In this document: positions 1 through 64,000 of the stretch, piece after piece
Layout: each line of letters starts with the position of its first letter
Numbering within the stretch: the first letter of the stretch is position 1
DNA from: Bacteroidales bacterium
Lineage (GTDB): Bacteria > Bacteroidota > Bacteroidia > Bacteroidales > UBA3663
Assembly (NCBI GenBank): GCA_045628985.1
Contig: JAZQQH010000042.1
Location: forward strand, 14,796-78,795
Length of the DNA: 64,000 nt
Reading direction: 5' to 3'
Notes under the pieces: model-generated
The model's input: the letters and a program-made list of their open reading frames with translations, nothing else
Database searches by the model: none
What the model was told of the DNA's origin: nothing
Position numbers and translations under genes: made by a program

Positions 1-1
1 G

Positions 2-244
2 GCTAAATCTCTTGGTATTGATTATATCTGGCAGCTCAAGTCTGTCGAAGGAGTTTCGCACAGCAACAAACGTATGTCTCCGGTTGCAGCAAATCTACTT
101 TATGGCGATTCTTCACAGGGAATTGATACCATCGAAGATAACACGATTTCTTTTGGTTCTCGCAAAATTATGCTCGATGGTCAGCTGATTATAGATTATG
201 ATGGTGCTAAATATCAGGTGAATGGAATGAAAGCCATACGATAG
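2..244 (+). CDS. 3' end of an unidentified protein-coding gene (partial, runs off the window start)
   Basis: Frame is open from the window edge to TAG at 242-244 (...DGQLIIDYDGAKYQVNGMKAIR*). A hairpin plus T-run follows. No family recognised. Confidence 0.4.
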   Translation, partial: AKSLGIDYIWQLKSVEGVSHSNKRMSPVAANLLYGDSSQGIDTIEDNTISFGSRKIMLDGQLIIDYDGAKYQVNGMKAIR

Positions 245-290
245 CATTTGAACATGTCAAAACTGCTTGGTTTTGAATAAATATAATGAC

Positions 291-337
291 AATAGGCAGG
301 ATATTCGAGAAGAAAGATCCGGCCTATTGTTTTTTTA
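291..337 (+). terminator. Rho-independent terminator
   Basis: AATAGGCAGGAT...ATCCGGCCTATT stem (1 mismatch) followed by a T7 run. Confidence 0.55.
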
Positions 338-339
338 TG

Positions 340-347
340 TATCTTTG
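340..347 (+). promoter_or_regulatory. Bacteroidota -7 box (TAnnTTTG) for purC
   Basis: TATCTTTG lies 86 nt upstream of the purC ATG. Confidence 0.55.
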
Positions 348-392
348 GCGCGACTTATAATTACGCTCTGCGAAATATTCGTCAAGGGGAGT

Positions 393-427
393 AATTATCA
401 ATTATGAATTATTAATTATCAATTAAA
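393..427. repeat. AT-rich heptamer array (AATTATC AATTATG AATTATT AATTATC AATTAAA)
   Basis: Five tandem 7-mers directly upstream of the purC ATG. Same family as the arrays at 2344, 12099, 12961, 14097, 49895 and 53283. Confidence 0.8.
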
Positions 428-432
428 ATATT

Positions 433-1380
433 ATGTCTGCACTTACTCGCACCGACTTCAACTTCAAGGGTCAGAAGTCTGTTTATCACGGCAAGGTTCG
501 TGACGTTTATAACATCAATGATGACCTCATGGTCATGGTTGCTACCGATCGTATCTCTGCATTCGACGTGATCCTGCCAAAGGGTATCCCATTCAAGGGC
601 CAGTGTCTGAATCAGATTGCTGCCAGCTTCCTCGACGCTACTGCTGATATCGTTCCTAACTGGAAGCTCGCTACTCCTGATCCTATGGTAACCGTTGGCT
701 TGAAGGCTGAGGGTTTCCGTGTGGAGATGATCATCCGTGGCTACCTGACTGGTTCAGCTTGGCGCGAGTATAAGAATGGTTGCCGTGAGCTCTGTGGCGT
801 GAAGTTGCCAGAGGGTATGCGTGAGAATGAGAAGTTCCCAGAGCCAATCATCACCCCAACTACCAAGGCTGATGAGGGTCACGATGAGAACATCTCGGCA
901 GAGGAGATCATCGCTCAGGGCCTCGTAAGCAAGGAGGACTGGGAGACTATGGTCAAGTATACCCGTGCACTCTTCCAGCGCGGTTCGGAGATCGCTGCAA
1001 GCAAGGGCCTGATCCTGGTTGATACCAAGTATGAGTTCGGCAAGCGCGATGGCAAGGTGATTCTGATCGACGAGATCCACACTCCTGACTCATCACGTTA
1101 CTTCTATGCTGAGGGTTATCAGGAGAAGTTCGAGGCAGGTGAACCACAGAAGCAGCTCTCTAAGGAGTTCGTTCGTCAGTGGTTGATCGAGAACAACTTC
1201 ATGAACCGTCCAGGCGACGTCATGCCAGAGATTACCGATGCATACGCTCAGAGCGTGAGCGACCGTTACATCGAGCTCTATGAGCACATCGTAGGCGAAA
1301 AGTTCGTGCCAGCAGCTGACAATGACGACATCGCAGCTCGTATCGAGAAGAACGTGGCTGCTTATCTCGAGACTCTCTGA
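433..1380 (+). CDS. purC: Phosphoribosylaminoimidazole-succinocarboxamide (SAICAR) synthase
   Basis: 315 aa. Motifs ...KVRDVY..., ...[11 protein letters not shown]... and ...[11 protein letters not shown]...[11 protein letters not shown]... are typical of PurC. Confidence 0.95.
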
Positions 1381-1469
1381 TTAGAGTTCTTTAGAAGATT
1401 TTTTTATGAATCCGATAGAAAGGTTATAATTGCCGAAATCAGGGTATTCCTGGTTTCGGTAATTATTGT

Positions 1470-1477
1470 TACCTTTG
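1470..1477 (+). promoter_or_regulatory. -7 box (TACCTTTG)
   Basis: TAnnTTTG match 26 nt upstream of the ATG at 1503. Confidence 0.5.
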
Positions 1478-1502
1478 CCCCCGAACTCATAAAAACAGAA
1501 AT

Positions 1503-2354
1503 ATGCAAATCATCAAAAATCAGGAATTTGGCGGAGAGCGTCCCCTTTACGCTTCACGCGACTTAAGATTGGAGGAGGTGACTATCCATGTGGGTGAGTC
1601 ATCGATCAAGGAATCAAAGAATATTGAGGCGGAGAAGTGCCGCTTCGAGGGAAAATATGTCTTCTGGGAGACTTACGGATTTAAGGTCAATAACTGCTAT
1701 TTTGCCGAGAGCGCGCGTAGCAGCCTTTGGTATAGCAAGGACCTCAAGATGACTAATTGTCAGGTCGATGCGCCTAAGATGTTCCGCAGAATGACGGGTA
1801 TCGAGGTGGAGAATTGTAAGTTCCCACACGCTCAGGAGACTTTCTGGGATTGCAAGGACATCGAGCTGAAGGACGTGGAGATTGCGCAGGCAGACTACCT
1901 CTTCATGCACTCGGAGAATATCCGCATCGACAACTATCGTCAGGACGGAAACTACTCTTTCCAGTACGCCAAGAACGTGGAGATCCACAACGCGGTGATC
2001 AACTCGAAGGATGCTTTCTGGGAGAGCGAGAACGTGACGATCTATGACTCGGAACTCAATGGCGAGTACCTGGCATGGTATGGCAAGAACATTCGTCTGG
2101 TGCGCTGCCACCTGACCGGCGAGCAGTTGCTCTGCTATGTGGATGGACTTATTCTGGAGGACTGCACCTTCGGCGAGGATGCTAATCTGCTCTTCGAGTA
2201 TTCTAAGGTCGATGCGACGATCAAGGGTGATGTGGTTTCGATCAAGAACCCAACCTCTGGAACCATCAAGGTGGAGGGTAAGGTCGGCGAGTTGATCATC
2301 GATGAGAATCAGAAAGCGCCAGCAGACGCGGTTGTTAAGGCCAGTAATTTGTAA
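1503..2354 (+). CDS. Right-handed beta-helix protein, DUF3737-like
   Basis: 283 aa. Periodic ~22-aa repeats with N/C ladders (NCYF, NCQV, NCKF, RCHL, DCTF). The N-terminus ...GGERPLYASRDL...GESSIKESKNI... matches my recollection of DUF3737. Confidence 0.6.
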   Translation: MQIIKNQEFGGERPLYASRDLRLEEVTIHVGESSIKESKNIEAEKCRFEGKYVFWETYGFKVNNCYFAESARSSLWYSKDLKMTNCQVDAPKMFRRMTGIEVENCKFPHAQETFWDCKDIELKDVEIAQADYLFMHSENIRIDNYRQDGNYSFQYAKNVEIHNAVINSKDAFWESENVTIYDSELNGEYLAWYGKNIRLVRCHLTGEQLLCYVDGLILEDCTFGEDANLLFEYSKVDATIKGDVVSIKNPTSGTIKVEGKVGELIIDENQKAPADAVVKASNL

Positions 2355-2371
2355 TTAGTAATTCGTAATTA
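2344..2371. repeat. Heptamer array (GTAATTT GTAATTA GTAATTC GTAATTA)
   Basis: Four tandem 7-mers spanning the stop codon of the upstream gene and ending 5 nt before the next ATG. Confidence 0.8.
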
Positions 2372-2375
2372 TCAA

Positions 2376-3584
2376 ATGTTTGAATTTGATCAAACTCCCG
2401 ACCGCCGCAACACTCGCAGCGTCAAGTGGGACGAGATGCCAGGTGTCCTGCCACTGTGGGTGGCTGATATGGACTTTGCTACCGCTCCTTGCGTGCAGCA
2501 GGCGGTGATGAAGCGTGCCATGCATCCTTGCTATGGTTATACCCTCGTGCCAGCCGACTACTATCAGGCGATTGTCAGTTGGTTCTGGAAGCGTCATCAG
2601 TGGCGCATCAAGGCTGAGGAGATTCTTTATACTATTGGTGTCATCCCTGCCATCGCTGCTATCCTGAAGGCGGAGTGTCAGGTGGGTGATAATGTGGTGG
2701 TGCTGTCGCCTGTCTATAACGCGTTCTATACTTTGATCCGCAATGCGGGTTGCCGCGAGATTGACGTGCCGCTGGTAGAAAGTATAAAGGAACAGGGAGA
2801 AGGGAAAAATAACCTGATGTCCTACGATATCGACTGGGAGGCGCTTGAAACCGCACTCTCGCACGTCAAGACCACCGTGCTGCTGTTCTGCAATCCACAG
2901 AATCCTGCGGGTCGTATCTGGAAGCGCGAGGAACTGATCCGCGTGGGTCAGCTCTGCCAGAAGCATGGCATCTTGCTTATCAGCGACGAGATTCACAACG
3001 AACTCACAGCTCCGGGGACGCTCTATGTGCCATTCGGTACTGTGGCTTCGGACAAAGAGGCTGGCTTGGAAGGCCTCCGCTATTGTGTCTGCGCCTCTCC
3101 AAGCAAGGCGTTCAATATCGCAGGCTTGCAGAATGCCAACATCATCGTGCCAGAGGCTAACTTGCGTAGAAAGATTGATCGCGCCATCAATATCAATGAG
3201 ACCTGCGACGTCAATCCGTTCGGCGTGGAGGCTATCATGGCGGCATATAACGAAGGCTTGCCTTGGCTGGAGGAACTCTGCCAGTATGTGTGGAGCAACT
3301 ACGCTTTCGCGCGTGACTATTTAAATAAGGAGGTGCCAGCGTTGAAGATTGCCGATCTGCAGGCCACCTACCTGATGTGGGTCAACTATAGCGATGTGCT
3401 GCCAGGTGTGACGAGCGAGGAACTCAGCCATCGACTGCAGAAGGAGGCTAAGATCTGGTTCACCGAGGGTAGTATCTATGGCAAGGCTGGCGAGTATCAC
3501 TTGCGCATCAACTTGGCCACCAGTCGCGCTACGCTCGCTGAGGCTTTGCAGCGCTTTGTCAACTGGATCAAGGAGAACCGATGA
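2376..3584 (+). CDS. PLP-dependent C-S lyase, MalY/PatB-type class I/II aminotransferase fold
   Basis: 402 aa. N-terminus ...DRRNTRSVKWDEM...LPLWVADMDF... and ...SPSKAFNIAGL... (PLP-lysine region) are typical of PatB/MalY cystathionine beta-lyases. Confidence 0.85.
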   Translation: MFEFDQTPDRRNTRSVKWDEMPGVLPLWVADMDFATAPCVQQAVMKRAMHPCYGYTLVPADYYQAIVSWFWKRHQWRIKAEEILYTIGVIPAIAAILKAECQVGDNVVVLSPVYNAFYTLIRNAGCREIDVPLVESIKEQGEGKNNLMSYDIDWEALETALSHVKTTVLLFCNPQNPAGRIWKREELIRVGQLCQKHGILLISDEIHNELTAPGTLYVPFGTVASDKEAGLEGLRYCVCASPSKAFNIAGLQNANIIVPEANLRRKIDRAININETCDVNPFGVEAIMAAYNEGLPWLEELCQYVWSNYAFARDYLNKEVPALKIADLQATYLMWVNYSDVLPGVTSEELSHRLQKEAKIWFTEGSIYGKAGEYHLRINLATSRATLAEALQRFVNWIKENR

Positions 3585-4957
3585 CCAAGGACGAACTCCT
3601 CGCGCTGATACGCAACGGCAAGCATCTCTCTTCGCGTGACCAGTTCAAGCTGGCCGCGCTGCTGTCGTTCCCTGCCATGCTCTCGCAGCTCTCCACCATC
3701 GCGATGGAGTATATCGACGCGGCCATGGTGGGTTCGATGGGAGCCACGGCGTCGGCGTCTATCGCGTTGGTTTCGACGTCTTTGTGGCTGCTCGGAGGCT
3801 TGTCGCACTCTGTGTCGACGGGTTTCTATGTGCAGGTGGCGCATCACGTCGGTGGTAATGATTTTCCGGGAGCGAGAGATGTCTATCGTCAGGGTATTAC
3901 TACCTCGCTGGCGTTCAGTTCTCTGCTGATGCTGTTAGGTGTCTGCATCTCGCCTTGGCTCCCGATCTGGCTGGGTGGCGATCCGGTGATCTGTCATAAC
4001 TCGACGCTCTACTTCGCCATCTTCTGTCTCACGCTGCCATTGCATCAGATGATGTCTTTGTCAGCAGGCGTGTTGCGTTGCTCGGGCAATGTGAAAATTC
4101 CTGCATTGATGCAGGCGCTGACGTGTCTGCTCGATGTGATCTTTAACTATATCCTGATCTTCCAGTTGGGAATGGGAGTCCTCGGAGCCGCATTAGGAAC
4201 GGTGGCTGCACAGCTGGTGACTACCTCCTTGACGATGTGGTATGCGGCGGTCCGTTCGCCAGAGATGAATCTCCAGCAGGATGGCAAGCGTAGTTTCCGA
4301 CCAGACAAGGTGACGCTTCGCTGGTGTCTCAACATCGCAGGACCGATGGGTATCGAGCACGTCATCATGTGTGGCGCGCAGATTGCCAGCACTATCATCG
4401 TGGCTCCATTAGGTACGGTAGCGTTGGCGGCCAATGGTTTCGGTATCATCGTCGAGAGTCTCTGTTACATGCCTGGTTATGGTATGGCCGATGCTGCTAC
4501 GACGCTTGTTGGTCAGAGCTTAGGCGCCAAGCGTAAGTTCCTGGCGCGACGCTTTGCTTATATTACCGTGGCCGCAGGTGTGGGTATCATGACGCTGATG
4601 GCGGTGGTGATGTACGTCACGGCACCGTGGGTGATGCAGTTGATGTCGCCTGATACACTGGTGCAGCAACTTACGACCGAAGTGCTCCGCATCGAGGCGT
4701 GGGCCGAACCAGGTTTCGCCGCTGCCATCGTCTGCTATGGCGTCTTTGTGGGAGCGGGTGATACCAAGATTCCTTGCACGATGAACCTTGCTTCTATCTG
4801 GGCCGTCCGTATCACGCTGGCCGCGCTGATGGCGGGAACGATGGGACTCAAAGGTGTCTGGATTGCCATGGCTATCGAACTCTGTTTCCGAGGAGCGATC
4901 TTCTTGTGGAGACTCAGGGGAGATGCTTGGATGAAACAGGTAAAAGGGAAAAAGTAA
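3581..4957 (+). CDS. MATE family efflux transporter
   Basis: 458 aa and highly hydrophobic, with about 12 helices. MatE-like ...PAMLSQLSTIAMEYIDAAMVG.... ATGA start/stop overlap with the upstream lyase gene. Confidence 0.85.
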   Translation: MTKDELLALIRNGKHLSSRDQFKLAALLSFPAMLSQLSTIAMEYIDAAMVGSMGATASASIALVSTSLWLLGGLSHSVSTGFYVQVAHHVGGNDFPGARDVYRQGITTSLAFSSLLMLLGVCISPWLPIWLGGDPVICHNSTLYFAIFCLTLPLHQMMSLSAGVLRCSGNVKIPALMQALTCLLDVIFNYILIFQLGMGVLGAALGTVAAQLVTTSLTMWYAAVRSPEMNLQQDGKRSFRPDKVTLRWCLNIAGPMGIEHVIMCGAQIASTIIVAPLGTVALAANGFGIIVESLCYMPGYGMADAATTLVGQSLGAKRKFLARRFAYITVAAGVGIMTLMAVVMYVTAPWVMQLMSPDTLVQQLTTEVLRIEAWAEPGFAAAIVCYGVFVGAGDTKIPCTMNLASIWAVRITLAALMAGTMGLKGVWIAMAIELCFRGAIFLWRLRGDAWMKQVKGKK

Positions 4958-5031
4958 AAGTGAAAAATATAAATATGATAAGAAAGGAAAGGGGAAGAAG
5001 ATTTTTCCCTTTTCCTTTTTCCTTTTTTGTG

Positions 5032-5068
5032 CAAACAAAAAGGGGGGATCTCTCGATCCGCCCTTTTT
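5032..5068. terminator. Bidirectional rho-independent terminator
   Basis: GGGGGGATC-tctc-GATCCGCCC stem flanked by an A-run on the left and a T-run on the right. It works on both strands. Confidence 0.6.
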
Positions 5069-5222
5069 ACTTTCCCCCCTCAGGGTTGCGTTCCTGAGGA
5101 AAAATGAACTTCTTTTTTTAGTGTGTCACATGTGCCATTGAAGGCTTGTATAAGATAATAAGGTCTTTCAGGTTGCGTTATTTAAGGTATTGTGTTATGG
5201 TTATTCTTAATTCTTTTAAGGT
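5032..5222 (-). ncRNA. Candidate ~190-nt small RNA (promoter-to-terminator unit without a credible ORF)
   Basis: Minus-strand TATCTTTG box at 5227-5234. Internal hairpin CCTCAGG...CCTGAGG (5079-5098). Terminator hairpin plus U-run ends near 5032. Only a 6-codon ORF lies inside. Confidence 0.3.
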
Positions 5223-5226
5223 GCTG

Positions 5227-5234
5227 CAAAGATA
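5227..5234 (-). promoter_or_regulatory. Orphan -7 box (TATCTTTG on the minus strand)
   Basis: Perfect TAnnTTTG in a 440-bp gap between convergent genes. It points to the candidate sRNA. Confidence 0.45.
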
Positions 5235-5362
5235 GGGTGATTTTTTTGCGTAAACAAATTTTTTTATATGTTTAAAAACACAAAAACCGATTGCACAAAC
5301 AAAAAAAGCCCTTTTTTTGAAATTTTTTACCCTTTTTTGTGCTAATATTCGAAGAATGTAGT

Positions 5363-5370
5363 TATCTTTG
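5363..5370 (+). promoter_or_regulatory. Orphan -7 box (TATCTTTG) pointing antisense into the 3' end of the EamA gene
   Basis: Perfect TAnnTTTG. There is no plus-strand gene downstream. Confidence 0.35.
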
Positions 5371-5400
5371 CACTTGTAAAACAAACATAACTACTATATC

Positions 5401-6312
5401 TTAGAATAAAACACGAGAAAGGGAGCGTCGGGATGACGGTCCTTTTTTCTTTTTGTTGCACAGGTACACACCGGCGATGGTCAGGATGCATCCGATGATG
5501 GCCAGGACGGTGATATGCTCGTCGAGCACCAGATAGGCGGCGATGAGCGAGGTGACGGGATTAAAGTAGAGATAATTGCCCGTGACGACGACTCCCAAGC
5601 GCTTCAGTACGATATTCCAAGCCAGGAAGCAACCTAAGCTGGCTACGATGGCCAGGAAGCAGGTGACGCCGATGACCGTAGGGTCAGCCAGGATGCTGAT
5701 GTCGAGATCCTCAAAGAAGACGACTGGCAGCATGGTGATAACTCCCCAAAAGAAGACTTTGCGCGTGATGACGGCCGACGAGTAGCGCTTGTCCAGCTTG
5801 CGGATGATGAGGCAATAGATGGCCCAGGTCAGAGACGCCGCGACGCTGAGGATGATGACTAACGGATCGTCATCGAGGACGAACACTCCATTGAACACAA
5901 CCAGCGACACACCGACCAATGCCACCATCGAGCCTATCATGAAGCGGGAGGAGAGGTGCTCTGAGCGATAGACCATGCGATTGATCAGCGCCGTCAGGAT
6001 AGGGGTGGTGCAGACGAGCAAGGCCACGGTACTGGTGGCTGAGGTGAGTTGCACAGCGGTATTCTCAGCCAGAAAGTAGAACGAACCGCCGCTGAGGCCT
6101 AACGACATAAACCACAGCTCATCTTTTATATTTGTCTTCAGTTGCTTGTGGCACCAGGGTAGCATCAGCAGCCAGGCGATCAGGAAACGGAAGGTCATGA
6201 TCTGTGCAGGGGTGAGTCCTGCCATGAGCAACACCTTGCTGGCTACGAAGGTGCTACCCCAGATACAGGCCACAAGGAGAGCCAGCGCGTGCCAGCCGAG
6301 ATTACTATTCAT
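5401..6312 (-). CDS. EamA/DMT family transporter
   Basis: 303 aa with about 10 TM helices and the two-EamA-repeat layout. The start overlaps the GH2 stop (TAATG). Confidence 0.85.
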   Translation of the reverse strand: MNSNLGWHALALLVACIWGSTFVASKVLLMAGLTPAQIMTFRFLIAWLLMLPWCHKQLKTNIKDELWFMSLGLSGGSFYFLAENTAVQLTSATSTVALLVCTTPILTALINRMVYRSEHLSSRFMIGSMVALVGVSLVVFNGVFVLDDDPLVIILSVAASLTWAIYCLIIRKLDKRYSSAVITRKVFFWGVITMLPVVFFEDLDISILADPTVIGVTCFLAIVASLGCFLAWNIVLKRLGVVVTGNYLYFNPVTSLIAAYLVLDEHITVLAIIGCILTIAGVYLCNKKKKGPSSRRSLSRVLF

Positions 6313-8948
6313 TATTCGATGTTGAGATTTAACTTAGCAGGCTTCAATCCATTGCCCGTGACGGTAAGTGTGGCATTACCTGCAGCAACACCAGCCTCTA
6401 CGACGATCACGAGCTCGCCGTGGAAGGCCTTCATCGTTGGCTGAGTGAAGACCTCAACCGAAGTTGCGTCGCCATTACATGCCGCCTTGAAAGTGCCGGC
6501 ACCCTTGACCGAGAAGCGGAGCTGCTGATCAGCGTCCGGACAGAGGTTGCCATCCTTATCTACTACGCGTGCAGTGACGAAGCTGAGGTCTGGAGAGTCG
6601 AGCAACTTGCCATTAGCGTCGGTAGGAGTGACGGTGAGCTGACTGCGATCAGCTACGAGTTCGATGTGATGAGGCTTGCCAGCGGTGTGGATCACCTCCT
6701 CGGCAGCCTTATTACCGTTGGCGTCGTAGGCCACGACCTTGAGTTCTCCTGGCTCGTACTTGACGTCCATCCAGCGCAGACGATAGCGATCCAGTCGGTT
6801 CTTGCCATGTGGCGCATCGGCATTGGCAAACATCACCTCGCCACCCCATGGCATTGGTTCGGCGTGGCGCTCAGCGAGGTAATCCTCCATCGAGACGTCA
6901 CACTTCTTGATGCGCCCCTGGCTCTTGCCATTGACAAAAAGCTCGGCCTCAGGATAGTTGGTATAGCAGAAGACTGGGGTCACCTCACCCTCGCGACCCT
7001 TCCAGTTCCAGTGAGGCAGGAGGTGCAATGTCTCCTTCTCAGGAGCCCAGTGAGTACGATAGAGGAAGGCGCGATCCTTTGGCAGGCCTGCGAGGTCATA
7101 GATGCCGAAGTAGCTGCTGCGCGATGGCCAGTATTCGTCGTAAGGAGTTGGCTCACCGAGGTAGTCGAAGCCTGTCCAGACAAACTCTCCGATCACCCAA
7201 GGTTTCTTATCCTGCCACATCCAGTCGTCGTCTGGCAGATTGCTCCAGATGCACGACTCGAGGTCGTAGCTTGAGATCTGTCCGTCATCGTAAGCCACGC
7301 CATGAACCTCTTCGACAGGGAACTTATAGACGCCACGAGAAGAGATGGTCGAAGCGGTCTCCGAACCGAGGACGAAGCCCTTTGGAGCCATCTCAAGACC
7401 CTTCTCATAGACATGCAGACGGTAGTTGAAGCCAGGAATATCAATCTCCTGGAAGACACCGCTATACATAGGAGCCTCGCCCTGATCCATACCCTGCGTG
7501 CAAGGACGGGTTCCGTCGAGTTCATGGATCAGCTTCTGGATCTGACGAGTATACTTGAGACCGACATCGCTACCCTGATCAGGGATCTCGTTGCCGATGC
7601 TCCACATCACGATACTTGGATGGTTGCGATGCACGAGGACGAGGTTGGTGAAGTCGCGCTCCCACCAGGCCTTGCCATCGCGGTTGAACGCCTTGTCTTC
7701 GATCTCCTCAAAGAAGCGTGAGTAGCCATTCTTGCACTTGGCCGATACCCACATATCGTTCGATTCTGCCATCACGAGCATACCCATCTCGTCACAGATT
7801 TCCATCTGCCAAGGCTCTGGCATATTATGAGAGGTGCGGAGCGCGTCGCAACCGATCTCCTTGAGCAATCGGACCTGACGACGGAAGGCCGCCTTGTTGA
7901 ATGCTGCACCGAGAGGACCGAGGTCGTGGTGCAGGCAGACACCCTTGAACTTACGAACCTGTCCATTGAGCTTAAAGCCTTCAGCTGTATATTCGATGCT
8001 GCGGAGACCCGTCTTTGTCTCCTGTCGATCCCAGACCTTATCGCCTTCACGGAGTTCAGTAACAAGGGTATAGAGCGTTGGCTGCTCAGGACTCCAGAGC
8101 TCCGCGTCCTTGACTGAGAGAATCTGCGCGGTCTCGTGCGAGCTATTGACCCAAGCCGAACTCTCAGCTACTTTCTTGCCAGCAGCGTCGAGGAGCGTAT
8201 GGACGATCTGCATGCCGTCATGCTTATCCACTTCTGCTTTGATGGTGACATAGAGGCGAGCCTCCTCGGCCTTGGTTGCGTCGGCATTGACCCCTTTTAC
8301 CATGGTCGTGCGAGCGAAAGTTCCCCAAGTCTCCAAGTACTTACGCTGATGCAGGAGGAGAGAGACAGGGCGGTAAAGTCCGGCGCCAGGGTACCAGCGC
8401 GAAGACTCCTCGATATTCTGCAGATGCACGGCAAGTGTATGAGTGCCAGGCATCAGACCTCCCTCCATCGAGCGGTTGCGTGGCAGGAAGTTGGTGATAT
8501 CTAATTTAAAGGTATTATATCCATAGGCCCAGTAACCGACCTCCTGACCGTCCACATAGACGCGAGGCTCGGACATAGCGCCATCGAACACGAGTTCAGC
8601 GATGGAATATCCCTCAGGAATGTCGAACTGTGTGCGATACCAGCCTTCTCCGATCCAAGGCAATGAACCTGAGCGACCCGTCTTCTCGGTAGCCTCCTTC
8701 TCGCCGTTCTGCACGATAGCAACGACCTGCTTGTCAATATCTTTGTCGAAAGGACCTGCGATGGCCCAGTCATGAGGGATGGTGACCTGCTGCCAGCGGG
8801 TATCGTCAAATTCGGTAGCCTCGGCACCGTTATTGGCACCGTTCTGGAAGCGCCAGCCAGAGAGCAATGGGATCTGCTGACTCTGTGCATTTGCCTGTAA
8901 GCAAGCAAGTGCCGAAAGTAGGAGTGTGGATACGGTAAACTTATTCAT
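6312..8948 (-). CDS. Glycoside hydrolase family 2 (beta-galactosidase-like), secreted
   Basis: 878 aa with a signal peptide. ...NHPSIVMWSIGNE... (acid/base region) and ...GEFVWTGFDYLGE... (nucleophile region). Confidence 0.9.
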   Translation of the reverse strand: MNKFTVSTLLLSALACLQANAQSQQIPLLSGWRFQNGANNGAEATEFDDTRWQQVTIPHDWAIAGPFDKDIDKQVVAIVQNGEKEATEKTGRSGSLPWIGEGWYRTQFDIPEGYSIAELVFDGAMSEPRVYVDGQEVGYWAYGYNTFKLDITNFLPRNRSMEGGLMPGTHTLAVHLQNIEESSRWYPGAGLYRPVSLLLHQRKYLETWGTFARTTMVKGVNADATKAEEARLYVTIKAEVDKHDGMQIVHTLLDAAGKKVAESSAWVNSSHETAQILSVKDAELWSPEQPTLYTLVTELREGDKVWDRQETKTGLRSIEYTAEGFKLNGQVRKFKGVCLHHDLGPLGAAFNKAAFRRQVRLLKEIGCDALRTSHNMPEPWQMEICDEMGMLVMAESNDMWVSAKCKNGYSRFFEEIEDKAFNRDGKAWWERDFTNLVLVHRNHPSIVMWSIGNEIPDQGSDVGLKYTRQIQKLIHELDGTRPCTQGMDQGEAPMYSGVFQEIDIPGFNYRLHVYEKGLEMAPKGFVLGSETASTISSRGVYKFPVEEVHGVAYDDGQISSYDLESCIWSNLPDDDWMWQDKKPWVIGEFVWTGFDYLGEPTPYDEYWPSRSSYFGIYDLAGLPKDRAFLYRTHWAPEKETLHLLPHWNWKGREGEVTPVFCYTNYPEAELFVNGKSQGRIKKCDVSMEDYLAERHAEPMPWGGEVMFANADAPHGKNRLDRYRLRWMDVKYEPGELKVVAYDANGNKAAEEVIHTAGKPHHIELVADRSQLTVTPTDANGKLLDSPDLSFVTARVVDKDGNLCPDADQQLRFSVKGAGTFKAACNGDATSVEVFTQPTMKAFHGELVIVVEAGVAAGNATLTVTGNGLKPAKLNLNIE

Positions 8949-9007
8949 GTAGATAAATATTTAAATAGGTCTTGTTTCTTGTCCTGTCAAAAGGACATTT
9001 TACCGTG

Positions 9008-9015
9008 CAAAGATA
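9008..9015 (-). promoter_or_regulatory. -7 box for the GH2-EamA operon
   Basis: Minus-strand TATCTTTG about 60 nt upstream of the GH2 ATG. Confidence 0.55.
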
Positions 9016-9089
9016 CGTCTAATAATCTACATTGCCAAATTTTGCATCAAAAAATGCGTTTTTTATGCCGCTGTCTCAGAAAAAATCCG

Positions 9090-9097
9090 TATCTTTG
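9090..9097 (+). promoter_or_regulatory. -7 box for the SDR gene
   Basis: TATCTTTG 35 nt upstream of the ATG at 9132. Confidence 0.55.
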
Positions 9098-9131
9098 CCG
9101 CTGATAATAGAACCAAATAAAAACCAAAGAA

Positions 9132-9893
9132 ATGAATAAGACCGTTTTTGTCACAGGCGCCTCTTCTGGTATCGGCCAGGCCTGTGCTCGTAAGTTTGCA
9201 GCTAATGGTTGCCGTATGATCCTCAACGCTCGTAGCACCGATAAGCTCGAAGCGCTCAAGCAGGAACTCGAAACCAAGTATGGCACCGAGGTGTTGCTCC
9301 TTCCTTTTGATGTCCGTGACCGTGAGACCGCTACTCAGGTGCTGACCAACCTTCCTGCAGAGTGGCAGGCCATTGATATCCTGATCAATAACGCTGGTTT
9401 GGCTCTTGGTGTCGACAAGGAGCAAGAGTGCGACCTCGACGAGTGTTTCACCATGATCGATACTAACGTGAAGGCCCTGCTGATGATCACTCGTCTGGTC
9501 GTCCCTGGCATGGTGCAGCGCAACGCTGGTCACATCATCAACATCGGTTCGGTAGCTGGCGACGCTGCTTATCCTGGCGGTAGCACCTATTGCGCCACCA
9601 AGGCTGCTGTCAAGGCTTTGAGCGATGGCCTCCGCATGGATCTCTACCAGACTCCTATCCGCGTGACCAACCTCAAGCCAGGCCTTGTAGAGACCAACTT
9701 CTCGAACATCCGTCTGCATGGCGATACCGCTGCTGCCAAGAAGCTCTACACCGGCATCAAGCCACTTACTGGTGAGGATATTGCCGACACTGCATTCTTT
9801 GCTGCTTCGGCTCCTGATCATGTGCAAATCGCTGAGGTTCTGATTCTTGCTACTCATCAGGCCAGCGGTCCGATGGTTTGGCGCGAACAGTAA
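9132..9893 (+). CDS. SDR family NAD(P)-dependent oxidoreductase (YdfG-like)
   Basis: 253 aa. TGASSGIG cofactor motif, NNAG, and the S...YxxxK catalytic pattern (YCATK). Confidence 0.9.
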   Translation: MNKTVFVTGASSGIGQACARKFAANGCRMILNARSTDKLEALKQELETKYGTEVLLLPFDVRDRETATQVLTNLPAEWQAIDILINNAGLALGVDKEQECDLDECFTMIDTNVKALLMITRLVVPGMVQRNAGHIINIGSVAGDAAYPGGSTYCATKAAVKALSDGLRMDLYQTPIRVTNLKPGLVETNFSNIRLHGDTAAAKKLYTGIKPLTGEDIADTAFFAASAPDHVQIAEVLILATHQASGPMVWREQ

Positions 9894-9926
9894 TTCCTGA
9901 GGTCCCGCAAGTGACAATCCCCTGAT

Positions 9927-10799
9927 ATGAAACAAGCATTTATCTGTCTCCATGTCGCCATCCTTCTGGCTGGCGGCACGGGACTTTTCGGCCGTCTCAT
10001 CACGCTCACCGAGCTGCCACTCGTGTGGTATCGTATGATGTTCGCGCTGGCCATCCTGTTGCCAATTCTCCTTTTTACCAAGCAGTTCCACAAGCTCCTG
10101 CTCCGCCGCTTCCTTGAGATTGCTGGTTGTGGCGTGCTGCTGGCCATTCACTGGATCTTCTTTTATGGCAGTATCCAGGCTTCCAACGTCTCCATCGGAG
10201 TCATCTGCCTGACGCTGGTGAGCTTCTTCGCCGCCTTGCTCGAACCGCTGCTGACCAAGTCGAAGCCACGTTGGATTGAACTCATCCTCAGCCTTTTGCC
10301 CGTCTTGGGTATCCTGCTGATCTTCCAGCTCGATGTGCATTATCGTTATGGTATTCTGCTGGGTGTTGCCTCGTCGGCCGCCTGCGCTTTCTTCTCTATC
10401 GGAAGCAAAGTCCTGATGAGCCGCCACGGCCATTCAAGTAGTACGATGCTTTACGGCGAGCTGGCCGGCGGCGTCATGCTCCTGACGCTCATTATGCCGC
10501 TGGTCGTCTACCTGCGTCCTGAATTGCCCGTCGTGCCAGCCACTTCCGACTTCCTTTACCTCGTGCTGCTGGCCTCGGTTTTCACCATCGGTGCCTTCAT
10601 GCTGCAGCTCCGCGCTTTGCAGAAAGTCTCGACCTTTACGATGACGCTGAGCTACAACCTCGAACCTGTCTACAGCATCCTCTATGCGATGATCCTCTTC
10701 GACGAAGGCCGCGAGCTTTCGCGTAGCTTCTGGATCGGAGTCCTGCTGATCGTCGTTTCTGTACTGATGCAGACCATTCTTGTAAAAAGGAAGAAGTAG
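9927..10799 (+). CDS. DMT/EamA-like transporter
   Basis: 290 aa with about 10 hydrophobic helices in two repeated halves. Confidence 0.75.
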   Translation: MKQAFICLHVAILLAGGTGLFGRLITLTELPLVWYRMMFALAILLPILLFTKQFHKLLLRRFLEIAGCGVLLAIHWIFFYGSIQASNVSIGVICLTLVSFFAALLEPLLTKSKPRWIELILSLLPVLGILLIFQLDVHYRYGILLGVASSAACAFFSIGSKVLMSRHGHSSSTMLYGELAGGVMLLTLIMPLVVYLRPELPVVPATSDFLYLVLLASVFTIGAFMLQLRALQKVSTFTMTLSYNLEPVYSILYAMILFDEGRELSRSFWIGVLLIVVSVLMQTILVKRKK

Positions 10800-10926
10800 G
10801 GTTATCAACACTCTTTTAGTCCGATATTTGTGCTGCAAAGATAGCATTTCTTATTAAAAATGAGCAAATTTTCCCTGAAAACGAGAGTTCGAAGGGAATC
10901 TTTGCATTTATTTTAAAAATAAATTG

Positions 10927-10934
10927 TATCTTTG
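10927..10934 (+). promoter_or_regulatory. -7 box for the rplM-rpsI operon
   Basis: TATCTTTG 129 nt upstream of the GTG start of rplM. Confidence 0.55.
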
Positions 10935-11062
10935 CGCGCTGATTTTAGGGAAACTATGTTTCTTTGAAAGCCAGTGGCACCCTCAGTGAGCTCTAGTCCG
11001 TAAGCTGAGGCGCTGTCTGAGATAAATAACTTTTTTTAATTTCTTTAATCCAACAATCAACA

Positions 11063-11521
11063 GTGGATACTTTATCTTTTAAGACCGTTTCTGTGAACAA
11101 AGCAACTGCACAGAAGGAATGGGTGGTTGTTGATGCAACTGACCAGGTAATGGGTCGCTTCTGCTCTAAGGTAGCTAAGCTTCTCCGTGGTAAGTACAAG
11201 CCATCATTCACCCCTAACGTTGACTGCGGTGACAACGTTATCATTATCAACGCCGACAAGATCACCATGACCGGTAACAAGTGGACCGAGCGTGAGTGGC
11301 TTACCTTCACCGGCTATCCAAGCGGCCAGCGTGTACACACCGCTGCCAGCGTAGTTAAGAAGAACGGTTATGAGGCTCTCTTCCTCACCGTACTCAAGGG
11401 CATGCTTCCTAAGAACAAGCTTGGTCGTCAGATGCTCAAGAACGTTCGCGTTTATGAGGGCGCAGAGTACAAGGAGGTTGCTCAGCAGCCAAAGGTAATC
11501 GACATCAACACTTTGAAGTAA
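11063..11521 (+). CDS. rplM: 50S ribosomal protein L13 (GTG start)
   Basis: 152 aa. ...KEWVVVDATDQVMGRFCSKVAKLLRGK... is the classic L13 N-terminus. Confidence 0.97.
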   Translation: MDTLSFKTVSVNKATAQKEWVVVDATDQVMGRFCSKVAKLLRGKYKPSFTPNVDCGDNVIIINADKITMTGNKWTEREWLTFTGYPSGQRVHTAASVVKKNGYEALFLTVLKGMLPKNKLGRQMLKNVRVYEGAEYKEVAQQPKVIDINTLK

Positions 11522-11549
11522 TCAACACCACAAACAAACATTTACAACT

Positions 11550-11939
11550 ATGGCAGAAGTAATCAATGCAATCGGCCGTCGTAAGGCCGCTGTAGCCCGT
11601 GTTTATGTTGCTGCTGGTGCTGGTAACATCACCATCAACAAGAAGGAGCTTCAGGCTTATTTCCCATCATCAATCCTTCAGTTCATCGTTAAGCAGCCTC
11701 TCAACGAGGTTGGCGTAGCTGAGAGCTATGACATCAACGTAAACCTCAAGGGTGGTGGCTTTAAGGGCCAGGCAGAGGCTCTCCGTCTCGCTATTGCTCG
11801 TGCACTCGTTAAGATCGACGCTGAGAACAAGGCAGCTCTTCGCAAGGCTGGCTTCCTCACCCGCGATGCACGTATCGTTGAACGTAAGAAGCCAGGTCAG
11901 CCAAAGGCTCGTCGTCGCTTCCAGTTCAGCAAGCGTTAA
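11550..11939 (+). CDS. rpsI: 30S ribosomal protein S9
   Basis: 129 aa. ...GRRKAAVARV... and the C-terminal ...PGQPKARRRFQFSKR. Confidence 0.97.
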   Translation: MAEVINAIGRRKAAVARVYVAAGAGNITINKKELQAYFPSSILQFIVKQPLNEVGVAESYDINVNLKGGGFKGQAEALRLAIARALVKIDAENKAALRKAGFLTRDARIVERKKPGQPKARRRFQFSKR

Positions 11940-12031
11940 TTCATTTACCATTGGACAATTTACAATTTACGATTGGCTTCGCGCTGCGTAAGGCTTTGTA
12001 AAGTCCGGATGAAATTAGCGTCATAAGCGTC

Positions 12032-12066
12032 ATTTAAATATAGTACGCGCGTACATCTATTTAAAT
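12032..12066 (+). terminator. Hairpin after rpsI
   Basis: ATTTAAATA...TATTTAAAT stem enclosing the GTACGCGCGTAC palindrome. Confidence 0.45.
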
Positions 12067-12098
12067 AACGCGTTTAGTATCTAAACCAGACCGACTGG

Positions 12099-12133
12099 AA
12101 TTGTCAATTATCAATTGTCAATTCTCAATTACC
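12099..12133. repeat. Heptamer array (AATTGTC AATTATC AATTGTC AATTCTC AATTACC)
   Basis: Five tandem 7-mers in the rpsB leader. Confidence 0.8.
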
Positions 12134-12181
12134 TTCTGGTTGCATAACAAGAATGTAAACAAAAAAACAATTTCGACAATT

Positions 12182-12949
12182 ATGTCACGTACAAACTTTG
12201 ATCAACTTTTGGAAGCCGGCGTTCACTTCGGACACCTCAAGAGCAAGTGGAACCCAGCAATGGCTCCTTACATCTTCATGGAGCGCAACGGCATCCATAT
12301 CATCGACCTGAATAAGACAGTTGCTAAAATCGACGAGGCAGCTGAGGAGCTCAAGGCTATCGCTAAGAGCGGCCGTAAGGTACTCTTCGTCGCAACCAAG
12401 AAGCAGGCCAAGGAGGTTGTAGCCGAGAAGGCTCAGGCTGTTGGCATGCCATACGTTATCGAGCGCTGGCCAGGCGGTATGCTCACCAACTTCACCACCA
12501 TCCGCAAGGCTGTGAAGAAGATGGCTACCATCGACAAGCTCACCAAGGACGGCACCTACGATAACCTTTCTAAGCGCGAGCGTCTGCAGATCAGCCGCCA
12601 GCGTGAGAAGCTCGAGAAGAACCTCGGTTCTATCGCAGATCTTACCCGTCTCCCATCAGCTATCTTCGTAGTTGACGTTATGAAGGAGCACATCGCCGTT
12701 GCTGAGGCTATCCGTCTCGGTATCCCAGTATTCGGTATGGTTGATACCAACTCTAGCCCACGCGACATCGACTTCGTGATCCCAGCAAATGACGACGCTA
12801 CTAAGTCTATCGAGGCTGTAGTAGGCGCTATGTGCGACGCTATCAACGAGGGTCTCGAGGAGCGCAAGGTAGAGAAGGCTGACCAGGATGCTGCTGAGGC
12901 TAGCGGCAAGGGCGGCAAGAAGAACGTTGAGACCTCTGAGGAGGCCTAA
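12182..12949 (+). CDS. rpsB: 30S ribosomal protein S2
   Basis: The ORF in the track begins at 12101, but S2 homology starts at MSRTNFDQLLEAGVHFGH... (ATG at 12182). The upstream 27 codons are translated heptamer repeat. Confidence 0.95.
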   Translation: MSRTNFDQLLEAGVHFGHLKSKWNPAMAPYIFMERNGIHIIDLNKTVAKIDEAAEELKAIAKSGRKVLFVATKKQAKEVVAEKAQAVGMPYVIERWPGGMLTNFTTIRKAVKKMATIDKLTKDGTYDNLSKRERLQISRQREKLEKNLGSIADLTRLPSAIFVVDVMKEHIAVAEAIRLGIPVFGMVDTNSSPRDIDFVIPANDDATKSIEAVVGAMCDAINEGLEERKVEKADQDAAEASGKGGKKNVETSEEA

Positions 12950-12960
12950 ACATTCTTTTA

Positions 12961-13023
12961 ATTACAAATTACTAATTACGAATTACGAGGTTCTCGTCTC
13001 GCAAGTAATTAGTAATTTGTAAT
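12961..13023. repeat. Inverted heptamer arrays forming a long hairpin (probable rpsB terminator)
   Basis: ATTACAAATTACTAATTAC (12961-12979) is perfectly complementary to GTAATTAGTAATTTGTAAT (13005-13023). Confidence 0.75.
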
Positions 13024-13073
13024 TAGTAATAATAACTAGTTATTCGTAATTTATTTTCAAAAAAGAAAATACT

Positions 13074-14060
13074 ATGGCAGTTTCTATTGCTGATATCAAG
13101 AAGCTCCGTGAGATGACTCAGGCCGGTATGGGTGACTGTAAGAAGGCACTTGAGGAGTCAAATGGTGATTTCGATGCCGCTGTAAAGTGGATCCGTGAGA
13201 AGTTCACCAAGATCGCTGCAAAGCGTGAGGCTCGTGAGGCAGCTCAGGGTGTAGTTATCGCTCGCACTGAGGGTAACTATGGCGCAGTTGTAGCACTTAA
13301 GTGTGAGACTGAGTCTGTTGCTAACAACGATCGTTTCCAGGAGCTCGCAAATACTATCGCTGACCTCGTAATGGCTAACAAGCCAGCTAACAATGAGGCT
13401 CTCCTCGCTCTCCCACTTGAGGAGGGTACCGTTGCTTCGGTTATCACCGAGCGTTCAGGCGCTTGTGGTGAGAAGATGGAGGTCGTATTCGAGGCTGTTG
13501 AGGGTCCATGCGTTATTGCTTACAACCACTTCAACCACATGCTCTCTTCTATCGTAGCATTCAACGCTGCTGCTGATGCTGAGGCTCTCAAGGAGGTTGC
13601 TTGCCAGGTTGCTGCAATGAACCCACTCGCAGTTAACGCTGACGTGATCCCACAGGCTAAGAAGGACGAGGAGCTCGAGCTCGCTATCAAGAAGACTAAG
13701 GAGGAGCAGGTTGAGAAGGCAGTTGCTGCTGCACTCAAGAAGGCTGGTCTCAATCCTAACCACTTCGACAGCGAGGATCACATCGAGAGCAACATGTCTA
13801 AGGGCTGGATCACCGCTGAGCAGGCAGCTCAGGGCCGCGAGATCATGGCAGCTACCGCTGCTGAGAAGGCTGCAAACCTCAATGAGGGTATGATCCAGAA
13901 CATCGCTAAGGGTCGTATGGCTAAGTTCTTCAAGGAGAACTGCCTCGTTGAGCAGGAGTTCATCAGCGACAGCAAGTTGAGCGTTCAGCAGTACCTCGAC
14001 AAGATCCAGAAGGGTCTTACCGCTACTGCTTTCAAGCGTATCAACCTCAATCAGGACTAA
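13074..14060 (+). CDS. tsf: Translation elongation factor Ts
   Basis: 328 aa. The N-terminal UBA-like ...IKKLREMTQAGMGDCKKALEESNGDFDAAVKWIREK... is diagnostic. Confidence 0.95.
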   Translation: MAVSIADIKKLREMTQAGMGDCKKALEESNGDFDAAVKWIREKFTKIAAKREAREAAQGVVIARTEGNYGAVVALKCETESVANNDRFQELANTIADLVMANKPANNEALLALPLEEGTVASVITERSGACGEKMEVVFEAVEGPCVIAYNHFNHMLSSIVAFNAAADAEALKEVACQVAAMNPLAVNADVIPQAKKDEELELAIKKTKEEQVEKAVAAALKKAGLNPNHFDSEDHIESNMSKGWITAEQAAQGREIMAATAAEKAANLNEGMIQNIAKGRMAKFFKENCLVEQEFISDSKLSVQQYLDKIQKGLTATAFKRINLNQD

Positions 14061-14096
14061 TTCTCTGACGAGAAAATTACATTTTCTGTCAGAAAA

Positions 14097-14171
14097 AATT
14101 ACAAATTACTAATTACAAATTACATGGTGTTGCGACACAATGTAGTAATTAGTAATTTGTAATTAGTAATT
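14097..14171. repeat. Inverted heptamer arrays forming a hairpin after tsf
   Basis: AATTACAAATTACTAATTACAAATTAC ... GTAATTAGTAATTTGTAATTAGTAATT. Same family as the array at 12961. Confidence 0.75.
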
Positions 14172-14173
14172 AT

Positions 14174-14202
14174 AAAATCTATGGCAACGAGCCATAGATT
14201 TT
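14174..14202. other. Perfect 12-bp hairpin immediately upstream of tRNA-Pro
   Basis: AAAATCTATGGC-aacga-GCCATAGATTTT ends 2 nt before the tRNA. Confidence 0.7.
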
Positions 14203-14204
14203 AT

Positions 14205-14277
14205 CGGGGTTTAGCGCAGCTGGTAGCGCGCTACGTTCGGGACGTAGAGGTCGCCCGTTCGAATCGGGTAACCCCGA
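14205..14277 (+). tRNA. tRNA-Pro (anticodon CGG)
   Basis: Manual cloverleaf fold. Acceptor CGGGGTT/AACCCCG. D arm GCGC-AGCTGGTA-GCGC. Anticodon arm CTACG-TTCGGGA-CGTAG. T arm GCCCG-TTCGAAT-CGGGT. Discriminator A. No encoded CCA. Confidence 0.9.
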
Positions 14278-14283
14278 CATTTT

Positions 14284-14486
14284 AAAGGAGTCAACACTAG
14301 TAAAGTAGTGTTGACTCCTTTAATGTAATGGGTCAACACTAGTATTGTAGTGTTGACTTTTTTGATGTATTGGGTCAACACTAGTATTGTAGTGTTGACT
14401 TTTTTGATGTATTGGGTCAACACTGGTATTGTAGTGTTGACTCCTTTGATGTAATGGGTCAACACTGGTATTGTAGTGTTGACCCA
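14284..14486. repeat. Tandem array of five ~43-nt hairpin units (GTCAACACTRGTAwwGTAGTGTTGAC)
   Basis: Five near-identical palindromic units read directly from the sequence. They lie between tRNA-Pro and the 3' end of a convergent gene. Confidence 0.9.
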
Positions 14487-14495
14487 ATATATGAA

Positions 14496-15218
14496 TTATC
14501 GCTTGAACTTAAATCCAGTCTTCATTCCCTTAAAATTCTGAGCGATGGCGCCGATATTGCCTAAGGTCGACTGACCGTTGCTGAGGCTGCCGGCTGCAGA
14601 GAAGAGGGAGAGGACCTTGCTGCTATCGAAGCAGAGGCTCATGAGATTGCCGCTGATGGTCACGTAGGCGTTGATATTCATGCCATTGGCCGTGGTGATG
14701 CCAACGATCTTGTTCTTGGCGTCGAATACGTATGTGCCTGTGTTCGTGCGGCTTCCGATGGTGTAAGTGACTTTGCCATCGCGGGTAAAGGTGAAGGAGA
14801 GCTTGCCAGGAGTGATACCTGCCATCTTGTAGATTGAGACGAGCTGGTTCTCTACCTTCGCTGCCGCAGCTGCACCGCCGGCCTGGGTGAGGAGGTTATC
14901 GCTCTCGAACTGAACGCTTGGTTCTGTATAGGTCCAGGTGCCAACTAGATTGGCCTGAGTCGTTGTGATGCTGCCAGTGACGCTTGCCAGGATGTTTCCA
15001 AGTACACCACCGATTCCGCCTTGCTCAGCAGAGGCTGCTCCAGCGTTGGCAATTCCTCCCAAGATCTCTCCCAAAGGATTCTGAGCGTTAGTGCTGGCCT
15101 GTTGTGTCTGATTTGTAGTTCCTTGGTTGGTGCCAGGCTGTGAACTTGTCGCTGGCATAGGTGCCATGCAACCGGTCAAAAGTGCCGTTGCAAGAGCATA
15201 AAACGCGATTTTTTTCAT
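14496..15218 (-). CDS. Lipoprotein with lipocalin-like C-terminal domain (DUF4923-like)
   Basis: 240 aa. Lipobox ...LLTGC. Gly/Ala/Gln-rich linker. ...LVGTWTYTEPSVQFES... and ...GTYVFDAKNK... match my recollection of DUF4923. Confidence 0.6.
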   Translation of the reverse strand: MKKIAFYALATALLTGCMAPMPATSSQPGTNQGTTNQTQQASTNAQNPLGEILGGIANAGAASAEQGGIGGVLGNILASVTGSITTTQANLVGTWTYTEPSVQFESDNLLTQAGGAAAAAKVENQLVSIYKMAGITPGKLSFTFTRDGKVTYTIGSRTNTGTYVFDAKNKIVGITTANGMNINAYVTISGNLMSLCFDSSKVLSLFSAAGSLSNGQSTLGNIGAIAQNFKGMKTGFKFKR

Positions 15219-15233
15219 ATTAATATTTATAGA

Positions 15234-16013
15234 TTATTCTTTTGTCTTGGTTTCTACTTCTTGTGAATCGTCGTTATCTTCCTTGTCCTGAGCCAGACGT
15301 GTGAAACGCTGGTCGCAGATGAGCAAGCTGTCGCCTGGGTCCATCATGCTAGGTTGGAAGAAGCGGTTGGTGCAGTCTTCCCAACCGATGAAGCGATGGG
15401 TGAGGCGTTCGAGGACGACGAACTTGTAGCGCAAAGGGAAGCGGATGGCCGATCGGTCGAACGTGACGCTCCAGATGCCACGACTGACCTGCTCCATCGG
15501 GAGGGAGAGAGCGGGGTTCCAGTTGCCGAGCACGTCGGTATTGCCGATGAGCGCTAACTGCCAGTTATCCTGCAGCTTACCAGCCTCGCAAACCATCGTC
15601 ATACGGTTCGGAGTTAGTTCGTCGACCAATGGATGCGCGGTGTTATAGAGCTGTTGTATCTCGTGACGGCGACGGAAGGCCAGCGAGAAGAAGCTGCGGA
15701 TTTGTGGCAGACGACGCCAGATGTCCCAGATATGAAGCGTCGGTACTCCTGTGGCCTCGCTGATGTCTGCAATCAGATGACCATTGCCAAACTCATTTCT
15801 CAGCACATGGCGCTGATATGCCAGCACGTAGTGATAATGCTGGTTGTTGAGGAGGTCTGACTCCACCTCGACAAACCAGTTGCCGCGGCCGTCATTGTCC
15901 ATCTCGATGGCATTTTTGGGGAGTTTGCTGCCGATGGCAGGCTTCTTGCCTGTGGTGACGTAGAGCTGCGCGCCCCACTGTGTCTGGTATTCGATATGCA
16001 GGAAAATGGTCAT
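15234..16013 (-). CDS. CBM20 (starch-binding-like) domain protein
   Basis: ...LALIGNTDVLGNWNPALSLPMEQVSRGIWSVTF...LRYKFVV... is a CBM20-type pattern, with a second similar module at the N-terminus. Start chosen at ATG 16013 because a -7 box sits at 16110-16117, over the longer ORF's start. Confidence 0.6.
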   Translation of the reverse strand: MTIFLHIEYQTQWGAQLYVTTGKKPAIGSKLPKNAIEMDNDGRGNWFVEVESDLLNNQHYHYVLAYQRHVLRNEFGNGHLIADISEATGVPTLHIWDIWRRLPQIRSFFSLAFRRRHEIQQLYNTAHPLVDELTPNRMTMVCEAGKLQDNWQLALIGNTDVLGNWNPALSLPMEQVSRGIWSVTFDRSAIRFPLRYKFVVLERLTHRFIGWEDCTNRFFQPSMMDPGDSLLICDQRFTRLAQDKEDNDDSQEVETKTKE

Positions 16014-16109
16014 AATCGTGTCTGAAAAATAAGGTCTGAAATGGTGAAAGACGACTCTTTCTGAGGGCGAATATACTAATAATGTCTGTAGTAACAAAAT
16101 TTTTTCGGT

Positions 16110-16117
16110 CAAAAGTA
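16110..16117 (-). promoter_or_regulatory. -7 box (TACTTTTG) for the CBM20 gene
   Basis: TAnnTTTG match on the minus strand. Confidence 0.45.
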
Positions 16118-16192
16118 CACATTTTAAATATTATTTGTGCTTTTGAGGTGTTTAAAAACATACTTTTAGTTGGGTATGACTGATTTTTTCAC

Positions 16193-16200
16193 TATCTTTG
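16193..16200 (+). promoter_or_regulatory. -7 box for the TonB-dependent receptor gene
   Basis: TATCTTTG 39 nt upstream of the ATG at 16239. Confidence 0.55.
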
Positions 16201-16238
16201 CGCCGCGAAAAACGGGTACAAAAGCCCATTTATTTTTT

Positions 16239-18380
16239 ATGTACAATAACAATCAGAAAAAAACAGTCAAGTGGAAGCGCTTCAGTGGCGCTTCGTACGC
16301 TGCTTTCCAGAGCCTCCATCGCGAGGTAGGAATCGGTGTCCTGACCGTGGCTATGCTCAGCAGTGCTGGCTTGAAGGCTATGGCAGGCGAGGCTGGCTCG
16401 ATGTCTGTTGCTGCGGGTGCTCGCACTAATGCTGGAGCCCTCGACACGGCAGGCGCGGTCGGTGACGATTCGCTGAAGGTAGACGTATTGCAGGACGTTG
16501 AGGTCCTTGCCACTCGCGTGTCGCTCACTGCTGAGCAGACACCACGTATGGTGACTGTACTGCGCGCTGCAGATATCGCAGCGGCTGCGGTACACAGTGT
16601 GAATGATCTCTTGGAGTATGCTGTCGGCGTGGATGTGCGGCAGCGCGGAGAATTTGGAGTTCAGACCGACGTTTCGGTCAGAGGTGGAAATTTCGATCAG
16701 ATTACGGTTCTGCTCAATGGCGTGAATATCTCTTCACCCCATACTGGGCACTTGACAGCCGACTTCCCAGTCACTGCGCTCGACATTGAGCAGGTGGAGG
16801 TACTGGAAGGTCCGGCAGCGCGTGTCTTTGGCACCAGTGCATTTACGGGTGTCATCAATATCGTCACGCGCAAGGCTGTCGTGTCTGACGATGATCCGCA
16901 GCAGTTCGGTGGCAAGGCGCATGTCTATGGCGGTTCGTACGGCTATGCCGGTGGCGACCTCTCGCTGACGTCGGCTAACTCGCTGGGACAGAACACCTCA
17001 CTGACCAATCTGCTGACCGGTGGCTACAGCCGTAGCGATGGTGCTACACCTAACTCCGATTTCGGTTCGACCCGTGTCTTCTATCAAGGCTCGCTGCAGC
17101 ACAAGGACATGACGGTCGATGGCCAGTTCGGCTACAGCTACAAGGATTATGGTGCCAACACATTCTATGGCGCCTCGTCGACCGACCAGTGGGAGAGTAA
17201 CGAACGCCTGATCGCGGCGTTGCAGATGCAGGTGCCTCTCGGCCAGTCATGGAACCTGAAGGCCGGAGCCGACTGGAACCGCTGGTATGATCATTATCAG
17301 TGGCATAAGGACAGTCCTGCCGGTGAGAACTTCCATCAGGTCGATGCTGCTGCCTGGAAGGCTTTGATCAATCATTCGTCTGCGCATGGCAAGACCAACT
17401 TCGGCTATGAGGGACGCTATGAAGGCATCTACAGCACCAAGCTCGGCCTTCCGCTCGCTGAGAATGAGTGGAAGAAGACGGCAGGCCATGATGCGGATGG
17501 TGACATATATTATAAGTATAAGGACAGTCGTGTCAATCACAACCTCTTCTTGGAGCATGACGTCCTGCTTGATCAGTGGACCATCAGCTTAGGTCTGTTG
17601 GCCAACAGCAATTCGGGCCTCGATCACCGCTGGCGCTTCTACCCGGGTGTGGATATTGCCTGGAGACCTTCTTCCTTCTGGAAAGTGTTTGCCTCTTGGA
17701 ACATGGCGCTCCGCCTGCCGACCTTCACTGACCTCTATTATAGTGGTGCCAACATCATCGGCAACTCTGACCTCAAGCCTGAGAAGACACAGGACGTGAG
17801 CCTCGGTGTCCGTTATCGTCGCACCGGTTGGCACATCGAGGCGCAGGCCTTCTATAGCCACAAGCAGGATATGATCGACTGGGTTATCTTCAATCCTTCG
17901 GAGAAGCGTCCTGGCGAGGATGAATCCTTTGCGGATGGCAAGACATTCCACTCGACCAACTTCCGTCTGGACAACGTCGGCATCGAGACTCAGGTGGCCT
18001 TCCTGCCTCGCGAGCTGAACCCTGAGTCTCCGCTCCAGAAGCTGAGCCTGCAGTGGGCCTATCTTGACCAGTCATCGTCATACGAGCGCTCTATCCTGTC
18101 GAGCAAGTACGCCATGATGTACCTCCGCAACAAGCTCGTGGCTCAGGCCGAAACCCGTCTGTTCTCGCACCTTGACCTCTCTATGGCATGGCGCTGGATG
18201 GATCGAATCGGAGACGAAAACCCAAGCTATGGTTTGCTTGACGCGCGTCTGTCATGGTCAATGAAGAAGGCAAAGATCTATTGTGATTTGACCAATATCC
18301 TCAATAAGAAATACTACGAATATACCTTTGTAGAGCAGCCGGGAATGCTGATTAAGGGCGGCATTCTGGTCAATTTCTAA
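16239..18380 (+). CDS. TonB-dependent outer-membrane receptor (non-SusC type)
   Basis: Plug region (...LQDVEVLATRV..., ...VEVLEGPAARVFGTSAFTGVINIVTRK...) and a beta-barrel ending ...KGGILVNF. Start moved to ATG 16239, downstream of the promoter box. Confidence 0.85.
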   Translation: MYNNNQKKTVKWKRFSGASYAAFQSLHREVGIGVLTVAMLSSAGLKAMAGEAGSMSVAAGARTNAGALDTAGAVGDDSLKVDVLQDVEVLATRVSLTAEQTPRMVTVLRAADIAAAAVHSVNDLLEYAVGVDVRQRGEFGVQTDVSVRGGNFDQITVLLNGVNISSPHTGHLTADFPVTALDIEQVEVLEGPAARVFGTSAFTGVINIVTRKAVVSDDDPQQFGGKAHVYGGSYGYAGGDLSLTSANSLGQNTSLTNLLTGGYSRSDGATPNSDFGSTRVFYQGSLQHKDMTVDGQFGYSYKDYGANTFYGASSTDQWESNERLIAALQMQVPLGQSWNLKAGADWNRWYDHYQWHKDSPAGENFHQVDAAAWKALINHSSAHGKTNFGYEGRYEGIYSTKLGLPLAENEWKKTAGHDADGDIYYKYKDSRVNHNLFLEHDVLLDQWTISLGLLANSNSGLDHRWRFYPGVDIAWRPSSFWKVFASWNMALRLPTFTDLYYSGANIIGNSDLKPEKTQDVSLGVRYRRTGWHIEAQAFYSHKQDMIDWVIFNPSEKRPGEDESFADGKTFHSTNFRLDNVGIETQVAFLPRELNPESPLQKLSLQWAYLDQSSSYERSILSSKYAMMYLRNKLVAQAETRLFSHLDLSMAWRWMDRIGDENPSYGLLDARLSWSMKKAKIYCDLTNILNKKYYEYTFVEQPGMLIKGGILVNF

Positions 18381-18420
18381 CCAATAAACGGTCATATTTT
18401 TAGAATAAAAACATAAGGAA

Positions 18421-18455
18421 AAGCGTTGATAACTCTGAAATCAACGCTTTTTTTT
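18421..18455 (+). terminator. Rho-independent terminator
   Basis: AAGCGTTGAT-aactctgaa-ATCAACGCTT stem followed by a T-run. Confidence 0.7.
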
Positions 18456-18618
18456 ATGTATTTTTGGTTAAAAGAAGAAAAAATTAATCAATTTGGAAAG
18501 TGCTGAAAATCAATTCATGTAACATTTGGAAAGATAATTGTAACAGTAGATATTGTAAAAGTAACAATTTTCCTCCCTTTTGCAACGCGAAATATTTGCT
18601 TTTTTTATCAAAAATATG

Positions 18619-18626
18619 TATCTTTG
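18619..18626 (+). promoter_or_regulatory. -7 box for the xylan PUL operon
   Basis: TATCTTTG 264 nt upstream of the first SusC ATG, giving a long leader. Confidence 0.5.
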
Positions 18627-18889
18627 CCGCGTTGTTTAATAATAACACGCATACCAAGTATATTCTTGTTGCCAGATTCACATTACCTATTTACAATATT
18701 TTCTTATTTGATGATAATGACAAACTGTTGTCCATTATCCGTTGAGCAACCGTCGGATTTCTATAGTTCCGAATTGGGAATTATACAGATCCGACGGTCT
18801 GCGAAAACGAAAATCAAAAAAGAGGAAATTCGATAGCAGAGATTTAGTGAAAAACAAACAACTATTATCTATTATAAAACTAATTCACA

Positions 18890-21800
18890 ATGAAAAAAAC
18901 AATGCAGAAAGGACAACGGCTCCTGGCTTTGTTGATTGCGGTTTGGTGTTTCTGCGCAACAGCGTGGGCACAGGACGCTTTCATCAAAGGTGTTGTAGTG
19001 GACTCTCAGGGTGAGAGTATCATTGGAGCAACGGTTGTACTCAAGTCGAATAAGACTGTGGGTACCACAACCGACCTTGATGGTAACTTCTCTTTGAAGG
19101 TGCCAAGTGCAAAATCTACCCTCGTGGTTTCTTACGTGGGTATGAAGACAGTGGAGGTCACTGGTAACGGTAAGACCCTCCGCATTGTTCTCGACGAAGA
19201 CAACGAGCAGTTGGAAGAAGTCGTAGTAGTAGGTTACGGCCAGCAGAAGAAGGCCTCAGTCGTCGGTGCTATTACCCAGGCTTCTGGTAAGACCCTCGAG
19301 CGTGCTGCAGGTATCACCAGTGTCGGTGCTGCTTTGACTGGTAACCTCCCTGGTGTTGTAACCATGACCTCTTCGGCAGTTCCTGGTGAGGAAGATCCTA
19401 AGATCGTGATCCGTGGTTCTTCTACATGGAATGACGCAGGTCCACTCGTACTTGTCGATGGTATCGAGCGTTCTATGAGTTCTGTCGAAATCGGTTCGGT
19501 TGAGAACATCTCAGTATTGAAGGATGCATCTGCTACTGCAGTTTACGGTGTACGTGGTGCTAACGGTGTAATTTTGATTACTACCAAGCGTGGTCAGGAG
19601 GGTCGTCCTCAGATCAACGTTCGCGCTAACGCCATCATGAAGGTTCCTTCAAAGCTCCCTGGAAAGGCTGATTCTTATGACGCTTACATGATGCGTAACA
19701 AGGCTGTTGAGCATGAGTTGAGCCTCAGCCCTGCATCTTGGGGTTACTACCGTCCAACCAGCTTCATCGAGAACTATCGCAATCAGGGCGATAAGCGTGA
19801 TGAGTTCGGTACCCTTTATTCAGAGCGTTATCCAAACGTTGACTGGCAGAAGGAGATCTTCAAGGATTTCTGTATGTCATACAATGCTGGCATCGATATC
19901 AGCGGTGGTACCAAGCATGTACGTTACTTCGCAGCTGTCGATTATGTAAATGAGGGTGACCTCTTTAAGGAGTTCGATAGCGGTCGTGGTTATACTCCTA
20001 AGTATGGTTATAACCGACTCAATGTCCGTTCAAACCTTGACTTCAAGATTACCAATACTACTACCTTCCGCGTAAGCCTCGCAGGTTCTGCTGGTATCGT
20101 GGAGAATACTTATGAGAATGCTAACCTCGATGAATGGCAGGTTTCACAGCAGTTTGCTGCTGCTTATCAGTTGGCTCCAGATGTATTCGCTCCTCGTATG
20201 GAGGATGGTAGCTATGGTTACTATACTTTGGTATCAAACGTTACCAACCCAGTACAGAAGTTTACCTTGGCTGGTACCAACAAGACTACCAATACCAACA
20301 TTACTACTGACTTCGTTTTGGAGCAGGACCTCAAGTTCATCACCCCAGGTTTGACCTTCCGTGGTAGTGTTTCTTGGGATAACCGCTTCCAGGAGAAGAA
20401 TCGTGGTATTAATGACCTTTATAATAATCCTGAGCGTACATATATTGATCCTGAGACAGGTAACCGCGCTTTGTATGAGGGTTATGATGCAAACCAGAAG
20501 TTCGACTTCTCAGAGGGTCGTCACTGGAGCATCAGCAACGGTTCTGTACAGGACTGGGCAACCACTCGTAACATGGACTACCGTATGCAGCTCAACTGGG
20601 CTCGTAAGTTCGGTAAGCATGACGTAACTGCCATGGGCGTATTCAACCGTCAGGAGTATGTACAGGGTTCTAACCCTACCTCTTATCGTGAGAGCTGGGC
20701 ATTCCGTGCAACTTACAACTACGCAGATCGTTATAATGTGGACTATAACGGTGCTTACAACGGTTCTGAGAAGTTCTCAAGCAAGTATCGTTTCGGTTTC
20801 TTCCAGTCAGGTGCTGTAGGTTGGACTATCACCAACGAGCCATTCATGAAGCCTGTTAAGGATTATCGTGTTGGCGATATGCATTTGCTCGATATGATCA
20901 AGTTCCGCTACTCTTATGGTGAGATCGGTGACGACTACGGTAGCCCACGTTGGGCCTTCCAGAACCAGTGGTCATACGGTGGTTCATCTAAGTTGGATGT
21001 AAACCAGGGTTCTTCTCCATATACATGGTATAAGGAGGGTACTATCGGTAACCCAGACATTCACTGGGAGGTTGTTCGTAAGTCAAACTTCGGTATTGAC
21101 TACTCTTTCCTCGATGGCATGGTCGCAGGTTCTGTTGATATCTTCCAGGATAAGCGTTCTGATGTCCTCGTAGGTGGTGGCAGCCGTGCACTTCCTAGCT
21201 ATTATGGTACTTCTGCTCCAACCGCTAACATCGGTAAGGTTAACTCTAATGGTTATGAGATCGAGCTTCGTCTGAACAAGACCTTCAAGGCTGGTCACCG
21301 AGTTTGGGCTAACATGAGCATGACTCATGCAGAGAATAAGGTCATCGTATCTGATGATAAGGAGTTGCTCCCAGGTTACCGCAAGGCTGTAAACTATGCA
21401 ATCGGCCAGCCACGCTATGCTGTTAATGGTGGCTTCATCAATACTGTCGATGATCTCTATGGTTCACCAAAGCATGATTCTGCTGATGGCCAGAAGCTCG
21501 TAGGTGACTACTACATCGTTGACTTCAACGGTGATGGTGTAATCGACGTGAATGATAACGCACCTTATGGTTATACCGGTACTCCTGAGAATACTTACAA
21601 CGCAACTATCGGTTATGCATATAAGGGCTTCAGCTGCTTCGTACAGTTCTATGGCGTAACTAATGTAAACCGTAGTGTAAACCTCACCTCATTCGCATAC
21701 GAGGGTGGTGTACTTAACACTGTATTCGATCAGGGTTCATGGTGGAGTGAGAAGGGAGCAGATGCCGACGTCGTTACCCCACGTCTTGTTACTTCTCCAA

Positions 21801-22048
21801 GCTACTTCTATAGCACTCAGATGAACTATGATGGTTCATACGTTCGTTTGAAGAATATTGAGGTTGCTTATGAGTGGAATAAGGGTTGGGTGAAGAAGCT
21901 CGGTTTGAATAACCTTCGTCTCTTCCTCAGTGCCAACAACCTTTGGATGTACACCAACATGCCAGATGACCGTGAGGCCAATGGCGCACAGGTTGCTGCA
22001 TATCCTACCGTTAAGCGTTTCAACCTCGGTCTTAAGTTCTCGCTCTAA
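18890..22048 (+). CDS. SusC-like TonB-dependent transporter (XusA-like)
   Basis: 1052 aa with a signal peptide. CarboxypepD_reg-like N-domain (...IKGVVVDSQGESIIGATVVLK...). Plug (...ISVLKDASATAVYGVRGANGVILITTKRG...). C-terminus ...FNLGLKFSL. Confidence 0.93.
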   Translation: MKKTMQKGQRLLALLIAVWCFCATAWAQDAFIKGVVVDSQGESIIGATVVLKSNKTVGTTTDLDGNFSLKVPSAKSTLVVSYVGMKTVEVTGNGKTLRIVLDEDNEQLEEVVVVGYGQQKKASVVGAITQASGKTLERAAGITSVGAALTGNLPGVVTMTSSAVPGEEDPKIVIRGSSTWNDAGPLVLVDGIERSMSSVEIGSVENISVLKDASATAVYGVRGANGVILITTKRGQEGRPQINVRANAIMKVPSKLPGKADSYDAYMMRNKAVEHELSLSPASWGYYRPTSFIENYRNQGDKRDEFGTLYSERYPNVDWQKEIFKDFCMSYNAGIDISGGTKHVRYFAAVDYVNEGDLFKEFDSGRGYTPKYGYNRLNVRSNLDFKITNTTTFRVSLAGSAGIVENTYENANLDEWQVSQQFAAAYQLAPDVFAPRMEDGSYGYYTLVSNVTNPVQKFTLAGTNKTTNTNITTDFVLEQDLKFITPGLTFRGSVSWDNRFQEKNRGINDLYNNPERTYIDPETGNRALYEGYDANQKFDFSEGRHWSISNGSVQDWATTRNMDYRMQLNWARKFGKHDVTAMGVFNRQEYVQGSNPTSYRESWAFRATYNYADRYNVDYNGAYNGSEKFSSKYRFGFFQSGAVGWTITNEPFMKPVKDYRVGDMHLLDMIKFRYSYGEIGDDYGSPRWAFQNQWSYGGSSKLDVNQGSSPYTWYKEGTIGNPDIHWEVVRKSNFGIDYSFLDGMVAGSVDIFQDKRSDVLVGGGSRALPSYYGTSAPTANIGKVNSNGYEIELRLNKTFKAGHRVWANMSMTHAENKVIVSDDKELLPGYRKAVNYAIGQPRYAVNGGFINTVDDLYGSPKHDSADGQKLVGDYYIVDFNGDGVIDVNDNAPYGYTGTPENTYNATIGYAYKGFSCFVQFYGVTNVNRSVNLTSFAYEGGVLNTVFDQGSWWSEKGADADVVTPRLVTSPSYFYSTQMNYDGSYVRLKNIEVAYEWNKGWVKKLGLNNLRLFLSANNLWMYTNMPDDREANGAQVAAYPTVKRFNLGLKFSL

Positions 22049-22099
22049 GCTAACGAAAACGATAACGAAAACGATAACTTAGAAAGTAACTAAAAAAAT

Positions 22100-24085
22100 A
22101 TGAAACACATTATATATAATATAGCAGGTCTTTCACTCAGCGCTGTCTTGGCTTTGAGCGCAACCTCCTGCAACGATTATCTCGACCGCGACCCATCTCT
22201 CGATGTGTCAGAGACCGTCGCTTTCGAGAACTTCAAGAACTTCCAGGGTTTCGTCGAGGAGATGTACGCTTGTATCCCTGAGAAGGAGAGTTGCTTCTGG
22301 TGTACTACTTTCAACTGGGGCGACGACGAGATTATGAACGATGGTGCGGGTAACAGCCACCTCACTCACCACATGGATATTGGTGACTATCGTCACTGGA
22401 TGAATGATGGACAGAACTACCTCGGAGGTGCAAATGTAAACCCTGGCGGTGGTAAGTTCGATCATCGTATCTATGATCACTCATGGTATTGCATCCGTAA
22501 GTGTAACTTGGGTTTACAGGCTATTGAGAATGGTTTGTTTACCGGCACTAAGGAGCAGCAGAACATCCTTTTGGGTCAGCTTTACTTCTTCCGTGCTTGG
22601 TGGCACCATGAGGTAATGATGTACTTTGGCGGCCTTCCTTACATTGACAAGGTATTCGATAGCAATGAGGTAATGGATCTTCCACGTCTTACTTATCAGG
22701 AGTGTGCACGTCGTGTAGCTGACGACTTCAAGAAGGCTGCAGATTTGCTTCCTGCTAACTGGGATGAGTGTGGTCCTGGTCGTGAGACTACTGGTAAGAA
22801 CCAGATTCGTGTAACCCGTACTGCAGCTCTTGGCTATGCTGGTAAGTGTCTTCTCTGGGCTTCTTCTCCTTTGATGGAGAATCATGATCAGGGTGTGATG
22901 GTTGCTGGTGATCTGACTTACAAGTACAACCAGTCACTTGCCAATGAGGCTGCTACCATCCTCGGTACTGCTCTTACTGAGATCGAGAATGGCAAGACTC
23001 CTTACGGTCTTTGCGAGTTCAACTATGAGGATGTTTACAACCATATTAAGACCAAGGGCGTAGCTAACAGCTTCACCGATATCTTCTATACCACAGGTCA
23101 GGGTTGGAAGCAGGCTGGTTCTATCGAGGCTATCTTCCGTGGCCCACAGCCAGATATCAACGGTACTCCTTGGAACTTTGCTAAGCTTTGGGGTTCAAAG
23201 GTCGATGGTTTCGTAGAGCATGATAAGATCATCCACATCCCTACCGCAAACTATATCAACTATGCATACGGTATGGCTAATGGTCTTCCTATCACTGATC
23301 CAGAGTCAGGCTTCGATCCAACTCATCCTTTCCGTGATCGTGACCCACGTTTCTATCATGATATCGTATTCGATGGCATGCGTGTTGCTACCGTTGATAT
23401 TGCTGAAAATGTTCCAGAGCGTTCACAGCAGTATGCTGACTTCCAGACTGGTTCATTGTTGCGTGACGTTGAGTTGGGTAGCCGTACTGGTTATTTCTGC
23501 CAGAAGCTCAATTCTAAGTCAAACAACAAGTATGACAAGATGTATGACTGGAACGGCTCTCTTGAGGCATATCTCCCATACATGCGTGTTGCAGATCTTT
23601 ACCTTATGTATGCTGAGGCTGTTGTAGCTGCTAAGCAGGGTGATGGTGCTATTAACTTTAGCCGCACTGCCGTTGACGCTCTTAACGTACTTCGTGATCG
23701 TGTAGGTGCTGGCCATGTAGCAGATAAGTTTATTGGCGACTACCACAAGTTGATGGACGAGCTTCGTCGTGATCGTGCTTGTGAGCTTGCTTACGAAGGC
23801 TTCCGTTGGAATGACCTCCAGCGCTGGATTCTCCTTACTGACCCACGTTATAACAAGAAGACCTCTCAGGAGTTCACTCGTGCTATGGCTAATGGCAAGA
23901 ATGCTAATGGCTATGTCATTGAGAACGAGTGGTATCGTGAGAACGATCCTCGTGATGGTGAGGTTAAGGGTTGGAGTGAGAAGCAGATTCTCGAACGTCA
24001 GCTCGGTACCAAGCACTATTGGTTCCCATTGCCTGATAAGGATGTATATCTTTATGAAGGCTTCTATCAGAACCCAGGTTGGTAA
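22100..24085 (+). CDS. SusD/RagB-like glycan-binding lipoprotein (XusB-like)
   Basis: 661 aa. Lipobox ...LSATSC. ...FRAWWHHEVMMYFGGLPY... and ...RDRACELAYEGFRWNDLQRW... are SusD hallmarks. Confidence 0.9.
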   Translation: MKHIIYNIAGLSLSAVLALSATSCNDYLDRDPSLDVSETVAFENFKNFQGFVEEMYACIPEKESCFWCTTFNWGDDEIMNDGAGNSHLTHHMDIGDYRHWMNDGQNYLGGANVNPGGGKFDHRIYDHSWYCIRKCNLGLQAIENGLFTGTKEQQNILLGQLYFFRAWWHHEVMMYFGGLPYIDKVFDSNEVMDLPRLTYQECARRVADDFKKAADLLPANWDECGPGRETTGKNQIRVTRTAALGYAGKCLLWASSPLMENHDQGVMVAGDLTYKYNQSLANEAATILGTALTEIENGKTPYGLCEFNYEDVYNHIKTKGVANSFTDIFYTTGQGWKQAGSIEAIFRGPQPDINGTPWNFAKLWGSKVDGFVEHDKIIHIPTANYINYAYGMANGLPITDPESGFDPTHPFRDRDPRFYHDIVFDGMRVATVDIAENVPERSQQYADFQTGSLLRDVELGSRTGYFCQKLNSKSNNKYDKMYDWNGSLEAYLPYMRVADLYLMYAEAVVAAKQGDGAINFSRTAVDALNVLRDRVGAGHVADKFIGDYHKLMDELRRDRACELAYEGFRWNDLQRWILLTDPRYNKKTSQEFTRAMANGKNANGYVIENEWYRENDPRDGEVKGWSEKQILERQLGTKHYWFPLPDKDVYLYEGFYQNPGW

Positions 24086-24111
24086 TCATAACTCATAACT
24101 AATTCAAAACA

Positions 24112-26952
24112 ATGAATACACAATATATCAAATATATGCTGCTTCCTGCAGCTCTCATCTCTACTATGGCTGTTGCCCAGGAGGAAGAGGTGAAGAGTGA
24201 GCAGATCAATGTAGCATTCCGCAAGGTAGCTGCTGAGGATGTGTTGGGTGGTATTTCTTCTATCAATTATGAAGAGATTGCTGCTAAAAACAATGAAGTC
24301 AACAGCCTCTCAAACATGCAGGGTTATACCAGCGGTTTTAATGGAGCCTCTCTTTGGGGTATGTCCGATTATCTGGTACTCATCGATGGCGTACCTCGTG
24401 ATGCTGGTAGTGTAAAGCCTGAGGAAATTGCAGAAGTTACTTTCTTGAAGGGCGCAAATGCCGTTCTTCTTTATGGTAGCCGTGCTGCTAATGGCGCTAT
24501 CCTTATCACTACCAAGCGTGGTGTGCAGGGTGATATCGAGATCAAGGTCAATGCAAATACCGGTTGGCACACTATCAAGGCTTTGCCTAAGTACCTCGGT
24601 TCTGCAGAGTATATGACTCTTTATAACACTGTAAGCCCAGGTTTCTATAGCGATGAGTCAATCTATGCTGCTTATGCAGGCAATATGCCTTGGGTTCAGT
24701 ATGGTGTAAATAATGATTTCTTCAGCAAGGACTTCATCAAGAAGGCTTACAACCGTTGGGAGGTAAACACCGAGTTGAAGGGTGGTGGCGAGCGTGCTCG
24801 TTACTATGGTAACATTGGTTACAACCGCAATGCTTCTGATGGTGGCAGCGAGTTCGTTAACTTCGGTAATGGTAAGAACAATTACAATGACCGCCTCAAC
24901 GTTCGCGGTAATGTAGATATGACCGTTGCTGATTGGGTAACTGCATTCGTTGATGCTAACGCAACCTTCTATACAGGTCGTAGTACTCGTGGTACCAACT
25001 TCTGGACAGGTTCAGCTGCTATGCGCCCTAACCAGTTCCAGCTCTTCATCGATCCTTCACAGGTAAGTGAGTTCGCAAGCGGTGCTCAGGATGTACTGAA
25101 GAATGCACAACTCGTTAATGGTATGCTTCTGGGTGGTAAGGTTAACACCAACGAGACCAACTTCGTAGCTGACATCTATCGTAAGGGTATCAACCACTAC
25201 TATAGCCGTAACTTCCAGTTCACAGCTGGTGTCAACCTTGATTTGGAGCGTGTTACCAAGGGCCTTTCGTTCAAGACTATGGTCGGTGTTGACTACGCTA
25301 CTATCTATCAGGTTTGGATGGATGATGATTATTCAACCTATGCAGCAGAGTGGTCAAGCTTCAATGGTAAGCCAGAGATTACTGGTTTGAACAAGTTCCT
25401 TGAGGATAAGCACAGTGGTACTCAGAGCGTAGGTAGCTCAAGCTATACTCAGACCATTGCATTCAACGCTCATTTTGATTATGACCGTTCATTCGGCGAC
25501 CACAATGTCAGCGCTATGGCTCTTGCTAATGGTTTCCAGCAGACCAAGTCTGGTGTTTACCATGCAACCAGCAATGCTAACCTCGGCTTGAATGTCGATT
25601 ACAACTTTGCACATAAGTACTATGCACAGCTTGGTGCTGCTGTGGTTCACACTGCTAAGTTGGCAGAGGGTCATCGCAATGCACTCAACTATTCTGTAAC
25701 TGCTGGTTACAATATTGCTAAGGAGTCATTCATGGAGGGTGGTATCTTCGATGATTTGACCATCAGCGCAAGCCATAGCCGCATCAATCAGGATATTGAT
25801 CTCTACATCGGTTCTGGTGATAGCCGCCGTGAGTACTATCTTTATGCAGGTAACTTCAACCAGGCCGATGGCGCTTGGTGGGATTGGGGTGGAGCCGATG
25901 GCCGTGAGTCAACTCAGTCACGCCGTGGTCAGAACCATGCTCTCGACTTCGTAAAGCGCATTGAGTATAGTGCAAGCATCCGTGCTTCTCTCCTTCAGAA
26001 GAGCTTGAAGCTCAACGCTTCATTCTTCCATAACTCAATTGAGGGCAAGCCTATCGAGCCAACCAGCTTGATGCCAAGCTATTTCCAGATCGGTTATCCT
26101 AACACCTCATTCAACCCAGTTATCAACTTTAACAATGACAAGCGTTATGGTTTTGAGATTGGTGTTAACTACGATAAGAAGTTCGGTGAGGTAGAGCTCG
26201 GTCTTGGTGCAAACCTTACTTGGTACGATACTGAGGCTACTCGCCGTGAGGATACCACTTATGGTGATGATACCTATCGTTATCGTCAGGGCAAGCGTCT
26301 TGATACTATCTGGGGTCTTGAGTGCCTCGGCTTCATCACCAGCGAGGAAGAGGCTGCTGCTTATGGCGCTACTTCTTCATTCGGTACTGTTCGTGAGGGT
26401 GATCTTAAGTATAAGGATCAGAACAACGATGGTGTCATCGATGCTAAGGATGAAAAGGATCTTGGCCGTGCTGGTTGGTATGGCGCTCCTCTTACCCTTG
26501 GTGTAAATCTCACTGCTAAGTATAAGAACTTCACCTTGTTCGTACTTGGTGTAGGTGGCTGGGGTGGCCATGGCAGCAAGATGGATAGCAAGTTCGGCAC
26601 CTACTTCAAGTTCGCAGGCGATAACAAGTATAGTATCTATGCTCGTGATACTTACGGTGTATCTTCTCACCCAATTTACCCACGTATTTCTAAGGACGCT
26701 GGTGATAACAACTATCGTGCTTCTGATTTCTGGCTTTACAAGACCGATCGTTTTGACATTGCCAAGATTCAGTTGACTTATGACTGTCCAAGCTCTTGGT
26801 TCCAGAGCCAGCGCGTCGTATCTGGTGTTTCACTCTTCGTTAATGCAAACAATGTATTCACCTTTGCACCAGAGAAGGAGCTTCTTGAGTTGAACGTTGG
26901 TTCTTCTCCTACAGAGCGTTTCTTCCAGGGTGGCGTGAGTGTAACATTCTAA
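24112..26952 (+). CDS. Second SusC-like TonB-dependent transporter (XusC-like)
   Basis: 946 aa. Plug ...VTFLKGANAVLLYGSRAANGAILITTKRG.... It lacks the N-terminal CarboxypepD_reg domain of the first copy. Confidence 0.9.
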   Translation: MNTQYIKYMLLPAALISTMAVAQEEEVKSEQINVAFRKVAAEDVLGGISSINYEEIAAKNNEVNSLSNMQGYTSGFNGASLWGMSDYLVLIDGVPRDAGSVKPEEIAEVTFLKGANAVLLYGSRAANGAILITTKRGVQGDIEIKVNANTGWHTIKALPKYLGSAEYMTLYNTVSPGFYSDESIYAAYAGNMPWVQYGVNNDFFSKDFIKKAYNRWEVNTELKGGGERARYYGNIGYNRNASDGGSEFVNFGNGKNNYNDRLNVRGNVDMTVADWVTAFVDANATFYTGRSTRGTNFWTGSAAMRPNQFQLFIDPSQVSEFASGAQDVLKNAQLVNGMLLGGKVNTNETNFVADIYRKGINHYYSRNFQFTAGVNLDLERVTKGLSFKTMVGVDYATIYQVWMDDDYSTYAAEWSSFNGKPEITGLNKFLEDKHSGTQSVGSSSYTQTIAFNAHFDYDRSFGDHNVSAMALANGFQQTKSGVYHATSNANLGLNVDYNFAHKYYAQLGAAVVHTAKLAEGHRNALNYSVTAGYNIAKESFMEGGIFDDLTISASHSRINQDIDLYIGSGDSRREYYLYAGNFNQADGAWWDWGGADGRESTQSRRGQNHALDFVKRIEYSASIRASLLQKSLKLNASFFHNSIEGKPIEPTSLMPSYFQIGYPNTSFNPVINFNNDKRYGFEIGVNYDKKFGEVELGLGANLTWYDTEATRREDTTYGDDTYRYRQGKRLDTIWGLECLGFITSEEEAAAYGATSSFGTVREGDLKYKDQNNDGVIDAKDEKDLGRAGWYGAPLTLGVNLTAKYKNFTLFVLGVGGWGGHGSKMDSKFGTYFKFAGDNKYSIYARDTYGVSSHPIYPRISKDAGDNNYRASDFWLYKTDRFDIAKIQLTYDCPSSWFQSQRVVSGVSLFVNANNVFTFAPEKELLELNVGSSPTERFFQGGVSVTF

Positions 26953-26972
26953 GTTAAAAAGTAAATAACGTT

Positions 26973-28742
26973 TTGACTAAAATGAAAACATATAAATATA
27001 TTCTGCCTATCCTCTGCGCTGGTGCTGTAATGTCTTCGTGTGACGACCTTTTCGAGCCAGCTAATGAGATGATCAGCGATATTGAGGTGATGTACAATGA
27101 CCCTCAGTTTGCTGCCGGCATGCTGGGTAATGCATATATCCTGATGCCATATGATGGCACCCCACACAGCGACCTGGCAACTGACGATGCTGTATCTAAC
27201 GAGAACAGTAACACTTACACTTTGATGGCTCAGGGTGCATGGAGTTCTTTCAACAACCCATTGCAGCAGTGGCAGTCACGTAACAATGCCATTAACTACT
27301 GTAACATCATTCTTGAGAATGCAGATAAAGTAAAGTGGTCAGGTATTGAATCAGTTAATGCCATGTTCACCGATCTCTTTACCGGTGATGCTCTTGGTAT
27401 GCGTGCCATCCAGCGCTTCTACCTTCTCCGCGGTCACGCAGGCAAGGTAAATGGCGAGTTGATGGGTGTTCCTATGTTCGATGAGTATCAGACCGGTGCT
27501 TCTGATCTGAACCTTGCTCGCCTTCCTTTTAACGAGTGTATCGATCGTATTCTTGCAGATATCGATGCTGCTATGGCGCTTCTTCCAGAGGAGTATATTA
27601 GCATCACTAATGCAAGTCAGATTCCTGCTAAGTATCAGGCTATCGGTGCTGACATGAGTGGTTACAACCGAGCTTTCGGTGATCACCATCATGGTAAGGT
27701 CTGTGGCCAGATCCTTAAGGCTGTTAAGGCTCAGGTTCTGCTTTTCGCTGCTAGTCCTGCATTCAGTGCTGTTTCTTGGGATCAGGCTGCTCAGGCTGCT
27801 GCTGCTGTTATTGGTAACAAGCAGGTTGTAGCTAAGGGTAACACCTGGTATAAGAATGTTGATGAGATTGAAGATGTAAAGCGTACTCAGAATACTCCTG
27901 AGGCTATCTGGATGACCAATCCTGGTAATAGCAACACCCTTGAGGGAGATAACTATCCACCTTCAATCTATGGTAAGGGTCGTACTAATCCTACTCAGAA
28001 CCTCGTTGATGCTTTCCCAATGGCCAATGGTCTTCCTATCAGCGATCCAAATTCTGGTTACGATGCTCAGAATCCATATAACAACCGTGACCCTCGTCTC
28101 TATGACTACATCGTGGTTAATGGTTCTACCATGGGCGTTAAGGATACTGAGATCCTGACCGGAGATGATGATCCTGAGAACAATGATAACATCAACCGCT
28201 TGCCACAGTACTCAACCCGTACTGGTTACTACATGCGTAAGCTCCTCCGTGAGGATGTTAACATGGACCCAAGCACCACCACACAGCAGAAGCACTATAC
28301 AGCTCGTATCCGCTGGACAGAGCTCTTCCTTGCTTACGCTGAGGCTGCTAACGAGGCTTATGGTCCTACTGGCACCGCTCCTGGTACCACTCAGACTCCT
28401 AAGTCTATCATTAAGGCTATCCGTGAGCGTGCTGGTATCTGCGTAGGTACTACTGATAAGTACCTTGATGAGTGTGCTGGTAGCAAGGAGAAGATGCGTG
28501 AGTTGATCCGCAACGAGCGTCGTCTTGAGCTCTGCTTCGAGAACCAGCGTTTCTACGACCTCCGTCGTTGGAACCTTGATCTCAATGAGACCACCAAGGG
28601 TATCACCAGTGCTAACAAGGCTAACTATAAGGTCATCGATGTCGATACTCGTCGTTACGAGCCATACATGATCTATGGCCCTATCCCTGATTCAGAGATC
28701 CAGAAGTTCAGCAACCTTCAGCAGAACGATGGCTGGAAATAA
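26973..28742 (+). CDS. Second SusD/RagB-like lipoprotein (XusD-like)
   Basis: 589 aa. Lipobox ...VMSSC. ...RNERRLELCFENQRFYDLRRWN.... Confidence 0.9.
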   Translation: MTKMKTYKYILPILCAGAVMSSCDDLFEPANEMISDIEVMYNDPQFAAGMLGNAYILMPYDGTPHSDLATDDAVSNENSNTYTLMAQGAWSSFNNPLQQWQSRNNAINYCNIILENADKVKWSGIESVNAMFTDLFTGDALGMRAIQRFYLLRGHAGKVNGELMGVPMFDEYQTGASDLNLARLPFNECIDRILADIDAAMALLPEEYISITNASQIPAKYQAIGADMSGYNRAFGDHHHGKVCGQILKAVKAQVLLFAASPAFSAVSWDQAAQAAAAVIGNKQVVAKGNTWYKNVDEIEDVKRTQNTPEAIWMTNPGNSNTLEGDNYPPSIYGKGRTNPTQNLVDAFPMANGLPISDPNSGYDAQNPYNNRDPRLYDYIVVNGSTMGVKDTEILTGDDDPENNDNINRLPQYSTRTGYYMRKLLREDVNMDPSTTTQQKHYTARIRWTELFLAYAEAANEAYGPTGTAPGTTQTPKSIIKAIRERAGICVGTTDKYLDECAGSKEKMRELIRNERRLELCFENQRFYDLRRWNLDLNETTKGITSANKANYKVIDVDTRRYEPYMIYGPIPDSEIQKFSNLQQNDGWK

Positions 28743-28835
28743 AATCTACTGTTAATGAGTTGTTTTGTTGTTGTGCTGTCACACGGCAACAAAACAACAA
28801 AACAACGAAACAACAAAACAATTAGATTAATAAAT

Positions 28836-29783
28836 ATGAAAAAAATCATTCTCCCAGTTCTCGCTCTGAGTGCAGTGGCTTTCACTGCTTGTGAGAACGC
28901 AGATAAGGTCTTCCCTGATTTTCAGGATGGCGTATCGGTGTACTTCGCTTATCAGTATCCCGTACGTACCATTGAATTGGGTGAGGATAATGAGATCAAC
29001 ACCGATCTTGACAACGCACACAAGTTCCAGATTGTGAGCGCTATGGGCGGTGCTTATAAGGGCAAGAACATCTCGGTACAGATCCAGGTTGATGAGTCTC
29101 TCTGCGATCATCTCTATTTCGCAGACGGTACTCCAGTTAAGCCAATGCCAAGCAGCTACTATAGCATTGCTACTACCAATCTTGATTACAACGGAACCTA
29201 CAATGGCCGTACTGACGTGCAGTTGACCGATGCATTCTTTGCCGATCCTGCTTCAATCACTACTACCTATGTTATTCCAGTAGTCATCACAGGCCAGACA
29301 GGTGCTCAGCGCATCCTTACCGGCACTAAGCTCGATGAAGGTTCTAATCCTTCACGCACCAACGCTGCTGCTTGGGACGTTAAGCCTATGGACTATGTGC
29401 TCTATTGCGTACGTTACGTAAATAAGTGGAATGGTACCTACCTCGTTAAGGAGGCTGGTAAGGAAATCGACAAGACCACTAAGACTGTTGCTGTTAAGAC
29501 TACAAGTCTCACCACTTGTACTTATACCAATGTTGATGGCAAGACTATGACTCTTTCTTTCAACGGTGACCAGTGCACTATTAGCGGCAATGGCGCAAGC
29601 GGCAATGGTGAGTTCAAGCAGAAGAGCGAGATTAAGGCTTGGGGTGAGAAGGATCGTGATGCACTTTACCTGAAGTACACTATCGACGGTAAGAGCTATG
29701 ACGAGACTCTCGTAGCACAGGTTCGCACCACCGAGGGCGACGCTTTCAACACCGTTGTTGAGTTCGCTCCTGAGTACAAATAA
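28836..29783 (+). CDS. Surface lipoprotein of the xylan PUL (XusE/SGBP-like hypothetical)
   Basis: Start set at MKKIILPVLALSAVAFTAC (lipobox). The position between the second SusD and the GH10 matches the conserved hypothetical gene of Prevotella/Bacteroides xylan loci. No motif-level identification. Confidence 0.6.
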   Translation: MKKIILPVLALSAVAFTACENADKVFPDFQDGVSVYFAYQYPVRTIELGEDNEINTDLDNAHKFQIVSAMGGAYKGKNISVQIQVDESLCDHLYFADGTPVKPMPSSYYSIATTNLDYNGTYNGRTDVQLTDAFFADPASITTTYVIPVVITGQTGAQRILTGTKLDEGSNPSRTNAAAWDVKPMDYVLYCVRYVNKWNGTYLVKEAGKEIDKTTKTVAVKTTSLTTCTYTNVDGKTMTLSFNGDQCTISGNGASGNGEFKQKSEIKAWGEKDRDALYLKYTIDGKSYDETLVAQVRTTEGDAFNTVVEFAPEYK

Positions 29784-29801
29784 TAATAATCTAAAAGTAT
29801 T

Positions 29802-32800
29802 ATGAAATATACAAAATGGTTAGTTGCAATGGCGGGAGCAGCGATGCTTACCTCCTGTGTCGATGATTTCGACACCAACAGCTATGTCGTAAATAAGCCA
29901 GGCAGCAGCGAGGACTACGAATACTTGAATGAGTATGAGCCACTCAAGAACTATCTGGATCGTAGCGCTCATCCTAACTTCAAGGTGAGTGGTGCGCTTA
30001 CCGCTTCTGAGTTCAATAATAAGGGCAATGTCTACACCCTCGCTCGTGCCAACTTTGACGAGATCGTGGCAGGCAATGCCATGAAGATGTCTTCTGTTGT
30101 CAACGATAAGGGCGAGTTCAACTGGTCTACCGTTCAGAGTTTCGTTTCTGCCGCTGAGGATGCTGGCCTTACTATCTACGGCCACACCTTGGCTTGGCAC
30201 TCACAGCAGCCAGTTAAGTGGCTCTCTAAGCTCATCGCTGATAAGCCAAAGCCATCTGATCCAGGTTCAGGTTCAAAGCCTGCATTCTCATATATTGTGA
30301 ATCGTGACTTTGAGGATGCTGGTCAGATCATCGGTGGCTGGGGTAATGGTTCTTCACAGGCAGTAGAAGATGGTGTCCTTGTTTTGACCAATCCTTCTGT
30401 TGCTAATTTCTGGGAGGCTCAGATTGCTATCGACCAGGATACTCCATTTGAAAGTGGCAAGACCTATACTCTCTTGATGAAGGTTAAGTCTGACGCCGAA
30501 GGTTTGCTTCGTGTTGGTTTCCAGAATCCAGAAAACTATGCTGGTTGTGGCGATTTTACACCAACTCAGCTCTCTTCAAGCTGGCAGGATGTAGCTCTCT
30601 CTTGTACTGTTAATGGTGATAATGCAAAGCGTTTCATCTTCAGCTATGGCGATGTAGCAGGCAAGATTTATATCGATGACCTCAAGCTCTTCGCTGGCAA
30701 TGTTGGCGACGATGCACCTGCAGCTCCTGCAAAGGAAACCCTCATCGAGCGTAACTTCAGCGATGCAAGTCAGGTTATCGGTGGCTGGGGCAATGGCTCT
30801 TCACAGGCTGTTGAGGATGGCGTCCTTGTTCTGACCAATCCTTCTGCTGCTAATTTCTGGGAGGCTCAGATTGCTATCGACCAGAATACAGCATTCGAGA
30901 ATGGCAAAGCATATTATCTTAAGATGAAGGTTAAGTCTGACGCAGAAGGTTTGCTCCGTGTTGGCTTCCAGAATCCAGAAAACTATGCTGGTTGTGGTGA
31001 TTTCAATCCAATTACTCTCTCTGCAGACTGGCAGGATGTCGATCTCACCTGTACTGTTAATGGTGATAATGCAAAGCGTTTCATCTTCAGCTATGGTGAT
31101 GTTGCTGGCAAGATCTATATTGACGATCTGACTCTTATGACCGATGGCACTGCATCTAGCGGTGGCAATAGTGGTAGCGGTAGCGGAAGCGACGCTGTTG
31201 AGTACAAGGAGGTTTGGACCAACCAGATTTCGAACTCAGAGATGCTGGAAGGCAAGACAATGGAGAACTTCGTTGCTCGTGATCAGGTGAAGTCTGATAC
31301 TCCTGCTGACGTCGTTGTCGGTGGTGGTCCTAACGGTATGAACAGTATCAAGATCGTAGGCAAGACCAGCACAAAGAATTCTTGGGATACCCAGTTCTTC
31401 GTATACACTCCTAACAAGAAGTGGGAGGCTGGCGAGAAGTATAAGTTCCACATGTGGTACAAGGCTTCTAAGTCTATCGGTACTGACACTCAGGTACACG
31501 CAGGTCCTGGCGAATACAAGCACTGGCAGATGCTCAGTCCAAACCCAACCTTCACTACTGATTGGCAGGAAGGCACTTGGGAGGGTACTATCCCTTCTGA
31601 GGGTGCTGGCGCTCAGCAGTCTATCGCATTCAACCTCAACAAGAACAGAACTGCAGCTGAAGATGCAGAAGAGACAGTAGAACAGATCACCTATGAGTTC
31701 GCAGGTATCACTTGGGAGTCTTGCCAGCTGGTTGAGGTTCCAAAGGTTGAGGTCGTAGTGACTGAATATGTAACTAACTCTGATATGGAGGGTACCGAGG
31801 CTGCAAACTTCGTCCGTAAGGAGAACAATGGCGCATTGGAGACTGTTATTACTTCTGGTGTCGGTGTCGGCGGTTCTCGTGGTGTTCAGGTTACCAGCAA
31901 CGCTGGCGCTGAACAGGATTGGGATACTCAGTTCTGGATCAAGCTTAATGAGCCTCTTGCAGAAAACGAGACCGTCAACGTACAGTTCGACTATAAGGCT
32001 TCTGCTTCTGCTACTGCTGATACTCAGGCTCACGGCGAGCCAGGTGACTATGCTCACTGGCAGTGTATCGGTTCTCCAAACTTCACTACCGAATGGCAGA
32101 CCTATACTCAGGTATTGAAGGTCGATGGCTCAATGGCTTCTAAGGGTGGTCTCAAGTCTATCGCATTCAACCTTTCTAAGGATCGTGGTCAGCAGGTTAC
32201 CTACTACTTCGATAACATCCGTGTATGGAAGGAAGAGGAGCATGAGATTAAGAACACCATCCCATTGACTCCAGAGGAGAAGAAGGATACCCTCATGTAT
32301 GCTATGAAGCTTTGGGTTGACGGCATGATGAAGGCTACCGAGGGCAAGGTTAAGTCTTGGGACCTTATCAACGAGGCAATCTCTGGTGGCGGTAACGTCA
32401 ATGGTTACTATGATCTCCAGCACTTCGAGGGCTATCAGGCTGGTGGCACTTGGGATGTCGGTGGCGATGCATTCTACTGGCAGGACTACTTCGGTGCTGA
32501 GGAGTATGGTGTAATCATGGAGAAGCTCGCTCGTGAGGCTTATGCAGCTCAGGAGGATGTTAATCCAGCTGATCTCAAGCTCTTCATCAACGATTACAAC
32601 CTCGAGTCAACTTGGGACGATAACAAGAAGCTTGAATCTCTCATCTACTGGATCGGCGTTTGGGAGTCTCAGGGTGCTAAGATTGATGGTATCGGTACTC
32701 AGATGCACATCAGCTACATCCGAGATGCTGCTCAGCAGGAGAACCAGAAGAAGCACATCACCCGCATGTTCGAGTTGATGGCTCAGACCGGCAAGCTTGT

Positions 32801-33092
32801 TCGTATCTCTGAGCTCGATATGGGTCTTTGCGACAAGCAGTTCGGTGAGGCTGTTAAGACCTCTGATATGACCTTCGCTGATGAGAAGGCTATGGCTGAC
32901 TACTATCAGTGGATCATTGAGGAGTACTTCCGTATCGTTCCACCTGCACAGCAGTATGGTATCTGCCAGTGGTGTCTCACCGACGCTCCTGAGTCAAGCG
33001 GCTGGCGTGGTGGCGAACCTGTAGGTCTCTGGTACCTCGATTACTCTCGCAAGCCTGCTTATGGCGGTTGGGCTGAGGGCTTGAAGAAGTAA
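29802..33092 (+). CDS. GH10 endo-1,4-beta-xylanase lipoprotein, catalytic domain interrupted by four CBM-like modules
   Basis: 1096 aa. Lipobox ...MLTSC. N-terminal GH10 segment (...FDEIVAGNAMKM..., ...IYGHTLAWHSQQP...). C-terminal GH10 segment (...SWDLINEAI... acid/base, ...FINDYN..., ...IDGIGTQMH..., ...RISELDMG... nucleophile). About 650 aa of beta-sandwich-like repeats lie between the two segments. Confidence 0.9.
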   Translation: MKYTKWLVAMAGAAMLTSCVDDFDTNSYVVNKPGSSEDYEYLNEYEPLKNYLDRSAHPNFKVSGALTASEFNNKGNVYTLARANFDEIVAGNAMKMSSVVNDKGEFNWSTVQSFVSAAEDAGLTIYGHTLAWHSQQPVKWLSKLIADKPKPSDPGSGSKPAFSYIVNRDFEDAGQIIGGWGNGSSQAVEDGVLVLTNPSVANFWEAQIAIDQDTPFESGKTYTLLMKVKSDAEGLLRVGFQNPENYAGCGDFTPTQLSSSWQDVALSCTVNGDNAKRFIFSYGDVAGKIYIDDLKLFAGNVGDDAPAAPAKETLIERNFSDASQVIGGWGNGSSQAVEDGVLVLTNPSAANFWEAQIAIDQNTAFENGKAYYLKMKVKSDAEGLLRVGFQNPENYAGCGDFNPITLSADWQDVDLTCTVNGDNAKRFIFSYGDVAGKIYIDDLTLMTDGTASSGGNSGSGSGSDAVEYKEVWTNQISNSEMLEGKTMENFVARDQVKSDTPADVVVGGGPNGMNSIKIVGKTSTKNSWDTQFFVYTPNKKWEAGEKYKFHMWYKASKSIGTDTQVHAGPGEYKHWQMLSPNPTFTTDWQEGTWEGTIPSEGAGAQQSIAFNLNKNRTAAEDAEETVEQITYEFAGITWESCQLVEVPKVEVVVTEYVTNSDMEGTEAANFVRKENNGALETVITSGVGVGGSRGVQVTSNAGAEQDWDTQFWIKLNEPLAENETVNVQFDYKASASATADTQAHGEPGDYAHWQCIGSPNFTTEWQTYTQVLKVDGSMASKGGLKSIAFNLSKDRGQQVTYYFDNIRVWKEEEHEIKNTIPLTPEEKKDTLMYAMKLWVDGMMKATEGKVKSWDLINEAISGGGNVNGYYDLQHFEGYQAGGTWDVGGDAFYWQDYFGAEEYGVIMEKLAREAYAAQEDVNPADLKLFINDYNLESTWDDNKKLESLIYWIGVWESQGAKIDGIGTQMHISYIRDAAQQENQKKHITRMFELMAQTGKLVRISELDMGLCDKQFGEAVKTSDMTFADEKAMADYYQWIIEEYFRIVPPAQQYGICQWCLTDAPESSGWRGGEPVGLWYLDYSRKPAYGGWAEGLKK
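30296..31140 (+). repeat. Intragenic tandem duplication (~441-bp period) encoding two near-identical CBM-like modules
   Basis: Long near-identical nucleotide runs, e.g. ATCGGTGGCTGGGG...CTAATTTCTGGGAGGCTCAGATTGCTATCGACCAG in both copies. The protein repeats both run GGWGNGSSQAVEDGVLVLTNPS...GKIYIDDL. Confidence 0.9.
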
Positions 33093-33104
33093 ATAACAAA
33101 TATC

Positions 33105-33181
33105 AAATAACAAATATCACCACCTTCGCTACAATCCTGTAGGAGGGTGGTGATATTTGTTATTTGTTTTTTGGTTTTTTT
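33105..33181 (+). terminator. Long hairpin element plus T-runs (AAATAACAAATATCACCACC ... GGTGGTGATATTTGTTATTT)
   Basis: 20-bp perfect stem followed by TTTTTTGGTTTTTTT. A second copy of the same element is at 44421-44487. Confidence 0.75.
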
Positions 33182-33193
33182 CAAAAAAAGTGC

Positions 33194-33201
33194 TATCTTT
33201 G
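33194..33201 (+). promoter_or_regulatory. -7 box for the S9 peptidase gene
   Basis: TATCTTTG 25 nt upstream of the ATG at 33226. Confidence 0.55.
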
Positions 33202-33225
33202 CTCCGGAAATAAAACACATATTAT

Positions 33226-35622
33226 ATGAGACTTCTTTTTTCGTTATTCCTTTTGTTCTCCGCCACTTGCCTGCTGCCACTGCAGGCTCAGCAAGAGTTG
33301 CCAGAGTATGATCAGGCACGTCGCTTTGCTCCACAGAACGCTGAGCAGTTTGTGCATTCCATCACTATCCGTCCAAATTACTTCCCTGGAAGTACGCGCT
33401 TCTGGTATAAGTTCAATACCTCGGCCGGCGACGCGTGGTATATCGTCGATCCTGCTTCTCGCAGCAAGCAGCCTTTGTTCGACAATGCAGAGATGGCGGC
33501 TCAGCTCTCTGAACTGACTCACAATCCGAGCGACGCTCAGCACCTCGACATCAAGAACCTTCGACTGCTGGAGGATGGCAAGACCTTTGCCTTCTCACAG
33601 GGCAAGCAGAACTTCAAGTATACCTATCAGAACAAGCAGCTCGTATTGGACAAAGAGGAGGCCAAGAAGCCAGCTCCACGCTGGGGTAGCGTCTCTCCAG
33701 ACAAGAAATATGTTGTTTATGGCAAGGGCTACGACCTCTACATGATGTCTTATGCCGACTATCAGAAGCTCGAGAAGAATCCTAAGGACAGCACCGTCGT
33801 GGATATCCAACTCACCACCATAGGTATGAAGGACTTCAGCTTCGCCTCTCAGCCACGCAACACCATCAGCGATGGTTCGCCAGTCAAGGAGGACCTCGAT
33901 CGTCGCACCCGTGCATCAGGTTACTGGAGTCCTGACAGCAAGTACTTTGTGCAGATCGTACAGGACCAGCGCATGGTCAAAGACCTCTGGGTCATCAACT
34001 CCATCGCCGAGCCACGTCCTACGCTCGAGACCTACAAGTACCAGATGCCAGGCGAGGAAGGTCCTGTGTCGCACCTCTACGTCTTCGACATCGAGCAGAA
34101 GCAGATGAAGGAGGTCAACACCGGTGGCTACGTGCAGCAGACACTCACCATCGTCAATGGCAGCAGCCAGTATGATCCGAACAAGACCTGCTGGACAGGC
34201 GCTAATGACCGCTTCTTCGTGGTGCGTATGAGCCGCGACCTCAAGCATCAGGATGTCTGCACTTATACCTTCGGCCAGGACTCTCTCCGCTCCATCCTCC
34301 ACGAGGATATGAATACTTCGATGGAGACACGCTCTATCGTCGTCCTCAACAAGGGTGAGCAGTTCATCCACTGGAGCGAGCGTGACGGCTGGGGACACCT
34401 TTATTTATATAATAAGGAGGGACAGCTCCAGCGCCGACTCACCAAGGGCCCTTGGCACGTAGAGGATATCCAGGCTGTCGATGAGGCGACCCGCACCGTC
34501 TACTTCATGGCCAATGGCCGTGAGGCTGGCGACGCTACTCCTTACTACGAGCACCTCTATAAGGTCAGCCTCAATGGCGGCAACCCTCAGTTGCTGACTC
34601 CTGGCAACTACTTCCACCTCTGCTATATGGACAGCCTCCAGCAGTATGCTGTCGACAACTATTCGCGTGTGGATTGCCAGCCAGCCATCGCGCTCTATGA
34701 CAACAATGGCCGTAAAGTCATGGATCTGGAGAAGATGGATATGACCGACCTCATGGCACAGGGTTATAAGTTCCCGGAGCTTTTCACCTGCAAGGCGGCT
34801 GACGGCGTGACCGACCTCTATGGCATCATGTACAAACCTTACGACTTCGACAGCACTAAGGTCTATCCGGTCATCGACTATGTCTATCCGGGTCCTCAGA
34901 CAGAGAGTACCTTCTTCCGCTATCTGCAGCCATCGCCACGTACCGACCGTCTGGCACAAGCCGGTTTCATCGTCATTGCTGTAGGTCATCGTGGCGGCCA
35001 TCCTGCGCGTAGCAAGTGGTACCACAACTTCGGCTACGGCAATCTGCGCGACTATCCGTTGGCCGACCATAAGTCTGTCATCGAGCAGCTCTGTGCTAAG
35101 AATAAGTTCATGGACGTCAACCGCGTAGGTATTCATGGACACTCAGGCGGTGGCTTCATGTCTACGGCTGCCATGCTCGTCTATCCTGATTTCTTCAAGG
35201 TGGCTGTCTCTTGCGCTGGCAATCATGACAACAACATCTACAACCGCTGGTGGGGTGAGAAGCACCATGGCGTGACCGAGAAGACCGACAAGGACGGCAA
35301 CGTCACCTTCGATGGCCACGTGCCAACCAATCAGGAGCTTGCCAAGAACCTCAAGGGTCACCTCCTCCTCATCCATGGCGATGTGGATAATAACGTACAT
35401 CCTGGCAACAGCATCCGTGTGGTCAACGAGCTGATCCGTGCAGGCAAGCGCTTCGACATGCTCATCATGCCAGGCAAGCAGCACCACTTCGAGGACTATA
35501 ACGAGTACTTCTACTGGCGCATGGTCGACTACTTCAGCCAGCACCTCAAGGGTCAGAGCGAGACGTCGGTGGATATTAAGGATATTAAGTTGGGGAACTG
35601 GTTCCAGGGATATCAGGAGTAA
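33226..35622 (+). CDS. S9-family serine peptidase (DPP-IV-like beta-propeller plus alpha/beta hydrolase)
   Basis: 798 aa with a signal peptide. Nucleophile elbow ...GIHGHSGGGFMS.... ...IHGDVDNNVHP... (Asp) and ...GKQHHFE... (His). Confidence 0.85.
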   Translation: MRLLFSLFLLFSATCLLPLQAQQELPEYDQARRFAPQNAEQFVHSITIRPNYFPGSTRFWYKFNTSAGDAWYIVDPASRSKQPLFDNAEMAAQLSELTHNPSDAQHLDIKNLRLLEDGKTFAFSQGKQNFKYTYQNKQLVLDKEEAKKPAPRWGSVSPDKKYVVYGKGYDLYMMSYADYQKLEKNPKDSTVVDIQLTTIGMKDFSFASQPRNTISDGSPVKEDLDRRTRASGYWSPDSKYFVQIVQDQRMVKDLWVINSIAEPRPTLETYKYQMPGEEGPVSHLYVFDIEQKQMKEVNTGGYVQQTLTIVNGSSQYDPNKTCWTGANDRFFVVRMSRDLKHQDVCTYTFGQDSLRSILHEDMNTSMETRSIVVLNKGEQFIHWSERDGWGHLYLYNKEGQLQRRLTKGPWHVEDIQAVDEATRTVYFMANGREAGDATPYYEHLYKVSLNGGNPQLLTPGNYFHLCYMDSLQQYAVDNYSRVDCQPAIALYDNNGRKVMDLEKMDMTDLMAQGYKFPELFTCKAADGVTDLYGIMYKPYDFDSTKVYPVIDYVYPGPQTESTFFRYLQPSPRTDRLAQAGFIVIAVGHRGGHPARSKWYHNFGYGNLRDYPLADHKSVIEQLCAKNKFMDVNRVGIHGHSGGGFMSTAAMLVYPDFFKVAVSCAGNHDNNIYNRWWGEKHHGVTEKTDKDGNVTFDGHVPTNQELAKNLKGHLLLIHGDVDNNVHPGNSIRVVNELIRAGKRFDMLIMPGKQHHFEDYNEYFYWRMVDYFSQHLKGQSETSVDIKDIKLGNWFQGYQE

Positions 35623-35624
35623 AG

Positions 35625-36734
35625 ATGAAACTTCGTCTTCAGCATTATATACTCATATTATTAACTCTCCTCGTCCTCGTCATTCGTTTTGTGCCGGGGG
35701 CGGGAGAGTTTTATGCTTTAATATGCTATCCGCACATCTCCGCCTTCCTCTCCTGGCTCTCCTCTTTCGTGCCATTCTCGCTCGATGAGGTAGTTGCCTT
35801 GATCGGAATCTTCTTGCTGATCATGACGCTGGTCACAGGTATTAAGCGAGCATGGCGATGGTATAAGACCATAGGGCGACTGTGCCAGATTATCCTTTGG
35901 TATGTCGTGTGGTTCTACCTTGGTTGGGGATGCAACTATTTCCGCGATAACTTCTACACTCGCATGGAGGTGGTTCCTGCCAATGCAGAAAAAGAAACCT
36001 TCCTGCGCTTTGCTAACGATTATGCTGAGAAGTTGAATCAGTCATGGGAGCAAGTAAAGGAAAAGGGAGAAGGGAAAAGTGAAAAATATGGAGATGACTG
36101 GCAAGGGGATTCTATTAAGGATAGATTTGAACTAGATCAGGAGCAAGTTGTGAACGAGATCAAGAAACTCTACAGCCGTCACCTGCCTCCAACCTCAGGC
36201 TTGTGCACCCCTAAAACTCACCAATATCCCAAGGAGATGCTCCTCAACCGCCTCTACAGCGCCGCTGGCGTCTTAGGTTTCATGGGTCCTTGGGTAGGGG
36301 AGAACCTGCTCAATACGAAGCTCCTGCCCGTGCAGTATCCTTCGATCTATGCACACGAGCTCTCGCATCTGCTGGGTGTCAACAACGAGGCGGAGGCCAA
36401 CTACTGGGCCTACTACATCTGCACGCGCTCCGAGCATCCTGCCATCCGATACAGTGGTTATCAAGGTCTTTTGCCTTACGTCCTTGGTGATGCAATGAGC
36501 TTGCTCAGCGAGGACGAATACCGCGCGTATTTCCTCTCCATACGTCCGGAGATCATCCAGGAGCGACGCCAGATTTCCGCTCACTGGCAGGAGCAGCGCG
36601 TCGAACTCATTGACCAGCTTCAGAACTTCCTGCTCGACCTTCAGCTCAAGGGCAATAACATCCCATCGGGCACCCGTAATTACAATCAGGTGGTCAGTAT
36701 GATTATCTCGGTGCAGGAAAACACGAAAAAATAG
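35625..36734 (+). CDS. DUF3810-like membrane metalloprotein
   Basis: 369 aa. N-terminal TM helices, then ...YAHELSHLLG... (HExxH). Matches my recollection of DUF3810. The start lies 3 nt after the upstream stop. Confidence 0.65.
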   Translation: MKLRLQHYILILLTLLVLVIRFVPGAGEFYALICYPHISAFLSWLSSFVPFSLDEVVALIGIFLLIMTLVTGIKRAWRWYKTIGRLCQIILWYVVWFYLGWGCNYFRDNFYTRMEVVPANAEKETFLRFANDYAEKLNQSWEQVKEKGEGKSEKYGDDWQGDSIKDRFELDQEQVVNEIKKLYSRHLPPTSGLCTPKTHQYPKEMLLNRLYSAAGVLGFMGPWVGENLLNTKLLPVQYPSIYAHELSHLLGVNNEAEANYWAYYICTRSEHPAIRYSGYQGLLPYVLGDAMSLLSEDEYRAYFLSIRPEIIQERRQISAHWQEQRVELIDQLQNFLLDLQLKGNNIPSGTRNYNQVVSMIISVQENTKK

Positions 36735-36765
36735 TCAATTATTTTGTCGTTTACAGAAAAAACAC

Positions 36766-36773
36766 TATATTTG
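36766..36773 (+). promoter_or_regulatory. -7 box (TATATTTG) for the GH115 gene
   Basis: TAnnTTTG 37 nt upstream of the ATG at 36810. It lies inside the longer TTG-start ORF of the track. Confidence 0.5.
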
Positions 36774-36809
36774 TGGCGTGAAATACAAACCTATACACAT
36801 ATTTATATT

Positions 36810-39383
36810 ATGAAACACCTGTCACATTACCTTACGTTGGGTCTTTTGCTCCTGAGCAGCTCGCTCATGGCCAAGGACCACAAGGGTATTACCTCTTCGG
36901 TACTGAGTGCCGACCGATTTACCCTGATCGAGAAGGCAAAGCCTACTAACATCCTGATTGCTTCAGACGAGCTCAAGGGCATCCGCATCGCTGCAGAGAA
37001 CCTGCAGGCCGACTTTGCGCGTGTCTCTGGCCAGAAGGCCGAGCTCCTCACCACCGCTCCTGCAGGCAAGTGCATCATCACGGGTTCTTTGCAGAGTGCA
37101 TATATCCAGCAGCTCGTCAAGGCCGGCAAGCTCAATGCTGCTGACCTCAAAGGCAAAGTCGAGAAATATCTCATGACCGTCGTCGAGAACCCATTGCCAG
37201 GCGTCGACGAGGCTTTGGTCATCGCTGGTAGCGATATGCGCGGCACCATCTACGGCATCTACGAGCTCTCAGAGCAGCTCGGTGTCTCGCCTTGGTATGA
37301 CTGGATGGACGTCCCTGTCGCTCATCAGGAGAACCTCTCTCTGGCCAAAGGTACCTACACCGCCGGCGAGCCAGCTGTCCGTTATCGTGGTCTCTTCCTC
37401 AACGACGAGGCTCCTTGCCTCACCTCATGGGTCAAGAATACTTTTGGCACTGAGTATGGTGGCCATGAGTTCTACGCTCGTGTCTTCGAGCTCATCCTCC
37501 GTCTCCGAGGCAACTATCTGTGGCCAGCCATGTGGGGTTGGTCATTCTATGCCGACGATCCATTGAACTCACCTACCGCCAACGACATGGGTGTCATCAT
37601 GGGTACCAGCCACCACGAGCCAATGGCACGCAACCACCAGGAGTGGGCGCGCCATCGTGCAGAGTATGGTGAGTGGGATTATGTCACCAACCAGAAGGTC
37701 ATCGACCAGTTCTTCCGCGAGGGTATCCAGCGTGCCAAGAATACCGAGGATCTCATTACCATCGGTATGCGAGGCGATGGCGATACTGCTATGGGTGCCA
37801 AGGAAGGCCATGATGATGAGTTCGTCTCTAACGACGCTGCCACCATCAAGCTCCTTGAGAAGATCGTTAAGAATCAGCGCAATATCATTGCCAAGGAGAC
37901 CGGTCGTCCAGCCAAGGAGCGTCCTCAGGTCTGGGCGCTCTATAAGGAGGTGCAGCGCTACTACGACAAGGGTCTCAAGGTACCAGACGACGCTATCATC
38001 CTCTTCAGCGACGATAACTGGGGCGATATCCGTCGCCTCCCATCAGCCGAGGAGCGCAAGCATAAAGGCGGCTTCGGTATGTACTACCACGTCGATTATG
38101 TAGGTGCTCCACGCAATAGCAAGTGGCTCAATGTGACCCCTATCCAGCACATGTGGGATCAGCTCACGCTCACCTATCAGTATGGCGTCGATCGCCTCTG
38201 GGTGCTCAACGTCGGCGACCTCAAGCCTATGGAGTATCCTATCTCCCTCTTCATGGATATGGCCTGGAACCCAACCGAATACAACGCTGCCAACCTCCTC
38301 GACCATCCACGTCAGTGGTGTGCACAGCAGTTTGGCGACGAGCAGGGCGATGAGGCCGCTCGCATTCTCAACCTCTACAGCCAGTATGCTGGCCGTGTCA
38401 CCGCTGAGATGCTCGATGCTAAGACCTACAACGTCGAGACCGGTGAGTGGAAGCAGGTAGCCGACGAGTTCATGCGCCTCGAAGCTGAGGCTCTCCGTCA
38501 GTACCTCACCCTCCCTGCTGAGGCTCGCGACGCTTATTCGCAGGTCATCCTCTTCCCAATCCAGGCCCTCGGCAACGTCTACCAGATGTATTATGCACAG
38601 GCCATGAACCAGAAGCTCTACAAGGAAGGTAATCCTGAGGCCAACCTCTGGGCCGACCGTGTAGAAGCAGCCTTCGAGCGTGACGCTGAGCTCTGTCGCG
38701 CATATAACAAAGATATGTCTAATGGCAAGTGGGACGGCATGATGACTCAGAAGCACATCGGTTACGTCATCTGGAACGATAACTTCCCTGCCGACAAGTG
38801 TCCACAGGTCTCTCGCTTCGAGAATCCTGCAGAGATGGTTGGCAAGTATGTCTTCAAACCATCAAATGGCTACATCGCCATGGACGCTGCACATTATTAT
38901 AATAAGGAAAATCCTGCTGAGGCCAGCTGGACGATCATCCCATTCATGGGTCGCACCCACAGCGGCATCTCATTGCAGCCTTACACCGCGGACACTGACG
39001 GTGGCAGCATTGCCTATCGCATGGAGATCCCAGCAGGTCATGAGGAGGTCGACGTGCGCGTCATCACCGCTTCGACCCTGGCCTTCAAGCGCTCCGCAGG
39101 TCATCGCTATACCGTCGGCTTCGAAGGCGAGGAGGCCGTAGAGGTCAACTTCAATGGCGAGCTCAACGAGGAGCCAGAGAACGTCTACCGCATCATGTAC
39201 CCAACCGTAGCCAGCCGTGTCATCGAGAAGACCATCCGTCTCAAGGCCGGTGCAGCAGGTACTAAGACCCTCATCATCAAGCCTCTCGACCCAGGCGTCG
39301 TCCTCGAGAAGATCGTGGTCGACCTCGGTGGTTACCAGCCATCGTTCCTCTTCGGCACCGAGTCGCCAGTAGCAAGAGAATAA
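36810..39383 (+). CDS. GH115 xylan alpha-glucuronidase
   Basis: Signal peptide MKHLSHYLTLGLLLLSSSLMA. ...SDMRGTIYGIYELSEQLGVSPWYDWMDV... and ...YRGLFLNDE... are GH115 hallmarks as I recall them. Confidence 0.8.
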   Translation: MKHLSHYLTLGLLLLSSSLMAKDHKGITSSVLSADRFTLIEKAKPTNILIASDELKGIRIAAENLQADFARVSGQKAELLTTAPAGKCIITGSLQSAYIQQLVKAGKLNAADLKGKVEKYLMTVVENPLPGVDEALVIAGSDMRGTIYGIYELSEQLGVSPWYDWMDVPVAHQENLSLAKGTYTAGEPAVRYRGLFLNDEAPCLTSWVKNTFGTEYGGHEFYARVFELILRLRGNYLWPAMWGWSFYADDPLNSPTANDMGVIMGTSHHEPMARNHQEWARHRAEYGEWDYVTNQKVIDQFFREGIQRAKNTEDLITIGMRGDGDTAMGAKEGHDDEFVSNDAATIKLLEKIVKNQRNIIAKETGRPAKERPQVWALYKEVQRYYDKGLKVPDDAIILFSDDNWGDIRRLPSAEERKHKGGFGMYYHVDYVGAPRNSKWLNVTPIQHMWDQLTLTYQYGVDRLWVLNVGDLKPMEYPISLFMDMAWNPTEYNAANLLDHPRQWCAQQFGDEQGDEAARILNLYSQYAGRVTAEMLDAKTYNVETGEWKQVADEFMRLEAEALRQYLTLPAEARDAYSQVILFPIQALGNVYQMYYAQAMNQKLYKEGNPEANLWADRVEAAFERDAELCRAYNKDMSNGKWDGMMTQKHIGYVIWNDNFPADKCPQVSRFENPAEMVGKYVFKPSNGYIAMDAAHYYNKENPAEASWTIIPFMGRTHSGISLQPYTADTDGGSIAYRMEIPAGHEEVDVRVITASTLAFKRSAGHRYTVGFEGEEAVEVNFNGELNEEPENVYRIMYPTVASRVIEKTIRLKAGAAGTKTLIIKPLDPGVVLEKIVVDLGGYQPSFLFGTESPVARE

Positions 39384-39384
39384 G

Positions 39385-40515
39385 TTATATCTCCGATTCG
39401 TTTATCAGACCTTTATATTGCGCGGGTGTACAACCATATTTGGCTTTGAACACTCGCGCAAATGTGTGTGTAGTGCTGAATCCTGCCATCGTGCAGATCT
39501 CGGCAGGGGGTATGCTGGTGGTGCGGAGCAGTTGTTCGGCGTACTCTACGCGCAGGTCATTGATATAAGTATTGAAGTTCTCTCCGCGCAAGCTGAACCA
39601 TTTTGCCACGTATGTGCGATTTGATTTCACCGCTTCGGTCAGGTCAATGACCGAGAGGTCCGGATCAGCAAAGTGGCGCTCCTCCTTGCAATAGCGTGGA
39701 ATCTCCACGTCGAGCTGTTGCAGTACCAGCTCAAGAGCATTTTTTTCTTCCGTCTTCTCCGTGGCGGCTTCTTCAGCTACCTCCTCTTCTTCAGCTGTCG
39801 GAGCCGTCATCTCTTCCACGTCATAGTTCTGCGCCTCGAGCATATAAGCATAGACCTCGGCCATCACAAACGCCTCCAGATAGAACACGATACGCGCCCA
39901 TGTTGCTTCGAGATACATGCACAGCACATACCACAGTACACCCTGCAGCACCATGATGACCAGGAAGGCCAGTACCCAGTGCACACCACGCTGCGAAGTG
40001 TTCGAATAGATCTGGCAGAGGCGCTCCTGATATTTGTGAGCGTGTACAATGATATATATATTAATATAGGAGAAGAGTATCAACAGGTAGGCCTGTATGC
40101 CACCAGCCACCCAGTTCCAGCCGGTCAGCATATAGACGATTACTGCCAGCGCAATGGGAATCTGGTGGCCGATGACGATGCGGATATTCGCTTCACGTGC
40201 CCGTACGATATAGTATGAAACCATGCAGAGGAAAGGTGAACCCAGCATGACCAGCATGCCATGGAGAGCAGGAGAGAAGAAGCGCTCCACCCACACATTC
40301 TGCACAACGCCTGGCTGTGCATGCACCGTTGAGGCAAACAAGTAGACCTGCAATACCGCCATCTGTGCCATCAACAAAGCGGCAAGTCGGAAGATTCCTC
40401 GCGCTTTGGCGCCTGTGGCTCTTTGGTAATCTCGCCTCAGACGCATGGTCAATGCGATGAAAAAGGCCAGCAGAAAGCCTTCAATGAATATGAGAAAGTA
40501 TTCAGAAAGATTCAT
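39385..40515 (-). CDS. AraC-family transcriptional regulator with an N-terminal multi-TM domain
   Basis: 376 aa. About 7 hydrophobic helices, an acidic linker (EEEEVAEEAATEKTEEK), then a C-terminal AraC HTH (...EICTMAGFSTTHTFARVFKAKYGCTPAQYK...). Confidence 0.8.
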   Translation of the reverse strand: MNLSEYFLIFIEGFLLAFFIALTMRLRRDYQRATGAKARGIFRLAALLMAQMAVLQVYLFASTVHAQPGVVQNVWVERFFSPALHGMLVMLGSPFLCMVSYYIVRAREANIRIVIGHQIPIALAVIVYMLTGWNWVAGGIQAYLLILFSYINIYIIVHAHKYQERLCQIYSNTSQRGVHWVLAFLVIMVLQGVLWYVLCMYLEATWARIVFYLEAFVMAEVYAYMLEAQNYDVEEMTAPTAEEEEVAEEAATEKTEEKNALELVLQQLDVEIPRYCKEERHFADPDLSVIDLTEAVKSNRTYVAKWFSLRGENFNTYINDLRVEYAEQLLRTTSIPPAEICTMAGFSTTHTFARVFKAKYGCTPAQYKGLINESEI

Positions 40516-40546
40516 TTGTGAATAGATATTAAGGAAATCACTGGTG

Positions 40547-40554
40547 CAAATATA
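40547..40554 (-). promoter_or_regulatory. -7 box (TATATTTG) for the AraC-like gene
   Basis: Minus-strand TAnnTTTG 32 nt upstream of the ATG at 40515. Confidence 0.5.
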
Positions 40555-40701
40555 ATTGTTTTTACTATAAGTTGTTCAAAACTGTTGATAAAATAATCAG
40601 AAAAAGTAAATTCTGCGTGCCACAACTATTACAATATATCAAAAACACTCTTCCGCTATTCCATTTTGATGATTTGTACCTTTATTTTTATAATATGAGA
40701 C

Positions 40702-40709
40702 TACCTTTG
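40702..40709 (+). promoter_or_regulatory. -7 box (TACCTTTG)
   Basis: TAnnTTTG 71 nt upstream of the ATG at 40780. Confidence 0.5.
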
Positions 40710-40779
40710 CGCCGACTTTTGATGTTTTATTCAGCTTTTTTGCTGTTCGATGTGTGTGAAAAATTAACTTAATTACTCG

Positions 40780-43209
40780 ATGAAATACTGTCATAACCTT
40801 TTTGTTGCATTGGGAATTACCTCTGCTGCTATCCTTGCGAGCTGCCAGGACGAGGACTTCGGTTACACTGCCGATCAGATTGCCTATCGTACTAATTTCG
40901 AGAAAATGTATGGAAGTGTCAAGGACACTCCTACATGGGACTTCTCAAGCTACAACCTCCGCCAGATGGGATTGGAGGGAGGTCCTTCGTATGCAGGAAT
41001 GACGCGCGGTTTGGCTCCAAATTATAGCGGTTCGGTCAATACAACTACTGGAAAAACGAGTGATATTCTGAAAAGTGATGCTCCAACTAACGTTACTTTG
41101 ACAGATGGCTGGTATTCTGTGCCACAAGGTACATTGACTTGGCTTGACTCTTCTTTGCCAGAAGGTAACCCATACACCTCTGGTAAATCATTCGTCCTTG
41201 GCAAACCACAAGACAACTTTGCCATCATCCCTATCTATCAAGGCCATGCAGGTATGTGCTGGGAACTTCATCTTGTCGATAAGGCAACGAATAATGACTA
41301 TACACTCTGGGAGAAGTCGCAGGGTATCCGTTATAATGTCAATTTCGATGCAGATAATGCTATAGATGTGGCTCGTCATGAGATAATTGAGTGGGATGCG
41401 TGGATTGATACTAATAATAATGGACAAAAAGATACGAATACAGGTAGGCAGGAGATGTTGATACCTATTGGCTATATCTTAAAGGCGTGGGAATCATCGT
41501 TTGGCGATCTTGTGCTCTCATGTGATCTTCCTGATGGCTGTTCTATCAAGGGACGCATTGTTGACAATAGCGCTGAAGGACAAGGAAAGGTTGTCAATTT
41601 GGATAATGCTGGTAATGGATTCGAATTCACCAAGAGTGGTAATCAAACTTACACCATTCCAACCTCTGTCCTGGAGATAATCAAAGAACAGAATCTTGCA
41701 GACAACATCTATTTTGAACTCTGGTGGAATGATGGATGGAAAGATGGTGGCAAAAAGTGCTATTTCGGCTTTTATGAGGGCAACCGTGCCACCTTCCATC
41801 TTACGACTGCTAGCAAAAGTGCAGGCAATCACATTGGTAAAATATATCTTGAAGGTCGCACTTCTAACGAGGTAGGTCACACCGTAGACAAGGCGGCTGC
41901 AGGCGTAGAGGCTAAACCTGTTCTCATAAATGGTAGCCAGATTAAGGGTGACATGTTTCTTTATTTGAAGATCACTAAGCAAGATGTTGATAATCCAGGC
42001 TATGCATCCTTGAATGCCTGCCAGCGTTCTGATGAAAACATGATGGTGGCTCTGCCAATTACAGGCAAAGGCATCCCTAGCAATGTCAGCCCTAATGAGT
42101 ATATGATCATTGGCTGCGAGGATGCTAATAATACCGGTAGTTCTGGTACAGATAATTCTGACTGGGACTACAACGACATCGTCTTCCTTCTCGTCGGTCA
42201 GGGTAGCCTTCCTAAGGTTAAGGAGGTCATTGCAGAGAAGCGCTATATGATCGAGGACCTTGGTTCTACTTTCGACTTTGACTTTAATGATATCGTGGTC
42301 GATGTTACACAAAGCGCGACAAAGAATTCTCTCGGCCAATACATTAAAGAAGACGGAACCGTATATACTGAGACAGAAGTGTCAAGTGGCGAACATCTCA
42401 AATCCACCGCTGTGATCCGCCACCTCTGTGGTACGATTCCTTTCCAGATTCATATCGGAGAAACTAGTTTCGAAAAATTGCCAGGTAAGGTAGATTGCAA
42501 TCCTGCTCTCGACCAAGCTTATTCAGGCAAGTATGAAAAGACCAATGTAGATTGGAATCCTAGAACAAATAATATTACTGTGACTGTATGGCCAAAGAAG
42601 GCTGGTGCCGAATGGGACAATGCAGAAGAAGATGACTACCTCGGATTATACCCAGAAGAAAGTTCAACTTTCGGATTCCCAGAATCTGGCGAGTTCCCAT
42701 ATATCATTGCTTGTAATCAAGATGTGAACTGGATGGATGAGTGTGTAAGCGTTCCTTCTTCTTGGTTTACAACTTGGCATTTTACCCCATATACCAAGCC
42801 AAATGGCGGAGGTTCTAATGGTGGAAATAATGGAGGTTCATCAACGCCTCAGCGAGTGACGATTACCCTACAAGACAATAATCAATTGAATATAAATGAT
42901 CTTAGTAGTGCAAAAACTACGGATAAAGTAGAATTTGCTATCAGTTTCGATCTTTCTAAAGCTCCAGATAATTTTGCAACCACTTGGGGCATTGGAGGCT
43001 TTGCTGATGATAGTACTGAGAATTGGACTGTCGCTGGCACAGGATGGACGTATGGCGGCCCTTCACCTGCCAGCAATTCAAATTGGACGCAAGAAGTCTC
43101 AGTTGGTGATATTCGCTCGTTAGCAACTACACTTGGACATTCAACATATATCAAGCTAAATGTATATAATGGATGTGCGATCGAGAGCGTCACCCTTGTT
43201 AAGCAATAA
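40780..43209 (+). CDS. Large surface lipoprotein, LruC/DUF4842-like
   Basis: 809 aa. Lipobox ...ILASC. ...SDWDYNDIVFLL... and ...FDFDFNDIVVDV... resemble the DxNDxV signature I associate with LruC-domain proteins. G/N-rich linker (GGGSNGGNNGGSS). Confidence 0.55.
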   Translation: MKYCHNLFVALGITSAAILASCQDEDFGYTADQIAYRTNFEKMYGSVKDTPTWDFSSYNLRQMGLEGGPSYAGMTRGLAPNYSGSVNTTTGKTSDILKSDAPTNVTLTDGWYSVPQGTLTWLDSSLPEGNPYTSGKSFVLGKPQDNFAIIPIYQGHAGMCWELHLVDKATNNDYTLWEKSQGIRYNVNFDADNAIDVARHEIIEWDAWIDTNNNGQKDTNTGRQEMLIPIGYILKAWESSFGDLVLSCDLPDGCSIKGRIVDNSAEGQGKVVNLDNAGNGFEFTKSGNQTYTIPTSVLEIIKEQNLADNIYFELWWNDGWKDGGKKCYFGFYEGNRATFHLTTASKSAGNHIGKIYLEGRTSNEVGHTVDKAAAGVEAKPVLINGSQIKGDMFLYLKITKQDVDNPGYASLNACQRSDENMMVALPITGKGIPSNVSPNEYMIIGCEDANNTGSSGTDNSDWDYNDIVFLLVGQGSLPKVKEVIAEKRYMIEDLGSTFDFDFNDIVVDVTQSATKNSLGQYIKEDGTVYTETEVSSGEHLKSTAVIRHLCGTIPFQIHIGETSFEKLPGKVDCNPALDQAYSGKYEKTNVDWNPRTNNITVTVWPKKAGAEWDNAEEDDYLGLYPEESSTFGFPESGEFPYIIACNQDVNWMDECVSVPSSWFTTWHFTPYTKPNGGGSNGGNNGGSSTPQRVTITLQDNNQLNINDLSSAKTTDKVEFAISFDLSKAPDNFATTWGIGGFADDSTENWTVAGTGWTYGGPSPASNSNWTQEVSVGDIRSLATTLGHSTYIKLNVYNGCAIESVTLVKQ

Positions 43210-43289
43210 ATTTTCATAAAGGCAATATATTTATTTGCCATCAATTAGAGTAATAAATTGTTCGTGTGAAACACACTTAATTGAGTTTG

Positions 43290-43325
43290 CCCCGGCTGCG
43301 AGTTGGTCTCGCGGTCGGGGTTTTA
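43290..43325 (+). terminator. Rho-independent terminator
   Basis: CCCCGGCTGCGAG-ttggt-CTCGCGGTCGGGG (with G-U pairs) followed by TTTT. Confidence 0.65.
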
Positions 43326-43342
43326 TCATTCTTACAGTAAAG

Positions 43343-43547
43343 AGTGTCCAGAGTTGAGTGACTTTGGAGATTCTTGCGTCACGGCATCCTTCACCGGGTA
43401 CCCGTTGGAGGATGCCGCGGTTACGGAGTGTCCAAAGTTGAGTGACTTTGGAGTTTTTTTCATCACGGCATCCTTCACAGCGTACCCGTTGGAGGATGCC
43501 GTGATCGTGGCATCCTTCGCCGAGTACCCGTTGGAGGATGCCGTGAT
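43343..43547. repeat. Composite tandem repeat (2.5 units of ~84 nt), each unit holding two hairpins
   Basis: Unit = AGTGTCCARAGTTGAGTGACTTTGGAG (hairpin A) + spacer + CACGGCATCCTTC...GGAGGATGCCG (hairpin B). Hairpin B occurs three times. Confidence 0.85.
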
Positions 43548-43682
43548 GAACGAAACCATAATCTGGGTCTCGTCTATGGTTTTGCACTTGTCATTTGGGG
43601 GAATAACGTCCGTTTTTGGCTATTCTTTTTAAAAAGGTGTAGAATTAAGTGTCTTTTTTGCTGAGAAGTTGAAATTTTTGCG

Positions 43683-43690
43683 TATCTTTG
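43683..43690 (+). promoter_or_regulatory. -7 box
   Basis: TATCTTTG 77 nt upstream of the ATG at 43767. Confidence 0.5.
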
Positions 43691-43766
43691 CCGCGTAAAA
43701 ACAGAATTCCATAATCGTATGTAATTCTGGATATGCGCCAGAAAGAAATCATAAACACTTTGACGA

Positions 43767-44390
43767 ATGAAAAGAACTGTATTAGCAATCATCTTTGCGT
43801 GTTTCACATTGACCGTGATGGCGCAGGAGGCAATTAAGGTAAAATATGAGGGGGCAAGACCTACGATTCAGGACTTCGCGCAGGCGCTGCTATTCTCGGG
43901 CGACGTGGATGATAATGACTGCGATGAGGCCTCGAATGCTGCGGCTAATGCGATGACTCATTATCTGAAGGGAGAGCCTCAGGAGGAAGGTCAGTCATTT
44001 ACGATCGACCAGAAAAATGGCTTCATGCTCTATGAATCGAAGTATACGGATCCGGAGTTTGGCGAGTACGTGACGAGGTATGAGATGTGCTACTGGAATG
44101 AGTCGGATCAGAAGCATAAGGTGATCGGTTATAGTGTGGCTTGCTATCATAATGGCAAGTATGAGCCAGGTCAGTTCGATGGATTAGCGTTCTATCGCTA
44201 TGACAATGCAAAGAAGACGATGGAGTACTACACTGAGCCAGGTTTCGAGAATTCCTCCTATACTGAGGATGGTGCCAACGTCACTTATTCTCTCCCTCGC
44301 TCTGGCAAGGACATCACGGCAACTTACTGGTATGAAAGTGGCAAGAAACAGAAGACGCTGAAGTGGGATGGACACCAATTCAGCTTCTGA
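43767..44390 (+). CDS. Secreted hypothetical protein
   Basis: 207 aa with signal peptide ...TLTVMAQ. No family recognised. Confidence 0.6.
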   Translation: MKRTVLAIIFACFTLTVMAQEAIKVKYEGARPTIQDFAQALLFSGDVDDNDCDEASNAAANAMTHYLKGEPQEEGQSFTIDQKNGFMLYESKYTDPEFGEYVTRYEMCYWNESDQKHKVIGYSVACYHNGKYEPGQFDGLAFYRYDNAKKTMEYYTEPGFENSSYTEDGANVTYSLPRSGKDITATYWYESGKKQKTLKWDGHQFSF

Positions 44391-44420
44391 TCGAATCTCA
44401 AATATCAAGTATCAAATAAC

Positions 44421-44487
44421 AAATAGCAAATATCACCACCTTTACTACAAAAGTTATCTGTAGCGAGGGTGGTGATATTTGTTATTT
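44421..44487. terminator. Second copy of the AAATAxCAAATATCACCACC hairpin element (bidirectional terminator position)
   Basis: 20-bp stem with 1 mismatch. Arms are identical to those of the element at 33105. Lies between convergent genes. Confidence 0.7.
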
Positions 44488-44528
44488 ATAACTTGTCTAT
44501 TAGCTAATTTCTCAGCAGCCTCTGCTGC

Positions 44529-45065
44529 TTAGAAGCCTAATTCTGCCCTGACGAGTGGGAGGACATCGTCGCAGAGCTGAGGATCGAAGAAGAGTACACC
44601 TGCCTGATTGAGGTCGAAGATGTAGGTGTAGCCATACTTCTTGCCAACGGTCTGGATGGCCTTGGTGACTTGCTCGGTGATAGGAGCGGTGAGTTCCTCG
44701 CGCTTCTGGCGAATAGACTGAGCTGCACGCTCGCGGAACTGCTGGATGCGCTGCTGCAACTGCTCAATCTCCTGTGCACGTGCTTCGGCAATGTTATTGT
44801 CGAGCGACTGCTGAACAGATACGAAGTCAGTGACCTTGAGCTGGTACTCTTCGCCCATCTTCTGAAGCTCGGCATCGTATGCATCCTGCAGCGAAGAGAG
44901 TTCGTTCTGTGCAGCGACGCTGGCTGGCATCAGCTCGTAAACACGAGACATATCAATGTTGCCAAAGCGTACTACCGCCATCTGCTCTGCGGCCTCTTGC
45001 TGCGCGCTGAGGCTGAAAGTGAGCGTGAGAGCAAGCGCGAGGGTGGTAAGTATCTGTTTCACCAT
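44529..45065 (-). CDS. OmpH/Skp-family periplasmic chaperone (copy 3 in operon order)
   Basis: 178 aa. Signal peptide, coiled-coil Q/E-rich body, ...KYGYTYIFD... C-terminal motif. Confidence 0.85.
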   Translation of the reverse strand: MVKQILTTLALALTLTFSLSAQQEAAEQMAVVRFGNIDMSRVYELMPASVAAQNELSSLQDAYDAELQKMGEEYQLKVTDFVSVQQSLDNNIAEARAQEIEQLQQRIQQFRERAAQSIRQKREELTAPITEQVTKAIQTVGKKYGYTYIFDLNQAGVLFFDPQLCDDVLPLVRAELGF

Positions 45066-45089
45066 AGGGCGTTTGTTTTAGTGGGGTTA

Positions 45090-45596
45090 TTACTTGATGC
45101 CGAGCTCCTTCTTGACAGCTGGAGTAACGTCAGTGGTCTCGGTAGGAGAGAAGTAAGTAGCCTCGTTGGTTGGGAAGATAGCGAGGTACTTCTCGCGGTC
45201 GCCTACAGCCTTAACAGCCTTGAAGAGCTTGTCCTGAATGAGGGCAACCTGCTGCTGCTGATACTGCTGGATCTGCTGATAAGAAGCCTGCTCGTACTGC
45301 TGTGCACGCTGCTGGAGGGTAGAGATCTCCTCCTCGCGCATCTGGCGGGTAACGTCATCAAGAGAGTCGCGCTGCTCGATGTATGTCTGGTACTTGGTCT
45401 GCAATTCCTCACCCATCTTCTTAGCCTCTGTCTGGAACTTGGTGCTACGATCTGCGAGTTCCTTCTCGAGAACTGCGGTTTCTGGCATGTCGTTCATGAC
45501 TGCCTGGAGATCAACGGTACCGAATTTAACTGACTGAGCATACGAGGTGAAGCTCACAATAGCAACGAATGCTGCTACAAAAAGTTTCTTGAACAT
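45090..45596 (-). CDS. OmpH/Skp-family periplasmic chaperone (copy 2)
   Basis: 168 aa. Signal peptide ...SYAQ and a Q/E-rich coiled coil. Confidence 0.85.
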   Translation of the reverse strand: MFKKLFVAAFVAIVSFTSYAQSVKFGTVDLQAVMNDMPETAVLEKELADRSTKFQTEAKKMGEELQTKYQTYIEQRDSLDDVTRQMREEEISTLQQRAQQYEQASYQQIQQYQQQQVALIQDKLFKAVKAVGDREKYLAIFPTNEATYFSPTETTDVTPAVKKELGIK

Positions 45597-45634
45597 AATA
45601 ATATAAAATGTAAAAATTAAAATTTATATTTTTA

Positions 45635-45710
45635 GAAGTTATAGGGAAGTTATAGGGAAGTGCAAGGGGAGTTATAACTTCTGTTTCACTTCTTTATAAC
45701 TTCTGTTTCC
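45635..45710. repeat. Short direct and inverted repeats (GAAGTTATAGG x2; TTATAACTTCTGTTTC x2)
   Basis: Read directly from the sequence. Intercistronic position between two ompH genes. Confidence 0.7.
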
Positions 45711-46270
45711 TAGTATCCCATCTTCGAGAGTACCTCCTTCGAGATATCAATCTTAGGCGATGCGAAGATGATACTCTCAGCTGAGGCGCGGTCGATGACC
45801 ATCATGTAGTTGTTCTTCTCAGCGATTTCCTTGACGGCCTTGTAGATATCATCCTGGATGGTTCCTACGAGGCTGTTGCGCTTCTGATAGAGGTCGCCTT
45901 CAGGACCGAAGTACTTGAGGCGGAGGTCCTGTACTTCCTTCTCCTTGGCGAGGATAGCGTTCTCACGCTCGGTCTTCTGCTCAGGGGTGAGATAGACCTG
46001 GTCGGCCTGATACTGCTTGTAGAGAGTCTCGGCTTCTGCAGCCTTGGTCTCGACCTCCTGCTGCCAGATCTTGCTCTGCTGGTTGAGCTGCTGATTGGCA
46101 ATCTCGTACTGAGGGATCTTCTTCAGGATGAAGTCCATATCGATAAGTGCATACTTCTGAGCGTGAGCAGCAATAGACCCACCCCAGCCCTCCCTCATAG
46201 GGAGGGGGCTTATAGTTACCACTGTTAAGAGAATAACACGGAATAAAGTACTTTTCAATAAATTTTTCAT
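45710..46270 (-). CDS. OmpH/Skp-family periplasmic chaperone (copy 1); 5' end lies inside an inverted-repeat-bounded segment
   Basis: 186 aa. ...KYALIDMDFILKKIP... and ...NNYMMVIDR... are OmpH-like. Codons for ...SPLPMREGWGGS... are the left 31-bp inverted repeat. Confidence 0.8.
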   Translation of the reverse strand: MKNLLKSTLFRVILLTVVTISPLPMREGWGGSIAAHAQKYALIDMDFILKKIPQYEIANQQLNQQSKIWQQEVETKAAEAETLYKQYQADQVYLTPEQKTERENAILAKEKEVQDLRLKYFGPEGDLYQKRNSLVGTIQDDIYKAVKEIAEKNNYMMVIDRASAESIIFASPKIDISKEVLSKMGY

Positions 46271-46402
46271 AGTCGTTGTTATTAATTATGTTAGGTAATA
46301 ATTTTATCTTTTAGACTATATTTATCCCATTTGGATTAAAACCTTGGATAAGAATTACTAACTATCCAACTCCCTCCCTATGAGGGAGGGTTGGGGTGGG
46401 TC
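46176..46402. repeat. 227-bp segment bounded by 31-bp inverted repeats (MITE-like, or possibly an invertible segment)
   Basis: GACCCACCCCAGCCCTCCCTCATAGGGAGGG (46176-46206) against the reverse complement of 46372-46402, GACCCACCCCAACCCTCCCTCATAGGGAGGG. This is a 30/31 match. The interior is AT-rich. Confidence 0.5.
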
Positions 46403-46403
46403 T

Positions 46404-49109
46404 TTAGAACTCCTGACCGATGACGAAGTGGAAGTTCGAACCTGAGTTGCTTGATGATCCGAAGGTCTTGTCGAAGCCATAGCCCCAGTCAATACCCAGC
46501 ATACCGATCATTGGGAGGAAGATACGTACGCCGGCACCCATAGAACGCTTGAGTGAGAATGGGTTGAAGTACTTCATGTCGGTCCAAGCGTTACCTGCCT
46601 CGGCAAAGACAAGGCCGTAGATGGTACTTGACGACTCGAGCATGAATGGATAGCGGAGCTCGGCAACGAGACGTGCATAGCAGGTAGCTACATCGCCATA
46701 GCCAGAGGTGAGCGATCCGTTCTCATAGCCACGCAGAGGGATGTACTCGGTGATGTATGACGATGAGTACATTGAGTTGCCGTCACCACCCATGTAGTAG
46801 CTGTTGAAAGGCGAACGCTTGTTAGGATTGTAGTGTCCTAAGAAGCCGAAGTCCGAACGGGTGTGGAACACGAGCGTACGGTTAGCATTGTTGAGTGGCG
46901 TATAGGTCTTGGTCGAGAACTTCAGTTTCCAGAACTCCAGCCACTTCATCTTGTCCTTCGAATACTTCTCCTCCTTGGCCAGCTTCTCGTTGTCCTCGAA
47001 CAATGAGTATGGTGGTGCCGCCTCGAGGTCAAGTGTGAAGGTTGAGCCTCGACGGGTGTAGGTAGGGTTGTCGATAGAGCTACGTGAGAGGACAGCCTCG
47101 AGCGAGAGACTGTTGGAAGTACCGTTCGATACTGGGAAGTACTGCCAGTCCTTGAGGATGTAGACGTGGTAGTTGAGCATACCCTGCAGCATGAAGTAGT
47201 CATCTGGCCAAGAGAGGCGCTTACCGAAACCGAGAGAAGCACCAATCATCTGGATGCTCTTGTCCGGGTCGATAGCATACTCGTAAGCGTTCTGAGCACC
47301 ATAGCCGCCATAGCCACCGTAACCGCCATAGCCGTAGCCACCGTAACCATAGCCATAACCGCCATAACCATAACCGCCGTAGCCATAGCCGCTGTTCATC
47401 AAGGCGTTGCTATAGTAGCGTGAGTTGATGTCCGACTGACGCGAGTAGTAGAGCGACAGGTTGAGCATGTTAGGGCGCTTACCGCCGAACCATGGGTTCT
47501 GGTAAGACACTGAGTATGACTGGTAATACTGTGCATTGGTCTGCACAGACAAGGTGAAGGTCTCACCCTCGCCCGATGGATAGATACCATGATAGCGCGA
47601 TGGGTGGAAGATATCCTTCATAGAGATATTGGTGAGCTTGAGCGAGACGCGACCGATGAGACCGGTAGAACCCCAACCGAGCGAGAACTCTACCTGGTCG
47701 TTGGCCTTCGACTCAAGGTCGTAGATGATGTCTACGGTACCGTCCTCGGTGTTAGGTACAGGACGTGGATTCATCTTCTCAGGATCGAAGTGACCGGTCT
47801 GAGCCAACTCACGGGCAGATCGGATCAGGTCGGTCTTCGAGAAGAGCTCGCCTGGACGAGTACGGAGCTCACGACGGATGACGTGCTCGTAGAGACGGTC
47901 GTTGCCGTTGATCACTACCTTATTAATATGGGCCTGAGGACCCTCCATGATACGGAACTCGAGGTCGACAGAGTCCTTCTCCAGGTTCACCTCGATAGGC
48001 TCCATGCGGAAGAAGAGGTAACCCTGGTCCATGTAGAGGGTACCGATACCATCCTCGTCGGTGTTGATACGCTTGTCGATCTTAGTCTGGTTGTAGACGT
48101 CACCCTTCTGGAGCTGCAGGTAAGCCATGAGGAGTTCCTGTGGCTCGACGGTGTTGCCGACGATGGTCATATTGCGGATGTAGTACTTCTGGCCTTCCTC
48201 GACGTTGAGGGTGACGTTGACGTGGCGGTCATCGTACTTCTCGACTGACTCGCTGACGATACGTGCATCGCGGTAACCGAGCTCGTGGAACTTCTTGATG
48301 AGGTTTGCCTTATCCTCCTTGTAAGTGTCAGGGACGAACTTCTTGGCGCGGAACATGTTATACCACTTGTTCACCGCGTTGGTCTTCTTCATCGCCGCGT
48401 TGGCCTTGCGGAACGACATGTACTTCTTCTTGAATGGGAAGAGACGCTGGTGTCCGATGCTGTCCCAGGTCGAAAGGCCGTTGATGACGAGTTCCTTGAT
48501 CTTTACCTTCTCGTGTTTGTCGACGTAGATGGTGAGGTTGACCATGTTCTTGAGCGTAGGGTCATCGTTCTGGATGATCTCCACGTCAGCGTTCTTGTAA
48601 CCCTTGCCGTCATAGTAGCGCTTGATGATGGTCTTGGCACGGTCGAGGATATTCGGTGTCACCTGACTACCCTTGGCAACACCAATCTGGAGGTCAAGGT
48701 CCTCACGCTCAGACTTCTTGACGCCATCATACTCGATGTTGGCAATACGAGGACGAGGGGTGAGTGCGATCTTGATCCAGCAGTCGTCGCCAAGAACCTT
48801 CTCGAGGGTGATGCGGACATCGCTGAAGAGGCCCTGTCGCCAGAAGCGCTTGATGGCATTGGTCACCTCGTCGCCTGGCACAGAGATGATCTGGCCCACC
48901 GACAAGCCTGAGTAGCCGATGAGAACGTAATCCTCATAATTGTCAGCACCCGTGACTTCGATGCCTCGGATGACGTATTTCTTGGCGGTCTGCGACGTAT
49001 GGTTGACCGTTGGGTTGAATATCGTGTCAGTAGGTTGTTCTTCCTGCGCCCATGCCAGCGTCACACTGGTGAGAAGCAGGAGCAGCAGCGTAGTGATCTT
49101 ACGTATCAT
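46404..49109 (-). CDS. bamA: Outer-membrane protein assembly factor BamA
   Basis: 901 aa. POTRA-like repeats followed by a beta-barrel ending ...NFHFVIGQEF. The uppS-bamA-ompH order is conserved in Bacteroidota. Contains a Gly-Tyr repeat insert. Confidence 0.93.
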   Translation of the reverse strand: MIRKITTLLLLLLTSVTLAWAQEEQPTDTIFNPTVNHTSQTAKKYVIRGIEVTGADNYEDYVLIGYSGLSVGQIISVPGDEVTNAIKRFWRQGLFSDVRITLEKVLGDDCWIKIALTPRPRIANIEYDGVKKSEREDLDLQIGVAKGSQVTPNILDRAKTIIKRYYDGKGYKNADVEIIQNDDPTLKNMVNLTIYVDKHEKVKIKELVINGLSTWDSIGHQRLFPFKKKYMSFRKANAAMKKTNAVNKWYNMFRAKKFVPDTYKEDKANLIKKFHELGYRDARIVSESVEKYDDRHVNVTLNVEEGQKYYIRNMTIVGNTVEPQELLMAYLQLQKGDVYNQTKIDKRINTDEDGIGTLYMDQGYLFFRMEPIEVNLEKDSVDLEFRIMEGPQAHINKVVINGNDRLYEHVIRRELRTRPGELFSKTDLIRSARELAQTGHFDPEKMNPRPVPNTEDGTVDIIYDLESKANDQVEFSLGWGSTGLIGRVSLKLTNISMKDIFHPSRYHGIYPSGEGETFTLSVQTNAQYYQSYSVSYQNPWFGGKRPNMLNLSLYYSRQSDINSRYYSNALMNSGYGYGGYGYGGYGYGYGGYGYGGYGGYGGYGAQNAYEYAIDPDKSIQMIGASLGFGKRLSWPDDYFMLQGMLNYHVYILKDWQYFPVSNGTSNSLSLEAVLSRSSIDNPTYTRRGSTFTLDLEAAPPYSLFEDNEKLAKEEKYSKDKMKWLEFWKLKFSTKTYTPLNNANRTLVFHTRSDFGFLGHYNPNKRSPFNSYYMGGDGNSMYSSSYITEYIPLRGYENGSLTSGYGDVATCYARLVAELRYPFMLESSSTIYGLVFAEAGNAWTDMKYFNPFSLKRSMGAGVRIFLPMIGMLGIDWGYGFDKTFGSSSNSGSNFHFVIGQEF

Positions 49110-49126
49110 TATATATTAATAATGTG

Positions 49127-49879
49127 TTACTTTTTTTCTTCCTGTACCTGAGCCGAGGTCTTGCCGAAGCGGCGCTCGCGCGACTGGTAGCTGAGGATGG
49201 CGTCGTAGAGCTGGTCAGGACCGTAGTCTGGCCAGAGGGTCTCGTCGAAGTACATCTCTGAATAGCTGATCTGCCAGAGCAGATAGTTCGAGATGCGGCA
49301 CTCACCGCCGGTGCGGATCAGCAGGTCAGGATCTGGCATGTTGGCCGTGCAGAGGCTCTGGCTGATCAACTTCTCGTTGATGTCTTCCGGCTTGAGTTCA
49401 CCTGCAGCCACTTTCTGTGCAAGGCGCTGCATGGTGTCAGTAATCTCCCAGCGGCTGCTGTAGTTGAGGGCCAGCACCAGGTTGATGGCTGTGCAGTGGC
49501 TGGTCTGCGCGAAACAGCGCGACAGCTTCTCGCGAGCAAAGTCCGGCAGGCGGCTCATGTCGCCGATCATCTGCAGGCGTACGCCTTTCTCGATCATGCC
49601 AGGAGTCTCGCGCTCAAGGCTATATGCGATGAGGTTCATCAAAGCATCGACCTCTTCCTTCGGACGGTTCCAGTTCTCCGTCGAGAAGGTATAGACGGTC
49701 ATGTACTTGACTCCAGCATTCTTGGCTGCCTCCAGCGTGTTGTGCAGCGAGTCTACTCCGGCCTTATGTCCGAGTGAGCGATCAAGGCCTCTTGCCTTGG
49801 CCCAACGGCCATTGCCATCCATAATAATTGCCACATGCTGTGGGACGCGAGTCAAATCAAGTTGTTCGAGCTTTGCCAT
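49127..49879 (-). CDS. uppS: Undecaprenyl-diphosphate synthase (isoprenyl transferase)
   Basis: 250 aa. ...HVAIIMDGNGRWA... and ...LIRTGGECRISNYLLWQISYSEMYF.... Confidence 0.95.
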   Translation of the reverse strand: MAKLEQLDLTRVPQHVAIIMDGNGRWAKARGLDRSLGHKAGVDSLHNTLEAAKNAGVKYMTVYTFSTENWNRPKEEVDALMNLIAYSLERETPGMIEKGVRLQMIGDMSRLPDFAREKLSRCFAQTSHCTAINLVLALNYSSRWEITDTMQRLAQKVAAGELKPEDINEKLISQSLCTANMPDPDLLIRTGGECRISNYLLWQISYSEMYFDETLWPDYGPDQLYDAILSYQSRERRFGKTSAQVQEEKK

Positions 49880-49894
49880 GTCGAAACGTATTTC

Positions 49895-49923
49895 GAATTA
49901 CTAATTACTGATTACTAATTACA
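49895..49923. repeat. Heptamer array (GAATTAC TAATTAC TGATTAC TAATTAC)
   Basis: Four tandem 7-mers in the leader of uppS (minus strand). Confidence 0.75.
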
Positions 49924-49925
49924 GG

Positions 49926-50621
49926 TTACCAGCTGTTCTGGTTCTTGCACTCTACACAGCGTTCTTTAAAGTTGAACGTGAGTCCGATGCGGATCGCCGC
50001 CAGCCAGTCGTTGCCCATCAGCGCGCTGGTCTTGATCTGCTCCGGGTCGGCCACGCCATCGAGTTTGTCGCCGAACGTCTTGGTGAAAAGCGCCGTGATG
50101 TGTGCATTGAGGCGAGGGTTGATCTTCACCTTGAAGCCGGCTCCCACAGGGATTCCCCAAGTGAAGTCGCTGCTGCCATCGCCTGTCACGGCTCCGGCGC
50201 TGAGGCCTGCGGTGAGGTAGGGCGTGTAGCGTTTCTTTTCGCGATAGTCCATCTCAAGGCCATAGTTCCAGAAGTGGAATTCTGGGAGGATGGCTACCTG
50301 CCAGAAGCGGCGGTTGAACCGGTAGTCGCCGCAGGGAGAAGCGTATCCGAAGTCGGCCGTGTTGCCACTGATGCCGCTACTCGATAGTTCGGCTGCCACC
50401 GTCCAGCGCAGATTCACATTATAGCGGGCCAGTATACCGTAGGATAGCGACGGCGAATAGAAAACATCGCTGGCATTGACATCGCCATATCCCCAGCTGA
50501 TGCCGCTCGTCACACCCATCTCGTAGATATATTCCTTCTCCTGCGCCTGTGCTGACACTCCGCAGAGCATCAGAAGCCAGAGCGATAGGATCACGAAAGG
50601 ATATCGGGAGCGTGGGGTCAT
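49926..50621 (-). CDS. Small outer-membrane beta-barrel protein (DUF6089-like)
   Basis: 231 aa. Signal peptide, alternating beta-strand pattern, aromatic-rich. Sits next to uppS as in other Bacteroidales (from recollection). Confidence 0.55.
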   Translation of the reverse strand: MTPRSRYPFVILSLWLLMLCGVSAQAQEKEYIYEMGVTSGISWGYGDVNASDVFYSPSLSYGILARYNVNLRWTVAAELSSSGISGNTADFGYASPCGDYRFNRRFWQVAILPEFHFWNYGLEMDYREKKRYTPYLTAGLSAGAVTGDGSSDFTWGIPVGAGFKVKINPRLNAHITALFTKTFGDKLDGVADPEQIKTSALMGNDWLAAIRIGLTFNFKERCVECKNQNSW

Positions 50622-50634
50622 ACGTGGGGAGACT

Positions 50635-52167
50635 TTATCTTACCTTGATGAATGTCAGCTGAGGCAACAGACCACCCCATACTTGCGTGTTGTAGGTTCC
50701 GTCGGCCTTCTTTCCTCCGAAGAAATAGATCTCGTAAGTGTCAGGGTTGCAGAATACCGAATTGCCAATCATGTCCGCGAAGGCCGAGTTATCTGCCATC
50801 TTCGGATATTTAGCATAGAGGCTGTGCCAGCTCACACCGCTGTCCTCGCTATAGTAGAGGTCGGCGTACTGGCGTCCGTAGTGGGTGCTTTGTGCGATGT
50901 TGCCATCGGCGCGGAAGCCTGGCTGCAGAATCCAGAACGACTTTGGCTGATCCGCATCGAGCGTATACTCAATGACCGAGCCGCCTTGCATGCCCGGCAG
51001 GTTGCCGTGAGGGAACTCCGCCCAGTTGCAGCCATTCTCTACCTCGCTGAATCCGTCGCACGACCAGGTGCTTGCCGAGAGCGTGCGGCCGTCGGCCATC
51101 ATGCCACCGATGATGTAGATGCGCGATGTGAGGTTGCCGTTATAGGCTCGTGCTGCCACCGAGATAGGACGGGTGAAGCCGCTGATCGGGAAGTTGCGGG
51201 GTATCTGCTTGTCGATGCGCCACTCCTTAGCGTCGGCCGAGACAGCGAAGCGATAAGTGTCGTCGATGTGTACGATGGCGTTGAGCGTATCGCTGTTGGC
51301 GTTGCCATAAACGTCACGCGTAGCCAGCTGGTTGCCCAGGATGGCGGTGAACTGATAGTCGCCACATGCCGGCTGCCAGTTATGTCCGTCGGTCGAGGTC
51401 AGCAGCGCGTGGTTGTTCTTGCCGACAGCATAGAGGGCGTCGTGCCAGCTGTAGAGGGTCTGAAGGTCCAGCAGGTCATCGCCTTCAATGTTGACGACCG
51501 TTGGTTCGGTCCATGCGGTTGGCGCTTTCTTCATGTCGGCCGTCATGACCTGATTGACCTGTCCGGTCTCTACAAACCAGTAGGCGATGGTTCCAATCGT
51601 GTCTGTTCGCTGGTCCTTCACGTCTGTCTGAGCCCAGAGCTCATCGGTATAGTTGCTCCACTTGATCGTGTCGCCTGCCACCTTGTGCACATTGATCTTG
51701 ATATGATATACCTTGCGGACACCACGGGCAGAAATGTTGAGGCGTGCATCAGAGTACGAACCGAAGAAGAGGGCCGAGTCAGCTGCTACATTGCTATACT
51801 GGCGCAACTTGCCGTCGAGCGAGTAGAGGCAGAAGTAGGCCGAGTCAGGCGAAGAGAAGCTGACGTTGACCTTCACCGAGTCGGCGATAGTGCCATAAGG
51901 GAGCGAGTCGGCGTTGAAGATGATGCCGTCGTTCGGGAACTTGTTATGGATGGCAGCGTCGCTGGTGCCATAGTTGTCGATGGTGAAGCTGTATGCCGAG
52001 AGCTTCTCTGCCACGTCGGCATTGTCGCTGAGCGCGAACTTTGTGACAATGGCATTGAAGTAGTTGGTAGCCACTGTCTCAGCCTCATTGTCATTCCAGC
52101 AGGCTGTGAGCATCAGCATAGCTGTTGCGGCCCAGAGCAGGAGTTTTATATTGTTGATCAGTTTCAT
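50635..52167 (-). CDS. Lipoprotein, probably beta-propeller-like (DUF6242-like)
   Basis: 510 aa. Lipobox ...MLTAC. The family assignment is from memory only. Confidence 0.5.
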   Translation of the reverse strand: MKLINNIKLLLWAATAMLMLTACWNDNEAETVATNYFNAIVTKFALSDNADVAEKLSAYSFTIDNYGTSDAAIHNKFPNDGIIFNADSLPYGTIADSVKVNVSFSSPDSAYFCLYSLDGKLRQYSNVAADSALFFGSYSDARLNISARGVRKVYHIKINVHKVAGDTIKWSNYTDELWAQTDVKDQRTDTIGTIAYWFVETGQVNQVMTADMKKAPTAWTEPTVVNIEGDDLLDLQTLYSWHDALYAVGKNNHALLTSTDGHNWQPACGDYQFTAILGNQLATRDVYGNANSDTLNAIVHIDDTYRFAVSADAKEWRIDKQIPRNFPISGFTRPISVAARAYNGNLTSRIYIIGGMMADGRTLSASTWSCDGFSEVENGCNWAEFPHGNLPGMQGGSVIEYTLDADQPKSFWILQPGFRADGNIAQSTHYGRQYADLYYSEDSGVSWHSLYAKYPKMADNSAFADMIGNSVFCNPDTYEIYFFGGKKADGTYNTQVWGGLLPQLTFIKVR

Positions 52168-52363
52168 TTTCTAATGTTTGCAAGCGTCTCATGCGTACGT
52201 AGTGCGCGTATAGACCAAAAAATCGTGCGCAAATTTACTGATTTTTCTTCAAAAATACGAATTTCGGGGGGCATTATCAGCAATATTTAGATTATTTTTG
52301 TTAAATCAGCCCCTTTTTTAGAATTTGTAATTACTTTTTAAAGTCCTTTTTCCTTTTTTTAGT

Positions 52364-52371
52364 TACCTTTG
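52364..52371 (+). promoter_or_regulatory. -7 box (TACCTTTG) only 4 nt before the prmC ATG
   Basis: The TAnnTTTG match ends at 52371 and the ATG is at 52376. This implies a leaderless or near-leaderless mRNA. Confidence 0.4.
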
Positions 52372-52375
52372 CGCC

Positions 52376-53299
52376 ATGCAAAACACCATAATAGCATTGC
52401 GCCAGGCGCTCACATCCTACGACGCTCGCGAGGCGCAGTCCATCATCGATCTGCTCCTTGAGGAGGTGTGCCAGCTCTCGCGCGTCGACCGCATCATGAA
52501 CCCCCATCTCCAGCTGCCTGACGCTCAGCGCCAGCGGCTGCTTCGGTGCGCTCAGCAGCTCAGCCAGGGTATCCCTGTGCAACAGGCCTTAGGGTACGAA
52601 TGGTTCTGTGGCGAGCGCTTCAAGGTGACATCCGACGTGCTCATTCCGCGCCCCGAGACCGCCGAGCTCGTCCATTGGATCTGCCAGGATGTTGGACAGG
52701 GTCAACTCTCTTCCTCTTCGGAGTGTCGGAAGGAACTATCCATCCTCGATGTCGGCACCGGCACCGGGTGCATCGCCCTGTCGCTGGCGCGACTTATCAA
52801 CTATTCACAAGTGTTGGGAATTGACTTATCAACAGCCGCTCTTACTGTGGCTAATGAGAATAAATGTCAACAGGGTGTTGATAACGCTTATTTCGCTCAA
52901 TGTGATATACTTAAGGGTGTTGACAACTCCTATTTTGAGACGCAGATCCACCAGCAATTAACAAGTTATCCACACTTGGTTTTCAACATCATTGTCAGCA
53001 ATCCTCCTTATATTTGTCAACAGGAGGCCGCCGAGATGTCTTCCGTCGTTCTCGACCATGAACCTTCGCTGGCGCTGTTCGTCCCCGATGACGATCCGTT
53101 GCTCTTCTATCGCACCATAGCACAGTTCGGACGTGAGCATCTCACCGTAGGCGGAGCGCTCTATTTCGAGATCAACGCCGCCTATGGCTCCGAGACCTGC
53201 GCCATGCTTCGCGATTTAGGATATCAGGACGTCCAGCTGCGCCAGGATATCCATGGCCGTGACCGCATGGTGAAAGCCATGTTAATCAGTAATCAGTAA
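52376..53299 (+). CDS. prmC: Release-factor glutamine N5-methyltransferase
   Basis: 307 aa. SAM motif ...ILDVGTGTGCIAL... and ...IIVSNPPYI... (NPPY). Confidence 0.9.
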   Translation: MQNTIIALRQALTSYDAREAQSIIDLLLEEVCQLSRVDRIMNPHLQLPDAQRQRLLRCAQQLSQGIPVQQALGYEWFCGERFKVTSDVLIPRPETAELVHWICQDVGQGQLSSSSECRKELSILDVGTGTGCIALSLARLINYSQVLGIDLSTAALTVANENKCQQGVDNAYFAQCDILKGVDNSYFETQIHQQLTSYPHLVFNIIVSNPPYICQQEAAEMSSVVLDHEPSLALFVPDDDPLLFYRTIAQFGREHLTVGGALYFEINAAYGSETCAMLRDLGYQDVQLRQDIHGRDRMVKAMLISNQ

Positions 53300-53338
53300 T
53301 TTGTAATCAGTAATTCGTAATTCGTAATTAGTAATTAT
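53283..53338. repeat. Heptamer array, eight units (TAATCAG x3, TAATTTG, TAATTCG x2, TAATTAG, TAATTAT)
   Basis: Eight tandem 7-mers. The first units encode the last prmC codons (...LISNQ*). Confidence 0.85.
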
Positions 53339-53346
53339 ATTCCCCC

Positions 53347-53844
53347 ATGTTCCCCCGGAAGTCCAAGAAAATCCTGACCTACGACCAGGCTCTCAATCGA
53401 GCTGCACAGCTGTGTAGCAAAGGTGAGCAATGCCCCTCAGACATCTTTGAGAAAGCCCAAGAGTGGGGCCTTTCGGAAGCAGAAGCTGCACGTCTAGTGG
53501 CGTATCTGACGCAAGAGAAATACCTCGATGAGACCCGTTTCGTCCATGCATTCATCCACGATAAGTTCACCTATCAGCACTGGGGTAGAGTCAAGATTGC
53601 CTATATGTTGCGTATGAAGGGAATTGCTGATTCGCTCATCGAGAATACGCTTGATGACGTGGTATCTCCGGAGTCTTATCTGGACACTTGCGTCGATCTG
53701 GTTCGTTCGAAGATAAAAGGGATGGACATCCCGTTATGTCCGGCCGACAGGGCCAAAGTCTTCCGTTTTGCAGCTCAGCGCGGCTTTGAGTCTTCGGTCG
53801 TATCGAAGGCTTTATCGAAATTATCCATCCCTGACGAAGATTAG
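53347..53844 (+). CDS. recX: Regulatory protein RecX
   Basis: 165 aa. ...EKYLDETRFVHAFIHDKFTYQHWGRVKIAYMLRMKGI... is the typical RecX helical repeat. Confidence 0.8.
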   Translation: MFPRKSKKILTYDQALNRAAQLCSKGEQCPSDIFEKAQEWGLSEAEAARLVAYLTQEKYLDETRFVHAFIHDKFTYQHWGRVKIAYMLRMKGIADSLIENTLDDVVSPESYLDTCVDLVRSKIKGMDIPLCPADRAKVFRFAAQRGFESSVVSKALSKLSIPDED

Positions 53845-53846
53845 CC

Positions 53847-54515
53847 ATGCTCCTGTTCCCCAAGACCTGTCCTTGCTGCCAGCACTCGTTATTGCCCGGC
53901 GAAGGACCTCTTTGCCTCAAGTGCCTCTCCGCCTTGCCTCGCATCCACGCTGAGTTCCCCGACAATGCCGTGGAGGCGCGTATGGTGGGACAGTTCCCCT
54001 TTGAACATGGCACCTCTTTCTGCTTCTATCATCCGAATGGAATGATGGCCAGGGGCCTTACGCAAGCCAAATACAAGGATCGCCCTTGGATTGATGCCGA
54101 CCTGACGCAGCTTTTTGTGCAGGAACTCTCTTTGGCTCAGTCTTCCTGGCCTTACGACATAGACATAATCATCCCTATCCCCATCCATTGGTCAAGACTT
54201 CTTTTCAGGGGATATAATCAGGCGATGGCGATTGCCGAAACGCTGCATGACGTTTGGCATCTTCCCATCGAATCTCATTGTCTCCATAAGAAATATACTC
54301 GTCATACCCAGGTCGGTTTAGGCCGAGAGGACCGTCTGCGAAGTGTTGTCGGCACTTTCTCTGTATCCAACCCAGAATCCCTCAAAGACAAGCATATCCT
54401 TCTCGTCGACGACGTCCTGACCACTGGCGCCACCCTTGTCGCCGCTGCCGATGCGCTCCTGTCCAACGTGCCAGGAGTGCGAATCAGTTTCCTGACGTTG
54501 GCGATGAGTAACTAA
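53847..54515 (+). CDS. ComF-family phosphoribosyltransferase-domain protein
   Basis: 222 aa. N-terminal CxxC...CxxC and PRTase motif ...ILLVDDVLTTGATL.... Confidence 0.85.
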   Translation: MLLFPKTCPCCQHSLLPGEGPLCLKCLSALPRIHAEFPDNAVEARMVGQFPFEHGTSFCFYHPNGMMARGLTQAKYKDRPWIDADLTQLFVQELSLAQSSWPYDIDIIIPIPIHWSRLLFRGYNQAMAIAETLHDVWHLPIESHCLHKKYTRHTQVGLGREDRLRSVVGTFSVSNPESLKDKHILLVDDVLTTGATLVAAADALLSNVPGVRISFLTLAMSN

Positions 54516-54539
54516 GAGACCGTTGTGTGTCAGCAATAA

Positions 54540-56240
54540 TTATTGAAGGAAGATAGACTTGACCACCGTGGCGCCACCACCTACAGTACCCGTATGCTGC
54601 AGATGGAAGCCAGCGTTGTGAGTAGGATGAGCCATGGTGGCAGAGAGGGTCTGCTTGCCAAGGTCGGGCAATCTGCTGTTACTGATCTCGGCCGTGAGCT
54701 GATCTTCGTCTGCACGGAGTGTGACACTGCAACCGGGGCGGAAGAGGTCACAGCGCTGAGGCTCAGTTATGCGGGTGATTGTGCCAGCCGTGTATTCGAC
54801 GAGATAGGCCTCAACAGCCCGGTCATAATCAGGCGTGCGGATGAAGCGAAGTCCATAGCCAGTGAGTGAGCGAGTATCGAACTTGATGCAGATGTCGAGA
54901 TACTGCCCCGTGGCCGAACCGAAGCCCTGTCCTGGCGTCTTGCATGGATCGAGTGTCAATGTGCAGAGCTGCCTGCCATAACTCTCTGACGACTCTTTGT
55001 CTGCCACGGCCTCCTCCAGAGGTGTGTACATCAGGCGAGCGCCACGCTGCAGCTGCACCATACCCCACGAACCTTCCGCGCCATCTACACCCTCAGCATA
55101 CCCCCACGCGCTTTGTGAAGTATCAGGCGTCCAGTTGTAAGCCTCCGTATCAGAAGGCTTGTAGCAGTCGATGGTCCATTGGCCTGCTCGGATCTCCGGT
55201 TGCACGGCGATGGCTACTGGTGGAAGGACAACCGGTAGGGCCTCAGTAGGCGTTGGCACGTCGAGCGGCTGGCCATTGAGCGTACAGTCGCGCATCACAC
55301 AATAATGCTTCGGATCCGGTCGTCGCGTCCATTCGATGCGGAGGTTCGGATCCTCGCTCGTCCAGCGGCAACGCTCCATCGTGACAGGTCCTCCTACCTT
55401 GGTAAGATACTGTGTGCCACGCACCTTGGAGTGGAGGTCACAGTCGATGAAGGTGGCTCCCTGAGCGTAAGTAGAGTAGAATGGTTTGCTCGAAAAGAGG
55501 GTAAATCGGCAATGTCGATAAGTGCCTGTGCCACATAGTGCATCGTCGGTACACTCGAAGTAGCAGTCGGTGAAGTCTACATGCCTGCCACCCGCAAACG
55601 GACAAAGATTGAGACGTGAGATGAAGCGGCAGTTATCGACCTTATACTTATCTCCCTCGCAGATGACAAGCTGCGCCTGTACGATAGCCTCCTTGCGCTT
55701 CGGACGATTGAGCTGCGGATTGCGCGGATAGACAAGGTCGACGTTGCAGTAGTTGCCGAAGGTGAGGTTGCGCGCCTCCACCTCGTCGCCGATGATGTGC
55801 AGCATCGTGAAGTTTCCCTCAGCACCCTGTGTCTGTCCTCGGCTACTGGCCAGGATGACGTCCTCGGGATTGTCGGTATGACCAATGAGACGGGTACGCG
55901 AGAGACGCACCTCCATGCCAAAAGGCGTATTGCTGCCAGGTGCGGGACGTCGCACCTCGGGATCATCCGGATCATCAATCCAGTAGACTGATGGCTCGAT
56001 GAGAATCTCCGTCCAGAGCGTATCATCGGCAAAGCGTTCTGCAAAGCGCAAGGCTTCGCGCACCTCATGGAAGGTCATCTGCCGCTCATCGGTAGGCTTG
56101 GCAGCATCCACATAAAGACGATGGATCTGTCCGTTTTCGACGTTGGTCCTGTGTGGCAACGGAATACTTGAAACACTAGCCAGAAGCGGCAGGGAAAAGA
56201 GCGTCGACAGGAGCAACAAGGAAATAAGGGGCTTTCTCAT
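54540..56240 (-). CDS. Secreted parallel beta-helix protein, pectinesterase (CE8)-like layout with divergent catalytic motifs
   Basis: 566 aa with a signal peptide. ...VQAQLVICEGDKYKVDNCRFISRLNLCPFAGGRHVDFTDCYFECTDDALCG... aligns by eye to the CE8 pattern QAVAL..NC.F.G.QDTL....R.....C.I.G.vDFIFG. Confidence 0.45.
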   Translation of the reverse strand: MRKPLISLLLLSTLFSLPLLASVSSIPLPHRTNVENGQIHRLYVDAAKPTDERQMTFHEVREALRFAERFADDTLWTEILIEPSVYWIDDPDDPEVRRPAPGSNTPFGMEVRLSRTRLIGHTDNPEDVILASSRGQTQGAEGNFTMLHIIGDEVEARNLTFGNYCNVDLVYPRNPQLNRPKRKEAIVQAQLVICEGDKYKVDNCRFISRLNLCPFAGGRHVDFTDCYFECTDDALCGTGTYRHCRFTLFSSKPFYSTYAQGATFIDCDLHSKVRGTQYLTKVGGPVTMERCRWTSEDPNLRIEWTRRPDPKHYCVMRDCTLNGQPLDVPTPTEALPVVLPPVAIAVQPEIRAGQWTIDCYKPSDTEAYNWTPDTSQSAWGYAEGVDGAEGSWGMVQLQRGARLMYTPLEEAVADKESSESYGRQLCTLTLDPCKTPGQGFGSATGQYLDICIKFDTRSLTGYGLRFIRTPDYDRAVEAYLVEYTAGTITRITEPQRCDLFRPGCSVTLRADEDQLTAEISNSRLPDLGKQTLSATMAHPTHNAGFHLQHTGTVGGGATVVKSIFLQ

Positions 56241-56350
56241 ATAATATATGATTTACTGTAATCTTACAATTGCATAACTCGTAGCTGGCATGGGGACACT
56301 CACCTTGCCAGTTTTCTTGTCATATATGTATATTATAGTAAAAAGCTGGC

Positions 56351-56692
56351 TTATTTCTTAGCGATGAAATCTTCTCGCATCGGAGAGAAAGTATCGATCA
56401 CAATACCTGGCTCCAGACATTTGCACTGATGCTGCTGATTGGGCTTAATCAGAATGCCATCACCTTCCTGCACGACTCGCATCTCTCCATCGACGGTAAA
56501 TTCGAACTTGCCGCTGGCAATATAAGAAGACTGAGTGTGCGGATGAGCATGCATAGCAGCAAGACCATCTTTCACAAACTTCACACGGACGACCATCAGG
56601 TCATCATTATATCCTAGGATCTTTCGTTCCAAACCAGGACCAAAAGGCTCCCATGGCTGGTCATCGGCTCCAATAAATTTCTTGCTTTCCAT
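56351..56692 (-). CDS. Cupin-domain protein
   Basis: 113 aa. ...HAHPHTQSSYIASGKFEF...G... matches the cupin metal motifs. Confidence 0.75.
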   Translation of the reverse strand: MESKKFIGADDQPWEPFGPGLERKILGYNDDLMVVRVKFVKDGLAAMHAHPHTQSSYIASGKFEFTVDGEMRVVQEGDGILIKPNQQHQCKCLEPGIVIDTFSPMREDFIAKK

Positions 56693-56693
56693 A

Positions 56694-57377
56694 TTATTTG
56701 AGATTATTCATATTGTCTACGAGCTGTTTCACTTCCTCATCTCCGATTGCATAATTGTAGATACGAAGACCTGCAATCTGAGTATCACTGAGATACTTAT
56801 CTCCCTTAAAAGGAGCTCGGCCCATCCAGCAACAGGCAGGCGCCTCTTTGAAGATCTCTGACAAGATCGGCATCTTATCATTGCGACCTATGAGCTGTCC
56901 ATCAATAAAGAACTCTCCGGCATGTCCTTGCTGGCGGAAGAGTGCATGATGCCAGACATCTCGTCCTGGCTTGCCACCCTGCATGATGATCTCCTCATGC
57001 GCATAACCACCTGTCGAAGTCTCAAACCGCTGTTCATTGAGTCGAAAAGCTACATACGGACCTTCATCTGCAGAGTTTTCGGCCAACGCCGAACAAGCAA
57101 AGACAAAATGCCCATAGCCATCAAGCTCATTGCTCGAACTCACCTTATAATATATAGACAGAGAAAAGTCCTGCAACGACTGGATATATTGACCCAGAAC
57201 CGGAGTCATGTCATAATAACCATCATTATGTCCCAGATTGATTACTTGCTGTCCGGCCACAGTTTCAAAGCATGCTCCGTTCTTCAAACCAGACGGATCA
57301 CTGACCGACACATAATACTGAGCCCACAGAAACAGAGGCGCAAAAACTACGGATAAAAGGGTTAAGAGGCGTTTCAT
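56694..57377 (-). CDS. Secreted LamG/concanavalin-like lectin-fold protein
   Basis: 227 aa with a signal peptide. ...FSLSIYYKV...GHFVFA... and ...WHHALFRQQGHAGEFFIDGQL...LRIYNYAI... fit the LamG jelly-roll pattern. Confidence 0.55.
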   Translation of the reverse strand: MKRLLTLLSVVFAPLFLWAQYYVSVSDPSGLKNGACFETVAGQQVINLGHNDGYYDMTPVLGQYIQSLQDFSLSIYYKVSSSNELDGYGHFVFACSALAENSADEGPYVAFRLNEQRFETSTGGYAHEEIIMQGGKPGRDVWHHALFRQQGHAGEFFIDGQLIGRNDKMPILSEIFKEAPACCWMGRAPFKGDKYLSDTQIAGLRIYNYAIGDEEVKQLVDNMNNLK

Positions 57378-57415
57378 AACAAAACAAATTTATAATATAT
57401 TAAATAATGTGGGAA

Positions 57416-57423
57416 CAAAGATA
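57416..57423 (-). promoter_or_regulatory. -7 box for the LamG-cupin(-beta-helix) genes
   Basis: Minus-strand TATCTTTG 39 nt upstream of the ATG at 57377. Confidence 0.5.
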
Positions 57424-57559
57424 AGGCTAAATTTGATTTTTTCGAAATAATTTTTGAAAAAAACTTGAAATCGGTGTAATAAATGGCAACATTCTGCGTC
57501 TAATGGGTGTAACTTGATTCGAAAAGAGCAGGAAACACCTGCAAAACATACAACAGAAA

Positions 57560-58036
57560 ATGAAAGACGAAAGCAAATTCGCACAAATCGTAAAAGAGAA
57601 CAAAGCAACAATCTACACCGTCTGCTATATGTTCTCGCAAGACAAGGATGAGGTGCAGGACCTCTTCCAGGATACACTCGTCAACCTCTGGAACGGCTTT
57701 GAAGACTTCCGTGGTGACAGCAAGACAGAGACATGGGTGTGGCGCGTAGCCCTCAACACTTGCATCTCTGCCGAACGCAAGAAAAAATCACAGGGTGAGA
57801 AGGTTCCTCTCTCCCTCGACATCGACCTGTATTCCGACAGTGATGCTGCCAGCCTTCAGGTGCAGCTTCTGCACAAGCGCATCGGCAAGCTCGGCCTCGT
57901 TGATCGTGCCATCATCCTACTCTGGCTCGAAGATATGAGCTATGACGAGATCGGTGCCATCGTAGGAATCTCTGCTCAAAACGTCGGTGTGAAGCTCTAT
58001 CGCATCAAAGAACAACTCAAATCCATGCACGACTAA
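57560..58036 (+). CDS. ECF-type RNA polymerase sigma-70 factor
   Basis: 158 aa. Region 2 ...LVNLWNGFEDFRGDSKTETWVWRVALNTC... and region 4 HTH ...MSYDEIGAIVGISAQNVGVKLYRIKEQL.... Confidence 0.9.
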   Translation: MKDESKFAQIVKENKATIYTVCYMFSQDKDEVQDLFQDTLVNLWNGFEDFRGDSKTETWVWRVALNTCISAERKKKSQGEKVPLSLDIDLYSDSDAASLQVQLLHKRIGKLGLVDRAIILLWLEDMSYDEIGAIVGISAQNVGVKLYRIKEQLKSMHD

Positions 58037-58064
58037 GCATTATTAACTCTAACAAAAAACAACT

Positions 58065-58643
58065 ATGGAAGAAAAAGATTTTATGGAGATGCGTAATCAG
58101 ATCAATCTCCTCAAAGGCAAATTGAATCAGCAGGAAATCGTAAATAATCGTCTGATCAAGGCTTCTATGCGCGACAAGCAGCAGGAAATCAATCGCAAAG
58201 CCATCAAGATGTCTGCAATCGGCGTCCTTGGCATCCCTCTCTGGATCGGCATTCACTACACCTCCGGCATTTCATGGGCCTTGGCTCTCACCACCTGTGC
58301 CATGATGATTTTCTGCATTGCAGCCACTTGGTATTGCCATTATCCAGTCAACAAGTCAGGACTTTTCTCTGGCGATGTCAAGACCGTAGCCAGCGCTTTT
58401 GCAGAAGTGAAGCACATGTATCATATCTGGATTACTCGCTTCGCCCCTACTCTCATCCTACCATGGCTGGCATGGGTTTGCTACGAATATCAGGATGTCC
58501 TGCCAGTACAAGCCGACCAGAAATGGATTCCTTATGCCATCGTCCTGGGTGGTGCACTCTTCGGGTTCCTCATCGGTTATAACATGCATCGCAAGGTGGT
58601 CAATACTTGCCAGGAGGTGATTGATCAGTTGGAGGAGGCGTAA
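58065..58643 (+). CDS. Membrane protein, possible anti-sigma partner
   Basis: 192 aa. N-terminal soluble helix followed by four hydrophobic helices. Lies immediately downstream of the ECF sigma gene. The assignment is positional only. Confidence 0.45.
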   Translation: MEEKDFMEMRNQINLLKGKLNQQEIVNNRLIKASMRDKQQEINRKAIKMSAIGVLGIPLWIGIHYTSGISWALALTTCAMMIFCIAATWYCHYPVNKSGLFSGDVKTVASAFAEVKHMYHIWITRFAPTLILPWLAWVCYEYQDVLPVQADQKWIPYAIVLGGALFGFLIGYNMHRKVVNTCQEVIDQLEEA

Positions 58644-58660
58644 GTGTAGTAAAAAAAATA

Positions 58661-58691
58661 ATAGCACTTCACACTTGTGGAGTGCTATTTT
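58661..58691 (+). terminator. Rho-independent terminator at the core/accessory boundary
   Basis: ATAGCACTTCAC-actt-GTGGAGTGCTAT followed by TTT. Confidence 0.6.
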
Positions 58692-58705
58692 CAGTTTGCG
58701 CTACA

Positions 58706-58785
58706 ACATTTTTCTGCACTTATTTTGGCGCAAAACCACAAAAATCTGCAGATATTTCCAAGAAAATTTACATTTTTCTGCACTT
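58706..58785. repeat. 16-bp direct repeat ACATTTTTCTGCACTT (58706-58721 and 58770-58785)
   Basis: Two exact copies 64 bp apart, in the gap between the core genes and the AT-rich operon. Confidence 0.8.
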
Positions 58786-58862
58786 CAAAGAGTATTTTAA
58801 GGCAAATGTAACTCCTATTAATGACCATTTAGAATGTTATCTTTCAAGCTACGAGCAGAATG

Positions 58863-59810
58863 TCACGTACTGGTTACCAGCGCGTCAATTATCTTTTTAG
58901 CATTCGTAGTGGCATAGTCTCGATGAGCGTTACGGAGTGTTTTGTGCGTATAATTCATCAAAGAATCAAACTCTGGCCAAGTCAGGTCGAAGACTGCTGT
59001 CATAGCACGCCCTAGGTAAGCTGCGTCGGATGTCCTCTTCACGGTTATACCATTATTGTCAGCCCCAATTATGCCATGGCCGATTGCCGTTGCAAGCCAC
59101 AGAGCTATGGTTTTCAATTTCTCTGCGCTGAATCTCCTATGGGCAAGACTCTTTTCAACGAACCCGAGAATCTGGCTTTCCGTTAGTTTAGCGTGCGGGA
59201 TATAATTGTAGCTGAAAATAAAGATATCAAGAATAGGAGTCTCTTCTTTTCGATAGAACGTCAAGCCTTCTATTCTCTGACTTCTTAAAAATGCAGCCAG
59301 CTGCCGGCTATAGACGACTATTGTCTGTGGCTTATGCTTAGTAAGCATTTCCCGAAATGCCCCTAATCCATCCCTGAACAATAGAGAATGTTCCTCCGGC
59401 GAGGGAGTGTCTGCATCTGACTGGAAATGCTGGAAGAAGTTGTAGAACCCCAGATGATCCCATAATTCCTGCCGCCTTTCTATAGAAACAAATCCTTTCT
59501 CTTGCAATAAGAAACTAGTGACCATCGAAAACGAAGGAGATTTCGCTTCGTTCTCGATGTATGAGTCAAGCTCTATGCTATTGCAGTTGCTCAGACGATA
59601 ATAGCTTTCAAACTCAGTACCTTTGTATTTCTCATATTCCGGGCACTGGCAATCCATCTGCTTCGCACCCTGCATGCTGCAACATTTCGACTTATGCTCA
59701 CAGTTCTGTTCGCAAAGCAGATGAACTCCTACGATCATCGTCCTTACACCCTGCCAGCCTTCTTCATACTGGTTACCGATGCGAGGACGAAAAAAGATCT
59801 TACTCTCCAT
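58863..59810 (-). CDS. Cys-rich hypothetical protein, last gene of the accessory operon (possible immunity or partner of the nuclease)
   Basis: 315 aa. 6 Cys within 24 residues (LLCEQNCEHKSKCCSMQGAKQMDCQC). Its ATG is embedded in the last codons of the nuclease gene (11-nt overlap, tATGGAGAGTAA). No family recognised. Confidence 0.6.
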   Translation of the reverse strand: MESKIFFRPRIGNQYEEGWQGVRTMIVGVHLLCEQNCEHKSKCCSMQGAKQMDCQCPEYEKYKGTEFESYYRLSNCNSIELDSYIENEAKSPSFSMVTSFLLQEKGFVSIERRQELWDHLGFYNFFQHFQSDADTPSPEEHSLLFRDGLGAFREMLTKHKPQTIVVYSRQLAAFLRSQRIEGLTFYRKEETPILDIFIFSYNYIPHAKLTESQILGFVEKSLAHRRFSAEKLKTIALWLATAIGHGIIGADNNGITVKRTSDAAYLGRAMTAVFDLTWPEFDSLMNYTHKTLRNAHRDYATTNAKKIIDALVTST

Positions 59811-60318
59811 ATATTTGTTTCAGCTCACTACGGCTGAAGTTCTTAAACCGTGCTTGCCAGTATCGACTCTTTTCTCCGTCAAATTTCTGACGATCAATCA
59901 CCGACTCTCGCTGGGGATGTAAGATTGCATTGTTTCCATCGCCCATGTGCTCCTGCCATGTCAATTCTGCAAAAGGAGAGTCCTGTTGCTGCCCAATATG
60001 GTGCAACTCATACGGATCGCCATTCTTGTCACGGGGTGGCCATCCTTCTCCAATCAGATCGGCATTATTATAGTCATACCATTTCTTCCAGTCAGCGAAC
60101 TTTTCCTTCAGCCAGTCAAGACGGCAATTGAACGCGCTCCAGTCGATATCCTTGCGTATCAATGCAGGACGATCATCGACTCTAGCTTCCACAAGGCCAG
60201 CATTCATATAGATGCGAGCCTCAGCCATAGTGCGTATGCATCTGACAACAGCCATTGACCACCCTGTGTTTTGGATGATTTCTTGTTGTTGAACAGCTGT
60301 AAGTTCTGTTTCAAACAT
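59800..60318 (-). CDS. Stand-alone HNH/EndoVII-superfamily nuclease, LHH-type toxin-like domain
   Basis: 172 aa. ...NGDPYELHHIGQQQDSPFAELTWQEHMGDGNNAILH... gives the HH...N...H beta-beta-alpha-metal pattern. The N-terminal ...TGWSMAVVRCIRTMAEARIYMNAGLVEARVDDRPALIRKDIDW... resembles the linker that precedes LHH domains in polymorphic toxins (from memory). Confidence 0.7.
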   Translation of the reverse strand: MFETELTAVQQQEIIQNTGWSMAVVRCIRTMAEARIYMNAGLVEARVDDRPALIRKDIDWSAFNCRLDWLKEKFADWKKWYDYNNADLIGEGWPPRDKNGDPYELHHIGQQQDSPFAELTWQEHMGDGNNAILHPQRESVIDRQKFDGEKSRYWQARFKNFSRSELKQIYGE

Positions 60319-60330
60319 ATTCGTTCTTTT

Positions 60331-60501
60331 TTATAATCCAAACAGGAGACCCAGCCATCCGCCTTTCTTTGGCAGACACAATGCGCCACACTTAGGGCAA
60401 CGCATTGGCATAGTACCAGCCGTTGCGTTGTCCTCAATATCAAGACCTTCAAATACGTTACCACAGGCTTCGCACTTGAACTTTGTCGTTCCTCTCAGCA
60501 T
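60331..60501 (-). CDS. 56-aa zinc-ribbon mini-protein with hydrophobic C-terminal tail (not in the ORF track)
   Basis: Hand translation: MLRGTTKFKCEACGNVFEGLDIEDNATAGTMPMRCPKCGALCLPKKGGWLGLLFGL*. Two CxxC pairs. Lies 3 nt after the upstream stop and 12 nt before the nuclease ATG. Confidence 0.55.
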   Translation of the reverse strand: MLRGTTKFKCEACGNVFEGLDIEDNATAGTMPMRCPKCGALCLPKKGGWLGLLFGL

Positions 60502-60504
60502 GAA

Positions 60505-60633
60505 TTACTTCTTTTTGTAATCCTTGTAAATCTTAAGTGCGCCGGCAACGACTGTACCTATTGCTGCAAAAACTGTTGCCACTTCTTTTTCACTAACATC
60601 CTTTAGTTGTCCGAACTTAGTAAACTCTTTCAT
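60505..60633 (-). CDS. 42-aa Lys-rich single-helix peptide (not in the ORF track)
   Basis: Hand translation: MKEFTKFGQLKDVSEKEVATVFAAIGTVVAGALKIYKDYKKK*. Central small-residue hydrophobic helix with a KKK tail. Confidence 0.45.
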   Translation of the reverse strand: MKEFTKFGQLKDVSEKEVATVFAAIGTVVAGALKIYKDYKKK

Positions 60634-60751
60634 TTTCTTTTACATATTTATTAACCATATAAAAGCCAACTATATTATATGACATGCATCATCTATTAAG
60701 TCATACATACTAATAGTGCGATGTCTGAAATACTTAATTTGACTTCAACAA

Positions 60752-61240
60752 TCAAAAGTCTAATAGAGGTAAATCAGGATTATTATAAACCTCAAAAAAC
60801 TGTTCCAAATCATCCAGTGGGGATTTAGTTACAATATTGCTTATGCCTTGCAAAGAAGCAAGAATAAGTTCTCTATCTCCACTTTCTATGGCCTTATCCA
60901 TAAGCTCATAATGCTTCTGTAATGCTCCATTTCTTTCGCCAAAGGTACTTTCTAAAAACTGCTGACAAACCTTATATTTAGCAATAGTGTTCGCCATTTG
61001 AACATTACTCCACGCATTAATCTGCTCTGTTCTGGCTTTAAAAGCCTGACATTGAGTATATAGATTCGCGATATTCTGTGCAGAATCTGCTAAAGATAGC
61101 ATCTGACCAGAGATATCCTGCACTTGTTCTAATAGTCCCTCACATCTATCCATGCCATTGTTAAACTTCTCTGACAAGGAAGTAGGTGCATTTTTTTCGT
61201 AAGGAACGACTATCCCATTTTCTTTATTTCTATTCTCCAT
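60752..61240 (-). CDS. All-helical hypothetical protein
   Basis: 162 aa, predicted helical by composition. Its start is 2 nt after the stop of the 546-aa gene. No family recognised. Confidence 0.65.
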   Translation of the reverse strand: MENRNKENGIVVPYEKNAPTSLSEKFNNGMDRCEGLLEQVQDISGQMLSLADSAQNIANLYTQCQAFKARTEQINAWSNVQMANTIAKYKVCQQFLESTFGERNGALQKHYELMDKAIESGDRELILASLQGISNIVTKSPLDDLEQFFEVYNNPDLPLLDF

Positions 61241-61242
61241 TT

Positions 61243-62883
61243 TTAAATTTTTGAATAACTAATTTCTTTGTATGCTTTTATTGCTCTACCGAGATCTCGA
61301 ACTTCAAGAGGAGTAAGTATCTGATTACAACTATAAACCTTAGTCATTAATTGATTATAGATATCCCTGAATCCTTCATTAGCTTTCACTATACTCTGTG
61401 CTACTTCAATGACTCTATAAAGCTGAGCACGTCCTTCTGTGTAGCCATCAACAATGATTTGCATATCTTTTACTATATTAGCTTGATTTGCTTGTATGCG
61501 GTCAACTTTTGCTGCATGGTCTGCTGCCGCTGACATTGCTATTGTCGCAACTCCAATGAGTGCTGCACCTGTAGCTACTTTTTTATTAGAATAGATAAAC
61601 TGACGAACATCCTTGTTATTTACTATTGTTCGGGCCACATTATCATACTTCTTTATCGTATCAGATACATTGTTTGTTTTATAACCTTGGAAGGTAACAG
61701 AAAACAAAGAAAGGTCAATATCTTCTAAACTTACCATATCAGCCTCTTTCTCCAAATTACCACCTCCTGAACCATGACGTATAACATTAAGCAATTCGAC
61801 ACCAAGATATACATTTTGGAATGCATAGGTTCTAAGCTGGTCTAGTGCATCACTTAACTCATCACAAATCATCTCAAGTTCTTCGTATTCCTCATGCGCT
61901 GCATTACGCAGTTTCTTCATATCTTCGTACTGTTCAGATAATTTACCTGTATCTGTGTATAGTCCAAGAAATCCAGAAACATCTCTGTTCTTTATCCTGT
62001 CCAATTCATTAAGAATAGATTCGATTTTATTATCGTTCAGAAGATTCTTACAGTTTGCTATGCGTGAATTTTGTTTTCTTTGAAGAAATCCCGTTGCAGC
62101 GTATCTTCTAAATTGTTCAGGATTAAATTCTCCTTGAGGCACAAGTGCCTTATATACGTTATCATTGGCTTCCTTCCTTAATGAAATCTTGCAAAACAAT
62201 TCTAATTTTTTATCTGCCAATTCCTTTGCCCTTTCCATTCGTTCAATAGGAGCAGCCTGTCTCAACAGTCGTAGTAAATTTGCTATATTTAGAAATAATT
62301 CTACGACCTCTTTATAATTTTCCTTCGTTATCGAATTTCCTGGTATAGGGACTGAAATTTCTTTCTGCACAAATAGGGTATATAATTCACCTAAAGTTGA
62401 ATTGTATAAATAAGAAAGATGCTGTTTTAACTCATTTGTCTGCTTTTCTATTTCTCCCAACTCTTTATTCAATACTTTTTCTTTTTCTTTAAAATCTCTG
62501 TACTTTTCTCCATTGCGCAATAGCCATATTTTCTTCCTTATATAAAAATATAGAGAAATCAGTAAAATCATTATTACTGTACTTCCTATTACAGAAATAA
62601 ACCATCCCATAGCTGAGACTTCTCCATCCCATCCCTCGAATGGAATTGCAATAATGGATGATATGAATAACCAAGTAAGGCAGCCACATCCATATTCAGT
62701 GCAACCAGAATTTTCAACGTAATCAGGAATCTCTGTCCTTGAATTTTCTATTTCTGATTTAATTATTTCTTGTCTTTCCTCTAATACAGTCTGTTGTTTT
62801 TGGAGTTTATCGTACAAAATCAAAGATTGCTCACATTTGTCAAAGCGAGAATAGAAATCAAATGTTTTGACTTGATTATTCAT
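61243..62883 (-). CDS. Coiled-coil membrane protein (TM hairpin plus long helical domain plus third hydrophobic helix)
   Basis: 546 aa. Heptad-rich N-terminus. Cys cluster CTEYGCGC before TM1 (LTWLFISSIIAIPF). TM2 (FISVIGSTVIMILLISLYFYI). About 340 aa rich in K/E/L/N. An Ala/Gly-rich helix (ATGAALIGVATIAMSAAA). No NTPase or other enzymatic motif seen. Confidence 0.7.
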   Translation of the reverse strand: MNNQVKTFDFYSRFDKCEQSLILYDKLQKQQTVLEERQEIIKSEIENSRTEIPDYVENSGCTEYGCGCLTWLFISSIIAIPFEGWDGEVSAMGWFISVIGSTVIMILLISLYFYIRKKIWLLRNGEKYRDFKEKEKVLNKELGEIEKQTNELKQHLSYLYNSTLGELYTLFVQKEISVPIPGNSITKENYKEVVELFLNIANLLRLLRQAAPIERMERAKELADKKLELFCKISLRKEANDNVYKALVPQGEFNPEQFRRYAATGFLQRKQNSRIANCKNLLNDNKIESILNELDRIKNRDVSGFLGLYTDTGKLSEQYEDMKKLRNAAHEEYEELEMICDELSDALDQLRTYAFQNVYLGVELLNVIRHGSGGGNLEKEADMVSLEDIDLSLFSVTFQGYKTNNVSDTIKKYDNVARTIVNNKDVRQFIYSNKKVATGAALIGVATIAMSAAADHAAKVDRIQANQANIVKDMQIIVDGYTEGRAQLYRVIEVAQSIVKANEGFRDIYNQLMTKVYSCNQILTPLEVRDLGRAIKAYKEISYSKI

Positions 62884-62885
62884 AA

Positions 62886-63050
62886 TTATATAAAATTTTG
62901 TCTGTTTGTTTCATGTATGAATTCGAATGTTACGCCATGTTTATGGCACCCTTTGTTGCGACCATCTGGATGATGGGAACAGGTCGCACTGACAAGTTGT
63001 CTGACATTTACGAAGCGGTGTCCACAGTATTCACAATAATAGTAAGTCAT
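62886..63050 (-). CDS. 54-aa Cys/His-rich zinc-ribbon-like mini-protein, first gene of the operon
   Basis: MTYYYCEYCGHRFVNVRQLVSATCSHHPDGRNKGCHKH.... ATG at 63050 is preferred over the track's GTG start at 63110. Its stop is 2 nt before the next ATG. Confidence 0.55.
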   Translation of the reverse strand: MTYYYCEYCGHRFVNVRQLVSATCSHHPDGRNKGCHKHGVTFEFIHETNRQNFI

Positions 63051-63323
63051 AGGTATGTAGCGTTGTTTTATTAAAAAAGGCGCAGCTTCTATATCATCCG
63101 TCCTCGTCACTCAGGCATCGCCAAACGCCCCAACAAAAAGAACAAGAAGATACTTCTACCGCGCCTGCCTATGTATGAGGTAACCTCGCTAATGAGGCGC
63201 ACATATACAAAGACAGGGAAAAAGCATCAGCTGTCTTGATCTTTGTTCTCTGATTTGGCGATTTTGAGTGACGATCAATAGACAATATGCCATTCCATTA
63301 TGTCTGGAATCGAAATTCCGCGA

Positions 63324-63331
63324 CAAATATA
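63324..63331 (-). promoter_or_regulatory. -7 box (TATATTTG) for the accessory operon
   Basis: Minus-strand TAnnTTTG inside the 324-nt gap upstream of the operon. Confidence 0.45.
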
Positions 63332-63433
63332 ACATATTATCACAACAACTGATGCTAATTACATCGATTTTAACAAATATTTAACGACTTCTTAGCTTAG
63401 GAATCTGTTTTTCGTGGTAAAAGATAATCTTAA

Positions 63434-64000
63434 TTACAACTCCCAATCCCTTACCTCATTCGTAAGTCCTCCAAGAATTGTCATTTCATCTTCATAAAGT
63501 TCCTCTCCATAGATGACTGCAAAGACATATACAGAGTGGGTATTCGCTTTGTAGCAGACCTTCATCAGGAACTCGTTTTCCATATCTGTCATTCCTGAAT
63601 AGATCCCCGTATCGCCATAACTGGTTACTGTTTCTATTTGCTCTTCTGGTCCGACGGTATATCCGGCATCAGGATATACAGCAGCGGCCCAACTGCCCAG
63701 TTCCCAGTAGCAGACCGTTATATTGTCCATTCCCCAGATGGCTCCCTCGATGATGTCAATATCTGGGCATTCAAGCTGCTGAAAGTGAGATGGTACGCGG
63801 AATCCATAGCCAGTTTTCACCCACGAAAAATTATCGACAGAATCGTCTGAAGACATGCGATCCTGCATAGCGGCAATCTCGTCTTCATCACCATATCCAT
63901 TCTTCACATTCTCGACATACAAACTCTGCGAGACACTCCACATAAAAAGTATAAGCACTACAAGAGCGACAAGTGAGACGATATCTTTGGTCGTAAGCTT
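63434..64000 (-). CDS. Membrane-anchored hypothetical protein (5' end outside the window)
   Basis: The frame stays open to the window edge (...KLTTKDIVSLVALVVLILFMW...), giving an N-terminal TM helix. The acidic, aromatic-rich ectodomain is not recognised. Confidence 0.6.
   Translation of the reverse strand, partial: KLTTKDIVSLVALVVLILFMWSVSQSLYVENVKNGYGDEDEIAAMQDRMSSDDSVDNFSWVKTGYGFRVPSHFQQLECPDIDIIEGAIWGMDNITVCYWELGSWAAAVYPDAGYTVGPEEQIETVTSYGDTGIYSGMTDMENEFLMKVCYKANTHSVYVFAVIYGEELYEDEMTILGGLTNEVRDWEL

Follow-up and report, generated by a model that had tools for sequence, protein, structure and literature searches.

An LHH nuclease gene and the overlapping gene of a predicted UDG-superfamily protein probably form a nuclease module not described before, in a genomic island of phage-defence type of a gut Bacteroidales bacterium

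Our analysis indicates that a stand-alone LHH nuclease of 172 aa and the overlapping gene of a 315-aa protein (P315 hereafter) probably make up a nuclease module that has not been described before and belongs to a genomic island of phage-defence type. In the window, by which we mean the whole analysed stretch of 64,000 nucleotides, the best explanation is a conserved cytoplasmic cassette of three genes (a 56-aa zinc-ribbon protein, the LHH nuclease and the UDG-like P315) at the distal end of a variable, low-GC array of defence-island type on a gut Bacteroidales chromosome. The specific reading that we prefer, namely that the cassette belongs to a defence island, works in the cytoplasm and has a UDG-like protein that holds the nuclease back as well as guiding it, falls slightly short of an even chance in our estimate. 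The features used in the argument are the following.

58660..58689, no strand: 13-bp stem-loop with A-run and T-run flanks, between convergent genes (terminator scan and sequence)
58863..59810, minus strand: P315 gene, 315 aa, predicted divergent UDG-superfamily protein
58866..59135, minus strand: C-terminal helical extension of P315, residues 226-315, fast-evolving
59136..59810, minus strand: UDG-like core of P315, about residues 1-225 (AF2 model and profile comparison)
59643..59714, minus strand: Cys-rich insertion of P315, residues 33-56, right after UDG motif A (alignment columns in A1 and A3)
59800..59810, minus strand: 11-nt LHH/P315 overlap, ATGGAGAGTAA, read from the sequence; translational coupling likely
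59800..60318, minus strand: LHH nuclease gene, 172 aa, stand-alone LHH-type HNH/EndoVII (Pfam profile match)
59842..60069, minus strand: Pfam LHH core, residues 84-159, containing H106, H107, H124, N129, N130 and H134
60070..60318, minus strand: family-specific N-terminal extension, residues 1-83, part of the LHH protein
60331..60501, minus strand: Zn56, 56-aa zinc-ribbon protein (Zn-ribbon Pfam matches), 12 nt upstream of LHH
60505..60633, minus strand: 42-aa hydrophobic small ORF (ORF listing), 3 nt upstream of Zn56
60752..63110, minus strand: upstream co-directional array of a 74-aa Zn-ribbon protein, a 546-aa TM/coiled-coil protein and a 162-aa protein (ORFs and composition)

The first-pass annotation had described two reading frames sharing 11 nt, and both the coordinates and the peptides quoted for them were confirmed in the sequence: YELHHIGQQQDSPFAELTWQEHMGDGNNAILH corresponds to residues 103-134 of the LHH protein and GWSMAVVRC...DIDW to residues 19-60. 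Because the coding-strand junction reads ATATGGAGAGTAA, the ATG of P315 (59810..59808) opens 11 nt ahead of the end of the LHH stop codon TAA (59802..59800). Both frames are genuine and not chance ORFs, since the pair and its 11-nt overlap recur elsewhere and all parts of the pair are under purifying selection (dN/dS of 0.02-0.2). The stem-loop beyond P315 is, by its sequence, likely a bidirectional terminator ending the array.

The assignment of the upstream gene to the LHH-type HNH/EndoVII nucleases was borne out by the Pfam search, in which PF14411 is matched with an E-value of 2.9e-18 and 66.2 bits against a cutoff of 23.3, that is, above the gathering threshold, over residues 84-159 and model positions 1-75 of 76. 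The hallmarks of the LHH domain are a tripeptide with an HH dyad, two more helix-associated metal-binding histidines and a conserved asparagine (Zhang et al., 2011, PMC3113570), and all of these residues are present in the 172-aa protein; L105-H106-H107, H124, N129/N130 and H134 are invariant or nearly so among 40 homologues. Identity across Bacteroidales genera is 60-94% for the protein and about 97% for the core, and dN/dS is about 0.02 in the core and 0.13-0.18 in the N-terminal part. At the level of the alignments this shows a nuclease that should be catalytically intact and is under extreme purifying selection. The AF2 model is a single compact fold (pLDDT 92.7, pTM 0.87). Foldseek found no significant match to this model in the PDB, ColE7 appearing at a probability of only 0.10, and therefore the HNH assignment rests on the Pfam profile and the motifs. 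The nuclease is also free-standing, as had been proposed, with its 172 aa carrying no other Pfam domain. Its N-terminal segment had been taken for a toxin linker, which agrees with the segment preceding the LHH core at the C-terminus of one 435-aa protein, but the segment is not separable: wherever it is found LHH accompanies it, and the model shows the entire protein as a single compact domain. An HMM of this region matches LHH proteins only, those of E. coli and Ruminococcus albus included, which rules out an adaptor common to other island proteins. A phage origin was likewise rejected, since 50,697 phage records contain no LHH homologue.

P315 itself matches no family in Pfam, NCBIfam, PADLOC or PHROG, whether of immunity, defence or phage proteins, and the idea that it is an immunity protein of a known family was not upheld, there being no SUKH or Imm match in Pfam, NCBIfam or PADLOC. 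No Pfam model exists for the family to which it belongs, which counts 1168 representatives. The link to UDG emerged only once this family was widened by exhaustive search, and it is reached by four partly independent routes. The AF2 model (pLDDT 84) has family-4 UDGs 4zby, 1ui1 and 1l9g as its highest-probability Foldseek matches (probability 0.72-0.87), with weak E-values (0.06-0.4) and low TM-scores (0.23-0.38). The family profile A3 finds 4zbx among PDB sequences at E 2.9e-5, aligned through the HPS of motif B and the pocket Asn; the close-family profile A2 has no match among the same sequences. Pfam UDG (PF03167) is matched by 16 of 55 relatives (best E 4e-5), and hhalign gives a probability of 92% and an E-value of 5e-7. 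A significant profile match to a bona fide UDG is thus found at the family level, P315 alone being without a Pfam match. The strands of the model (24-28, 120-124, 163-166 and 183-201) follow the strand and motif order of the UDG fold, b1-motif A, b2-Asn, b3, b4-motif B, giving an alpha/beta fold of four parallel strands with the motifs in place, albeit at the low TM-scores given above. Judged from profiles and model together, P315 is a divergent UDG-superfamily protein closest to family 4.

The base-pocket Asn is N124, aligned to N82 of the S. tokodaii UDG. Canonically, motif A of a UDG carries a water-activating residue and motif B the His of HPS. Motifs A and B read GASFYC ... HPSS in the family consensus and GVHLLC ... 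IPH in P315, so that no catalytic acid is obvious in motif A here and IPH has replaced HPS in motif B. P315 lacks a Pfam UDG score and both of its motifs are degenerate; therefore it may bind a base rather than excise it, or do neither. The dN/dS of the UDG core is 0.11. The C-terminal extension, searched alone, has no PDB or Pfam match, and the fusion partners found in the UDG-like family are unknown regions only, with no HNH among them.

The 315-aa protein had also been described as Cys-rich and apparently metal-binding. The pattern is present (C33-x3-C37, C43C44, C54-x-C56), and alignments A1 and A3 show no or almost no variation at C33, C37, C43 and C56. Since these four cysteines are conserved across 55 divergent relatives, metal binding by P315 is plausible, and the insertion, itself a novel feature, may be regarded as a putative metal site, Zn or Fe-S. 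It is the least confident part of the AF2 model (pLDDT 61-69), and its Cys positions differ from the Fe-S ligands of family-4 UDGs in the aligned region.

The co-occurrence of the two genes was followed across contigs, and LHH and P315 are adjacent, overlap included, in at least six others. The same 11-nt geometry is found in loci L002/L003, L029, L030, L033 and L034, with a truncated pair in L031 and L032, and it is kept even where P315 has diverged to 58% identity. In a sister clade, 22-24% identical, the order is reversed and a 255-aa UDG-like gene precedes a 165-aa LHH gene and a BNR-repeat protein (L006, L035-L042). The adjacency of LHH and UDG-like genes is thus kept across both a divergence to 22-24% identity and a reversal of gene order. 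Seen from the UDG-like side, LHH adjoins in 6 of 10 seeded loci; from the LHH side, an adjacent UDG-like gene is found in only 2 of 19, many LHH genes lying beside a BNR or Zn-ribbon gene instead. By clade, the neighbours of LHH are P315 downstream, a BNR protein, a Zn-ribbon protein or a UDG-like gene upstream. There is also an intermediate UDG-like clade without LHH, and UDG-like genes without LHH occur in L001 and L046-L050. The P315 paralogues in L001 and L002 are preceded by a conserved single-TM ORF of 74-75 aa and not by LHH; such partner swapping is typical of sensor/effector systems.

The small zinc-ribbon protein is probably the third member of the cassette. Zn56 lies directly upstream of LHH in the window and in L002, L029, L030 and L033, directly downstream of it in L004, L005, L009, L018 and L020, and its dN/dS is 0.05-0.14. 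Membership of the 42-aa ORF is uncertain, its weak homologue in L029 not adjoining Zn56. The array further upstream has a low GC content of 31-36% and is conserved together in L029 at 50-83% identity, and its proteins match no family in Pfam, NCBIfam, PADLOC or PHROG; these genes are probably neighbours on the same island that form a separate module. The window as a whole is a low-GC mosaic, and PADLOC recognised no defence gene adjoining the cassette. In related loci, LeoBC and LeoA (Eleos, E about 1e-87) stand directly upstream of the cassette in L033 and L038, and an IetA-like AAA ATPase, AAA_15/21, WYL/WCX and PDDEXK_9 proteins are found nearby. Integron-, CRISPR- or rAID-like repeats and structured RNA were looked for in the island and none was found, and a 16-nt direct repeat downstream of P315 is unconserved in other loci.

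From these data we infer the following mechanism. The UDG-like P315 would be the DNA- or base-sensing partner and, by analogy with Brig1 and Brig2, might flip out and recognise, or excise, an unusual or modified base in invading DNA, while the LHH nuclease would be the DNA-cleaving effector. On self DNA P315 probably holds the nuclease inactive, a restraint that is proposed because overlapping genes give a fixed stoichiometry; if so, P315 would be regulator and de facto antitoxin at once. The first-pass annotation had allowed that P315 might act as a sensor or regulator, either in place of an antitoxin role or in addition to it, and this hedge fits the evidence best. Counted against the best explanation are the lack of an adjoining defence gene in the window, the degenerate motifs of P315, the weak Foldseek result, the minority of LHH-side loci that show the linkage and the intermediate UDG-like clade without LHH. 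A wider version is possible, although we consider it doubtful: the widespread and unannotated four-Cys UDG-superfamily family (about 1170 representative clusters) would consist of base-flipping sensors of modified or foreign DNA that license interchangeable effectors, LHH here and a small membrane protein elsewhere, and would represent a new modular anti-phage system that pairs a glycosylase-fold sensor with an effector, is frequent among gut Bacteroidales and is repeatedly joined to dynamin-like Eleos systems.

One could argue that the pair is a plain intracellular toxin-immunity (TA-like) element, with LHH as the DNase toxin and P315 as no more than the cognate inhibitor, built on an exapted UDG-like scaffold, and that the whole serves addiction or abortive infection without base sensing. 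We regard this as unlikely, and nevertheless as a serious rival. The earlier claim that the downstream gene is translationally coupled and in the position of an immunity gene agrees with the homologous modules of E. coli and R. albus, where the slot of the immediately following, overlapping P315 is taken by a SUKH_5 or SMI1/KNR4 gene, and this favours the simple immunity reading. The nuclease is catalytically intact by its motifs, so the cell needs protection; the P315 copies without LHH in L001 and L002 could be orphan immunity genes; and motifs A and B of P315 are degenerate relative to the family consensus. However, the protein that follows this nuclease, whose core is about 97% identical, is P315, BNR or Zn56 according to clade, and these three are unrelated; the sister clade has its UDG-like gene ahead of LHH, with BNR in the "immunity" slot. 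The pocket Asn and the four cysteines remain invariant and the UDG core evolves at a dN/dS of 0.11, which argues for a retained UDG-type function, and the copies without LHH are not isolated, being preceded by the conserved TM ORF.

It could also be that two independent island genes merely travel together, P315 being a self-sufficient Brig-like glycosylase and LHH an effector or accessory of another system (e.g. an Eleos-like dynamin or an AAA ATPase) controlled by its own N-terminal region, by Zn56 or by BNR. Brig1 and Brig2 each function as a single gene, UDG-like genes without LHH (L001, L046-L050) and LHH without a UDG-like gene in most LHH-seeded loci point the same way, and what repeatedly lies upstream of LHH is a LeoBC/LeoA-type dynamin pair in Bacteroidales and dynamin proteins in E. 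coli. Independence is nonetheless improbable, given an 11-nt overlap that persists at 58% identity of P315, an adjacency that persists through order reversal at 22-24% identity, and LHH adjoining in 6 of 10 UDG-seeded loci.

The label "polymorphic-toxin-type" given to the nuclease earlier was not supported. We consider it very unlikely that this is an interbacterial cassette, an orphan LHH tip whose immunity gene is maintained with it so that the two can recombine into a secretion system (T6SS or other) or be delivered by one. LHH was defined as a toxin tip (PMC3113570), and in the 435-aa R. albus protein the extended LHH module is C-terminal and SUKH follows. A polymorphic toxin would be the C-terminal tip of a multidomain protein that also contains a domain for trafficking or secretion, and it would be hypervariable between strains and immediately followed by a known Imm or SUKH gene. 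The LHH protein consists of 172 aa with its own ATG and a conserved N-terminus, and no signal-like N-terminus, delivery or trafficking domain or nearby secretion gene was found for it in the ORF listing and by Pfam. Its core is near-invariant in 40 sequences (about 97% identical, dN/dS about 0.02), its 120 best relatives all have 155-294 aa with no larger LHH toxin among them, the single larger protein seen being the distant one of R. albus, and the gene that follows is P315, without SUKH or Imm match. A dedicated DNA-repair pair, in which glycosylase and nuclease process a particular lesion, would suit a UDG fold beside an endonuclease but is scarcely credible for genes of patchy, island-borne distribution with variable accessory genes, different flanks in each genome, a low-GC mosaic composition and a fast-evolving P315.

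If the defence-island reading with P315 as restraint and guide is true, the firm coupling of a UDG-fold protein with an HNH nuclease would add a two-component version, joining base recognition to strand cleavage, to the antiviral DNA glycosylases (Brig1, Brig2 and Dag families), whose recognition dates only from 2024-2025 and all of which have so far been single-protein systems. A large "dark" protein family without a Pfam model would also gain a function. The LHH domain is familiar from the tips of interbacterial toxins; here a conserved lineage of cytoplasmic, stand-alone LHH proteins is embedded in defence-type islands of abundant Bacteroidales of the human and animal gut, whose phage-defence repertoire is poorly charted. 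A parallel to this lineage is found on an ETEC virulence plasmid, beside dynamin genes. Should P315 instead confer immunity and nothing more, an HNH toxin would for the first time have an immunity protein with a UDG fold.

A literature search on LHH in phage defence or on UDG and HNH pairing gave nothing relevant, and the closest comparisons are with systems that share one part of the cassette. The LHH-SUKH modules (PF14411) have, as here, a nuclease domain with an HH dyad and two further metal-binding histidines and a second gene immediately downstream and overlapping. The stand-alone LHH protein of E. coli pTW10590_133 is a true homologue at 39% identity, N-terminal extension included, with dynamin genes upstream of its LHH-SUKH pair, and the R. 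albus protein is a true homologue as well. Unlike these modules, the present pair shows no delivery domain, polymorphism or SUKH/Imm partner; the downstream gene is the UDG-superfamily P315, and sister clades have a BNR-repeat or Zn-ribbon neighbour.

Brig1 and Brig2 are antiviral DNA glycosylases of the UDG family that act as single genes (PMC11078745; bioRxiv 10.1101/2025.10.29.685425). Like P315, they are divergent UDG-superfamily proteins without ordinary annotation, and in structure they come closest to the S. tokodaii family-4 UDG (4ZBY in the case of Brig1; PMC11078745). They lie in A/T-rich, defence-island-like regions, and the A/T-rich surroundings of P315 may be of that type too. PADLOC 2.0 is older than both. 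Compared by description, P315 differs from them in its coupling to an HNH nuclease, its four-Cys insertion and its C-terminal extension, and the reported Brig1 homologues exclude Bacteroidota (PMC11078745). Family-4 UDGs (4ZBX/4ZBY, 1UI1, 1L9G) share with P315 the alpha/beta core, the FxN pocket Asn and, in the P315 family consensus, the HPS of motif B. In contrast to their GEAPG, motif A of the P315 family is GxSxYC-like (GVHLLC here), and the window clade has IPH as motif B; moreover, P315 gathers its cysteines into a single insertion behind motif A, its C-terminus is lengthened by a further 90 aa, and the gene is island-borne whereas family-4 UDGs are housekeeping enzymes.

Eleos (LeoA/LeoBC) stands directly upstream of the LHH cassette in L033, L038, L005 and L008, but it is absent from the window and is described in the PADLOC models without a nuclease or UDG-like component. 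In type IV restriction enzymes of the SRA-HNH kind, such as TagI and ScoMcrA, a base-flipping reader and an HNH nuclease are fused in one polypeptide. The logic proposed here, a modified-base reader joined to a non-specific HNH cleavage module, would be common to both, by analogy only: their reader is SRA, PUA-like or similar and fused to the nuclease, whereas here two genes are coupled and the reader would be a UDG fold.

Both ORFs lie on the minus strand of the window where the first-pass annotation had placed them, a 172-aa nuclease gene (the LHH gene) followed by a 315-aa gene (P315), and together with a zinc-ribbon ORF (Zn56) directly upstream they form what is called here the cassette.

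58863..59810, minus strand: 315-aa ORF (P315), from the ORF listing
59800..60318, minus strand: 172-aa LHH nuclease ORF, from the ORF listing
60331..60501, minus strand: 56-aa zinc-ribbon ORF (Zn56), ending 12 nt upstream of the nuclease gene
Minus strand, ending 3 nt upstream of Zn56: 42-aa hydrophobic ORF
60752..63110, minus strand, co-directional: 162-aa, 546-aa (TM/coiled-coil) and 74-aa Zn-ribbon ORFs, upstream of the cassette

The coding-strand junction of the two genes reads ATATGGAGAGTAA, which puts the ATG of P315 within the final LHH codons; the overlap of 11 nt is thus as annotated, and the quoted peptide strings and cysteine pattern (C33-x3-C37, C43C44, C54-x-C56) are found in the translations. 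The array is mosaic in composition, with a GC content of 31-36% at 60.4-63 kb, 44-47% across the LHH and P315 genes, and 47-59% in the chromosome on either side. The window has more matches to the Bacteroidetes -7 promoter motif TAnnTTTG than expected (53 against 29). The trio at 60752..63110, directly upstream of the cassette, has 2-nt gaps and a GC content of 31-36%; it recurs in a related locus from another contig (L029) at 50-83% identity, gave no family matches and is possibly a separate conflict module of its own. A 174-aa ORF at 63434..63958 (minus strand) matches, at 90-91% identity, the C-terminal half of a 340-aa Zn-ribbon and DUF805 membrane protein in L001 and L034, and the window copy seems to be N-terminally truncated or frameshifted. 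In three genomes the variable island has this DUF805-type gene at its left edge, with different right flanks (ECF sigma, argD, GH97). At the island edge, just downstream of the 315-aa gene, two perfect intergenic 16-nt direct repeats (ACATTTTTCTGCACTT; 58706..58785) stand 64 nt apart on either side of a palindrome (AAAAATCTGCAGATATTT); no copy turned up in the 50 related loci. Neither repeats nor RNA families nor an integron-like structure were found to mark the island in the window.

The assignment of the 172-aa protein to the LHH nucleases stood: Pfam LHH (PF14411) matches residues 84-159 at E 2.9e-18, with 66 bits against a cutoff of 23. The protein has more than 355 homologous database clusters, the best 120 of which are 155-294 aa long and without exception LHH-domain proteins. 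Among 40 aligned homologues (62-91% identity) the beta-beta-alpha-metal core, D101-PYELHHIGQ...G128-NN..LH134, is invariant; it contains the HH dyad together with two more histidines, assigned to metal binding and catalysis (Zhang et al. 2011, PMC3113570). Residues 1-83 are likewise conserved, and AlphaFold predicts a single compact domain (pLDDT 92.7, pTM 0.87), for which Foldseek found no similar solved structure, ColE7 being matched at a probability of 0.10 only. The N-terminal segment had been taken for the linker of a larger toxin. It can indeed end a larger protein, since an HMM of these 83 residues matches a 435-aa Ruminococcus albus protein in its C-terminal part (E 6.9e-10) as well as a 199-aa stand-alone protein of the E. 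coli plasmid pTW10590_133 (E 4.6e-12); it is no separable adaptor, as the HMM matches LHH proteins only, and therefore the segment is an integral extension of this LHH subfamily. Neither a signal peptide nor a trafficking domain was found in the protein, nor a secretion gene close by. The catalytic half is about 97% identical between loci, with a dN/dS of about 0.02. The view of a polymorphic-toxin-type tip was therefore not borne out by the invariant core, the low dN/dS and the missing trafficking domain; judged from its sequence, the protein is a conserved, cytoplasmic and predicted-active nuclease. No LHH homologues were present among 50,697 phage records.

P315 gave no matches in Pfam, NCBIfam, PADLOC or PHROGs, and a word-indexed search returned 29 close clusters only. 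Distant relatives (24-28% identity) turned up in the loci fetched for the nuclease and have in common FFxPxIG, a G-x-S-x-Y-C motif, four cysteines and WxHxxFxN. With profile searches the family grew first to 43 proteins and later to 1168 representative clusters, and as many of these have 215-260 aa, the conserved unit is the first ~225 residues; HPSS stands at the end of the broad family consensus. Residues 226-315 add a helical extension for which no relatives could be detected; nothing else in the cassette evolves as fast (dN/dS about 0.2), its identity between loci being 41-77% against 97% for the nuclease core. Within the family, P0228, P0272 and P0286 are membrane-anchored, with a lipoprotein-type signal, an extracytoplasmic domain and a TM helix ahead of the UDG-like part; an N-terminal P-loop domain is present in P0300, and ~16 members have in common a C-terminal region of ~200-450 aa without known identity.

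Four lines of evidence point to a place for P315 in the UDG superfamily, specifically in family 4. The AF2 model (pLDDT 84) has as top-probability Foldseek matches 4zby, 1ui1, 1l9g, 4zbx and 1vk2, with probabilities of 0.57-0.87 despite E-values of 0.06-0.4 and TM-scores of 0.23-0.38; a 55-sequence family profile retrieves the S. tokodaii UDG 4zbx from the PDB at E 2.9e-5, the alignment spanning the FxN strand and motif B; of the 55 members, 16 reach Pfam UDG on their own (best E 4e-5); and hhalign pairs the family profile with the S. tokodaii fragment at 92% probability (E 5e-7). The invariant N124 is aligned to N82 of the S. tokodaii enzyme, which contacts the Watson-Crick face of the flipped base (Brig1 paper, PMC11078745). 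Motif A varies by clade (GASFYC, GSHFYC, GQYLYC, GDYHVC; GVHLLC in the window), and motif B, mostly HPS in the family, reads IPH in the clade of the window. Right after motif A the four invariant cysteines (C33, C37, C43, C56) form a single insertion, at positions other than those to which the Fe-S ligands of family-4 UDGs align; metal binding by them is plausible.

The LHH-P315 pair recurs with the identical 11-nt overlap in L002/L003, L029, L030, L033 and L034 and is truncated in L031 and L032; the overlap is kept even at a P315 identity of 58-61%, and five of the six complete cases have Zn56 directly upstream. In a sister clade (L006, L035-L042) a UDG-like gene, whose 255-257-aa product is 22-24% identical to P315 and has no C-terminal extension, precedes a 165-166-aa LHH gene, which is followed by a gene for a 114-173-aa protein with three BNR/Asp-box repeats. 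In L018 a 370-aa relative lies 2 kb upstream of LHH, and look-ups seeded with UDG-like proteins had LHH immediately adjacent in 6 of 10. That the adjacency outlasts such divergence and a reversal of gene order is a good argument for functional coupling. It is not obligatory, though: a UDG-like gene is adjacent in only 2 of 19 LHH-seeded loci, and LHH is missing both from an intermediate UDG-like clade and beside the P315 paralogues of L001 and L002, which a conserved 74-75-aa single-TM ORF precedes in its place. The other LHH-seeded loci have beside LHH a BNR gene (up- or downstream), Zn56 (downstream in L004, L005, L009, L018 and L020) or neither.

The TM ORFs (L001 7814-8041, L002 4548-4772) are 34% identical and have a common LYxYGDxWF...LHR motif; L002 holds both modules, TM-P315 and LHH-P315, 2.3 kb apart. 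The commonest immediate neighbour of stand-alone LHH is a ~115-aa protein of three BNR repeats (L006 6502-6849, L035 6300-6644, L021 5619-5966 and others), downstream in one clade and upstream in another. Directly downstream of LHH, between it and rplU, L021 6559-7076 (also L022-L028) has about ten tandem 52-nt GC-rich units with the palindrome CGTCGCC...GGCGACG.

The loci are co-directional arrays of small genes without known function, and the flanking housekeeping genes vary by genome (rplU, pgk, argD, GH97; an ECF sigma factor gene in the window). Those components that can be recognised are of defence type. In L033, Zn56-LHH-P315 is immediately preceded by the Eleos genes LeoBC and LeoA (E about 1e-87), as is the UDG-like-LHH-BNR set in L038; the arrays also include an IetA-like AAA ATPase, an AAA_15/AAA_21 ATPase, a WYL/WCX regulator, PDDEXK_9 proteins, a phospholipase-like protein, DUF1232 and glycine-zipper membrane proteins. 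Such LeoBC/LeoA dynamin-like pairs (L033 660-4813; L038 791-4935; L005, L008, L015) recur no more than a few genes from stand-alone LHH in several unrelated Bacteroidales genomes, and the LeoBC homologue has a faint TerB-like N-terminus. These neighbourhoods are paralleled by an apparent operon on the E. coli (ETEC) plasmid (NZ_CP035852.1 49932-58331; L043/L045), in which two dynamin-family genes, one for a hypothetical protein of 290 aa and one for a 1084-aa HerA/mad8-like ATPase come before the homologous 199-aa stand-alone LHH, and a SUKH_5 immunity gene follows with an overlap. This gene set adjoins an IS66 element.

All functional statements on the cassette derive from sequence, predicted structure and gene neighbourhood. 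The facts are that the gene of a highly constrained, predicted-active HNH nuclease overlaps, and is probably translationally coupled to, that of a protein of predicted UDG fold, that P315 keeps the predicted base pocket and a putative metal site while its evolution is five to ten times faster than that of the nuclease, and that the setting resembles defence islands. On these grounds, and on the precedent of UDG folds as anti-phage proteins in the antiviral glycosylases Brig1 and Brig2 (PMC11078745; bioRxiv 10.1101/2025.10.29.685425), we tentatively favour a defence cassette: the UDG-like protein would recognise or excise an unusual base in foreign DNA, the LHH nuclease would do the cutting, and the overlapping genes would fix the LHH:P315 ratio, so that the UDG-like protein could also silence the nuclease. 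This agrees with the earlier suggestion that the 315-aa protein may have a sensing or regulatory role besides that of an antitoxin. Upstream of P315 paralogues LHH alternates with a small membrane protein; this resembles effector swapping and supports the defence reading. The genes could instead be a plain toxin-immunity pair, as a SUKH gene holds the position of P315 in E. coli and R. albus and motifs A and B of P315 are degenerate. However, three unrelated proteins occupy this "immunity" slot after a nearly invariant nuclease, the sister clade has its UDG-like gene upstream and the UDG-type residues are conserved; we regard this main rival as less likely, though serious. Independent co-travelling genes are improbable, and an interbacterial toxin cassette or a repair module each highly improbable.

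Both the LHH domain and UDG-like antiviral glycosylases have been described before. Literature searches gave no account of a UDG-like/HNH pairing or of LHH in phage defence, nor, unless it should coincide with that of Brig2, a description of the four-Cys UDG-like family of P315, for which Pfam has no model. The solved structure nearest to Brig1 and Brig2 is that of the S. tokodaii UDG, to which P315 was likewise matched.
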